64,000 nt of DNA from positions 16,926,001 to 16,990,000 of the forward strand of contig OX597840.1 in the NCBI GenBank assembly GCA_951406725.2. Reading direction: 5' to 3'. Below, piece after piece: positions 1-64,000 of the stretch (the stretch's first letter is position 1; each line of letters opens with the position of its first letter). The translations under genes and the position numbers were made by a program. The notes under the pieces were generated by a model that was not told where the DNA came from, ran no database searches, and was given only the letters and a program-made list of their open reading frames with translations. The DNA comes from Octopus vulgaris. Lineage: Eukaryota.

Positions 1-200
1 ACCAACACCAGTTATCTAAGTGTGACGGGAGACAAACACAGGCACAGAGACACATACACACACACACACACAAACAAACACTCAAACACACACGCACACA
101 CAAGCACACACACACACGCACACACAAGCACACACAAGCACACACAAATGCACATACACACATACATATATCTATATTGATATCTATCTATCTATCTATC

Positions 201-241
<41 letters not shown>

Positions 242-493
242 TTACTATTATGTTAAACTGTCGTATGTCCAAATTTGACCAATATTTTATCAATATTCAT
301 TTTTGCTTGCCTTAGCCGGTTCTTTGGTCAAACTATCGTATCTCCAGCTGCTTCAGATACCAGTATATCAAAAGTTCTCAAAGAGTTGTACAGTAGTTTT
401 GCTATGGAATAGTGAAATTATTTTTTCGTTTTCTGTAAAAGCAATGTTTTGGATTTACGACACTTATGCATAATAGCGACGACACATATATAT

Positions 494-549
<56 letters not shown>

Positions 550-564
550 TTGTGTGTGTGTTTA

Positions 565-761
565 TACCCCACCATCGCTTGACAAGCGATGTTGGTGTGT
601 TTACGTCTCCGTAACCTAGCGGTTTGGCAAAGAGTCCGATAGAATAAGTGCTAGGCTTACAAAGAATAAGTCCTGGGATCGATTTCTTCGACTAAAAACC
701 CTTTAAGGCGGTGTTCCAGCATGGCCGCAGCTGAATGACTGAAACAAATAAAAGAATAAAA

Positions 762-765
<4 letters not shown>
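565..765 (+). mobile_element. 3' part of octopus-type SINE family B
   Basis: Reverse complement of the block at 21455-21620 and 40985-41160 (ccgatagaataagt..ctaggcttacaaagaataagtcctggg..ccagcatggccgcag); A-rich tail aaagaataaaag. Confidence 0.8.
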
Positions 766-824
<59 letters not shown>

Positions 825-1224
825 AATAGATAAAGAGGAACGGAAATTATGTGGGAGAGGTCACAGTTGGGTGTAAATTTCGACATCACTTAGTCGTATG
901 TTTATGTTGGAGAGCAACGGGTGTTGGATATCGAAAACGATGAATTTCCAATTCTCACGCTGAACGCCCTTATAGCAGCGACCCTCAGGTCCTTTTACAT
1001 TTTTAATTAACCTCTGTCAAGTTGAAGACGTGTGGAGGTCAAATTTCAGCTTTACATTTCGTGCCTTTGTCGATCGATAACAATAATTATCATTTCCCTC
1101 CAAAAGTTTTGGTAACGTGGATCGATGTGGAAAGTCAATACAGTTCGGCATTTGGAATATTATTAAGACACCATAATGGTGCCGGGGGGGGGGGGGTTGA
1201 GAGGGCACCAATATAACAGAAAGG

Positions 1225-1840
1225 CAATTAATATTGGTTACTAATTTTGGAACACGGCCAGGAGTTTTAGGGGACTGGTAAGACGATTATATCGATCCCC
1301 AGTGCTCAACTGGTACTTATTTTATCAAACCCCGGAAGGATGTAAAGCAAGGTCAACCTCGGCGGAATTTGAACTCAGAATGTAATGCGGGTCGAAAGGC
1401 CGCAAAGCATTTTGCTCGGTGTGCTAACAATTTTGCCATCTGCCACCTTCGAATGGCAATTACATTCCTTTCTACTCTTGGCACAAAGCCTGAAACTTGG
1501 AGGGAGGAGACTAGTTGATTACACCGACTCCAGTGTTTCACTGGTACTTAATTTATCGACCCCGAAAGGATGAAAGGCTAAGTCAACCTCGGCGGAATTT
1601 GAACTCAGAATATAAAGACAGACGAAATACCTATTTCTTTACTACCCACAAGGGGCTAAACACAGAGAGGACAAATAAGGCCAGACAAACGGATTAAGTA
1701 GATTTAATCGACCCTGAAAGGATGAAAGGCAAAGTCGACCTCTTTATTGCCCACAGGGTGTTAAACAGAGGAGTAAACAAGGACAGACAAAGGGATTAAG
1801 TCGATTACATCGACCCCAGTGCGTAACTGGTACTTAATTT
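1225..1840 (-). mobile_element. Cluster of octopus-type tRNA-derived SINE family A copies
   Basis: Repeated core tcgaccccgaaaggatgaaaggcaaagtcgacctcggcggaatttgaactcagaa, whose reverse complement contains a B-box-like GAGTTCAAATTCC; the same core recurs many times in the window. Confidence 0.85.
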
Positions 1841-1905
1841 ACCGAATTGTTAGAGCATCGACAAGATCCTTAATTGTATTTCTTTCGACTCTTTGCATTC
1901 CTTAA

Positions 1906-2118
1906 GGCGGCGAACAGGCAGAATCGTTAGCACGACGGCAAAAATGCTTAGCAGCATTTCGTCCGTCTTTACGTTCTGAGTTCAAATCCCGCAGAGGTCA
2001 ACTTTGCCTTTCATCCTTTCGGGGTCGATAAAATAAGTACCAGTGAAACATTGGGGTCGATGTAACCGACTTACCGCTTCCTAGAAATTGCTGGCCTTGT
2101 GCCAAAATTTGAAGCCAA
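1906..2118 (+). mobile_element. SINE family A copy
   Basis: ggcggcg..ggcagaatcgttagcacg head, ttctgagttcaaatccc B-box, gcctttcatcctttcggggtcgataaa core, ggccttgtgccaaaatttgaa end. Confidence 0.85.
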
Positions 2119-2453
2119 TATTGTATTTTGTTTGGTCATTAGATTTCGGGATGGAGAGGTTCCTTGTTGGCCTTTAATAAAGGAAACTGATTACTATCGA
2201 AAGCGCTCCGGTCGTGACCTCTTAGTACTTCGGGTATATCTATAACTACATTATCTACTGTCCTTCCCTGATTTAAGAGGTTTTGATTTAATTTGAGGGA
2301 AATTTGCCAGTCATTTCGAGTACAACGAGTGACCTCTTCGTTGTTGATGGTTTTGTTGTTGTTTGACCCTAGGTCAGCCCTGACCTGGCACAGGGATCCA
2401 TGCGTAAAAGCGTTTCAGCAAACACCAAACCTTTGCTGCTTACATACACGCGC

Positions 2454-2553
<100 letters not shown>

Positions 2554-3360
2554 TCTAGACACACACACGCACTTAAACACAAGGACATGAAATGTTCAAG
2601 AAAATGTGCTCCCCTAGGCTAGAATCCAAATCATGCCCTACCGATCGTGAGTACATCACCCTAACCACAAGACAACATACATGTTTATCTCTATAGAGCA
2701 GTGCTCCGCAACCGACAGATGCGGTATACAGGTGTGCCATGAGACGATGCTAGGTGTGCCGCAGTGTAACCTGAATATAAGTATTTTTCCAATACTTTTA
2801 GTTATATTTTGTAGTCGAGGTGTGCCGCCAAACTTTGAAAAGAGTATAAATGGCCACAGTCCAATGGTTGAAAGATGTAAAAGTATAAAAGAATATATAT
2901 ATATATATATATACATACATACATACATACATACATACATACATACATACATACACACACATGAATATATATGTAAAATTGTACATATGCATATAGACAC
3001 ACATCTATATCTGTGTGTGTTTATGTACATAAATCTGTATTTATGCGTGTGTGTGTGTGTGCGTGTGTGTGCGTGTGTGTGTGTGTGTGTTTGTGAATAC
3101 ACACACAGACACACATATAGAAAAATAGAGAGGGGCAGAGAGCTACATATTTATATCTATGTATACTTCAATTAAATATAGTAGAATGAAACGGGGTTGC
3201 TATTTCTAGCAGGTCTAGAAGCCAGCTTATGGACCACGTGGATCGGGGAAGGAAGGAAGAGACAGACAGGAAGGTCTTGCAGACAACAGAGACAGACGAA
3301 AGGAGGAAGATATATATATATATACATGCATACACACATACATATATATATATAAGTGTG

Positions 3361-3446
<86 letters not shown>

Positions 3447-4029
3447 CACACATACATATTTATAGAGAGAGAGTGGGGAGAGATAAAGAAGGGGGTGAGA
3501 TCTGATATCCACCAATCAGCAACGTTGTCTCAGAGATAGCAATCGATCAGTAATAGCACCGTATGCGTGATTAATTAACATTGTGATACATCCAGTGCAT
3601 TCTGCAGTGCGGGGAATGATTCCATCTGAAAACCTTTTGAAATGAAATGGAATAGATAAATAAATAAATAAATATATATACATTTATATATATATATAAA
3701 GGCTTCGCTCCTGCCTACATCGCCATCTGCAGTATATATATGATTAATATATACATGAATATTTATATATGTGTGTGTGTGTGTGTGAATATACGTGTTC
3801 ACACAATCATATACATTTATTTCAACGTATGTCTTGATTGTTTTCAACTGTCTCTTCTTATTAAGTGTGTTATATATCGTAATCCGTATATATGCTGGCT
3901 CATACATACATACATACATACATACTCTCACTTACATACGTAAAGTTTGTTTGTTTCTCATCTTTCTGATATGTCAATAGCGATTTCATGGAGTTGTTAT
4001 TTATGCCCTCAAAGATTTATATATGTATG

Positions 4030-4062
<33 letters not shown>

Positions 4063-4179
4063 GTATGTATGTATGTATGTATGTATGTATGTATGTATGT
4101 ATGTATGTATGCGCGTATGTATGTATGTATATATAAGAAAACTTTTACACATGCGCACACACCCACACCCAAGCCACAC

Positions 4180-4217
<38 letters not shown>

Positions 4218-4369
4218 CATAAAACAACGCAGGAAGCCCGAAGTACTCTTAGGCCGTTGGTCAGTCAATAAGGGTGTGGACAACACCAGACTTCAATTTG
4301 CTACTCCATAACACTTAAAATGTTTTAAGATGAAGTGGGTGACGGTGGTATTGGTGGTGCTGGGGGATT

Positions 4370-4416
<47 letters not shown>

Positions 4417-4461
4417 TATTTAGTGGAGATATGGCTGTGGTAATATGTATCTATATATGTA

Positions 4462-5336
4462 CAGGGTGCGATGAATAAACTGTCGTCTAAGTTACGCAAA
4501 AATGAAAATAACATTGACATATCATTTTAACAGATATCTTTACCAAAATTACATAAAAATATCTTGAAATACTAAAGAGTAAATTTATTCAATAAAATCG
4601 CCATTGGTTTCAACCATAGCCTCCAGATGACTTCGGAATCTCCTGCAACTCTTGTGGACCGTCTCCTTGTTTAAGTTGGTCAATGCTGCCATAATCCTTG
4701 CCTTCAATTCGTTTTTGGAGTTGCAAGGAGTTTTGTTGGTCTCTCGCTCAACTGCACCTCACACAAACTAATCAAGGGGGTTGCATTGTGGGGAGTTAAG
4801 TGGCCAGATGTTAGGGATGATGTGGTTGCAGAAACTGTCTGACAGCCATGACTGGGTTCTCCTGTTTGTGTGACATGGTATCGTGTCCTGTTGCCAGACA
4901 TAGGGTCTTTCAGTAGTCACTCTCTTGACCCAGGGCAGCCGTACCTCCTCCAGGCACTTGATGTAGGCCTCCGTGTTGAGTCTGAGATCGTGTGGGAAGA
5001 TGAATGGAGGCATAACGTCGCCATCACTTGTGATTACTCCAAACACCATGATGTTGACCGGATGTTTGATTTTTATCACTCAAGGTACATGCTCTCAGAT
5101 AGCACTGTCCTGAGATTGACACCCAAACACTGAAATGTTCATATTGGAGCTTCCGGCGCGAATGACAAGCAGTACAACATGTCATTGCCAAATTTCTGAC
5201 AGTGAATTGTGTCATGGTGTTGTTTTTCTCACAGACGGTGCCCAACTGACCCTACTATACTGTGTAGTTGACAAAATCAAAAACAATGCGCAGAATTAAA
5301 TATATAAAATGACGACAATTTACCCATCGCACCTTG
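4462..5336 (-). mobile_element. Internally deleted Tc1/mariner transposon (DD37D/maT-like)
   Basis: TIRs CAGGGTGCGATGAATAAACTGTCGTC / GACGACAATTTACCCATCGCACCTTG flanked by TA; transposase fragment 4768-5079 (MVFGVITSDG..VWQQDTIPCHT..WPLNSPQCNPLD). Confidence 0.85.
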
Positions 5337-5407
5337 TATATACTCATATTTGTATATGTACATACATAGATGTATACACGCATACATAGTTTATTATATA
5401 TGTTTGT

Positions 5408-5438
<31 letters not shown>

Positions 5439-5525
5439 CACACACACACACACACGCACGTACACATACACGCATACACATATAATACATATATAGTGAT
5501 TTATTGTAGGTAAAAATCTTCCCAA

Positions 5526-5871
5526 ACTGTTAGTTTCAGTTAAGCGATCATCAGACAGAGTTGAACTTTTGTGAAAATACAAAGGTTTATAAACGTTTAT
5601 AAATGGTGCAGTGATAACTAATTATCAACTCATTGGACACGAGGCTATTACTTTTCAAAATAACAAGAATGTTTTGGATAAAAACGACCTGTCGTTGACG
5701 AATACTAATATATAAATTTAGAAATATTGTGCTTGGGTGGACTTAAACACAGGGACCTGATAACCAAAACTTTTTTACGATAAATTTCGTAAGCATGTCT
5801 GCCTGACTGTGCAAGCAAGAGGCCTCATAACTTAACTGATGATCGCTTACGTGAAAATCTGAGTAACGGTT
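5526..5871. mobile_element. Decayed inverted PLE-type remnant with two degenerate hammerhead motifs
   Basis: + strand CTGATGA-TCG ctta CGT-GAAA-atctgaGTA (5836-5865); - strand ctgt-CTGATGA-TCGCTTAACT-GAAACT-aacag (5526-5558). Confidence 0.5.
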
Positions 5872-6222
5872 CCTGAAGTTTTTCAGCTACAATGAAATAC
5901 ATTTTACTCTCCCTTTGGTATTTCAGTGCTATTTTCTCCACCTTCTATTACACCTGTTGCTCAATGCCTGTGTGTGGGTGTGTGTCTGTGTGTATGTATG
6001 TGTGAAGGCGTTTGTGTGTGTGTATGTGTGTGTGTGTGTGAGTGCGTGCGTGCGTGTGTGCGCGCGCGACGTGTAATATGTAGAATAGCTCAAAAGTAAA
6101 AATTTCACAGACATTTCATAATTTCATTCTAACTTCTACAGCTGTTTCAACAGTTAAAATGCAAACATCATCATCCATATAATTACGTAATATATAAAAA
6201 TACATAATACACATACATATAC

Positions 6223-6337
<115 letters not shown>

Positions 6338-6466
6338 TATTTCTCTGTGTGTGTGCATATATATGCATGTATGTATATTTATCTATCTTTGTATCTATCT
6401 ATCTAACAATCAATTAATATATATATATATATATATACATATACACATATGTATGTACATACGTAC

Positions 6467-6501
<35 letters not shown>

Positions 6502-6842
6502 CATCTGAGTCACACACATTCTTGTTTAACTCACACACGCACGCACATACACATACACACACGCGTGCACACACACATGCAAGCACACAATCATTTTCGC
6601 TTAATACATCTGAAAATGTTTGACTCTAACGACCATTAACATCAATCACTTCAGTTTGGTGTGGTGTGGTGTGTAGGGGATGACGTGGTGTGGTGCGGTG
6701 TATGATGTGGTAGGATGTGATGTGTGGTGGAGGTGGGGAACAGACATTCAATAAATACGGATCGATATTTATTTAATAATAATTGACTATTAAAGATAAA
6801 TATAAATGTGAATGTAATCATCGTTATTATGTCCATCTCTAG

Positions 6843-7044
6843 CCACTGGTCAATATATACACTGAGCATACTGACCGCATCCAATGTCGGCGTGGCTCTT
6901 ACACACATGATGGATTTGCTAGAAATAGCAGTTACAATGTTCTTCAAACCATACAATGCTGTCATCGAATAATATGGAAGGATCTATTGGATAAATGTAA
7001 TCCTAGATATATTATGTCAAGCAAGAACAAATCACCTACAAAAG
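6843..7044 (+). CDS. Possible host-gene exon (Cys-containing ectodomain)
   Basis: ctctag| acceptor, 202-nt open frame PLVNIYTEHTDRIQCRRGSY..QCCHRIIWKDLLDKCNP.., |gtgtga donor; unique sequence, but its phase does not link directly to the next candidate exon. Confidence 0.35.
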
Positions 7045-7366
7045 GTGTGATAGTCACGGCTGGAATGTTTTGGATCAAACGTTTTGGTGGGGATTGTGGT
7101 GTTGGTTTTGGTGGTGGTAGCGGGGGTTGTTGTGATTCTTTCGGGGGTCGATAAAATAAGTACCAGTTGAACACTTGGGTCGATGTCATCGACTAAACTC
7201 CTCCTTCAAAATTGCTGGCCTTGTGCCAAAATTTGAAGGTATTATTATTGTTGTCGTTGTTGTTAGCGTCGTTGTTCCGTGATTCGAATGTTTAGGGTTT
7301 GACGCTGAGCTGGAAATGTTTCCTTCTGGAATATCTTTATTGTAATGTATTACAAACAATACGACG

Positions 7367-7880
7367 CCGAGCTGGCAGAATCGTTAGCACGTTGGGTGAA
7401 ATGCTTGGCGGTATTTCGTCTGATGCTTGGCGGTATTTCGTCTGCCTTTCATCCTTTCGTGCTCGATAAATTAAATACCAGTTGCGTACTAGGGTCGATC
7501 TAAATTTCGGGCCTGTGCCTAGACTAGAAAAGAATATTGCCTGAGTTCAAATTCCGACGAGGTCGACTTTACCTTTCATCCTTTCGGGCTCAATAAATTA
7601 AGTATCAGTTGCGTACTGGGTTGATCTCACCGACTGCGATTCTCCCACAAAATTTAGGGTCTTGTGCCTAGAGGAGAAAAGAATTGTAAGCACGCCAGCT
7701 GAAATTCTTGGCGGCATTTCGTTCCTGTTTGCATTTTGAGTTCAAATTCCGCCGAGATAAACTTTACCTTTCATTCTTTCGGGGGTCGTCGATAAAATAA
7801 GTACCTGTTGAATACTGGGTCAGCGTAATCAACTTGCCCCCCTCCCAGAAATAGCTGACCTTTTGCCAAAATTTGAAACC
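7367..7880 (+). mobile_element. Tandem or nested SINE family A copies
   Basis: Three partial repeats of gagttcaaattccg..cctttcatcctttcggg..aagtaccagttg. Confidence 0.85.
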
Positions 7881-7899
7881 AATACGTTACAAATAATCC

Positions 7900-8526
7900 T
7901 TCCTGCTATAGGCACAAGGCCTGAACTTTTGGGTGAGGGATAGTCGATTAGATCGACCCCCCAGTACTCAACTGGTACTTAATTTATCGACCCCGAAAGG
8001 ATGAAAGGCAAAGTCGACCTTGGCGGAATTTGAACTCAGAACGTAGCGGCAGACGAAATACCTATTTCTACTTCTTTATTACCCACAAAGGGCTAAACAC
8101 AGAGAGGACAAACAAGGACAGACAAACAGATTAAGTCGATTACATCGACCTCAGTGCGTAACTGGTGCTTGTTTAATCGACCCCGAAAGAACGAAAGGCA
8201 AAGTCGACCTCGGCGGAATTTGAACTCAGAACGTAACAGCAGACGAAATGCCGCTAAGCATTTCGCCCGGCATGCTAACGGTTCTGCCAGCTCGCCACTT
8301 TATAAATAATAATTCTTTTCTACTTTAGGCACAAGGCCCGAAATTTTGGGGGATAGGGCTAGTCGATTAGGTCGACCTCAGTACGCAACTGGTACTTAAT
8401 TTATCGATCCTGAAAGGATGAAAGGCAAAGTCGACCTCGGCAGAATTTGAACTCAGAACTTAAAGACAGACGAAATATCACTAAGCATTTCGCCCGGCGT
8501 GCTAACGCTTCTGCCAGCTCGCCGCC
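7900..8526 (-). mobile_element. Tandem SINE family A copies facing the previous cluster
   Basis: Three cores ending in ..ctgccagctcgcc. Confidence 0.85.
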
Positions 8527-8659
8527 TTTGTACGTTACAAATTATAATCTATGGCTTACCGCAATACTTACTGTATTCTGTTTTATAAGTTCGTTTTCAC
8601 TTAATGATGTCTACATCTATTCTACATCCAGTACTTTATGATATATGCATCTGGCCTGA

Positions 8660-8726
8660 GTGCTCCATCTGAGCAGGGTGCTCCATCTGAGCAGGGTGCT
8701 CCATCTGAGCAGGGTGCTCAATCTGG
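8660..8726. repeat. 18-bp minisatellite, about 3.7 copies
   Basis: Unit GTGCTCCATCTGAGCAGG. Confidence 0.9.
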
Positions 8727-10067
8727 AAGTTTCAATGATAGCAAATTCAAAGCAAAAACCAACATAGAGTTACATCTCACGTAAAGCTGTAGCAGGGGTT
8801 AACAGTTGTACAATTCTTTAATCTGACGTTGATGATTTTATCAGTTCATAACAGTATTTCCATGATCGTTTGGAAACTACTGCAAACCACACGAACAGCA
8901 TGGTAGCTCGACGGCATTCTTATCGCCTCTTCAGTCTGATAATGAGGCCGGGAAAGTCTTGAAACGTTAATGAACGAACGGATTTAGAAATGCTATTCTT
9001 CTGTATCTAATATTAATTTCAAATTTTGGTACAAGGCCAGCAATTTCGGGAGAAGAAATAAGTCGATTACATTGATCCCAGTACACAACTGGTACTCAAT
9101 TTATCAATCCCCGAAGGGATGAAGGGCAAAGTCGACCTCGGCAGAATTTTCTTCTGTATTTGATATTAAGGACATGAGTAAGATGACGAGCTTGCCGGAA
9201 CTTTAACACATCGAACTCAATGCTTAGAGGCACTTCCTCCGTTTTCACGTTCTGGATTCAAATTCTGCCGTGATTGACTTAGCCTTTCAACCTTTCGAGG
9301 TCAATAAAATAAAGTACCAGTTGGACACTGGGGTTGATATAATCGACTTACCAAAATATGAAATCACTATTAAGGATATGGGTTGCTTAGATTAACAGTA
9401 CAGAGCGCTTAAGCGGAGGTTGAAAGGTACGGGGTTCGATTCTCTCTTGCGACCTGCTAGCCACCTTTTTAAACGGTGATGCTCCAGCATGGCTGCAGCC
9501 GCACAGCTGACATGAAGAAAAGAATAAAAGAATAAAAGGATATGATATCTAAATCCTTAGTACATAAAAATAAACTCGAACAGACGTATTTTTAAAGCAA
9601 AGTATTTGGAAAAAGAGTTCGTTATTAACAAAGACACATATAATCGAAACTTCGAAGTCACTATCAGTCTTTCCTTTGTAAAAAACTGAAAGGTTTTTCT
9701 GTTGAAAGGTGTTAAGTGATCCTTCAATTTTGAATGTTTGAATGTTTTTTTTTATATATATGAGAGATAGATAAAACAAACATTTATATAACACACTCAC
9801 ATACATTCGCCCATTCATGTATAAATTCATAAATAAATATGTATCTTATAAGTATGTGAATATATATACATTATATAATATGAATATACATACAAGTATA
9901 CACACACATACATATATACACATACATAAGCATATATATATATTCATGTATGTGTATATATGTATATACATCTATACACACACATATATACACACGCACA
10001 TAGATGTATACACATGCATAAGTAGATTATATATATATATTCATATATATATATATATATATACACA

Positions 10068-10114
<47 letters not shown>

Positions 10115-10699
10115 TCATATATATATATATATATGTACATGTATATATATACATGCACAGACACAGACACACACACACACAACCCTAAACGGTTTCTGTT
10201 TCTGCTACTCACTAACTGGAACGGTACTGCTACACAACACAATACCAATACGGTTTCATCTGGTCACATTTGACTACACACATTGGTGCATCATATACTG
10301 ATACGGATGCAGCTAGCCACGCGTCACTGAACACAGACTGACTTGTGGAAGAACCAATAAAGGAACTTTTACTTGGTCCCTGGCTTGTTAGAAATAGCAG
10401 TCAACCTAGTTAACATTAATCGCTATTGTTAAAAAAAAACTGGAAACAAGGTAAGCCTTGATGAGTTATATGTGAAATGTGGTTTTGACCGGAGGTACTT
10501 TGCTCCCAGTGGTATTGAACCGAAAACGACGAGGTTACGGTAACCATATGGAATGTTTGTTGGACCAGTTAGACAGAAGCAGCAACGATAGGTCCTTCGG
10601 ATCTTAGGTCAACGGCTTAAATACAAAAGGCTCACTCGAGAGATAATATAGCCACACGTTTGAGAAGACGGTGACGTGGTTATACGTGGATCCAATCAT

Positions 10700-10803
10700 G
10701 GCCTCTTCGCCGTCATCGCTGTCATCATCATCATCATTATTATCATACCGTCATCATCATCATCGTCGTCATCGTTGTAGTTGTCGACGTCGTCGTCGTC
10801 GTC

Positions 10804-10835
<32 letters not shown>

Positions 10836-11175
10836 AGTCGTCGTCGTCGTATTTGTCATCGCCGACGCCGGTATCACCATCGTCGTCATTATCGTGGTTA
10901 TTGACATCTCTCCACTGGCACCACCACTGCCACCACCACCGACACTACCATCATCATCATCATCATCACCATCATCACCATCGTCATCATCTTCACCACC
11001 ATCACAACCACAGCCACCACCATCACCACCACAATCATCATCATCAACCTCATCATCAACACTACCACCACTACCGACACCATCACCACCACTCTCATCG
11101 TCACAACCACCACCATTACCACAACCACCATCACCATATCACTATCACCACCACCACCAACACTACCATCGTCAC
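10700..11175. repeat. (CAT/CAC/CGT)n degenerate trinucleotide tract
   Basis: Seen directly; it generates the spurious poly-His/Ser/Pro ORFs. Confidence 0.9.
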
Positions 11176-11309
11176 CGCATTGTGTTACACAGCTCCACAA
11201 TACTGAAACGTATCCCTATCTAGTAATTTGTTCATAGCTAACAAATATATTTGTCCCGTATGACATGATGGCTGTTTTCACGGATGTATATACATGCATG
11301 CATACATAT

Positions 11310-11382
<73 letters not shown>

Positions 11383-12924
11383 TATATTTATATGTGTGTG
11401 TGTGTGTGTGTACATAAGTATATATTTACATATACAAATACATACAAAAATGTGTGTGTGTGTGTGTGTAGATGGTAGCTATAAACATAAATTGTATATA
11501 TATCTAATTCTCTTGGAACTCAACAACTCAACAACAACAACAACAACATCAATAACCACACCAACAACAACATTAGTAACCAATGTACCATGAACAACCA
11601 ATGAAATTCAGTTATTCTGATAACACATTTGTATCGATTAAAATTCCTGTTGTTGTTATTGTTGTGCAACCCCAGGTCAATTCTGATCAAAAAGACCTCT
11701 GTGTTTATTGTAAAGCAATCCCCTTGCTTTGTATTGTTATATGGTTTTTGGGGTGTGTTTTTTTTTTGCGGGGAGGGGTTCATCTCAATCTATTGTGAGA
11801 GAAATTATTATATTTTATTTTTTCAATTTGTTTCCAATCATAATGTTAAAAAAAAAACATGAAATTATAAAAAAAAAAAAGTCTCTCGTAATTCGTATTC
11901 ATAATGTCATAATATCTCCCTCACCCAAACACATCCCCTAATATTTGCTGCCTTTGTTGTAATAAAGAAATCGAACTGGGACGAATTTTGATGACGGATA
12001 AGATCGAAGAGAATAATGGAAATTGATAAGGAAAAAAGGAGAAATTGTTGAATGATTGGTTGAAAAACAAGTTATTGTTCCCTTGTTCTCAATGGCGGAA
12101 CCAGAGTTTGTACCACCGGGGGCCGCCCTTAGGTTTGCTTTCATTTCCACCCCCTACCCTCGCTTCCAATACGAGATTATACTGCAGACTCGAAAGTGCC
12201 ACCGCTATAAAAGCGGCGCCTGGGACGAACCGCTCCTAAGCCTTACCACCAGCAGCTACGCCTCTGGTCGTTCTTTCGCACTTGTTCATCAAATATCATT
12301 CACCAGAAGGAAGAGAAACTACCCACTTTTCCCAGCCAAAGCAATGCAGGTGTAGTGGAGTTAGATCCATCCTGCACACAACAATAACAGGGTGGCTAAT
12401 CTTACCCAGTAGGTTGAAGGGGAGATTTTCCTGAAGGTCAAACAGAGATGGTCAATACTTCCTTCTGCCTGACCGTATGACTACAGAGTTGTGCTGTTTC
12501 ACGTTTTTATGGTAGGGTCACGTTTAACTTAGCAGGAGGTTTACGTGCTGTTTAAAATGATACTTGTGCAGGGAGTTCGTTATACTGTGGCCAAAAATGT
12601 TCAATCATTCGCTGAGACAGCGCCATCTGCAAACGTTCTTTGATGCTTGGTGAATGCAGGAATCCTTTTTTATCCCCTGTAGTCGGTTTCTTTAACAATG
12701 CGATAAACGAAGATCGAAACTGGGTGCCTAGTATCTGGAATATTGTCAGACTCTCACTGGTTTCTGCCACTGAAAGTTAATTTCAGTAAGGAGTGTAGAA
12801 ATAACAGACAAAAACCTTTGGAAATACCTTCATTTCTTTAAAATTCTATTTCTATTGTTATGTAGGGCGATTGATTGGCAGAAATATCAGAGCGTTGGAA
12901 AGAATGTCATGTAATATTGATTTC

Positions 12925-14115
12925 AAATTTTGGCACAAGGCCAGCAATTTCGGTGAGAGGGTTTTCCATTACCTCGACCCCAGTACTCAACTGGTGGTTA
13001 TTTTTATCGACCCCGAAAGGATGAAAGGCAAAGCCGACCTCGACGGAACTTGAACATAGAACGCTAAGCATTTCACGCGGCGTGCTAACGATTCTTATTT
13101 CTTTATTACCCACAAGGGGCTAAACATAGAAGGGAAAAACAAGGACAGACAAAGGAATTAAGTCAATTATATCGACCCCAGTGCGTAACTGGTACTTAAT
13201 TTATCGACCCCGAAAGGATGAAAGGCAAAATCGACCTCGGCGGAATTTGAACTCATAATGTAACAACGGGCGAAATACCGCTAAGCATTTCGCCCGGCGT
13301 GCCAACGATTCTGCCAGCTTGTCGCCTCGCCTTAGAATGTCTTGTAATACTGCTTCCCCCCCCCCCCCAAAAAAAAAAGAAAGAAAAAATGGGGTAGGCT
13401 GCATGAATTAGCGGCATTTCGCCCGTCTTCATATTCTGAGTTCAAATTCTGCCGAGGTCGACTTTTCCTTTCATCCTTTCAGGATTGATAAAATAAGTAC
13501 TAGTTGCGTACTAGGGTCAATGTAATCGACTTAGCACCCCCACATCTGCCCCTGGAAATTGTTGGCCTGGTGCCAAAACTTGAAACACTATTTCTTCCAA
13601 CTTTTTTTACATTCTAACTTCAAATTCCGCCTTTCGTCTTCCTGGGCTCAATAAACTGAAGACCCAGTCCAGTACTAGTTCAATAGGATCGACGACTCAT
13701 TCTCCTGTAAAAACTGCAAGCCTTATACCTAAATTAGAAACCATTAATGTTGTTGCTGCTATTATTATCACCACCACCATCGAACTCACAACCTCATGAC
13801 CGTGAACCCGACGCACTAACAACTGCGCCATGCGTCTTCACTTACAATTTACCCTTTACTACCATTACAACAACCACCATCACCATCATCATCATCATCG
13901 TTATTGGTGCCAAGCTGTCAAAAATGTTAGCACGCCGGGCAAAATGCTTAGCGGCATTTCGTCCGTCTTTACGTTGCGAGTTCAAATTTCGCCGAGGTCG
14001 ACTTTGCCTTTTATCCTATCGGGGTCGATAAAATAAATACCAGTTGAGCACTAAGGTCAGCATAATCAACCTGGCCCCTGCCCCAAAACTGCCGGCCTAG
14101 TGACAAAATTTGAAA
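12925..14115. mobile_element. SINE family A cluster (- at 12925-13328; + at 13410-13590 and 13910-14115)
   Basis: Same core as the other family A copies. Confidence 0.8.
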
Positions 14116-14118
14116 CTA

Positions 14119-14835
<717 letters not shown>

Positions 14836-14856
14836 TTGTATCCTCCTCCTCCTCAC

Positions 14857-14898
<42 letters not shown>

Positions 14899-14932
14899 TC
14901 TTCTTCATCTCCTCCTCCTCCTCCTCCTTCTT

Positions 14933-15015
<83 letters not shown>

Positions 15016-15140
15016 AATCATCATCATCATCATCATCATCGTCGTCGTCGTCGTCGTCGTCGTCGTTGTTGTTGTTGTTGTTGTTGTTGTTGTCGGCTTC
15101 ATTATTTTATTTATTGTTCTATTTTTCCATCTTTTTGCAG

Positions 15141-15184
15141 GACGCCCGCCGTGCCAAAACCACCAAAATCCACTGAAAAGACAA
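15141..15184 (+). CDS. Host-gene exon (juxtamembrane stalk)
   Basis: tttttgcag| ... |gtaagc; TPAVPKPPKSTEKT; ends in phase 1, matching the next exon. Confidence 0.6.
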
Positions 15185-16221
15185 GTAAGCCATTAATTAT
15201 ACCCCTTGCTTTGTCTATTACTATCCTCATTGCTGAGAGACGGAAACGATAACACCGTCTCTCTCTCTTCTCTCTCTCTTCTCTCTCTCTCTCTCATTCT
15301 CTCTCTTTCTCTCCATCGATTCTTCGCCTCGGACCATGGTTGTCCATTCAGACAGACATCTTCTGGTGCATTCTTTGACATCCTCTGGTCATCATCTTCT
15401 CGTTCTCTCACTTCTTCAGTTCTCATTCATCTTCCTTCTTGGGTGTGGAAACAGAATTTTTGGGCCCTGATGACAAACCCCAAGTCCTATAGATTTCCCT
15501 TCCTGACAGTTAGCAAAGGGTTTCTTTCTATTCCCACTTCTTCAAGTACTAACTTGTTTGTTCGATGGTCACACCAGCTGACCCTCAATAGTCTTCAAAA
15601 GCTTTAGGTTTAACAGTGTTGTTTGCACTTAGGGTTCAGCTTTCACATCCATACAGTGCAATAGGCCAAAGTGATGTCTTCGGGGGCTCTAATGTGGTGT
15701 CCTTGCTAAGAGGTCTGTCATTCTTGATTCTATGATATACCATTGATACAAAAGTTTATACATTAAAGAGTGAGACGAGGAAACGCACAGCATCATATTC
15801 ACCAACACAAATTAATGAGGGAGACTACGACAGAAGGAGTATCTAATATTTGGCCCTTGGCAATGCTTGCCTGGTCCTCGGCTCAATTTCACAGAACAAT
15901 TGGTTTAACTTTATTAAAAAAGTGTTATTGGCAAGCTGGCAGAATTGTTAGCACGCTAGGCACGATGCTTAGCTGTATTTCGTTCGTCTTTACGTTCTGA
16001 GTTCAAATTCCGCCGAGGTCGACTTTACCTTTCATCCTTTCGGGATCGATAAATTAAATACCATACAGTTGAGTACTGGGGGGGGGGTCGATCTAATCGA
16101 CTTACCCTTTCCCTCCAAATTTCAGGCCTTGTGCCTTTAGTGGAAAGGATTATTGTTATACTTACCTGACACAGGTAAGTAAAATTTGATTGGTCAATAA
16201 TCTTGTTTTTTCTTCATTCAG

Positions 16222-16314
16222 CCAATGATACACAACAAAGCAACGTTCCCGTCGGTCTGATAGCAGCTTTGATATTGCTATGCGTCCTGATAGCAGCATT
16301 GATATTTCTTTGGG
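16222..16314 (+). CDS. Host-gene exon encoding a transmembrane helix
   Basis: ttcttcattcag| 93 nt |gtaagt; (T)NDTQQSNVPVGLIAALILLCVLIAALIFLW; phase 1-1. Confidence 0.75.
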
Positions 16315-16903
16315 GTAAGTAACTTTTCAAATCGCATCTTCTCTGCCGCCGTCGCGGTCTTCACACATCTTCCGTTACAATCACTAAGGAGACTGTATGT
16401 GCCCCTATAATGGGTGGCATTGCTGAATATATGTGTGTACATACATACATGCATACATACAAACATACTTACATACATACACACACTTACAAATATAAAT
16501 ACATGCATGTATACATACATACATACATGCATAGATACATGCATAGATACATGCATGCATACATACATACATACATACATACATACATACATACATACAT
16601 GCATGCATGCATGCATACATACATACATACAAACATACATACATACATACATACACACATACATACATGAGGTTAAGAAGCTTGCTTCCCACAGAATGCT
16701 GTCTTGGCTTCAGTACCATTGCATCGCACCTTGAGCACATGTGCGCGCGCGCGTGTGCATATATGTTTTGTGTGGGGTGTATGTGTGTGTGTGTAATCTT
16801 AAAATAAAAACTACAAATCATATAAATACAGCTACCTAGGGTTTCCTGTCCGAAATTCCATCATTTAGCAAGCTAAAAACAAGATTGTTTGTCAGTTCTC
16901 TTT

Positions 16904-16949
<46 letters not shown>

Positions 16950-17148
16950 ATATATAGCAAATCCAAACAGGAACAAAAAGAAAACACAACAATGCGAGGA
17001 CGTGGAACAAGTATAGTGTTATTGGACGCTCAGGAAAGGAAAGAAAGAAGGAGGATTTAACGTTTCGAGCGGAGCTCTTCATCAGAAACATAGGAAAAGG
17101 AAAGATCCAAAGAAGGGAAGACGGAGAAAGAAAATCGCCAACGATACA
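16950..17148 (-). mobile_element. Short PLE-pLTR-like repeat with a minimal hammerhead (about 17055-17089)
   Basis: - strand gttt-CTGATGA-A-GAGC tcc GCTC-GAAA-CG-TT^aaat; homologous to 47028-47225; abuts (TA)n. Confidence 0.7.
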
Positions 17149-17267
17149 CTCATGGTGTAAGGTGTAGTGGTGTGATGGTGTGATGGTGTTGGAAGGTGGG
17201 GAAGGTGAGAGTGGGGAAAGCAAGGGTGGGGTGTGGGTTAGGCTGAGGGTGGGGAGTGGGTGTAAGG

Positions 17268-17314
<47 letters not shown>

Positions 17315-17611
17315 GGCAACTGCCCAAAGTGCCGCGCAGTGGGACTGAACCCGAAGCCATGGAATTGAAAGCGAGCTTCTTGCCCTCACAGTTACGCCTA
17401 TATGTATTTATGAAAGGGTTACATTAATTCCCATTTTTCTATGCAAGTTTAAGAATAACGACAGAACATTTAACGATGGGGAGACTCGATATTGAGAGTA
17501 GAATCAAACATATAGAATTCGAGTTGATTGGGACTTTGAAGTGTTAGGAACTTTATGGTTGAAAAGGCCTGCGGGCGAAACAGGAAGGTCCAGGCAAGAA
17601 TAATATGTATG

Positions 17612-17645
<34 letters not shown>

Positions 17646-17771
17646 TGTATGTATGTATATATGTGTGTGTGTGTGTGCGTATGTATGTATATGTGTGTGC
17701 GTATGTATGTATATGTGTGTGCGTGTGTATGTATATGTATGCCTGTGAGTATGTATATGTGTATGTACGTA

Positions 17772-17806
<35 letters not shown>

Positions 17807-18002
17807 GCATATATGTGTGTATTACGCCTGTATGTATACGTGTATGTATATAGGTATATGTGTGTATATAAGTATGTGTATGCGTGTATGTATATATCTA
17901 TGCATATATGTTTATGTGTATGTGTGTATTATGCATGTATGTATACATACATGGAAGGAAGGATAAGTATACGTAACTATATAGATATATAGATAGACAG
18001 AC

Positions 18003-18065
<63 letters not shown>

Positions 18066-18082
18066 CAGATAGACAGATAGAC

Positions 18083-18113
<31 letters not shown>

Positions 18114-18122
18114 CAGATAGAC

Positions 18123-18207
<85 letters not shown>

Positions 18208-18673
18208 TTCAAGCAGACAGACAGATAAACACTAGTTACCAAGGATTTCTTCTAAGTCTGTTTAGTAGTTGACAGAAATGATAGAGTGATTTTCTAAAAT
18301 ATGCAATTAGTTTCGCCCCGTTGAATTCCAAATTCACATCACGCTTGTGACAACGGCCTTGGCTTCCAGCATACAGTGGTCGATAGAAACCAAAGTCGGC
18401 AATACACTGGGTCGATTCAACGATTCAGACGACATTCAGCTCCCACGACTTCCACCCTGTATTTGGTCGTCTGCTCGGTCAATTGAGATCGATACACAAA
18501 AAGGGGTGGGGGAAAAATCAATGAAATTTACTACATTTAATCTTTTCTGTGTAACTTCGACATTTTGTGAGTGGGAAGAGCTGATTAAACAGGTCGAATC
18601 CAGAGGGAAATCACTAAGCCGTTGTGCTTTTATAGCTTTGAAAAATGCATTCAAAAGGGTTTGACGTGTGTAT

Positions 18674-18722
<49 letters not shown>

Positions 18723-19000
18723 CGTGCGTGTGCGTGCGTATGTGTATTTGACAAGTATATACATATACATTTTTCTTTGAATGTATATTCATGCATGTGA
18801 TAAATACGTATCATATCATGTAATAATAGATCGATACATAGATACGTACTTACATACATACATAGACAAACAGATAGACAGATAAACATACAAACAGACA
18901 GACAGTTAGATAGATAGACAATCATGTATATAACATGTATCATGCATCACATATTAATGTGTAATAATGTGTAATTATATGCATATATGTATATATATAT

Positions 19001-19270
19001 AACGTGACGTATTTTTGCCATTTCAATATGGCTAACCCCTAAGGGTGGATGCTACTGTAGTTTTTAGCCCCAGGAAGACGGGAAGGATGACTTCCCTTTG
19101 CAAATACTGACAGGACACAGAAAGTGTGTCTATGGCCAGCTGGAGGAGTGTGTCCTCCTGGGGCTAAAAACTACAGTAGCATCCACCCTTAGGGGTTAGC
19201 CATATTGAAATGGCAAAAATACGTCACGTTGTGTTACCGCTACTGTATATAACTCACATTGATATTTATC

Positions 19271-19272
<2 letters not shown>
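19001..19272. repeat. Fold-back element within (TA)n, 79-bp arms
   Basis: 19001-19079 and 19152-19230 are near-perfect reverse complements. Confidence 0.9.
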
Positions 19273-19318
<46 letters not shown>

Positions 19319-20457
19319 TGTGTGTGTGTATGTATGTATATATACTGTTTTACTGTTTTACTTGCTTCTGTTATTTGACTGCTGGCCATGCTGGAGCACT
19401 GCCTTTATTCGAGCAAATCGACCCCAGGACTTACTCTTTGGAAGCCTACTTATTCTATTAGTCTATTTTTTCCGAACCGCTAAGTTACGGGGACGTAAAC
19501 ATACCAGCATCGGTTGTCAAGCGATGTTGGAGGGGGGGAACACAGACACACAAACATATACACACCTAAACTGTGGGAATGGGGGGAGGGAGAAACACAA
19601 AAACACATACATATACCTATGGGTGTATATATATGTGTGTGTGTGTGTGTTTATGTGTGAGTGTGTGTAGGTATGTATGTGTGTGTGTATATATATATAT
19701 ATATGTATGCATATATGTATTTGTATATATATAAACATATATATATATATGCATATATGTATTTATGTGTTTGTGTATATATATGTATATATATATATAT
19801 ATTACTAAGATTGGTGTACAAGAAGTACCTGTGCAGATGAATAATTTTCAGTGAGTGTAGCTTGCACCGCACTACCCCCACCTATTGGCCCAAGGAGACT
19901 TTCGCCGGTGTGACATGAGAATTGACAAAACCGGGAACCTCCAAGGCCTCAGTTTTTATTTTGGATATTTCCTTCTTTTTGGTAGATTACCAACCAAGGT
20001 TAAAGAGCTTCTACCTGCCCATGAGATAGGCTAGACACCGAAACGCTTCATAGAATCATTAAATATTATCCCGGTATCCGACGCTGAGCAGCACATACAT
20101 AAATACATTAAAAAGTACAAGATATGTGATTTAAACATATAAATAGAATAAGATTTAAATATAGATAATATATACATAAAAAGGAAAAATATACACACAT
20201 ATATATATAAGAATATGTACAAAAGAATATATACAAATTTTACACATATTTGTTGGATGGCCGTTTGATAGGTCTTATTTTTCGCCCTACAAGGTGTCCA
20301 ACAATCACCCTCCACCCTAAGGAAGCCTGATGGGGTTGTCAGTCTAGTCGCCGACGACCCGACAGGTTGTACTGGATCACATGTTACCAGTAGCACTCGA
20401 GAGCAACCTGACATATATATATGTGTGTGTGTATTTGTGTGTGTGTATGTATGTATG

Positions 20458-20535
<78 letters not shown>

Positions 20536-20761
20536 TATATGTATTATACTATACGTGCGTGTATATATATCTATGTCTGTAATATATATATAAACTCGAA
20601 CCTCTTACCACACAGCCACGCCTGCGCCTTTAAAGTATGTATGTACACACACACATACGCTCACACATACACACACACACACAGACACTCAGACACACAC
20701 ATATATACGCACATACAGATATACACGTAACATATTCACTGCTTAACATTTCTCTTTCTAG

Positions 20762-20824
20762 TGAAATATCGTAAACGAGAGAAAAAGCGGCGCAACCGAC
20801 GGATCATGGCTGAAGCTTCTGAAG
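20762..20824 (+). CDS. Host-gene exon (basic cytoplasmic juxtamembrane segment)
   Basis: ttctctttctag| 63 nt |gtgtgt; joined to the TM exon it reads ..IFLW-V-KYRKREKKRRNRRIMAEASE. Confidence 0.7.
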
Positions 20825-21454
20825 GTGTGTAACAAACAATGAAACAGAAACATATTCGTTTCGTATTTTAACCCGTTATTTTATATTTCCAATATTTGCA
20901 GTAAAATACAGGGAGCACAAAAGGAAGATTCAGGAGCGAGTATTAGAACGAATGATGAGGCGAACTCAAGGTCAGTCTATCATTGTCAAGACTTCCGGTC
21001 AGTCAGCCAATCGCTGGGTTTTATTTTTGCTTGACAGTGGCCATATTGCCTTGCTGCCTTTGATATCTTGAAGCATGCCTTGATATCTCGAAGCATGCCT
21101 TGACTCTTCGCTGCCTTCAATATTTGGGTTTATTGTTCTCTTTCTTTCTCGCATGGCTTTTTAACTTTCTTTTCTTTCAGCATGTCGACTTTTTTTTTGT
21201 ATTATTATTACTTTTAATTTTAATTTTTATTATTACTAGAGTGATAAAAGATGGCGAGTTGGTAGAATCGTTACCGAGCCGAGCAAAAATGCATAACGAC
21301 ACTTCGTCCAGCTTTACGTTCTGGGCTCAAATTCCGCCGAGGTCGACTTTGCCTTTTATCCTTTCGGGGTCGATCAACTAAGTACCCCCACCCCACCAAC
21401 ATTGCTGGCCTTGTGCCAAAAAATTTCTAAATTATTTCTTGAGTTTCAGTTATT

Positions 21455-21839
21455 TTTTACTCTTTCACTTGTTTCAGTCACTTGAATGTGGCCATGCTGG
21501 AGCACCGCCTTTAGTCGAGCAACTCGATCCCAGGACTTATTCTTTGTAAGCCTAGTACTTATTCTATCGGTCTCTTTTGCTAAACCGCTAAGACACACCA
21601 GCATCGGTTGTCAAGCGATGTTGGGGGGACAAACACAGACACACAAACATATACACACACATACATATATATATACGATGGGCTTCTTTCAGTTTCCGTC
21701 TACCAAATCCACTCACAAGGCTTTGGTCGGCCCGAGGCTATAGTAGAATACACTTGCCCAAGGTGCCACGCAGTGGGACTGAACCCGGAACCATGTGGTT
21801 GGTAAGCAAGCTACTTACCACACAGCCACTCTTACGCCT
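21455..21839 (-). mobile_element. Full-length tRNA-derived SINE family B with internal (CA)/(TA) tract
   Basis: - strand tRNA-like head aggcgtaagagtggctgtgtggtaag..gggttcagtccc; similar copies at 40985-41408 and, partially, 19345-19550. Confidence 0.85.
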
Positions 21840-22351
21840 GTGTGATAATTTCCTTTCACTATTAACAAGAGCATCGAACAAAATGCTTTGAGCTGTTTCT
21901 TCGGACTCTTTACGTTCTAGGTTTCAATCACACTATTGTCAACCCAGTCGTTCATCACTCTGGCATCGATAAAAATGAACGACCAGTCAGGTATTATGGT
22001 CGATATAATCGACTAGCACCGTTCCCTAAAATTCTTGGTCTTCTACTAACATTTGAAACCTATAAAGGTGACGAGCTGACAGAATCGTTAGCGCGGCGAA
22101 CAAAACACATTTCTTCCGGCTCTTTACATCGTGTGTTGAAATTCCGCTGAGGTCAACGTGACCTTTCATTCTTGCAGGATTTGTAAAATAAAGTACAATT
22201 TAAATATGGGGTTCGATATAATTGGCTTGCCCCTAACCTCAAAATTTCTGTCCTTCTCCCTTAATAAGAAGCCATTAAAACTGGTGTCGATGTAATCGAC
22301 TGGTCCCCTCCCACTAAATTTTTGTCTTGTGCCTTCAGTAGAAAGGATTAC

Positions 22352-22857
<506 letters not shown>

Positions 22858-22926
22858 GCAAATAAAGAAGAGTGCCATTGTTATTTTTATTTGCTTCTAT
22901 ACTTTCTGAAGGAGTAAACTCAATCC

Positions 22927-23006
<80 letters not shown>

Positions 23007-23184
23007 TAATTATAATTATTATTATTAAGGCGGTGAGCTGGCAGAATCGTTAGCATTCCGGACGAAATGCCTAGCACCATTTCGTCTGTTGCTACGTAGT
23101 TCAGTTCTGGGGTCGATGTAACCGACTACCCCCTCCCCACAATTTCAGGCCTTGTGCCTTTAGTAGAAAGGATTATTATTATTA

Positions 23185-23227
<43 letters not shown>

Positions 23228-23384
23228 TATTATTATTATTATTACGTACAACAGATTTATTTCTTTTTGTCTTTTCTTTTTCTTTCTCCTTTATTTTATC
23301 ATTTTATTTGCTGCATTTTCACTTTGGTTTTGTTTTTTGTTATTTGTTTTTTATTGTTGGCGTATCATTCATATTTCTAACATA

Positions 23385-24276
23385 CGACATGGTATCGAAA
23401 TGAACCCGGACTAGTTATGTTTAATAGAAAATAACTTCGAAATAGTAACCTTGCGCAGCAATTCACCGGTCCCAGCGCTCCTGCCACTTTTAGAATCCAG
23501 TCTGGAAGTCGTTTTCCGTGAGTCGAGGACCTTCTACGATTTGTTTTGGATCTCGACAACAGTGTTAGAACAGCGACCTTTGAGCAACATTTTCCCCTTG
23601 GGGAAGAGATGGAAGTCCGCGGGTGCGAAATCTAGGGAATAAGGTGCGGAAGCGATGCCATTTTTTTTTTATGGGTTTTTTTTTTTTGTGGGAAGCTCTT
23701 GAGGGAGGAGAGCTCGGTGACAGGGTGCATTGTCGTCGCGAAGAGTCCAGTTCTTCCCGCTCCACAGATCCGGTCACTGACACCGAATGTCCTCCCTCAA
23801 AAGTCGCAGTAGAACTCTGGATTGACAGTCTGACCCCGGAGAAGAAATTCTCGATGCGCAATATCCCATTTTCGGGAGTGATGCTCGTGGCAGGTTTTCC
23901 AGATCGCCCATCGTCTTCCAGAGATGTTCTTCCTCTTTTGAAGAACCCGTGCCACTCGAAACATTGCGTACGACCCATTGCCTCGTCGCTGTAAGCTTAC
24001 CGACGCATGCTCGATGTCTCTGTTGCAGACATCTTAATTTTAACGCAAAATTCCATGTTGGCTCTATGTTCCAACTTCCTGCCCAGGGCAAAAATCGCAG
24101 ATTACAGCATACACGTGATCACAAAAACACAAATTTCACAACTTGCGAACACAGCAATGTCACTTGGCACACTGCCTCATGAAGGTCACTGCTAACTCTC
24201 ACTATGTGTGCAACCGTGTGCTGCCATCTGTTGGCGCGCTACAGAACTAGTCTGGGAACATTTTGATATCACTTCG
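23385..24276 (-). mobile_element. Internally deleted mariner relic
   Basis: N-terminal helix-turn-helix peptide AYGDEAMGRTQCFEWH..FKRGRTSLEDDGRSGKP; degenerate TIRs (tacgac..ccggactagtt / aactagtctggg..cttcgta). Confidence 0.8.
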
Positions 24277-24365
24277 TATGTAACGTACTTAACCTGTACC
24301 TTTGTACTAACCGTGCTGTATAATAATTATGTACCTAAGTGGCATGATGTCGCGTTCGTTTCTAT

Positions 24366-24716
24366 CTGAGGTTTCTCAACCATTTTTTTTTCTATGGACC
24401 CCTTTGATTACTATTTTATTCTGGTGGGCCCCCATTGCCATCTAATGTTGAAAAACTAGCTTTATAGAAACTTCTTTCAAAATTTCATTTTTTTTTTTCA
24501 CACATTAACTCGGGTAAGTTGAATTACGTAAACCTGGAGACAGAAGCCTAACTGATTCTTGTAATACATACCAATACATACATCTAAAGCGAAATTTTTT
24601 CAAGGTCCCTTAAAATATTGTGGCTCCCCCAATTTACTATTTTGTTATGTCCTCCCACCACCACCAAATCTTATATGGACCCTCATGGCCTTTTGGACCC
24701 TGGTTGAGAACCACTG
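24366..24716. mobile_element. hAT-type MITE
   Basis: Ends ctgaggtttctcaacc / ggttgagaaccactg (CAGTGGTTCTCAACC-type TIR) with subterminal (T)GGACCC motifs; no clean TSD. Confidence 0.6.
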
Positions 24717-25829
24717 GTCTATAAGCTGAATTCAATATGGCGCCAAGGTAGATTTCGTGTTTTGTTTATCGGGTACGGTATAATAACGTACCATTCATCA
24801 ACTGCTGTCACTGTAATCGACTTTATTCTCCCTACCGAATGTATTAGCTTGTAAATCTTACAAATATAAACATACATACATACATACATACATACATACA
24901 TGATGGCTGCCCCCTCGTTATCGAGTATGGCCATTGCACGAAGCTTAACTGTTATTGGTGCGGTGATCGAATGTGACTTTTATTTGCTTTTTAATGCTAC
25001 AGCCAGCCATTCAGTTGAGACTCACAGCACCATCAACAATCATGAACCACGTTGTTATCGTACAATGCCTGTGCAAGAAGATTTTTTTTTAAAGTGAGGA
25101 AAGGCTGTGCACTGAGTCAATCCCACTCACTAAGCAATAGCAGCCATAATCCAAAAAGAAGAACAAGTCAACATCATCGGTAACCACTGAGCCGCAGGTT
25201 TTATGTCGGAGTTATCCCAGTTACCTGAGTTACCTTCTCCTAGAAGGATGCCCTAACAAAGGCTAGGAGTCCTTCACTCCCAATGGTTTAACCGCGCGAT
25301 CGGGTATTCAGTCCGATTATTTCTATGTCCCCGCACATGATACAGCTTTAAGACATTTATTGGATGGCCGTTGACTCTCAAGAGTTCCTCCGCCCTTTGA
25401 CGGGCTTTGTTTTTCATCCCGCAGGGTGTCCAATAAACACCCTCCTCACCAAGCAAGCTTGGTGCGGTTGCCGGTTTAGTCGCCGACGGCCCGACCATGC
25501 AACAAGTTGTACTGGGTTACATGTTACCAGTGGCACTCGAAAGTGACCTGACATAAACAGATTTTGACTCTGACTCTTCAGTTATTGGCACCTCCGACCG
25601 CGACTCTTCCCTCTGTAACTAAGTGATTGTGGTCCACATATCTCACAAAGCACACGTACACACCTGCATCTCGAGTAGGTCTACATGCTACAACCGGTCT
25701 ATATTAAAGAATACATACATACATACATACATACATACATACATACATACATACATACATACATACATACATACATACATACATACATACATACATGAGA
25801 TAGAGAAGAGTAACTATGCACAGTTGTGG

Positions 25830-26106
25830 AAATTAGCGAATGTTAACATAAAGCTGAAGATCAGTGAAAAAGAGAACACCTATGCTGAACTATTGAGAAA
25901 TCTGCAGTTACTCTATCCAGATTACAAGTTCGGATTTATACCTGTAATTATTGGGGCCCTGGGATATGTAACACACTGTCTAAATACCAATTTGAGAAAT
26001 TAGGCTTCTCAAAACCAGAAAGGAGGAAGGTAATTCGAAGACTACAGATCCAATCCATCACTGGAACTGTAAAAATCTGTAAAACTTTCCAGAAGTTTAT
26101 CATTTA
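25830..26106 (+). mobile_element. 3' fragment of a non-LTR retrotransposon with restriction-like endonuclease
   Basis: EKENTYAELLRNLQLLYP..FIPVIIGALGYVT..LQIQSITGTVKICKTF; frameshifted. Confidence 0.7.
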
Positions 26107-26749
26107 AATATATATGAGCCTGTCTTGATATGTAACTATATGCATGGGAATACACACATAAAACATATAAATCTGCACATACATACATACATAATTTTAA
26201 CTTTTCGAAAAATATTTTACTGTTTTTAATTCCTAACTGGATATACGTATATATAAAATTAATATAAACAGTAATATTTCACCGAAAAAGACAATTATAA
26301 TTGTCACTAAATGTGACTCGGTGCAAAGAAACACCTCCATTGTATAACAGTGGGATTAGTATAACGGCTGATTGGGTACCACGTTTATAATGTGGTGTAT
26401 TATCTTATATGGTTTCTACTGGCATAGATAAACGCCGTAGTGATATATATTATATATATATATATATTATATATAATTAATTAATAAGGGTGAGAGAATT
26501 AGATACTAATTTAATAGTATATTTATTCCACACCAAGTGGCCTAGTGCTACGAGAAACCTGGATTATTATAATATTTTATAACATATTATAATATTTTTA
26601 CAAAATAAATATAAGAGAGTGGTCACTATATTGCTCACTCTAGCACCAGTTAATCCAAAAGGTTTCAACCACGAAAATACATGTTTCCCATGAAAGCCAG
26701 TACGACTGTTAGCTCACACGGACAGGGCAAATAAAAAATAACAAAAATA

Positions 26750-26843
26750 CAGATTATTTTGGGACAATTGTTTCGCTATTAATGAATTAAATGTAATATT
26801 ACTTACAAAAATCCATTTGTAGCTCGTCAGCCAAGACTATCTG
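26750..26843 (-). ncRNA. Type I hammerhead ribozyme, array copy 1
   Basis: Reverse complement of 28238-28331. Confidence 0.85.
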
Positions 26844-27282
26844 GATGAAATCCACTCAATCACACGCCAGATTTTACCATAACGATAAATACGCGTGTGG
26901 TTCAATTGATTACATCCGACGTTATAATTCAAATGCCCCAACCAACAGCGCGCCAAACTCTCACGGAAAACAAATACAGCATTTAGAAATAAATGCAGCA
27001 TAATTATAATTAATTAATAAGGGTGAGAGAATTAGATACTAATTTAATAGTATATTTATTCCACACCAAGTGGCCTAGTGCTACGAGAAACCTGGATTAT
27101 TATAATATTTTATAACATATTATAATATTTTTACAAAATAAATATAAGAGAGTGGTCACTATATTGCTCACTCTAGCACCAGTTAATCCAAAAGGTTTCA
27201 ACCACGAAAATACATGTTTCCCATGAAAGCCAGTACGACTGTTAGCTCACACGGACAGGGCAAATAAAAAATAACAAAAATA

Positions 27283-27376
27283 CAGATTATTTTGGGACAA
27301 TTGTTTCGCTATTAATGAATTAAATGTAATATTACTTACAAAAATCCATTTGTAGCTCGTCAGCCAAGACTATCTG
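27283..27376 (-). ncRNA. Type I hammerhead ribozyme, array copy 2
   Basis: Same motif, 533 bp from copy 1. Confidence 0.85.
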
Positions 27377-27815
27377 GATGAAATCCACTCAATCACACGC
27401 CAGATTTTACCATAACGATAAATACGCGTGTGGTTCAATTGATTACATCCGACGTTATAATTCAAATGCCCCAACCAACAGCGCGCCAAACTCTCACGGA
27501 AAACAAATACAGCATTTAGAAATAAATGCAGCATAATTATAATTAATTAATAAGGGTGAGAGAATTAGATACTAATTTAATAGTATATTTATTCCACACC
27601 AAGTGGCCTAGTGCTACGAGAAACCTGGATTATTATAATATTTTATAACATATTATAATATTTTTACAAAATAAATATAAGAGAGTGGTCACTATATTGC
27701 TCACTCTAGCACCAGTTAATCCAAAAGGTTTCAACCACGAAAATACATGTTTCCCATGAAAGCCAGTACGACTGTTAGCTCACACGGACAGGGCAAATAA
27801 AAAATAACAAAAATA

Positions 27816-27909
27816 CAGATTATTTTGGGACAATTGTTTCGCTATTAATGAATTAAATGTAATATTACTTACAAAAATCCATTTGTAGCTCGTCAGCCAA
27901 GACTATCTG
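27816..27909 (-). ncRNA. Type I hammerhead ribozyme, array copy 3
   Basis: Same motif, 1066 bp from copy 1. Confidence 0.85.
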
Positions 27910-28237
27910 GATGAAATCCACTCAATCACACGCCAGATTTTACCATAACGATAAATACGCGTGTGGTTCAATTGATTACATCCGACGTTATAATTCAAAT
28001 GCCCCAACCAACAGCGCGCCAAACTCTCACGGAAAACAAATACAGCATTTAGAAATAAATGCAGCATAATTATAATTAATTAATAAGGGTGAGAGAATTA
28101 GATACTAATTTAATAGTATATTTATTCCACACCAAGTGGCCTAGTGCTACGAGAAACCTGGATTATTATAATCAATTGAACCACACGCGTATTTATCGTT
28201 ATGGTAAAATCTGGCGTGTGATTGAGTGGATTTCATC

Positions 28238-28331
28238 CAGATAGTCTTGGCTGACGAGCTACAAATGGATTTTTGTAAGTAATATTACATTTAATTCATT
28301 AATAGCGAAACAATTGTCCCAAAATAATCTG
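28238..28331 (+). ncRNA. Type I hammerhead ribozyme, array copy 4
   Basis: cagatagtcttgg-CTGACGA-GCTA[..aatggat..attcatt..]TAGC-GAAA-CAATT-GTC^ccaaaataatctg: intact core, stems I and II pair, palindromic stem III ACAATTGT, GUC site (cut after 28318). Confidence 0.88.
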
Positions 28332-28770
28332 TATTTTTGTTATTTTTTATTTGCCCTGTCCGTGTGAGCTAACAGTCGTACTGGCTTTCATGGGAAACAT
28401 GTATTTTCGTGGTTGAAACCTTTTGGATTAACTGGTGCTAGAGTGAGCAATATAGTGACCACTCTCTTATATTTATTTTGTAAAAATATTATAATATGTT
28501 ATAAAATATTATAATAATCCAGGTTTCTCGTAGCACTAGGCCACTTGGTGTGGAATAAATATACTATTAAATTAGTATCTAATTCTCTCACCCTTATTAA
28601 TTAATTATAATTATGCTGCATTTATTTCTAAATGCTGTATTTGTTTTCCGTGAGAGTTTGGCGCGCTGTTGGTTGGGGCATTTGAATTATAACGTCGGAT
28701 GTAATCAATTGAACCACACGCGTATTTATCGTTATGGTAAAATCTGGCGTGTGATTGAGTGGATTTCATC

Positions 28771-28864
28771 CAGATAGTCTTGGCTGACGAGCTACAAATG
28801 GATTTTTGTAAGTAATATTACATTTAATTCATTAATAGCGAAACAATTGTCCCAAAATAATCTG
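28771..28864 (+). ncRNA. Type I hammerhead ribozyme, array copy 5
   Basis: Same motif as copy 4, 533 bp further on. Confidence 0.85.
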
Positions 28865-29006
28865 TATTTTTGTTATTTTTTATTTGCCCTGTCCGTGTGA
28901 GCTAACAGTCGTACTGGCTTTCATGGGAAACATGTATTTTCGTGGTTGAAACCTTTTGGATTAACTGGTGCTAGAGTGAGCAATATAGTGACCACTCTCT
29001 TATATT

Positions 29007-29080
<74 letters not shown>

Positions 29081-29688
29081 AGACGCTTAACGTCATGTTG
29101 AAGATAATATCGTGTTCTTTTTCACCGCTATAAAAATAGTTTCATAAATGCAGAAGTAATTTTCATTAACAGGCTGGAAAGAAGTGAAGAAAAGGAAAAT
29201 ATTTACTACATTGGTTTATTTGTGTACATTTAATATTTACAGTATATTTGGAAGTAAGGCAATTTCTCGTAGAGAGCTACGACATAAATTTATTACTACC
29301 TAATTCCTTAATACTAACTATTATCAAAGTTTACACAACAATTCAAATAAGTTTTGTTGGATTTGAGCAATAAACATGGCATAAAAATAGCAAATATCTC
29401 AAAGGAGTGTCGTGGAGTTTAGTAACAACCAACGATCACTACGGTGAGTGTCGTGGAGTCTATTGAAAACCAACGAACACTGATTAATTTCCCCAAAATC
29501 AGGGTTTTTATAACTGCTGATACCTGGATTCTATGAACCGTATTTCCTGAAAGAATTCTCTTTGACGAAAGTTTAGATTTCAAATATGGGCAGTAATTTT
29601 AACCAATTGGAAACCAACAATTATACTTGTTCGGCCAACATGACCATTACGTCATATTAACGCCTTTTACGACATGCCTGCTGTTCGC

Positions 29689-29919
29689 TACAGTTGCTAG
29701 AAATAAGAGCTAAAATACTCTAATGCTGTAATTAGTGCACATGAATGAAAACATATACAATAACAGGAACCTGAATCGTCCGAAAAATTTCTCGGTCGGC
29801 ATTTTTCGGACGTTTATGGTCCCAATTAGTGTATATGTTTGCATTCATGTGCATTAAGAGTTAAAATGCCCTGATGCTACAGTATTAGGGCATTTTAACT
29901 CTTATTTCTAGCAATGTAG
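29689..29919. mobile_element. Small imperfect fold-back MITE
   Basis: taca.ttgctagaaataagagctaaaat / attttaactcttatttctagcaatgta, with inner cgtccgaaaaat / atttttcggacg. Confidence 0.65.
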
Positions 29920-30030
29920 GTGTTTCCTAACACCCTAGTCACATTTAGTGAGAATTGTAATTCTCTTTTTCGGTGAAACATTGTAACCTGCTGTTTATGA
30001 TCTTATATGTATGTATATGCAATTATATAC

Positions 30031-30063
<33 letters not shown>

Positions 30064-30151
30064 CACACATGCACACACACACACACATGCATGCATACAT
30101 ACATACATACATACATACATACATACATACATACATACATACATACATACA

Positions 30152-30184
<33 letters not shown>

Positions 30185-30195
30185 GTGTGTATGTA

Positions 30196-30880
30196 TTAGG
30201 GTGGAGCGTTTTTCACTGCTTTCGATTTCGCGTGGCGGGGGTGTGAATGGACATCAAAATAGCGAGTGTAGAATCTTTGAACTCTGCAACAATATCTTCT
30301 GTCTCCACAAATGCATCGAAAAATGGAAGAAAAGTGATAAAAAAAACGCCTCTACTTATTTATTGGATATAAAATACAGTTTTCATTGCATCTTCTTCAA
30401 GTAGCTTATAAATAAATGTGATGCAATTACTCTGAAATAAATCGTGAAAAAAACATATTTTTTTCTGTCACTTCATCTTCTGCCTCCAGAAGGAGGGGCG
30501 GGGGTGTACCGTAATTTACATTTACATGAAAAATTTTCTGAATCCGATAAATTACAATATTTTTGCATATTTTAAGGCGTTTGTAGCGGCAGAAGATGAA
30601 GTCACAGAAAAAAAAAACTGTTCAAGTAGTATTTTAGAGTAATTTCATCATATTCATTTCAAAACTACCCGAAGAAGATGCACTGGAAACTGTATTTTAT
30701 AGCTAATAAATAAGCAGAGGCGTATTTTTTTCTCCACTTTTTTTCGATGCATTTGTGGAGACAGAAGATGTTGTCGCAGAATTCTATGATTCTACACCAG
30801 TTATTTTGATGTCCATTCACAACTTTACCGCACAACCGCCATCACGAAATCGAAAATCGTGAAAAAGCGCTCCGTCCTAA
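30196..30880. mobile_element. Long-TIR MITE with TA target site duplication
   Basis: TA|TTAGGGTGGAGCG..CGCTCCGTCCTAA|TA; imperfect arms of about 290 bp (e.g. tcttctgtctccacaaatgcatcgaaaaa and its reverse complement). Confidence 0.85.
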
Positions 30881-31913
30881 TATATATGCGCCGTCAAATT
30901 TATGGTTTGTTGATGAGGTTGTGAATGGTGAATTTGGTATTGATGGCGGATGATGCACAGCAATACAAAAACGCTTGCGTTCTAAGATACAATGACGTCG
31001 TTCATAATTCAATATGTTTTCAATTCTTTTGTCTAATGGGGAAAAATTCTCTTGGGACTAGTTCCACAGCGAAAAGTCTTCTAACGTTAGAATGTACATG
31101 TTGCAGTTGTTGTTGTTGCTGACCATGCCGACCATGTCCCTTTCTATACATTGTCCAAAGTCTTCTTTAAGTAAGAAAGTGGTTGAAGGAGATTAAAGTG
31201 CAATTTCAAGCGACGACGTAGACGACCCCTTCTCTTTCCATTACTGTCATCTATATTTTCGTTAAATTTGTTGTGGTTGTTATTGTTGCTGCTGTTGTTG
31301 TTGCTGTTGCTGCTGCTGCTGTGGGTGCCCTTGTTTAAGTTGCTGCCGCTTTGTTAGGGTTGTTTATTCGTAATTTTGTTGTTGTTGTTGTTGTTGTTAT
31401 TGTTGTGGTTGTTGTCGTCAACGTTGTGTTTGTTGCTGTCATGTTTTGTTGTTATTGTTGTTGTTATTGATGATGATGATGGTGTTGTTGTTGTTATTGT
31501 TGTTGTTGTTGGTCGTGGTGGTGGTGATGATGATAGTGAGGAAGTTGATGTTAATGGTGGCGGTGGTGGTAGTGATAGTGTTCATGACGTGGGGATCGCT
31601 GTTATCGATATGATGGTGATGATGATGATCATGATGATGACGACAACACAGACGCCGATGATGATGAGGAGGAGAAGGAGAAAGAGGAAGGGTGCAGGTG
31701 ATGACAATGATGATGGTGGTAGCGACGATGAGGATGATGACGATGATGAAGAGAATGAGGAGAGGTAATGAGGATGGTGGTGATGATGATGATGATGATG
31801 TTTATGCTGACAGTGGTCGTGATGGTGATCACCGTCATCGTCTTGGTGATGATAATGATGATGGCTACTCACCAAATTTCAGTTTCACTGGAACAGGTCT
31901 ACATGACACTCAG

Positions 31914-31981
31914 CTGGAGAAACCAGACGGTTATGGACAGATCAGCCAACGAATATACGGTTGAGGGTATATAATGAATGG
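31914..31981 (+). CDS. Probable host-gene exon
   Basis: actcag| (A)GETRRLWTDQPTNIRLRVYNEW |gtgagt; phase 1 to 0; weak acceptor. Confidence 0.45.
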
Positions 31982-32357
31982 GTGAGTGTTTTAGAGGGGT
32001 AGTCAGATTGGGTGGTGGTGGTGCGACACGTTGCGACAGAGTCACCGTGACTCAAATATACCGTGTCACGGTGTCACACCACACCACGGATGAAATTTGT
32101 TGTTACTAACTGACATCTTGAAATATATGTATGTGTTTGCGCGAGTGTGTCTGTATAGCTGTAATTGTGTGTACGTAGATGTCTACATATATTATATATG
32201 TGTGTGTGTATTATATACATGTATGTACGTATATGTATATATACATATATGAATCTACATATTTGTATGTATTCTATATTCATCTATGAATACATGTATA
32301 TAAGACATATATATGCATTGATGTGCATGTGTGTGTGTATACACATATATATGCATG

Positions 32358-32403
<46 letters not shown>

Positions 32404-32850
32404 TATGCATATAAATATATACATATAGAGAGAGAGATATAGATAGATAGTTATAGATATATGTATAGATATATATATTCATACACATATACATATACAT
32501 ACATGTATGTGTGTGTGGTATGCGTGTACATCGATACTCACGTACAAGTAAGCCATCTTCAGTAAGACGACACTGCCTCGATGTATCAATCGAATTGCTC
32601 TTTTGTTTTTTGTTGTTCTTTATATATTTATATTCCGAAAATACAAAAGAAAAATATTTATGCTTTTTTTTTCCCCTCCCATTCCAAGTAACTTCACATT
32701 AGAGAAGGCTCTGGAGATTAATTCTTCGACATTATTACAAAGAATCGACTACACTGAATATAAATGTCTAGTTTACGACGTTAACAACAACAACAACAAC
32801 AACAATAATAATGATAATAATAATGATAATAATATTTATTTGCACAACAG

Positions 32851-32872
32851 CTCCTGGTTGATTCCTGTGTCC
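32851..32872 (+). CDS. Possible 22-nt micro-exon
   Basis: caacag| LLVDSCV |gtgagt; phase 0 to 1, which bridges its two neighbours in frame. Confidence 0.35.
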
Positions 32873-33095
32873 GTGAGTATACATAAATATATACATACAT
32901 GCATACATACATATATACATACATACATACTTACGTAAGTACAGACTTATACGTATATGTATATGTGTATATATATGTGTGTGTGTAGATATGTATGTAC
33001 ATAAACTGCTTTATATAACTCATGTATATATGTGCATGTATATTTATATCTCTTTATCTTTTCTCTGATTACGTTCACTATTTCTGAACTGACAG

Positions 33096-33164
33096 CTGAT
33101 ACGGAGAGTAACGGTCAAACCATTTCACGTGATACTAGTAAAGACCTCAACAAATCAGAATCCG
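33096..33164 (+). CDS. Host-gene exon
   Basis: ctgacag| DTESNGQTISRDTSKDLNKSES |gtgagt; 69 nt. Confidence 0.6.
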
Positions 33165-33568
33165 GTGAGTAGTTTATGCAAACATCATTGCGCATGTATG
33201 TACGTATGTACGTATGTATTATGTATGTATGTATGTATGTATGTATGTATGTATGTATGTATGTATGTATGTATGTATGTATGTATGTATGTATGTATGT
33301 ATGTGTGTATGTATGTATGTATGTATGTATGTGCGTCTGGATAAAAAAAGAAATCAGTATAAGGATAAAGAATGTAATCCAAATAATATTCCAAAATAAA
33401 GTTCCACGGTCGGATCCAAGCAGGTAGAACTCCGAAATGTTTTTCAAGTTTTCCCTTTATACAAGAAATATATTTTGTTAATGAAATACCCGTAAGTTTT
33501 TAGTCACACACACACACGCATATATATATATATATATATACTCAAAATAAGCAACAAGAATGACTCCA

Positions 33569-33663
33569 GTAATTTGGTACGATCGTTTCGTACTACATCA
33601 TTTTATTAAATGTTGTAAGTATTACAACAGTTTTAAAATGCTGAGCACTCATCAGCCAATTAC
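33569..33663 (-). ncRNA. Type I hammerhead ribozyme in a 220-bp (TA)n-flanked element (33541-33760)
   Basis: - strand gtaattgg-CTGATGA-GTGCT[long hairpin]AGTAC-GAAA-CGATC-GTA^ccaaattac; palindromic stem III ACGATCGT. Confidence 0.85.
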
Positions 33664-33758
33664 ATGAATTTATATGGATTTATATGGATAACACCATACA
33701 GAATTCTGGTGCATCTAAATTAAGTACCATATTCATTTGAATCTAAATTTTTGCTGAA

Positions 33759-33817
<59 letters not shown>

Positions 33818-34264
33818 TAATGTGTGTGAGTGCGTGTACCTGTATTTCAAATGGTCAGCCTTGTCACACTCTGTGTCACGCTGAATCTGCCTGAGAACTA
33901 CGTTAAGGGTACACGTGTCTGCGGAGTGCTCAGCCACTTTCACGTTAATTTCACGAGCAAGCTGTTCTGTTGATCGTAATGACTGACACCCACGTCGTCG
34001 TAACCGAGGGAGTGCTCCTTTTATATATATGTGTGTGTGTGTGTAAATATATATATATATATAGAGAGAGAGAGAAAACGTATGCATATGTAAACATGTA
34101 TGTACATTCGTGTGTATGTATATATGGGTATATATGTTTGTATGTATGTCATTATTCAGTTTTATTTCAAGAATAAGAACCGGTTTCTAACCTAGATCAA
34201 AGGCTCCTTCATTGGAACTTCAACATTAACAACAGGTTTCTTTTTAATATATTTATGTATGAAA

Positions 34265-34664
34265 GGCGGCGAGCTGGCAGAAACGTTAGCACGCCAGGCG
34301 AAACACCTAGCGGTATTTCGTAGCCGCTACGTTCTGACTTTAAATTCTGCCGAGGTCGACTTCGCCTTTCATCCTTTCGGGGTCGATTAAATAAGTACCA
34401 GTTACGCACTGGGGTCGATGTAATCGACTTAATCCGTTTGTCTGGCCTTGTTTGTCCTCTCTGTGTTTAGCCCCTTGTGGGTAGTAAAGAAATCGGTATT
34501 TCGTCTGTTCAAATTCCAGTTTCTCAGTTCAAATTCCACCGGGGTCAACTTTGCCCTTCATCCTTTCAGGGTGGATAAATTAAGTACCAGTGCGTACTGG
34601 GATCGATCTAATCGACTGGCCCCCTCCCCAAAAATCTCGGGCCTTGTACCTAGAGTAGAAAAGA

Positions 34665-34665
<1 letters not shown>
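34265..34665 (+). mobile_element. Dimeric SINE family A, well preserved
   Basis: ggcggcgagctggcagaaacgttagcacgcc head followed by two cores. Confidence 0.9.
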
Positions 34666-34697
<32 letters not shown>

Positions 34698-34849
34698 TGT
34701 ATGTATGTATGTATGTATGTATGTATGTGTATATTATGTATGTATAAAAGCCCTGTTGTCTTAGCTATATATTTGTCATGGGATCATGACGTTTCGTTTA
34801 CCTCTGTAAAGTTCTGTATTTCATATTTTATATATATATATATGATCCA

Positions 34850-35021
34850 CTAACGCTTTTTTTATTCTCTCTCTGTTTATTTTCTTGTGTTCTTTTCTCT
34901 TGAAGAGCGTAGGCTCGAAACGTAAAAGACTATCTCACCTTCCCGAGCGTTAAACTAATACATCTGTTTGTTGTTTACACACCTGTCTTCGTCTTTTGTT
35001 GTTTTTTTGGTAAATTCCAGC

Positions 35022-35022
<1 letters not shown>
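34850..35022 (+). mobile_element. (TA)n-flanked short element with a degenerate minimal hammerhead (34890-34930)
   Basis: CTCTTGA-A-GAGC gtag GCTC-GAAA-CG-TA^aaaga; the 5' core is mutated. Confidence 0.55.
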
Positions 35023-35059
<37 letters not shown>

Positions 35060-35070
35060 CGTATGTAATA

Positions 35071-35376
35071 TACATATAAGAGGGGTGACCCACTAAGTGG
35101 GCATCCATTATGCTAGAGGTAGACACCATATGGTCTGACCACTAAGAAAATATTGTTCTCTGGCGTTTGCTGAATTTTCTTGAGAACAATCTTTTCTTAG
35201 TGGTCAGACCATATGGTGTCTACTTCTAGCATAATGGATGCCCACTTAGTGGTCATCCCTCTTATATGTATGTAATATAATTTTTTCTGATTCTTCAGAT
35301 TTTTCAATATGCTAGACCACTGGTTTTAAATTGATATTAATCAAATTAATATTCAATTTTCGCCCTTATTTAAATT

Positions 35377-35471
<95 letters not shown>

Positions 35472-35604
35472 TTTAAATAATAAGGGTGAAAAATAGAATA
35501 TTAATTTGATTAATATCAATTTAAAACCAGTAGTCTAGCATACTGAGAAATCTGAAGAATCAGAAAAAATTATATTACTTACATATAAGAGGGACGACCA
35601 CTAA
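35071..35604. repeat. Double fold-back element related to the end of the 533-bp unit
   Basis: Inverted pairs 35071-35160 / 35182-35270 and about 35247-35375 / 35468-35604; the second pair encloses (CA)n(TA)n. Confidence 0.85.
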
Positions 35605-35683
35605 TATTGGTAATTTATGTTAAACTTTAATATTCATACTATTGCCTATATAAAAAATTATTTCCGTTAAAATTATAATAATA

Positions 35684-35757
<74 letters not shown>

Positions 35758-35787
35758 TGTTCTTCCTACTGTTTTTCTCCATTTCAG

Positions 35788-35835
35788 AAAACTTACTGTA
35801 TCCTACATCTGGTCACAGTAATTCGGTAGAAGAAA
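35788..35835 (+). CDS. Probable host-gene exon
   Basis: ttttctccatttcag| (E)NLLYPTSGHSNSVEE |gttagt; an alternative donor lies after 35817. Confidence 0.5.
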
Positions 35836-36252
35836 GTTAGTGACAACTATCACAGCACTTCGCAAACATCTTACCGTAGCAGTAGTTGTGGTGTTAGTGC
35901 TAGTAGAAGTAGTCACAATATGTACTGTTGTTATTGTTGTTGGTGTTGCTATTATTGTTGCTGTTGTCGGTTTGAAGTGTTCGTAGTCATAGTGCCAGTG
36001 CCGCCGCCGCCATTGCAAATGACGCCGTTATTTCCTGCCCGCCCGTCTGGATCGTAGCGAAAAACTGCTTAGGGTTATTATGTTGCCATTCTCACCTGGA
36101 GAGTACACAAGTCCTTCACTAACTGCACTCCCTATAAGATTTGTGGTTTCCCAATTCGGCTGCTTTATTATGAAGAGAAACTATGTAAAATTATCGATAT
36201 ATATACATACATATTATATATATTATATAATATATTATATATATATATATAT

Positions 36253-36335
<83 letters not shown>

Positions 36336-37091
36336 CATATACGTGCATGCATACACTCACACATATATAGGTGTATATATATTGTATATCAGGCTGAATA
36401 AAAAGTAAGCAACGTTTTGAAGCATGTAATTCATCACAATATATTCCAACAATGCGGAGATTTTAATCATTAAAGTAAGTGCCATTACAATCAACACATT
36501 TTTGCCAATGAGTTGCAAGTTTGTTTATTCTGGTAACATAAAAATCTGGAACTGTTTGAACGCACTTTCAGCATCGGTTTGATTTTTGAACTCCTCCTCT
36601 CACAGGAAACCATCAAGGAGCTTGAAAAAGTGGTAGTCTGTAGGAGAAAGGTCTGGGGAATAAGCTGGGTGGGGAAGAACTTTGTAGCCAAGTTCCCTCA
36701 ACTTCTGGAGCGTCATTAGGGAAACATGTGGTTGAGCATTGTCACGAAGAATGATTAGTCCTCTTCTTTTGACCAGTCTGGGATGGAGGAGTAGCAGTTT
36801 TCGTTCATTTTGGCAATTTCGTGGCAATATGTTTCTGCAGAAATGGTTTTTCCGGGTTATAACAAGTTATAGTGGATGAATCCATCAATACACCACCAAA
36901 CAGTCACCATAACCTTTTTTTTTGAAGAGCTCGGGTTTAGGGAAGGTTTCCGGTGCTTCATTTTGGTCCAACCACTGTGAATAACGTTTTTTATTATTGT
37001 ACAGAATCCACTTTTAATCGCAAGTTACAATACAGTCGGGAAATGGATCGGTCTGGTTACGGAGAAGAAGCGATGGGCAAATTTCTGATTT

Positions 37092-38803
37092 CACTGTGCA
37101 ACAAATTTCAGGTTCAAAAAAAGTACAAGTTAAGTAAGACTTGTTTCTAGGTCAAAAAATTGTCCTGATTCTGATTCTGACCTTTATTTCTCCAGATTAG
37201 GCACCGTTTTCCTGTACCATGAACCATTTGTTTTATAATATCCTGCATAATATCGTGTATTGAATACAACATTGCAAATACTAAAAGTTACAGAAAACAA
37301 AACAAAAAATTTAGTTGGTATAACAAAACATATATTGGTTATGAATTAAAAACACACCTGTCAGTTTTGTCCTTCTAAGCCTCTTGTGCGGAGTGTGATC
37401 TGTTTTTTATACCCCAGCAGTAGTCTGCCAACATGCCAAGGTTCCATTTTCCTTTGAATCGTCGCTCCATCACTGAAATATCCTGATGGAATCTTTCATC
37501 ATGTTCATCACTCATATCACCAAGATTTTCCCTCAAAAAAATCCAAATGAGAGTGAAGCACATGGACTTTTAGAGACATGTTACATCCCATATCATGATA
37601 ATGACTCAGCAGATGATTCACAACTTGCACATAGTCTTCTGAACGATGGTTGCCCAGGAGGTTATCGCAAACTTTCTTGAATGACTCAAAGGCAAGCTTC
37701 TCTTTTCTCTTGAGATGTGTGATGAAGATTTCATCAAGTAGAATTTTTCGAATTTGGGGACCTATGAAGAAACCTTCTTTAATTTTAGCTTGACTCAGGT
37801 AAGGGAACTTTTCTGCAAGATATGCAAATGCGGAGGATTCTTTGTCCAAGGCTTTCACAAATTGCTTAAACAAACCAAGTTTAATATGCAAAGGTGGTTT
37901 AAAAATTCTATCACTTTTCACAAATGGTTTGTGCATGGTGTGTTTACCTTGCTCAATTTCATCTTGGATCGCCCAATCCTTGTATACATAATGTTCAGCT
38001 CTTGCTCTGGAATTCCATAAGCACAGGAAGCAGGAAAATTTAGTATAGCCAGTAAGCATGGCTACAACCTTAAAATCTGCACAAATATGCCAGGTATGGT
38101 CATCATACCGTATGCTTGTTAGAATTGCTTTCAGATTTTCATATGATTCTTTCATGGTTGTGCTATAAGCTATGCGAACAGAAGGCAGAGTGTTACCATT
38201 GTATAGCAGAACAGCTTTGATGCTGTCCTTGGATGCATCTATGAAAAGTCGCCAGTTGGTTTTATCATATGGTATTTCCAGTTGCTCAAAATGTTCAGTG
38301 ATGTCATCACAAAAGCACAGGTCATCCTTCATGGTGAATAATGCCAGCAGATCCTCTGTACGTTTTCTGTACAGTGTTATCTTCACTCCTTTCTCAAGAA
38401 GATTACGTTCTTGAAGCCTTGATGACAGAAACTCACTTTTCTCTTTGGTTAAATAGAGATCCCTGCACAAGTCATTTAGAGCCTCTTGAGTCATTACCAA
38501 TGGTATTGGTTTATTCTTGCTTTCTGGATCATTGGACTCCACACATTCACCACTGGAATGTTCATCAGCACTGCTGGAACTCTGCATTTCTTGATCTGGA
38601 GATTTGGGCACAGGTAAATTTTCTCAGTGCTCTACAGGGCGCATTGCTGATTGCAAATTTGGGTAAACAATGTGTTTCTTTTTCTTTGCTGTAAAGTCAT
38701 GGTGACAGAAATAGCAATCATTAGAGTGATCTTTCTGCTCACGCCAAATCACTAGCACACCAAACTTCATGTGAACATTGTACTTTTAGAGTGTTGCACA
38801 GTG
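37092..38803 (-). mobile_element. Chapaev3-like (CMC superfamily) DNA transposon nested in the mariner
   Basis: Perfect 12-bp TIR CACTGTGCAACA / TGTTGCACAGTG, 3-bp TSD TTT; transposase motifs WRLFID, PPLHIKLGLFKQFVKAL, MSLKVHVLHSHLDFF, SDEHDERFHQDI. The family name is from recall. Confidence 0.8.
37375..38755 (-). pseudogene. Frameshifted, 5'-truncated transposase
   Basis: ORF 37517-38611 continues in another frame as 37375-37563; an upstream WREQKDHSNDCYFC fragment is also present. Confidence 0.85.
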
Positions 38804-40393
38804 TTTTCATTCAATTCGTGTGATACCCATTTGTCGAGCTTTTTTGATTTTCCGATCGCATGCAAATGGTTGCAGGCAGTTTTCTGGCTAATTTGAAGTT
38901 CTTTTGCCAGTTCTCGAGTGGTTTTACTGTCATCGATGACAGATGGGCGTCCACTACGCTCACGATCTTCAAGGCTCAGGGCTCAGGGCTCCACTGCGAA
39001 ATCATTTAAGCCATTTTCTAGCTGACCACTCACTGGTCATCTCCTCACCAAATGTTTCGTTGATATCGCGAGCAGTTTCAGCTGCTTTGCGTCCTTTTTT
39101 TGAAGTCGAATAGCAAAATTGCTCGAATATCGCGTTTTGACAGTTCCATTTCAGATGATTGTAACAAGTCTTTGTCTATATTAACAGACAATTTCTTAAA
39201 AATGTTTTTAAAAATTCAAAACTCTGCAAAAATCTGGTACAAATTCTTCATGGTTCAAAACCTTGCTTACTTTTTACTCACCATGATATATATATATATG
39301 CATATGATTGATTGATTCTAGTTTCAGCTCATGAGCTGTGGCCATGCTGGGGCACCACATATAAATAAATATGTATATTATATATAAAATATATTATACA
39401 TGTTATATATATTTAAATATATGTATGTGTGTGTGAGTGTGGAGGTGTGTATAAACATGTGTGTGTGACTATGTTTGTGAGCGAATATGTGTGCGTATAT
39501 ATTTTCTTACATTTTCGTTCTTTGGTTTGCTTTAGCCATCGCACTTAATGCCATGCTGGAGCACTCACGTATGTTCTTAACATGCAAACATAAAGGCATC
39601 TGCAACATTCAGTATATTAATATATTTTAAATATTCATAGTCATGGGGCAGAGTGAAACCTTGGGGAGAAAAATTTAGCTGCTGGTGTCAAAGATATCTT
39701 TCAATTAATAAAAGTCGATGTTAAAGGGAGTATGAGAGGAAATCCTGGTGATTCCGAATACGACGAAGTCGGAAGATCCAGTCGGAATCTATATTCTCTT
39801 TGATATATAAGTAGTTATGCAACGATTTGGAAAATGACTAAACCAAGATCCACACAAATCCTATAGATATATATTGATTTAAAATTTTGGGACAAGACCA
39901 GACGTTTCAGAGGAAAGGCTAAGTCGAATGCATCAACCCCAGTGTTTAACTGGTACTTATTTTATCGGCCTCAGAATGTAAAGACGGACGAAATGCCAGT
40001 AAGCAATTTTCCTGGTGTGCTTACTATTCTTCCAGCTCGCCGCCTTAGTGTTATGGATATATTGATTTAACATTTTCTGGCAAGGCCAGCAATTTCAGAC
40101 GAGGGGTTAAGTCGATCACATCAGCCCCAGTGTTCAGCTGGTACTTATTTTATCGACCCCCGAAAGGGGAATAAAAATCCAAATTGCACGGTACATATGT
40201 TTCTTAGCTAGTTAAAACTCTTGATGTAACTGTTATGCAAATGAGTTATGCCCAACTTAGCGAATCATCATGGATGAAACGAAGGTTACATTGTCACTCG
40301 GAATTCCTAAATCAACTCCACTTGCGTTGAGTTTAACTACAAACACACACACACACACACACACGTATATATATATACGTGTATATGTATACG

Positions 40394-40426
<33 letters not shown>

Positions 40427-40518
40427 ATAAGTATATGTGTATGTGTATGTATGTATGTATATAATAAATATCAGTATCACACACTTAATGTATACGTGTT
40501 GTTAATGCCCCTTTAAAG

Positions 40519-40665
40519 ACGTACAGGTGAAACGGAAACCTCCACGAAAGGGAACAAGAATGACAGATATTGATATTTCACAGTCCTCTCCACCCACCAG
40601 TGTCGCACATTCACCCCGCTTCCGAAACGAGCTAGAATTACCAGATAGAAGTATATACAACCAGC
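40519..40665 (+). CDS. Possible host-gene exon (3' end uncertain)
   Basis: ctttaaag| VQVKRKPPRKGTRMTDIDISQSSPPTSVAHSPRFRNELELPDR..; unique sequence, phase 1 start, several weak donors. Confidence 0.4.
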
Positions 40666-40984
40666 GTAAAATCTATTTACTGATGCGAAAAAGCGCTGCA
40701 CAATTAGAACAAAATTCAAATCTTAAGTCAAAAGAAAGCTCTGTAATGTAAACATTATTAATACCATATACCGGGATGGAGGTGGAGCAGTTTTTCGTTT
40801 ATTTTGGCAATTTCATGGCAATATGTTTCTGCAGAAATTTAAACATGATCAATGCCATATACTTAATGTGTGTACGTTGTTAAATCCTTGTAGCTGAGGT
40901 ATCATGTCTTGCAGACATAAGTTTAAATGCGTAACACACGGCTCTTTAACGCCACGCTTCGTTTACGCATTCATATACTTTTTT

Positions 40985-41174
40985 ATTCTTTTCCTTGTCT
41001 CAGTCATTTGACTGCGGCCATGTTGTAACATCGCCTGTAGTCGAGCAAATCGACCTCAGGACTTATTCTTTGTAAGCCTAGTACTTATTCTAGCGGACTG
41101 CTATGCCGAACCACTAAGTTACGTAAACACACCAGCATCGTTTGTCAAGCAATGTTGCGGGGACAGACAGACAG

Positions 41175-41205
<31 letters not shown>

Positions 41206-41408
41206 AACACACACACACACGCAAACACACACACATACATACACATATATATATATATACGACGGGCTTCTTTCAGTTTCCGTCTACCAAATCCACTCAC
41301 AAGGCTTTGGTGCGCCCGAGGCTATAGTAGAAGACACTTGCACAAGATGCCATGCAATGGGACTGAACCCAGAACCATGTGGTTGGTAAGCAAGATACTT
41401 ACCACACA
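40985..41408 (-). mobile_element. SINE family B copy
   Basis: Collinear with 21455-21839. Confidence 0.85.
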
Positions 41409-41585
41409 TATCTATGTTATTAAACTGTTATGTTAAGAAATCGGCGTGAATGAATTCGAACTAGGATCCTCAGATCTTGTACCCATTTTCTTTATTTACT
41501 CGGCCCTTTCCTCCGTGCAATGGTAATTGTAATTGTAATAGTTACACTAATAGCAGCAGTGATAGTATTGGTAGTTTTAGTACAA

Positions 41586-41670
<85 letters not shown>

Positions 41671-41772
41671 TTCATTATTATTATTGTTAACAAGGATTGT
41701 TATGCTGGTGATGTCATTGGTAATGATGTTTGTGATGTCGATTGTCATTGATTAATGACATTAACAGCAATT

Positions 41773-41845
<73 letters not shown>

Positions 41846-43258
41846 TAGTAATAGTGCTGTTGTTGCTGTTGGTGCTTCGTCTTTATTTCGTCGTTTTAAT
41901 AATTTCAACGTTGACCTTGGTGTTCCCTTCTTTCCCTCCACACATTAACTTTGACCTTTGACCTCAATGTAAAAAAGCGCTAAACACATATGTCTATATC
42001 AGTGACGTAGCTAACGTGTGCTCCTGCCAGGAGCAGCCCTTTAGTTTGCCCCTCCTCCCCTGTACTGGCTTCTACAGCAGACTCAAACGTGCCACCTCTA
42101 TGAATGCATCACCCTTGGTGTACCACCACCATCATTGATGATGAGCAATCAGCGGTATCCATGAATATATTAATTTCAGTGAACAAACAAACGGTGGTGG
42201 GTTTGTTTTTGTTTCTTATTAAGGGATTTAGAGGGACAAAACTGCGTCAACGTCGAATTCACCAACCATTCAGGGCCTCTGAATGCCATGTTTTAGCTAG
42301 GAGGGCCCGTGAAAGCCTAAACCCAAAGCAAACGATTAAAAGATTTTTTTTTAAAGGAAAGTATCTTTCTGCTGGGTCCGAATAGAAGCTTCCTCATCAA
42401 ATTGTATAAAATACAGAACCTTGAATACTGAAACGAAATGAGAACGGAACACTAAGACAACACAATCAATAACTAAAACCATGTTACACATTTTTACATG
42501 TGGAACGAAAAAGAAAAAAGCAGACCATTAAGGAAAAGTTTTACGATAAAACATTGGAAAAAGAAAGTCAAACAGTTCGCCATTTTGAAAACGAATTTCC
42601 TATCCTCAGTCGTGTCTTTTTGCATTTCTTTCTGACTGATCCCTGTGTATTTCTGTCCATTTTTATGTTTTAAATTTCACCGGTGAAGTTTTAATGTGGC
42701 CTTGTAATTCAGTCAGAAGACACAATATTTCTTTTATTTCATTGCATTCACCATTTGCTGTTTCGTTATGCGATGTAATAATATCTAAAGAAAAATGTTA
42801 TTGTCGTCTGTCTAACATGTCACGTGTTACGCAGGCTGATGGCGCTGGTGTTGGTGTTTGAAGAGGGGGGGGTACATATTGAAGATGAGATTCTCGTGGC
42901 ACTTTTTCCTCCTCAAGTTTTGATCTCACTTTTATCTTTTGTTGGTTTTCTTTTAAACATTTTTGTATATTTTATTGAAGTGCTGTTGTTATTGAATTGA
43001 TAGGTTGATTATATTAGTTATGGAGACGTCGATATATGTGTGTATGCATGTACATACTTGTATTCAGACACATATATATGTAACATATACATACATATAA
43101 ACACATACACGCACGTACACACACACGCACACACACATACGCACGTAGACACACACACACACATACACATATATATATATAAACATACACTTATATGTAG
43201 CATACGTACATATGAATACATATATATATATACATGCATATCTATATACATACACATG

Positions 43259-43304
<46 letters not shown>

Positions 43305-43394
43305 CATACACATATCCATAGATACACACAGACACACACACACACACACACGCAATTCAGATATAGAATAAATATATTATTTATTGTTTTCTAG

Positions 43395-43439
43395 GTTTGC
43401 CATCACCAATATCGGATACATACGATGAAACTTCTGAAA
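43395..43439 (+). CDS. Host-gene exon
   Basis: ttgttttctag| LPSPISDTYDETSE |gtaagt; 45 nt; phase 1-1. Confidence 0.6.
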
Positions 43440-45285
43440 GTAAGTATAGTCAGCAACTTTTCCAGCCATAGCAATTGATAACAACTGTTCTGAACATCGG
43501 TGTGATGTGGGAGATTATTTCTAGAAGAAATTGTGAGTTTCGTGTCTTGTCTTCAAATTTCTTAGTGATGCAAACTGAAGACTTTAATGAAATGATTTCC
43601 TGTTAGGGACCAGCCTTCATCACTTTTCTCACTCATTTCTTACATTCTGCAAATATAGAAGCATCCATTGTGTTGCGGAAGCATTATGTTCATGAAAATA
43701 TTACCGTAATGTGGATTTCCCTAACGCGAAATGAATTTACCTATTGAAGCCATTGTTTATTCGTTTCTATGTAATACGGAATCGATGGTAAAATGTGGTT
43801 TCTCATCACGTGAGCACACGTTACATTAAGGCTTTCCAGAGTGTAATCGTTTCGTAATGTAGAGGTTACCTGTCGATAAGGGCTGTCGTCTGTGTGGTGT
43901 ATCGAGGAGGTCCAACTTTAGTCCCCCGCCCCACTAAATATATCTGAAAATATTATACGTAATGAAGCCTTTCTAGACATCACATAAAACAGAAGAATAC
44001 AAGGAAGCAAGCAATTATCTGCTTTAAAACTTTACACATGTAATCTTATTGAGTTTTAAAATAATTAATTCCACTTCATCAACTTTTCATAACTTTATAT
44101 ACGATTCACTGCAAGGTTTCAACTCCTTCGAGAAGGAATACCGCTGTGGGATTCATTCTTCAAATGAAACTCTGCCCACTTTAGAAAATTTATAGTGAAA
44201 AGAGAGATGCTAATATAGCTTTAGCATCCAGACAAACAGACTGATATGATAACACTTAAAGATGCCGGTCAACATTCTATGAGAAAAATGATAATAGTGA
44301 ATTAATAGTCGATATCGTTTTGACGGTTGAGTACGATGCTGTAAAGATAAGTTGAACTGAGAAGTTAAAACTAAGGAATCACACTGCCTTGGCAGTAGAA
44401 TTAAGACTATTATGGTGATTAGAAAATATGCCCAACATTCTTTTTCTCACTGGTGCAGTTATAATAATACACAGCTATTACTTTAAAAGACATAGATAGA
44501 TTACCAGGAAGGATGGCCATCGGTATACTGGAGGAAATACCAATGTTTGGAGCTATATGAAATGTTCGAGTCCATACACAAGGGGATGCTGGAAAGCTCC
44601 TGGCTTTGGGTAAAAAAAAGAAACTACAGGAGAATAAGTTGTGATTTGGTGCAATATATTCTCCTCTCAGATTCACACACTTATTGCAGCAGAACTTCAG
44701 TTTTTTCTAAGAACTTGGAAATTTGCTTTTCCTTCTTTCGGGTTCGATAAAATAAGTACCAGTTTTGGCACTGATGTAATCGACTTACCCCTACCTCGAA
44801 ATTGCTGGCCTTGTGCCAAAATTTGAAATTATTATTATTATCCCCTCCCCACAAATTTGAGGCCTTGTGCTTCCAGTAGAAAGGATTATTGTTATCATAA
44901 TTTTCTTCAGGTCGAGTGGCCCATCCTGTTCAAAAGGTCCCTGAATAAGGTTTGTTTAAGGATGCTGAACCCATGTTTTCAAAGGTGAATTATCCTAACC
45001 CGAAAGAATTCCTCTCAACACATGGCTACCCTCACTACTTCTGCTCATGATCAGAGATGCACATATCGCCAGCCATTAAGGGACATGGTCAACTAGTTAT
45101 GGTCAAACAACTGATAAGCAAATCTGTGGTATTGAGCAGAATATTTGCTGTAGCCCATCTTTTATACCAAGACAACACTTCCAATGAGTTGAGATCAGAA
45201 GCCATGAGAACCACTGCCTGTTACTACATCAGGGCATTATTATCATTATTTATTATTATTATTATTACTATTATTATTATTATTA

Positions 45286-45343
<58 letters not shown>

Positions 45344-45384
45344 TACTATTACTATTATTACTATTATTATTATTATTATTATTA

Positions 45385-45424
<40 letters not shown>

Positions 45425-45688
45425 AGCTAAAAAGTGTCTCGATCCTATTGAAGAGGATGGAAATCAAGACGGTAAGCTACTATTTACTAGTTTCGACTCA
45501 GTGAGTGTGTGTGTGTGTGTTTGTGCATGTGTGTGTGTTTGTGTGTGTATATCTATTTACGTATTGTAAATCTGGGTCAAACTACAGATTGTCAATACAA
45601 TTACTGTTGTAACTTCCTCGGTACGCAAAATCTTTAAACAATGTGGTTGATATCGGAGACACGTTGTCATCATTTTCTATAATGCACA

Positions 45689-45735
<47 letters not shown>

Positions 45736-45797
45736 TACATATATTATATACATATATGCATATATATAACTTGAAATCATGTTACTTATTTTGATCA

Positions 45798-45831
<34 letters not shown>

Positions 45832-45914
45832 CAGGCATGTATATATATATACATACACACACACACATACAACACTCATACATATATAAATATAAATATA
45901 TGTATATAAATATA

Positions 45915-46994
45915 CAGGGTGGAGCATGGAGGAAGGACGTTTTAGAAAATTTCACAAAATCATTAATTTTAGTTGCAAACAAATTTCATTGACATCAATG
46001 TATTCGTATTGAATTAGCATTTGTCAAAATCGAGTGTGGAAAACAACATCCATCATGTGGTGTCCGTTTTCATTGAGGCATTTCCGAAGGTGTTCTTAAA
46101 AGTTGGCCTCCACTCTCTCTAGCAATGCTCTGTCGATTTGGGCGACTACTTCCACGCGAATAGCGTCCTTCAAATCGTCCAATATACGGGGCTTATGCGC
46201 ATATACACGTACCTTGAGGTTTCCCCCACAAATACAAATGACGGCAGCTTTTCCAACAGCACACCAGACGACCCTTACGTTTGGGTTGTGCAGTGGTGTT
46301 TCGTGCATTTCTCTTGGATTTTCAAGTGCCCATTAATGATAGTTCTGTTGATTCCCCATGCCATTGAGATGAAATTGAGCTACATCACTCATTAACAAAA
46401 TGCAATTGTCATTTGCCTCAAAAATTGCTTCCATCTGATGTGCGAAGTTGAGCCGCTGTGCATAGTTCCGTGGTTTCAACTGTGGCCCATTGACCAATTT
46501 GTACGGGTGGAAATGCAGGTCTTCATGCAAAATACGCCTTACCGATCGATTACCGATGCCAAGTTTAGTGGAATGCCTCCGAGCAGAGTGATTAGGACTT
46601 CGTATCAAAGCTTGTCTCACGTGTTCCACATTTTCCGGGGTCCGTTCCGTTCGTGGCGCCCTCACCGGTCTCCTATTCATTGGTATACTTCGTATAAGAA
46701 GTGCATTCACTCTATGTAAGAATGTCTTTCGGGTTGTAACAGACGGATTTCGGTGAATGTTGAAGTGACGCCGAAATTCAAGCTGAACTATTATGACAGA
46801 CTCATTATTCTTTACGTAAATGTCGTAGGCAAACACGTGATGCTCTATCGTCCACAGCGCCTGAAAAGAAACACCTGAAGAAACAAAAATGCTCAGACAC
46901 CACGGACCGAATGGTACCTGTTGGAGATATGTCCCTTCTCCTGGGGCTGAGTAATAGCCATTTCAAAAACGTCTGTCCTCTCTACCTCACCCTG
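45915..46994 (-). mobile_element. Internally deleted Tc1/mariner transposon (Tc3-like N-terminal HTH)
   Basis: CAGGGTG..CACCCTG ends; ORF 46333-46836 with RTPENVEHVR, DLHFHPYKL, LMSDVAQFHLNG; then PLHNPNVRVVWCA. Confidence 0.85.
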
Positions 46995-47072
46995 AATATA
47001 TACACATATATATGTGTATACATGTGGATCGTTGGCGATTTTTTCCTCCGTCTTCCTTTTCCTCTGTCTCCT

Positions 47073-47107
47073 GTTTCTGAAGAAGAGCTTTGCTCGAAAC
47101 GTAAAAC
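47073..47107 (+). ncRNA. Minimal PLE-type hammerhead in a short repeat (47028-47225)
   Basis: gttt-CTGAAGA-A-GAGC ttt GCTC-GAAA-CG-TA^aaac; stem III reduced to the palindrome ACGT. Confidence 0.75.
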
Positions 47108-47898
47108 TACCTTTCTTTCCTTCCCTGAGTGTCTTTTAATACTTTGCATGTACCACGTCCTCGCGTTGTTGCTTTTTCTTGTTGCGATTTTTCTTCGTTT
47201 TTATTTTTAGGTGGACTAACTATAGATATGTATAAATATATATACATGTATACATGCATGTATATATAGCTGTTTCTGCTATAAGGTTAAGTGCACTCAG
47301 AGCTGTAATCTCATGATGTTCATTACATAATTTACTGTTCTTCTGTCATTTATTTAATTTCCCGCTTTATTCTGAAACATTTGTATTTCTATGCCAAAGC
47401 AAAATATTAATATATTTATATAATATCATGGACTCTCTCGTCGTGAGACGACGTATGAGGGTTTGGCAATTTCTTGCCGAACAACCATACAGGTGTTTTG
47501 TTTATAGTGATCAAATGTTTGTGTACACATAAGCTCAGGCCTTCCATCAAATCAACATTACCTGTACAGGTACACCGAGTGCCACATGTCAGATGACGAA
47601 ATGACCGCAGAGTAACATGAAATGAGGTTCTTTGCCCAAGAACACAACGCAACGCTCGGTCTGTGAATCGAACCCTCGATATAGCAATCATGAGTGCAAC
47701 CCCCTCACCACTAAGCCATGCACCTTCACACACACACACACACACACACACAAGGTTGAGCACATAAGTGCAAAACAAGGTGGAAAAGTTGGTACTCGAA
47801 TACCAAAGGTAATGTGCTTTTATTAAAGCTGCAAAATCATCACAATTTTCGGACAGCTGTGATGAAAACTGAATTAAAACTATAAACACAATTTTAAT

Positions 47899-47959
<61 letters not shown>

Positions 47960-48307
47960 GCGGTGCTCCAGCATGGCCGCAGTCAAATGACTGAAACAAG
48001 TAAAATAGTAAAAGAGAGTAAAGAGTATATATATATATATATATATATAAATATATATATATTATAATTATATACATAATTATAACAAGGGCTTCGCTTG
48101 CGCCTCACTAAGCACTGAAAGATAGACGTCAAAAGACACTATTGCGATTATAAATTCTCCGAGAAAAACAAACAGTGTGTTTTTCTCGGAGAATTTATGG
48201 TCATGTTATAATTATGTATATAATTATAAAATATCTATATTAATTTACCTACGAGGTTTTATTTTCGCGCAGATTAATTGGTAAAACTCATTTATAATTT
48301 TACCCTT

Positions 48308-48355
<48 letters not shown>

Positions 48356-48442
48356 ATAGTTATCGCCATACTAATATGGCATTCTTATAAAAATAAGAAA
48401 AAAGCTGTTCTCTTTTAGAGAGACTTAGTTATTTTATTTTTA

Positions 48443-48507
<65 letters not shown>

Positions 48508-48530
48508 GCATGTATGTATGTATGTATGTA

Positions 48531-48590
<60 letters not shown>

Positions 48591-48886
48591 CAACAATTGA
48601 GGGTAAAATTAATTAATTAATTAATCAATTTCACCAAGTATTCAGTATGCAAAGGGACCATTTAAGGCGAATTCAAATTATTACATTATATAAAAGGGCT
48701 TAGTAAAATAAATTACTTTGCCGCATACTGAACTCATTAGAAATAGCAGCCAAAAAACTTTTTTAAAGCTATTTCTAATACTTAAAGAAAATCTCTCTCA
48801 TATATAGCGTTTGCTTAATTCAACTCACAAAAGTTTGGGGGTAAGGACATTAAAAAATCAAATGCTAAGGTTATTTGAGAACGTAC

Positions 48887-49000
<114 letters not shown>

Positions 49001-49139
49001 TCAATAAATGGTGGGGTTGTGTTGACCGCACGTGGAGAAATGATAAGTAAGGAAAAATTTTTTTAAAAATGCAGAATGCTCAAATGAAATAAAATTTTAA
49101 TAAAATGAGAAAATGATAAAATATATAAATATATATATT

Positions 49140-49180
49140 TATTCAACCGGTTTTCGTCAATGTATGACTTGTCAAGAATA
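49140..49180 (-). ncRNA. Variant hammerhead (U3-A8) in the PLE pseudo-LTR; inverted copy at about 53707-53747 (+)
   Basis: tattc-TTGACAA-GTCA tacat TGAC-GAAAA-CCG-GTT^gaata. Confidence 0.6.
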
Positions 49181-49817
49181 TTTATGTTTTAAGAAGTTTT
49201 TTTGAAAATTAGAAAGGGGAAAAAAAGAAAATTGCAATGTTTTTTGTAAAAGAATAATGATAAAAATGTACAAAAATTAAAAAATAAGTTCTCCGATACA
49301 TTGTGAGTTCGTTGTGTATCTTGAGTTTTATGGTTGTTTACCAAAAAGTTACCTTGAGGTGTTAAGATCCAAAGGGATTAAGAGCATGTGATGTGTTGTG
49401 TTGTTGAATACAGCATGTTGCAGGACAGGAAGTAGTAGTAATTGTGGTCCTGGTTCTTCAGTTCCTGTGTTGTGAGTAAGGGGAGAAAACTCTTTTGAGT
49501 TCTTCAATAAAACCCAAATTATAAAACTATCATTTTAGCTTCATTTGCATTATCTTTTTTATATATAATTGCTTGTTAACTTAACTTTCAGATTTTAACA
49601 CTTTATTTATATTATTTTCTAATAATATAAAACTGCATAGACAATTGCATTTCAAATTGTCATATCATTTATAATAAAAATGATAGTAGTAACAACAACA
49701 ATAGTGAAAATGATATTTAAAGAATATAAGTTTTAGCTTGAAGTGGTGAATGCATGGTATCTTTATATATTTGTGTTAGTCCATCCATGAAGAGTGAGGT
49801 AGAGGAAGGAAGTTTGA

Positions 49818-52135
49818 TCAACGAGGAGTTTGCATATTAAGTTGTGTTTGGAATTTTTCAATAAAGAGATTCTCCTTGTTAATTCTCTCCTGTGTGGTGA
49901 TCCCGTCTTTACATTGGTAGAAGGGGAATATATAGAATTTGGGGTTTAAGTCTTTGGCACATGAGTCTAAGTGGTCACTCAGTGGAATTTGTCGGTATTC
50001 CGGGAGATTTATTTGTTCTTTATGCACCGTTACTCGTTTACGTAACGGGAGACTCGTTTGTCCCACATAATTATGTTGGCAACCAGCGCATGTGAGAACG
50101 TAGATAAGGTTCTCGGAGGAACAGGAGAAGTTAGTCTTGATTTTAAACTTCGTACCTTGTTTGAAGGTAAATTCAGAGCCTTCAAGTAGAAAGGGGCAGG
50201 TACCACAGTTTGAGCGTGCACATTTTTTTACTGTTGGGGGTGGATGTGGTGTGTGAAGTTTGGCATTTGTCAAGAGTTTTTTTAAAGATTTGTGTTGCCT
50301 TTTGCATTTGAGGATTTTGTGTGTATTTATAATGTTTTTCATTTTTGGGTCTGTTGACAGTAGACTGAGGTTTTGTATGATTGTGGTGTATGCTTCGATA
50401 TTTTTGGGGTTGTGGGTGGAAATGTATGGAAGTATTTTGAGGTTGTGTGTGGTGTTAGGTTGGGTGGTTTTCAGTGTAGTGTTGTCTAGTTCTTTGGCGC
50501 GTTTTATTCCATACTCTATAAGGGTGGAGGGATATTGACGTTGTAATAGTGTTTTTTTGAGGTCTTGAAGGCGTATTTCTCGTGTTTTTGGATCCGAGAC
50601 AATGGTGCATACCCTTTTAGCTAAATTGAAAGGGATATTTGTCTTGGTGTGTTTTGGGTGGCATGAACTAAAGAGGAGGTATTGTTGTGAGTCTGTAGGT
50701 TTGTGGTAGATGTCTGTTATGATTTGGTTTTTAGGTGTTTTTATAATTAGGAGATCAAGGAATGGGAGATGATGTTTGCTAAATTCCATAGTGAATTGGA
50801 TGTTGGGATGTATGTTGTTTAGTATGGTTTTGAATTCCAGGAGTTTATCATAAGGTTCTTTCCATATGATGAAACAATCATCTAAATACCTTTTCCAGTT
50901 TTCCATTAGGTAGGTGTGGAAAACATGTCCAAATTTCTGGCTTGATATTTCATAGAGTGACAGTTCGAAGTAACCCATTATGAGGTTCGCAAGGACTGGT
51001 GCAGCCTTGGTACCCATCGCAATGCCACATTTTTGACGGTAGTGTGTGTCGTCGAAGAGAAAAAAATTGTTTGTCAGAATGAACTTAAGAGATTCTGTAA
51101 TAAAAGACTTGTTAATGCGGTCAGGGAATGTCTCTGGGTGTTTTTCTAGCCAGAAGTCAATTGCCTCTATACCATACTCATGTGGAATGTTGGTGTAGAG
51201 GTTGATGACATCAAAGGATACCAGGAGTGCCCCCTCGTTAACTGTTTTCGGGAGGTGTTTGAGCATGTCCAGATCATCCCTAATGAAACTTTTGATGTGG
51301 GTAAGGAAAGGTTTCAAAAGGATGTCTAGGAAGTTACTCAGGCGGTGTGTTTCACAGGAGGTACCCGCCACGATGGGCCTTAGTTTTAGGTCCTCCGGTG
51401 CTTTGATGTTGATGTGGATGTCAGTGGAGAGTTTGCAGGCTTCGGTGATGTATTTGTTTTTATGGATTTTAGGAAGGCCATAAAAAAGGCTGGGCTTGCA
51501 TTTGAAAATGGTGATATAATCCCTTTCTTTTTCTGTGAGTCCCTGGCCGTGTTGGCGTATGAGTGTGGTGAGGTTTCTGATTGTTTTTTGCTGTTTGTAG
51601 TTGTTAATAACCTCATAGAAAATGTTATTGTTAAGCATGGAGAACACTAGGTGTTTATAAAATTCCGTGTCCATAAGGACCACAGCACTCCCTTTGTCCG
51701 CTTCTTTGATGGTGAGGTTTTTATCCAGTTGTATGTCACGTAGGTTTTCCCATTCTTCCTTACTGAAATTGGATTTTACCTTGGTTTTGCTTGGGGTAAA
51801 GGGGAGACTCTGGATGTGTTTACAGAAATCGTCCAGTGTTTTATTTCTCCTTTTGGTGGTAGGAAGTTGCTTTTATTTCTGATCAATGAATCGTCCCCAT
51901 TGTTGATATCTGTCAAAGCTTCTGTTAGGCGAAGTTTTCTGCAGAATTCAGAAACGTCATCCTTGACCTCCGGGGGGTTGGGTGTTCTTGGGGTGGGTGT
52001 GAATTTCAAACCTCTTGCTAGGATGTTGATTTGGGTTGGTGTCAGTGTTTTGCTGGAGAGGTTTATAATTTTTGTTTTCTTATTTTGGGTCTGTGTTAGC
52101 GGTGGTGTTTGTATTTTTCCCCCCTGTCTAAAAAA
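49818..52135 (-). CDS. PLE reverse transcriptase + GIY-YIG endonuclease (one 1-nt frameshift near 51850)
   Basis: IINLSSKTLT..GLKFTPTP, ADKGSAVV, FDVINLYTNIP, GIAMGTKAAP, RYLDD, LPFLD, CARSNCGTC Zn-finger-like linker, NLIYVLTCAGCQHNYVGQT. Confidence 0.93.
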
Positions 52136-53588
52136 TGGTTGTTGAGGTAAGGGGTGTATTCTTTGTTAAAGTTCTGGTTGTATGTGTAGGAGTGTTTTTG
52201 GGTGGGGAGGTTGGAGGGGGGTAGGTAGTTGTCGTATTTGTGTTGGTATGGGATGCGATGGTGTAAGGTTTTGTGAGAAATGCGATGGGTTTGTGGGTGT
52301 GTGTCTGGTAGATTGTATGGGGGGATGTAGGAGGGTATGTAGTTGTGGTGATTGGGTTCGTGTGGGATGTGAGGGTTTGGAGATCTGTAGGAGATGTGGT
52401 AGGAATGTGGTTGTTGGATGGGTGGACTATAGGGGGTTCGTTGGGTGGGTCTTATATGTATCGGTGTGGGTAGGATGCCTTGTTTGTTATTAGTGTGAGG
52501 GAGGGGAGCCTTGAGGGGGGGATAATTTCTAGTGTATGGGAGGTTCTTGAAGGTTCTAATCGGTGGGGGAGGGGTGTTAGAGTGATTGGAAAACCAGGTT
52601 TTGTGGTGGGTCTTGTTTGAGATGTTTCGGGGGGAAAGGGTTTTTTATATGGTTAGGGGAGGTTGTGTCCTGTTAGGAGGGGGTTTGGAGAGTATGTGTA
52701 TTTGAGGTGCGGTTTGGAATGGTGTTTATGGGGTACAGTGGAAGTCTGTGTTGTGGGTACTTTTATGAATGGGTTTTTGGATTTATGGTTTAATATGAAT
52801 TGTGTTTCATAGTTGAGGAAGAAATCTTTGTTGTTTTCCCAGCGTTTGAGGGAGGTTCGTTCTTCCTTTTCACATTCATCTTTCCATAGTTTAATAACAA
52901 GTTCGAGGGGCTGTTCGTTGGTGTGTGAGGTTAGTTCTAGAAGTATCTCATCGTCTATTTTTGTGTATTTTTGTTCGTGGTTTTGTGCTCTGAGTTTTAG
53001 AAGTTCTACTTCGGTTTTCATTTTTTCCAATGTTAGTTTTTCTCTTAGGAAGCGTTGTTTTTCAGGTTCGTCTGGGATGTGTTTGATTTGGAATTTTCGG
53101 GGTAGTATGATAGGGGAGGAGTTTAACCATTTGTCGTAAATATCAGCTTTGTTTTGGTTTTTGAGCATGTTCCAGAAGAGAAGTTTTCTGTTGTGTAGTT
53201 TCTTAGTCCAAGTAGTGATGATCTGGTTTTTAATGCGTTGTGCTGGGGTTGAAATGTGTTCCTTCTGTGTGTTGAGTGGTGTCTGAGGTCTCTTTGGCGT
53301 TGAATTGGTAAGTAGAGTTTTCAGTGTAGTGTTGATTTCATTTAGGTTTACATCTATCTTATCCGAAAGTAGAGTTTTCAGTGTAGTGTTGATTTCGTTT
53401 AGGTTTACATCAAATTTATCCGAAAGTTGTTGATGATGGTTGTTTTCTGAATTGTCCCGGGATTGAAGGAGAAGTTCGTCAATTTTTTTGGAGAATGTAA
53501 GTAGATGTGTATTGAGTACTTTGAGTTCTTTTAGAATGGTCTTATTGGTGACTGTCTCTGTAAGAGTGCTCTTGTTTTTCGGAGGCAT
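52096..53588 (-). CDS. PLE ORF1 / N-terminal region: helical part (53588-52653) plus Pro/His/Asn/Tyr-rich part (52644-52096); disrupted near 52650
   Basis: 311-aa ATG ORF starting about 30 nt after the direct repeat; I translated a second 182-codon frame with no stop, ending ..YLNNHFLDRGEKYKHHR*. Confidence 0.7.
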
Positions 53589-53837
53589 TCTGAATCACAC
53601 GTGTGGTAGAGGGTACAGATCAATAAATGGTGGGGTTGTGTTGACCGCACGTGGAGAAATGATAAGTAAGGAAAAATTTTTTTAAAAATGCAGAATGAAA
53701 CATAAATATTCTTGACAAGTCATACATTGACGAAAACCGGTTGAATAAATATATATATTTATATATTTTATCATTTTCTCATTTTATTAAAATTTTATTT
53801 CATTTGAGCATTCTGCATTTTTAAAAAAATTTTTCCT

Positions 53838-53919
<82 letters not shown>

Positions 53920-54100
53920 GAAATGAGGTAATCAGAAGATCGGATGGTTCATATTTACAGATATTTATTTATATATTACATTTTTTACATATATATAACA
54001 TATCATTCAGATCATATCATTCAGATCATTAGCGATTTCTCCCATTCTAGTGGGGTTTTCAAATCAAAATCAATATATATACATATATATATACATACAC

Positions 54101-54147
<47 letters not shown>

Positions 54148-54174
54148 CATATATATACACTAATATATATATAC

Positions 54175-54249
<75 letters not shown>

Positions 54250-54519
54250 CATACATATATATATTTGTGTGTTTGTGTGTGTGTGTAGATGGGAAACAGT
54301 GAGAGAAAGAGGGGAGACAGAGATGTATTCTTGTGTGTGAGATCGAGAAAAGATTAAAAAATCAAAGTTCCAGAAGAGGCCAAATGTTACAATCTTCGAC
54401 AAGCCATGATGTCTATCATCCATCGACTGACACCGTTACCGATTAACCGTAGCTCCTAGCAATATTCTGTGATGAATTAAATAATTCCAAATATTGGCAT
54501 TCTTTCGATATTGTTCTAG

Positions 54520-54591
54520 AAAGTAACGGTGTGAAGAGACGACATCGTTCGTCTCCCCTTTCAACGGAGCCGCTTTATGTGACGAGGAAAG
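54520..54591 (+). CDS. Probable host-gene exon
   Basis: ttgttctag| SNGVKRRHRSSPLSTEPLYVTRK |gttgtg; 72 nt; phase 1-1. Confidence 0.5.
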
Positions 54592-54949
54592 GTTGTGGGT
54601 TAATGGCATCGTTTACCGATATCGAAGGATTGTCCCAAATATTTTTCTTACCGGATCAACTAAATCACCACTGATTTTATTCTATGTCTGACTCCTAGAG
54701 TAAGACATGGTTTAATAGTTAGTGTCTTACACTCCTGATCGCAAGATTGTGGTTTCAGTTCCCAAACCAGGCGGTGCGTTATGTGCTTGAGCTAGTCCAC
54801 TCAGCTGTAAATGGATCACCCTGTAGCGGACTGTCTTTCCGTTCAGAGGGAATATTGTGGTTTTATACGCCATAGAAAAGGGGTAACCGACCCTTCGAGG
54901 CCTAGGACTTGGGTCAGTTATGCCCAAGGGAGAATTATGATGATACTGG

Positions 54950-55495
54950 TTCCAAATCTTGGCACAATGGCAGAAATTTAAGGGGAGGCGCTAAGTCTAT
55001 TAAATCGACCCCAATGTTCAACTGCTACTTGTTTTATCGGAGAAGGCGCGTAGCTTAGTAGTTGGAGCATTCGGCTCACAATCGTAAGGTTGTGAGTTCG
55101 ATTCTTGATAAGCCGTTGTGTTCTTGAGCAAGACACTTTATTTCACGTTGCTCCGGTTCACTCAGCTGGAAAAAATTAGTGGTACCTCTATTTGAAAGGA
55201 CCAGCCTTATCACACTCTTTGTCACGCTGAATCTCCATGAGGACTACGTTAAGGGTACACGCATGTGCGGAGTGCTCAGCCACATGCACGTTAATTTCAC
55301 GAGCAGGCTGTTCCGTTGATCGGATCAACTGGAACCCCGGTCGTCGTAACCGTTTAACTTATTTTATCGACACCCCGAAAGGATGAAATGCAAAGTCGAT
55401 CCTGGCGGCATTTGAACCCAGAGCATAAGGATGGAAGAAATGCTGCTAAGTATTTCGCCCGACTTGCTAACGATTCTGCCAGCTCGCTGCCTTAC
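54950..55495. mobile_element. SINE family A (-) interrupted by a third tRNA-derived SINE (+, about 55043-55352)
   Basis: The inner element has the head ggcgcgtagcttagt..gagttcgattc and shares cacgttaatttcacgagca.gctgttc with 33830-34020. Confidence 0.7.
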
Positions 55496-55838
55496 CGCCT
55501 TGTATGGTAAGGATGATATTGACGTCCCGTTCAAGGGGTGCGCTGCGATCTCTCACACCTTCATCTATATGCCCCGGAAACCGAATACCAGTTCTGTGAG
55601 TCCGAGAGCTCGAGACAGGTCTTACTTCACAGACTTTTAGAAATCTAAATAAAAGACAGGTGAGTTAAGCACATATTTGAATAATTAAAAAACATGTGGG
55701 TGGGGGGTTTTTCCGATTTCCATAACACATTTAATAAATATTGATAATTTGATTTACTAAAAATTATCAAAGAATTTTTTTCCTTTCAAATATTTGTGCT
55801 TGGAAATTAAATTATCGATATTCACTAATTTTATTATG

Positions 55839-55926
<88 letters not shown>

Positions 55927-57837
55927 GGAGTTGTATTTGTGTTGTCTAGCATATAATTTCAAAAAAAATTAAATAAATAAATAGCTCCAAACTAAATCCG
56001 ATAAAGCTTTAGTTACTCGGTGGCGCATTCCTGTTTGTTCGGCTTTTATAGTTTACGAGATCGATTCCAAGATAAACATTAAAGCGACACAATATATTTT
56101 ACCAGGTTTTTTAGAGTTTTTTTATTCACTGTTTGACTTCAGATACACAAACACAGAGACTCGCAGACACACAGACACACAGCAGGAACATACACGCAGA
56201 AACTATAAAAATGAATCTGAAGTTAGCCTAGCGGTTAGGACGTTGTACTCACGATCGCAAGGTCGCGGTTTCGATTCCTACACAGGACACTGCATTGTGT
56301 TCTTGAGCAAAACAATTCCATTTATGTTGCTTCACTCCACTCAGCTATAATGCCACAGACTGGCGTTCCGTTAGGTGGGGATGTCATATCTGTCACATAT
56401 GCCATGGAAATCGTATAACTGGCCCCTTGAGTTTTAGAACTCGAGACAGCAGTGTCCAGTGGTTGGTGGTGGTGGTGGTGGTGGTGGTGTCCATGATAAT
56501 TTCATTAGTTATAACGACATTTTCTTTGGTGGGGGTCCCTTTCTGGCCACTACAAAACGCATCAACAACGCTCCACAATCATCAAATCATTCCCAAATTA
56601 GGGCCAAAAATACCTACAAGCGTTAATGAACGTTTAGTTTCAAATTAACACTGATAGAACATAATTAATTCTCTCCTGCCAGGACCACCCAGTCATTTTT
56701 AATGGTATCTGTTTGTCAATCTGACTGCCATTGGTCAGTTTGGATGGTCAGTTGGCTTGTCTGATGTGTCTGGAATACATTGTCTAATTTATCGTTTCTT
56801 CTTTTTTGAAATTGTAGAAAGTAGATTGAAAGGGATTTAAAAGCAATATTTAGCATGATGTATGAATGTGTATGTATGCGTGGCCATGTGAGAGAGTGTG
56901 TATTTGTGAGTGTATGTGTGAGTGTGTGTGAGTGAGTGAGTGAGTGAGTGCATGTGTGTGTGTGAATGTATGTGAGTGAATGTGTGTGTGTGCGCGTAGC
57001 TATGCATGAGTGCGTGTATATGTGAGTGTGTGTGTATTTGTGAGTGCAAGTGAATGTATGTGTGTGTGAGTGCGCGTATGAGAGTGTGTGAATGTGTGAG
57101 TGTGATTATGATAATAACGGCACCTATCTACCAGCTGGACGCCGAGTACGTCTCTGTACTCCACGGATGCACTCCTTTCAAAAAACTTGACATGCGCACT
57201 CCGTACATTTTGTCTGTTGGCTGCCATGATTCTGTTTAGTTCCTCCGATTAAATATGGTTACACACCTTCCGTCAAAAATACAGGCAACCAACAAGTCAA
57301 AGGAGCTTTATGTATTCGTTGTATCTGTTAGAAATATCAACCAAATTCTCATGAAATTAAGCTCTGTGTCTTAAAAACAAGAAGGCTTCATTGAAAGATG
57401 TAGTTTTAAATACATTGTAGACAACAGCTACGGAGATGTGTTTGAACCTGGAACCGTCTGGTTGTGTAGCCAACATGTTAGCGACACAGCCACATCTGTG
57501 TACCTATGTTGACATTTGTGACTGTCACCAAAATGAAGTACAGGTAACTTGTCATTGGAAGTCTATGATCTACAGGTAACATGAGTCATGTTATTTCTGA
57601 CGTATGTCACACTAACTCATTGATTTACAGGTAACGTGATATAGAGGTAACATGATTGATTAACAGGTAACATGATTCATTTGCAGAAATGCGCGTGGGT
57701 GTGGGTGGGTATATGTGTGGGTGTGTGCGGGTTTCGCAGCCGCATGGCTGAAAGGAATAAAAGAACAAAAGAATATATATATATATATACATGCATGTTA
57801 TCCCATGGAGGGTTGAATTTACAACCCCTATCTCATT

Positions 57838-57897
<60 letters not shown>

Positions 57898-57960
57898 TGT
57901 ATGTATGTATTATTATACCTGAACATGGTCATATTTTGCTTTGGTCTTCACTTCGGCTTT

Positions 57961-57992
<32 letters not shown>

Positions 57993-58020
57993 CATTATTA
58001 TTATTATTATTATTATCATT

Positions 58021-58091
<71 letters not shown>

Positions 58092-58654
58092 CATCATCAT
58101 CATCATCATCATTATTATTATCTTCGTTTCTTTGTCAAAGCTCTTTCGTCACAGATCCTGCGACCTCTTCAGCGACTCTTTATCTCACGTCACTCTTCTT
58201 GTTCTGTGCCTGCCCGCTAGACAAGCAAGACTGTCGCTGACACAAGTGTCGGCAATGCCCATGCAAGGGTTTTAAGACGACTGCGGCTTGCACAATACGC
58301 CAACGACCTTCACTGGCAATACCAAGAAGCCCAAGGATAAACAAAAGTGCAAGATATCCAGATCTGTAGTGCAGTGGGTTTTATATACAAGTAAGCCTTC
58401 TCCTAGAGGGATGCCTTGACAAAAACCAAAGGTTTTTACTGCTCTACATACACACACATATATAAATTTAATATACACCTTTGTGATTTGTAAAGCTTTT
58501 CTCTCTACAAATAGGATATTTAACAGTGGAGCCAGTGAAAGATTGGATGTTTTCATCTCTATTTTCCTTACATATATATATATATATACGTATGTATGTA
58601 TGTACTTGTATGTATATTTGTATATATGTATAAATGTATATATGTATATATATG

Positions 58655-58690
<36 letters not shown>

Positions 58691-58753
58691 CATATATATA
58701 TGTATATATATATATATATATACATATATATACATATATATATATACATACAC

Positions 58754-58838
<85 letters not shown>

Positions 58839-58854
58839 CGTGTGTGTATATATG

Positions 58855-59490
58855 CAAAATTTAGATTCAGATGAACATGGTACTTAAGTTAAAGGCACCA
58901 GAATTTGGTATGGTATTATCCATATAAATCAAATGGAGTGATTATAATTATAATAAGCAACAAGGATATCCAAGGTAGTGTAGTACAATCGTTTCATGCT
59001 ACTTCATTTTATTAAACACTGTAAGTATTACATCAGTTTTAAAATGTCAAGCAATCTTCAGCCACAAATAGAATTTTTGAAATTAAATAGACAATGTACA
59101 TTTTTATACTTATTTCATTTGCCAACATTACAAAGAGGGTAGATATATAGACAGAGAGGCTGATTTCATCATTAAGAACATGGTGGTAGTATGTCCCTTC
59201 TCCATCTGCAGATAAGAAAATCTACAGATGGAGAAGGACATACTACCACCATGTTCTTAATGATGAAATCAGCCTCTCTGTCTATATATCTACCCTCTTT
59301 GTAATGTTGGCAAATGAAATAAGTATAAAAATGTACATTGTCTATTTAATTTCAAAAATTCTATTTGTGGCTGAAGATTGCTTGACATTTTAAAACTGAT
59401 GTAATACTTACAGTGTTTAATAAAATGAAGTAGCATGAAACGATTGTACTACACTACCTTGGATATCCTTGTTGCTTATTATAATTATAT
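58855..59490. mobile_element. About 545-bp palindrome (arms about 270 bp) of a hammerhead-bearing element, same family as 33541-33760
   Basis: 58944-59210 and 59222-59490 are near-perfect reverse complements; HHR tgtgg-CTGAAGA-TTGCT..AGCAT-GAAA-CGATT-GTA^ctaca at 59366-59453 (+) and 58979-59066 (-). Confidence 0.88.
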
Positions 59491-59562
59491 ATATATGTAT
59501 ATATGTATATATGTATATACGTATATATATATATATATTTGATTGCAAATATATATATATAC

Positions 59563-59645
<83 letters not shown>

Positions 59646-60320
59646 GAGAGAGAGAGGGAAAGACAGACAGACAGACACATTTCTATTTAAACCCCTATGC
59701 CTAAGCAAAATATTAATATATTCATGTATATCATGGACTATTTATATCGATATAGACAGATTGATAGATAGATAGATAGATAGACAGACGATCAGAGAGA
59801 CAGACAGAGATATAACCGGGCTTCCACACAGTTTCCGTCAATTAAATTCACTCACAAGGCTTTTGGAGGCCCAGAACTGTGGTAGAAGACATTTGTCAAG
59901 GTATCACATGATGGAACTCCTACAATCAGCAAAGTCAATCCACAGGTAACATGTCACTCTAACCTAATCTTCTCCAGGTAAACATGTCCCTATGCTCCGA
60001 AGACACTCAGGTATTCTCGCTCTAGTAATCCCCATTAGTCCAGTATTTAATCTATCCCATCTAATGTAATCTAATTCGGATTCACCACAAGAGTCCCGTG
60101 GGGTGGATGGGGCGATTGTGAGTGGTGCGAACCATCGATGACAATTCTGGCAGAATTGAACGGTTGGGAGCACATGAACACAGAAGTGCACGAGGGTGCC
60201 GAAAGGTTTATTCCAAGGCCCTGCCTTTGCCGCCATCGTCTTTATTGTTTGTTGTTGTTGTCGTTATTGATGAGGTTTCGATTAGTTCGTCAACATATTT
60301 ATATCTGTGTTTATTTGCAG

Positions 60321-60365
60321 GTCGTAACAACACAAAGGAAAGTCAATACTCCCAAATGTACGAAG
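60321..60365 (+). CDS. Host-gene exon
   Basis: tttatttgcag| RNNTKESQYSQMYE |gtaaaa; 45 nt; phase 1-1. Confidence 0.6.
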
Positions 60366-60466
60366 GTAAAAGCAGATATGATTCACCGTCTTTTTTCAAT
60401 ATGCTTTATTTCCAGCGTGAATGTAATATCGAGTACCCGCAGTTATCCGCGTGGAAGCAACATCCC

Positions 60467-60508
<42 letters not shown>

Positions 60509-60615
60509 CCCCCTCTCTCCCTCTCTTTCTGTACGCGTGTGTGTAAACGCTTGAAATGGCGTTTTCTCATCCTTATATATAAATACGGATGCACGATATA
60601 TATGAACATAAATAA

Positions 60616-60647
<32 letters not shown>

Positions 60648-60768
60648 GTCTGCGTGTGTGTATGTGTTTGTCTATGCTTATATATGCATATGTGTGTGTG
60701 TGTATATATATACATATATTTGTATATATGCATATATATATGTTTGTGTGTGTATAAATGTATATATA

Positions 60769-60810
<42 letters not shown>

Positions 60811-61399
60811 TATGTGTGTATGTGTGTGTACATATAAAGAAATAGATATTTTATATACATATAAATATATATATACATGTATGTATATGTATATATATAT
60901 ATGTATGTATATATATACACACACACAAGCGCCAACATATATTTTTATATATATGCATATAGTTATTTCAACACAAATATACATACAGTACATGCTTATG
61001 TACGTGCTTCTGTGTATATAAATATCTATATATGTATGTTTGTATCTTTAGCTATATGTATGTATAAGTTCGTATGTATAATCCTCTGTAGTAGTGTGCG
61101 CCTTTGAAGCCATAGCCTCGTTTCGGGGCAAAACGCGCTCGTCAGTGCATGGCAAGCGGAAGGAAGAAATTAAAATGGAAATCGTTTTATTCGATTTCTA
61201 TCTCTGTCACCCACAGAGAGCTGAGGGAAGCCACAAGGTTTTAATCGCCTGCATTGTTAGATATATATACATGTAACAGATAGGTCACATGACATCGTAA
61301 TTATGTGCTAAACAATTTAATATTTACATACATTAATTATAATATACACACATATATATATATACATATACGTAGATATATACATACATGTATATATAC

Positions 61400-61431
<32 letters not shown>

Positions 61432-61598
61432 CAATGTGCTTATATACACACATACATACATGCATGCATATATATGTATATGTATGTATATGAGTGTCTG
61501 TATGTATATATATATATATATGTATGTATATGGGTGTATGTATATATGTGTGTATGTATATATATATATATACATATATATGTATATATGTGTATATA

Positions 61599-61683
<85 letters not shown>

Positions 61684-61727
61684 TATGTATATATATGTGT
61701 GTGTGTGTATGTGTATATATATTTATA

Positions 61728-61783
<56 letters not shown>

Positions 61784-61794
61784 ACATTTATAGA

Positions 61795-62237
61795 AATAGG
61801 GTAAGAAATTATCAATTTAATAAATTAATAACTTTTACCAAATAGTTTTCGGTATGGTTAAGAACCATATTCGGTAAAAACTTATATAAAAAGTTTTTTT
61901 TATATATAATTATAACAACAATTAAAGGTTTAGCAACAAGTTGCTTAACCACATACCGAAAAATTTAGAAATAGCATCCAAAAGACTGCTATTTCTATTT
62001 CCTACAAAAATATGTCTCCACCGAAAAAATATCTGTAACTCACATAGGTAAAAAGTCGAAGACTGATTGATTTCATTATTTTTCTTCTTTTTACCTATGT
62101 GAGTTACAAATATTGTTATCTGTGGAGATATATTATGTAGGAAATAGAAATAGCAGTCTTTTGGCTGCTATTTCTAAATTTTTCGGTATGTGGTGAAGCA
62201 ACTTGTTGCTAAACCCTTAATTATTGTTATAATTATA
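61795..62237. repeat. (TA)n-associated fold-back element with about 150-bp diverged arms
   Basis: 61905-62055 and 62087-62237 are inverted; related to about 48586-48888. Confidence 0.85.
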
Positions 62238-62512
62238 CATATATAAATTAAATTGGAGATAAAACCACTATTAGGTAAATCAAACAGTGAAAAACAAAAA
62301 CCAAAACATAGAAATAAAATTAATGCATATAAAATACAAAATATATAAAATATAAAATTCAAAATTTAAATAATTAAAATTTAAAGTTAACAATTTAAAA
62401 TTATTAATTTATATTTATAAATTTATATATATATATATTTATTTATTTTTATTTTATTAAATATATATAACTATCAAAAAGTATAAAAAGTTTAATATAA
62501 GATAAAAAGTAA

Positions 62513-62554
<42 letters not shown>

Positions 62555-62889
62555 CGCGCACAAATGCATGCATATAAAAGCAATTTAACGGTGTATCTAA
62601 AGACGAATGCAGCTATAAAGCTGGAATAATAGCCTGACTTATATTCCGTTAAAAATGCTTTTAATTCGATGGCTGAGGAAGAGTGGTCTTCTTTGTTGTA
62701 ATGGTTACGCCTGCCATGGCTACGGCACGTTTGAGTCCCACGGGTAAAGGCTCGATTACTTTATTTTGCCACATCCAGAAAGTTTTTAACCGAAATATAT
62801 TACAGTCCATTATTCGTTTTCAGATACACTATTAAATGGCTTATTTACATATTTTTCGTTGCTCCAACATTGATATTCCACACACACGC

Positions 62890-62932
<43 letters not shown>

Positions 62933-63070
62933 CACACATACACAAACACATACATACATATATATATATACATATATGTACATGTATACACATATGTATA
63001 TACATATATGTATGTATATACACGTATACGTGTATGTATGTGTATATATATATATATATTTATAAATATT

Positions 63071-63101
<31 letters not shown>

Positions 63102-63299
63102 CAGTACATATACATATATGTGTATGTCTATTATATTACATTACATTGTGTATTCATGCATATATACACACACACACATATATATTATATATTACATTTA
63201 TTATTATATATTCATATATATATATATTATGGATATATTCATACATATATATATGTAGGCATTTATATGTGTGTGTGTGTCTGTGTGTGTGTATTAAAA

Positions 63300-64000
63300 A
63301 TGGAGAAGACCGGTTTATGGCATTACCTTAGGTTTCCCGTCCGTAAAGGGTTTAGCTTTATGGCGTATCATCAGATCCAAAAATCCTGTTGACCCACAAT
63401 CTCTTAAAAACATGGCGGAGGGAATGCCTCACTACTCAAAGGTAACAACCGGGGATTATCACCCTTTGCTATTGACTATCGACTTCCGGCTCTGTCGCCA
63501 TCTTGCGGACTCCAAATAGCTAGCAGGAACCTCCTGAAATGTAAACATTGCCCGAAAATCTCCGTTCTGGAGTTAAGGATTTTCCCTGGTACGAGTAAGT
63601 CTTTTAGGACTCTCGCACGTTCAGCAATGCACAACTTGCAACGCTTCGTCCCGTTGATGCCAATAGCAGAGTGAGATAACAACAACAGCAACACCACCAG
63701 ACACAGCACCGACAACACACGCCTACAGAGATGCATTGGATATTCCGGGAACTCTTTCAAGCAACATCTCTCCAACCATAGGGCCTCCTTCAGAGTTCCG
63801 GTTAGGAGATACGTAACATCACTGGCCAGCCACGTCTGACAACTAAGAGACGATGGGATTCCATATTCGATCTCATTGAAAATCTTAGACAACCCAGGCC
63901 CCAACATCAATGAGACGAAGCGTTGCAAGTTATGCATAGCTGAACGCACGAGAATCCTAAAAGACACTCGAACCAGGGAACATCCTTAACTCCAGAACGG
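63300..64000. mobile_element. Inverted pair of 3' fragments of a second PLE family, with a hammerhead at 63318-63379 (-)
   Basis: + strand CIGYSGNSFKQHLSNHRASFR..TSLASHV*QL..KRCKLCIAERTRIL; - strand KRCKLCIAERARVL..LNSRTEIFGQCLH; tggat-CTGATGA..GAAA-CCTAAG-GTA^atgcca. Confidence 0.75.

Follow-up and report, generated by a model that had tools for sequence, protein, structure and literature searches.

Back-to-back retrozyme arrays in Octopus vulgaris suggest insertion by twin priming of Penelope-like elements

How do small non-coding ribozyme units come to stand in a genome as identical head-to-tail copies that turn about and continue on the opposite strand? The window analysed here (the whole stretch of 64,000 nt from Octopus vulgaris contig OX597840.1) contains such an array. 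For animal retrozymes, it is described as open which element moves them and whether or not their arrays are formed at insertion (bioRxiv 10.64898/2026.07.22.740005, PMC7229834; published work is cited here and below from the parts of each source available to us), and the origin of the tandem, inverted and tailed insertions of Penelope-like elements (PLEs) is likewise stated as open (PMC8557442). With a 533-nt unit, hundreds of young insertions, two mapped ends and candidate enzymes with long open frames in one genome, the retrozyme and the PLE question both become directly testable. The class of element is already known; new is the evidence that its insertion anatomy provides on the origin of retrozymes and of PLE inversions. 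Our main reading, to which we assign a probability of roughly 0.65, is a non-LTR retrozyme inserted by PLE twin priming, probably from a circular RNA template, at a (TA)n target nicked on both strands.

Architecture of the array and its ribozymes

The initial annotation had described about 3.2 apparently identical 533-bp units, an inversion and about 1.6 further units, spanning 26472..29009 between (TA)n tracts and devoid of ORFs. This picture was borne out: the 533-bp periodicity is perfect (0 mismatches), TA tracts lie beside both ends and the longest stop-free frame of the circularised unit comprises 68 codons (Table 1). The inversion, seen at that stage but left unexplained, is the most informative feature of the locus (L070 in our locus set). 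No LTR-like flank was seen at the array. Between the two fixed end sites lies a 130-nt segment, the 'tail', which we infer to be flanked by two reverse-transcription start sites.

Table 1. Features of the array in window coordinates; unit position 1 is the base right after the ribozyme cut.
Feature	Position	Strand	Remarks
13-bp target-site duplication TATATTATATATA, left copy	26463..26475		within TA tract; 4-nt overlap with arm end
Left arm, 3.19 identical 533-bp units	26472..28172	− (ribozyme)	from periodicity; outer (RNA 3′) end at unit position 291, inner end at unit position 190
Hammerhead 1 with stem I, type I	26750..26843 (core 26830-26763)	−	predicted cut 26763/26762
Hammerhead 2, type I	27283..27376 (core 27363-27296)	−	predicted cut 27296/27295
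Hammerhead 3, type I	27816..27909 (core 27896-27829)	−	predicted cut 27829/27828
Microhomology TAAT, 4 nt	28169..28172		shared by both arms at centre joint
Right arm, 1.58 units	28169..29009	+ (ribozyme)	from periodicity; inner end at unit position 384, outer (RNA 3′) end at about 158-161
Hammerhead 4, type I	28238..28331 (core 28251-28318)	+	predicted cut after 28318
Palindromic helix III of hammerhead 4	28310-28317	+	
Cut-to-cut monomer, 533 nt, 33% GC	28319..28851	+	predicted self-cleavage product
Predicted hairpin	28440..28465	+	close upstream of the position-160 end
'Tail', 130 nt	28480..28609	+	between two fixed end sites (unit positions 162-291)
TTTGGCGC and GGCATTTGAA motifs	28657..28686	+	candidate internal promoter; ~170-195 nt upstream of cut
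Hammerhead 5, type I	28771..28864 (core 28784-28851)	+	predicted cut after 28851
13-bp target-site duplication TATATTATATATA, right copy	29007..29019		followed by (TA)n up to 29078

An intact type I hammerhead had been proposed for each full unit, with an extended stem I, a long stem II and a palindromic stem III. Five cores were found (three on the − strand, two on the +), at positions matching all five predicted cut sites, and each of the stem features is present, the palindrome being ACAATTGT. The suggested scan with the Hammerhead_1 model failed to recover them: an Rfam search of the window gave 0 matches at the gathering threshold and one of 28100-29050 no hammerhead match at E ≤ 10, likely because of the long stem II. 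Identification as a ribozyme therefore draws on the core motif together with covariation in stem I, whose pairing is preserved via compensatory changes across related families at 94%, 74% and about 50% identity, all collinear with the 533-bp unit. Folding of the linear monomer beat all 100 shuffles (z −6.9). Among the first 71 loci of the family, only two core changes were common to at least two loci (positions 467 and 471, two loci each), and the free core position 7 was variable in nine.

Helix III consists of 2 bp closed by the palindrome. Hammerheads with a short palindromic helix III have been described as active as dimers (PMC4209133), and the notion that this helix is suited to dimeric cleavage between neighbouring units is supported by the predicted energies of the palindrome, −6.4 kcal/mol for the intermolecular duplex versus +2.4 kcal/mol for the 2-bp hairpin.

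Other elements of the unit are shared with its relatives. In the 74%-identical sister family, a hairpin of other sequence is predicted at the place equivalent to 28440..28465. The GGCAYTTGAA sequence and the neighbouring GC-rich motif of the candidate promoter are kept in all three related families, and neither was found upstream of the PLE ribozymes checked. These motifs may resemble the E2F and CHR sites of cell-cycle promoters.

The surroundings of the array hold further repeats. At about 25850-26100 (+ strand) lies a short stretch, FGFIPVIIGALG, perhaps the end of a restriction-enzyme-like LINE, and inverted repeats of 57-110 nt at 29732-29857 and 30242-30821 are possibly small DNA transposons. 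A Hydra-type PLE 3′-end hammerhead (of the family of L143-L167) runs from 33655 downward on the − strand, about 4.6 kb from the array, and a broken two-ORF PLE occupies 51776-53594 (− strand), with an N-terminal motif like that of a Neptune-like family.

A dispersed family with two fixed ends

The locus belongs to a young family that is dispersed through the genome. Across the 2.8-Gb assembly, an internal 22-mer of the unit had 2,021 exact matches and the intact ribozyme pattern 1,772 (reversed controls, 0 in both cases); the first 100 matches of the 22-mer correspond to 34 loci, so that a total of about 700-1,050 is expected by extrapolation. Searching with the monomer yielded 266 matches at the 40 places scored, out of 750 candidates. 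In total, 91 loci were analysed: 40 top-scoring ones (including that of the window), 31 consecutive ones from the contig-1 list, which form the least biased subset, and 20 picked for length. With 60 of the 91 selected by score or length, the sample is skewed to long, young copies. Sequencing runs labelled as five organisms contain 56-91% of the sampled words, none of the runs with these words being recorded as RNA.

The unit combines tandem type I hammerheads, lack of coding capacity, a GC content below 45% and occurrence at multiple loci, and thus belongs to the non-LTR retrozymes by the sequence definition of that class. A plant LTR retrozyme was ruled out by the type I topology, the tandem units and duplications of 13-16 bp (rather than type III ribozymes within LTRs and 4-bp duplications), and an autonomous PLE by the lack of an RT plus GIY-YIG ORF in the unit; in the flanks of 31 loci, no frame of at least 200 codons was attached to an arm or PLE-like by eye. 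Sister retrozyme families with units of about 506-507 bp (74% and 50% identity; L230-L260 and L262 6372-7012) possess equivalent end sites. The 533-bp unit contains a 20-nt duplication that has no counterpart in the sister family, without which its end-site spacing of 130 nt would be about 110. At L260 1175 (+ strand), another long-stem-II hammerhead element faces a sister-family arm across a TA tract. In the main texts of the openly searchable literature, no account of the 533-bp family was found.

The initial annotation had anticipated dispersed arrays with permuted ends. Dispersal was confirmed; the ends are not permuted, as the RNA-3′ ends occupy two fixed sites and randomness is confined to the inner ends. 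Two arms were present at 61 of the 91 loci, without exception back-to-back (−/+) and with the RNA-3′ ends outward, and every one of these loci paired one end near 160 with one near 291 (44/44 among 71 loci and 17/17 among 20 more). RNA-3′ ends of all arms fell within about 157-165 or 285-294 of the unit, seven arm ends having been taken by eye from the flank where a variant or noise halted exact extension. The 30 one-armed loci ended at 291 in 18 cases and at 160 in 12, and a few matching bases, such as a vestigial second arm might leave, were seen in 5 of 27 such loci versus 2 control flanks. Inner ends of the 152 arms, by contrast with this fixity, were uniform round the unit (KS p=0.69).

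Arms ranged from 0.03 to 13 units, and the arrays were flanked by (TA)n in nearly all cases. Target duplications, where readable, measured mostly 13-16 bp and overlapped the arm ends by a few bases, the cleanest being one of 15 bp at L068. Of 44 centre joints, 28 were direct and 16 carried 1-44 nt of filler letters; the 28 filler-free joints showed a mean microhomology of 1.7 nt versus 0.77 nt by chance (p=2e-4). A one-ended tail, an inverted truncated copy and a microsatellite target are considered hallmarks of PLEs (PMC8557442; PMC8969392), and all three, the inverted copy being 5′-truncated, were found at 61/61 two-armed loci.

Could the inversion instead be a fold-back, in which one cDNA snaps back and is copied, leaving a single RNA-primed end? 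Two symmetric joints (L069 at 79/79 and L127 at 67/67, with hairpin filler) and the locally templated nature of some centre fillers are in keeping with this. The second end would then be expected to be random, yet in 61/61 cases it lay at the complementary fixed site, and mirrored unit variants were absent at L031, L069 and L130. Because second ends are fixed and unit variants unmirrored, we consider a fold-back very improbable. An assembly artefact, either tandem or fold-back chimera, had been named as what would undo the initial interpretation. Recurrence of the same anatomy with different joints at 91 loci, locus-specific haplotypes, target duplications and the reappearance of inversion joints in contigs of an independent run leave it a practically negligible chance, even if identical units between simple repeats are what such an artefact would produce and no record among the independent-run contigs examined spans the whole locus.

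Nature of the RNA template

Twin priming leaves the form of the template to be deduced from junctions and haplotypes. Inner ends within 5 nt of the ribozyme cut numbered 0 of 152, versus 2.9 expected, and 378 cut junctions contained one indel and two substitutions (variants of one noisy arm left out). As inner ends avoid the cut and cut junctions are near-seamless, the template had no free end at the ribozyme site. Arms of the same locus differed at 13 of 16,100 shared sites, and different loci at 8,187 of 615,169. Nine substitutions were private to one sampled locus and fixed in all its 3-7 covering units, and 46 well-covered loci fell into 20 haplotypes. This pattern implies that the family went repeatedly through a bottleneck of one unit, which was then multiplied; a circle is a simple way to achieve this. 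Arms L061 and L140 were excluded from the variant counts as noisy, as were L033 and L116 in the first strand-bias count.

Other observations count against a pure monomer circle. Of the 22 loci with at least four units (first 71 loci), 8 have variants that recur in part of their units; in four arms, the recurrence has a spacing of three units, and L276, L277 and L278 are haplotype mosaics with periods of 2-5, L277 being near a four-unit period. A pure monomer circle does not give such patterns; multimeric circles, linear multimers or DNA exchange at a later time would account for them. In units 3-9 of the long arm of L276, intact and G8A cores alternate, which fits the expectation for a dimer template, and in L031 a complete unit stems from a different lineage, the cut site lying within the intervals at its two borders. 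A U4C core change has spread in one lineage (L122, L139 and most units of L278), which counts against our main reading. The identity of the copies favours the earlier proposal of rolling-circle copying and stops short of proving it, since 8/22 long loci carry recurring variants.

Marks of the copying process itself were sought as well. An excess of RNA-strand G>A changes, considered as a mark of RT errors (24 vs 6 in 71 loci; p=0.009, one of six tests), was dropped after 17 vs 11 such changes in 20 further loci (p=0.7), and an A>G excess suggestive of RNA editing was absent in both sets of 71 and 20 loci. One sequencing run, guessed to be RNA, contained a single 563-letter contig (533+30) over the unit, of one common haplotype, as expected from either a circle or a tandem.

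Seamless cut junctions fit equally well if PLE twin priming acted on an uncleaved linear multimer from an existing array, with ribozyme and circle being incidental. Unit variants do recur within arrays, and the arms of L281, and partly those of L278, show the same variant order when counted from their outer ends. Uncleaved RNA was also the main PLE substrate in vitro (PMC11167929), and most tested retrozyme dimers remained uncleaved (8/9 from Xenopus; bioRxiv 10.64898/2026.07.22.740005). Truncated copies of linear donors, however, can only be shorter than the donor array; arms of 11-13 units nevertheless occur, and none of the 80 candidates scored held a longer master array. The locus-private variants fixed in every unit, together with the haplotype diversity, imply repeated one-unit bottlenecks, and stem I is conserved by covariation. 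Taken together, we regard a linear template as unlikely, if deserving of serious consideration.

Alternatively, roughly one unit might be inserted by the PLE machinery and tandem growth follow later by unequal exchange, as has been proposed for vertebrate retrozymes (bioRxiv 10.64898/2026.07.22.740005). Against such growth speak 7 of the 22 long loci, which lack any internal substitution and include an 11.6-unit arm of the common young haplotype, and the smooth distribution of arm lengths (0.03 to 6.2 units) in the least biased subset, where 22 of 48 arms exceed one unit; any arm longer than one unit already requires a continuous template. Periods of 2-5 units in older arrays do resemble block duplication, and the RT-error strand bias was not replicated, points that speak for later growth. 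We hold this route to be quite improbable.

Twin priming on a probably circular RNA may be pictured as follows. Arrays would be transcribed, perhaps via the internal promoter, and neighbouring ribozymes would pair through the ACAAUUGU palindrome, releasing monomers. The circle might be closed by a host ligase, host ligation having been demonstrated for the circles of other retrozymes (PMC7229834), and the single ribozyme of a closed monomer would lack the strength for recutting. Staggered nicks about 13-16 nt apart would then be made by a PLE protein, most likely one of the Hydra clade and perhaps acting as a dimer, whereupon each 3′ overhang could prime at one of the two sites through a few bases of AT-rich complementarity. 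Both cDNAs would then copy their way around the template for 0.03 to 13 units before their ends are joined through microhomology or short templated filler. It is likely that not all templates were monomers and that some were dimers to tetramers.

Candidate enzymes and comparison with known systems

The retrozyme co-occurs with autonomous PLEs, as Neptune-like and Hydra families with long open frames are present in the same genome. A search for GIY-YIG families revealed a Neptune-like two-ORF family with a 40-nt tail, three inverted loci of which also follow the rule of one long and one short end. Its young members (L091-L108, e.g. L096 1191 and 5904) encode an upstream ORF of ~466 aa and a 765-aa RT-GIY-YIG ORF; the protein had no match among solved structures, and in the hammerheads of several subfamilies U3-A8 replaces C3-G8. 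As a partner of the retrozyme, this family was rejected on account of its tail length and lack of homology to the unit.

Hydra protein searches uncovered at least five Hydra-related families (L210, L262-L273) with open frames of 778-1,091 codons, which include long Asn-rich stretches; their assignment to the Hydra clade relies on RWK, DKT and CxCX5C motifs, compared with PMC8557442. The elements examined have long-stem-II ribozymes, a palindromic helix III and two ends about 100-130 nt apart. A clear combination of one long with one short end was seen at nine of ten distinct two-armed Hydra loci; the remaining locus has a long end that carries a deletion. In these elements, the first end is found some 35-50 nt past the cut, versus 160 in the retrozyme.

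No sequence homology to the unit was detected in the sampled PLE loci by blastn, tblastx or profiles. A profile of the tail had no match and one of the unit matched only the third retrozyme family, the best non-family match reaching an E of about 1. The partner may be unsampled, because the PLE candidates scored were the best 150 of 6,136, of 19,344 and of 5,979, respectively. When the cut triplet was exchanged in a pattern search for this ribozyme, two family members were the only matches. The suggestion of the initial annotation that PLE reverse transcriptases copy the retrozyme is supported as likely by the insertion anatomy, while a sequence link to a partner was not found in the PLE loci sampled. 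Judged by architecture, the Hydra clade is the best candidate enzyme, at about even odds.

A broader proposal, which we advance tentatively and place a little below an even chance, is that PLEs integrate by obligate asymmetric twin priming on one circular RNA, with a single enzyme complex priming the two nicked strands at different fixed sites and rolling round the circle in both arms. For all PLEs, this would explain the tandem pseudo-LTR (pLTR), the inversion of the 5′ copy and the presence of a tail on one side; retrozyme arrays would be born long, and their Hydra-clade carriers would read RNA shape instead of shared sequence. A reverse transcriptase able to turn a small circle into multi-unit DNA at both nicks would also be of interest for retrotransposon-based genome writing.

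For metazoan retrozymes, rolling-circle copying by PLE enzymes is the proposed model (PMC7229834; bioRxiv 10.64898/2026.07.22.740005). No motif in the repeats indicates a partner, according to Cervera and de la Pena 2020 (PMC7229834). Li et al. 2026 linked retrozymes to PLEs by co-occurrence and pLTR homology, the latter for 24/57 Xenopus families, and favoured local amplification after insertion (bioRxiv 10.64898/2026.07.22.740005). The octopus family resembles these retrozymes in its non-coding, low-GC tandem units, each with a type I hammerhead, and in its dispersal beside PLEs. Its unit, at first thought to be longer than known monomers, exceeds the circles of 170-400 nt tested by Cervera and de la Pena (PMC7229834), yet falls inside the published range of consensus lengths of 51-972 bp (bioRxiv 10.64898/2026.07.22.740005). 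It differs in its long, Rfam-silent stem II and in having no pLTR homologue among the sampled PLEs, and the available text of the published accounts describes no fixed ends, inversions or target duplications (PMC7229834; bioRxiv 10.64898/2026.07.22.740005). The main texts of the openly searchable literature likewise returned no fixed complementary ends in retrozymes and no twin priming in PLEs. A proposal from 2014 did invoke a circular template for the tandems of PLEs (PMC4209133).

Biochemical precedent comes from Poseidon of the green anole, whose purified protein, predicted to be dimeric, cuts and extends both strands (Frangieh et al. 2024, PMC11167929). As proposed for the retrozyme, two internal start sites on the RNA define a tail, and the DNA is AT-rich (PMC11167929). 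In contrast, the available parts of that study report neither a start-site difference between strands nor a rule of one site per arm; its priming is non-homologous, whereas retrozyme ends overlap the target by a few bases, and its ribozyme is dispensable in vitro, where uncleaved RNA was used and ribozyme mutants inserted equally well (PMC11167929). The non-autonomous elements of the Chlamys group, e.g. MRC1, are similar in being PLE parasites with multicopy head-to-tail insertions, yet their 3′ ends resemble those of their partners and most are without canonical hammerheads (PMC8557442).

Hydra-clade PLEs share with the retrozyme (TA)n targets, an inverted 5′-truncated copy, a one-ended tail and a canonical hammerhead (Craig et al. 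2021, PMC8557442). Published Hydra tails are 30-40 bp long and ascribed to endonuclease resolution (PMC8557442); where measured in this genome, they reach 100-130 nt. The Hydra PLEs of the same genome are alike in stem II, helix III and end spacing; unlike them, the retrozyme has no ORF, no detected homology and a more distant first end, and its arms reach up to 13 units. Twin priming of LINE-1 offers the closing parallel, with back-to-back arms made from two primed cDNAs and a microhomology joint inside a target duplication. There, one primer uses the poly(A) tail and the other anneals to an internal site that varies, whereas in the retrozyme both sites are internal and fixed and the arms are multimeric.
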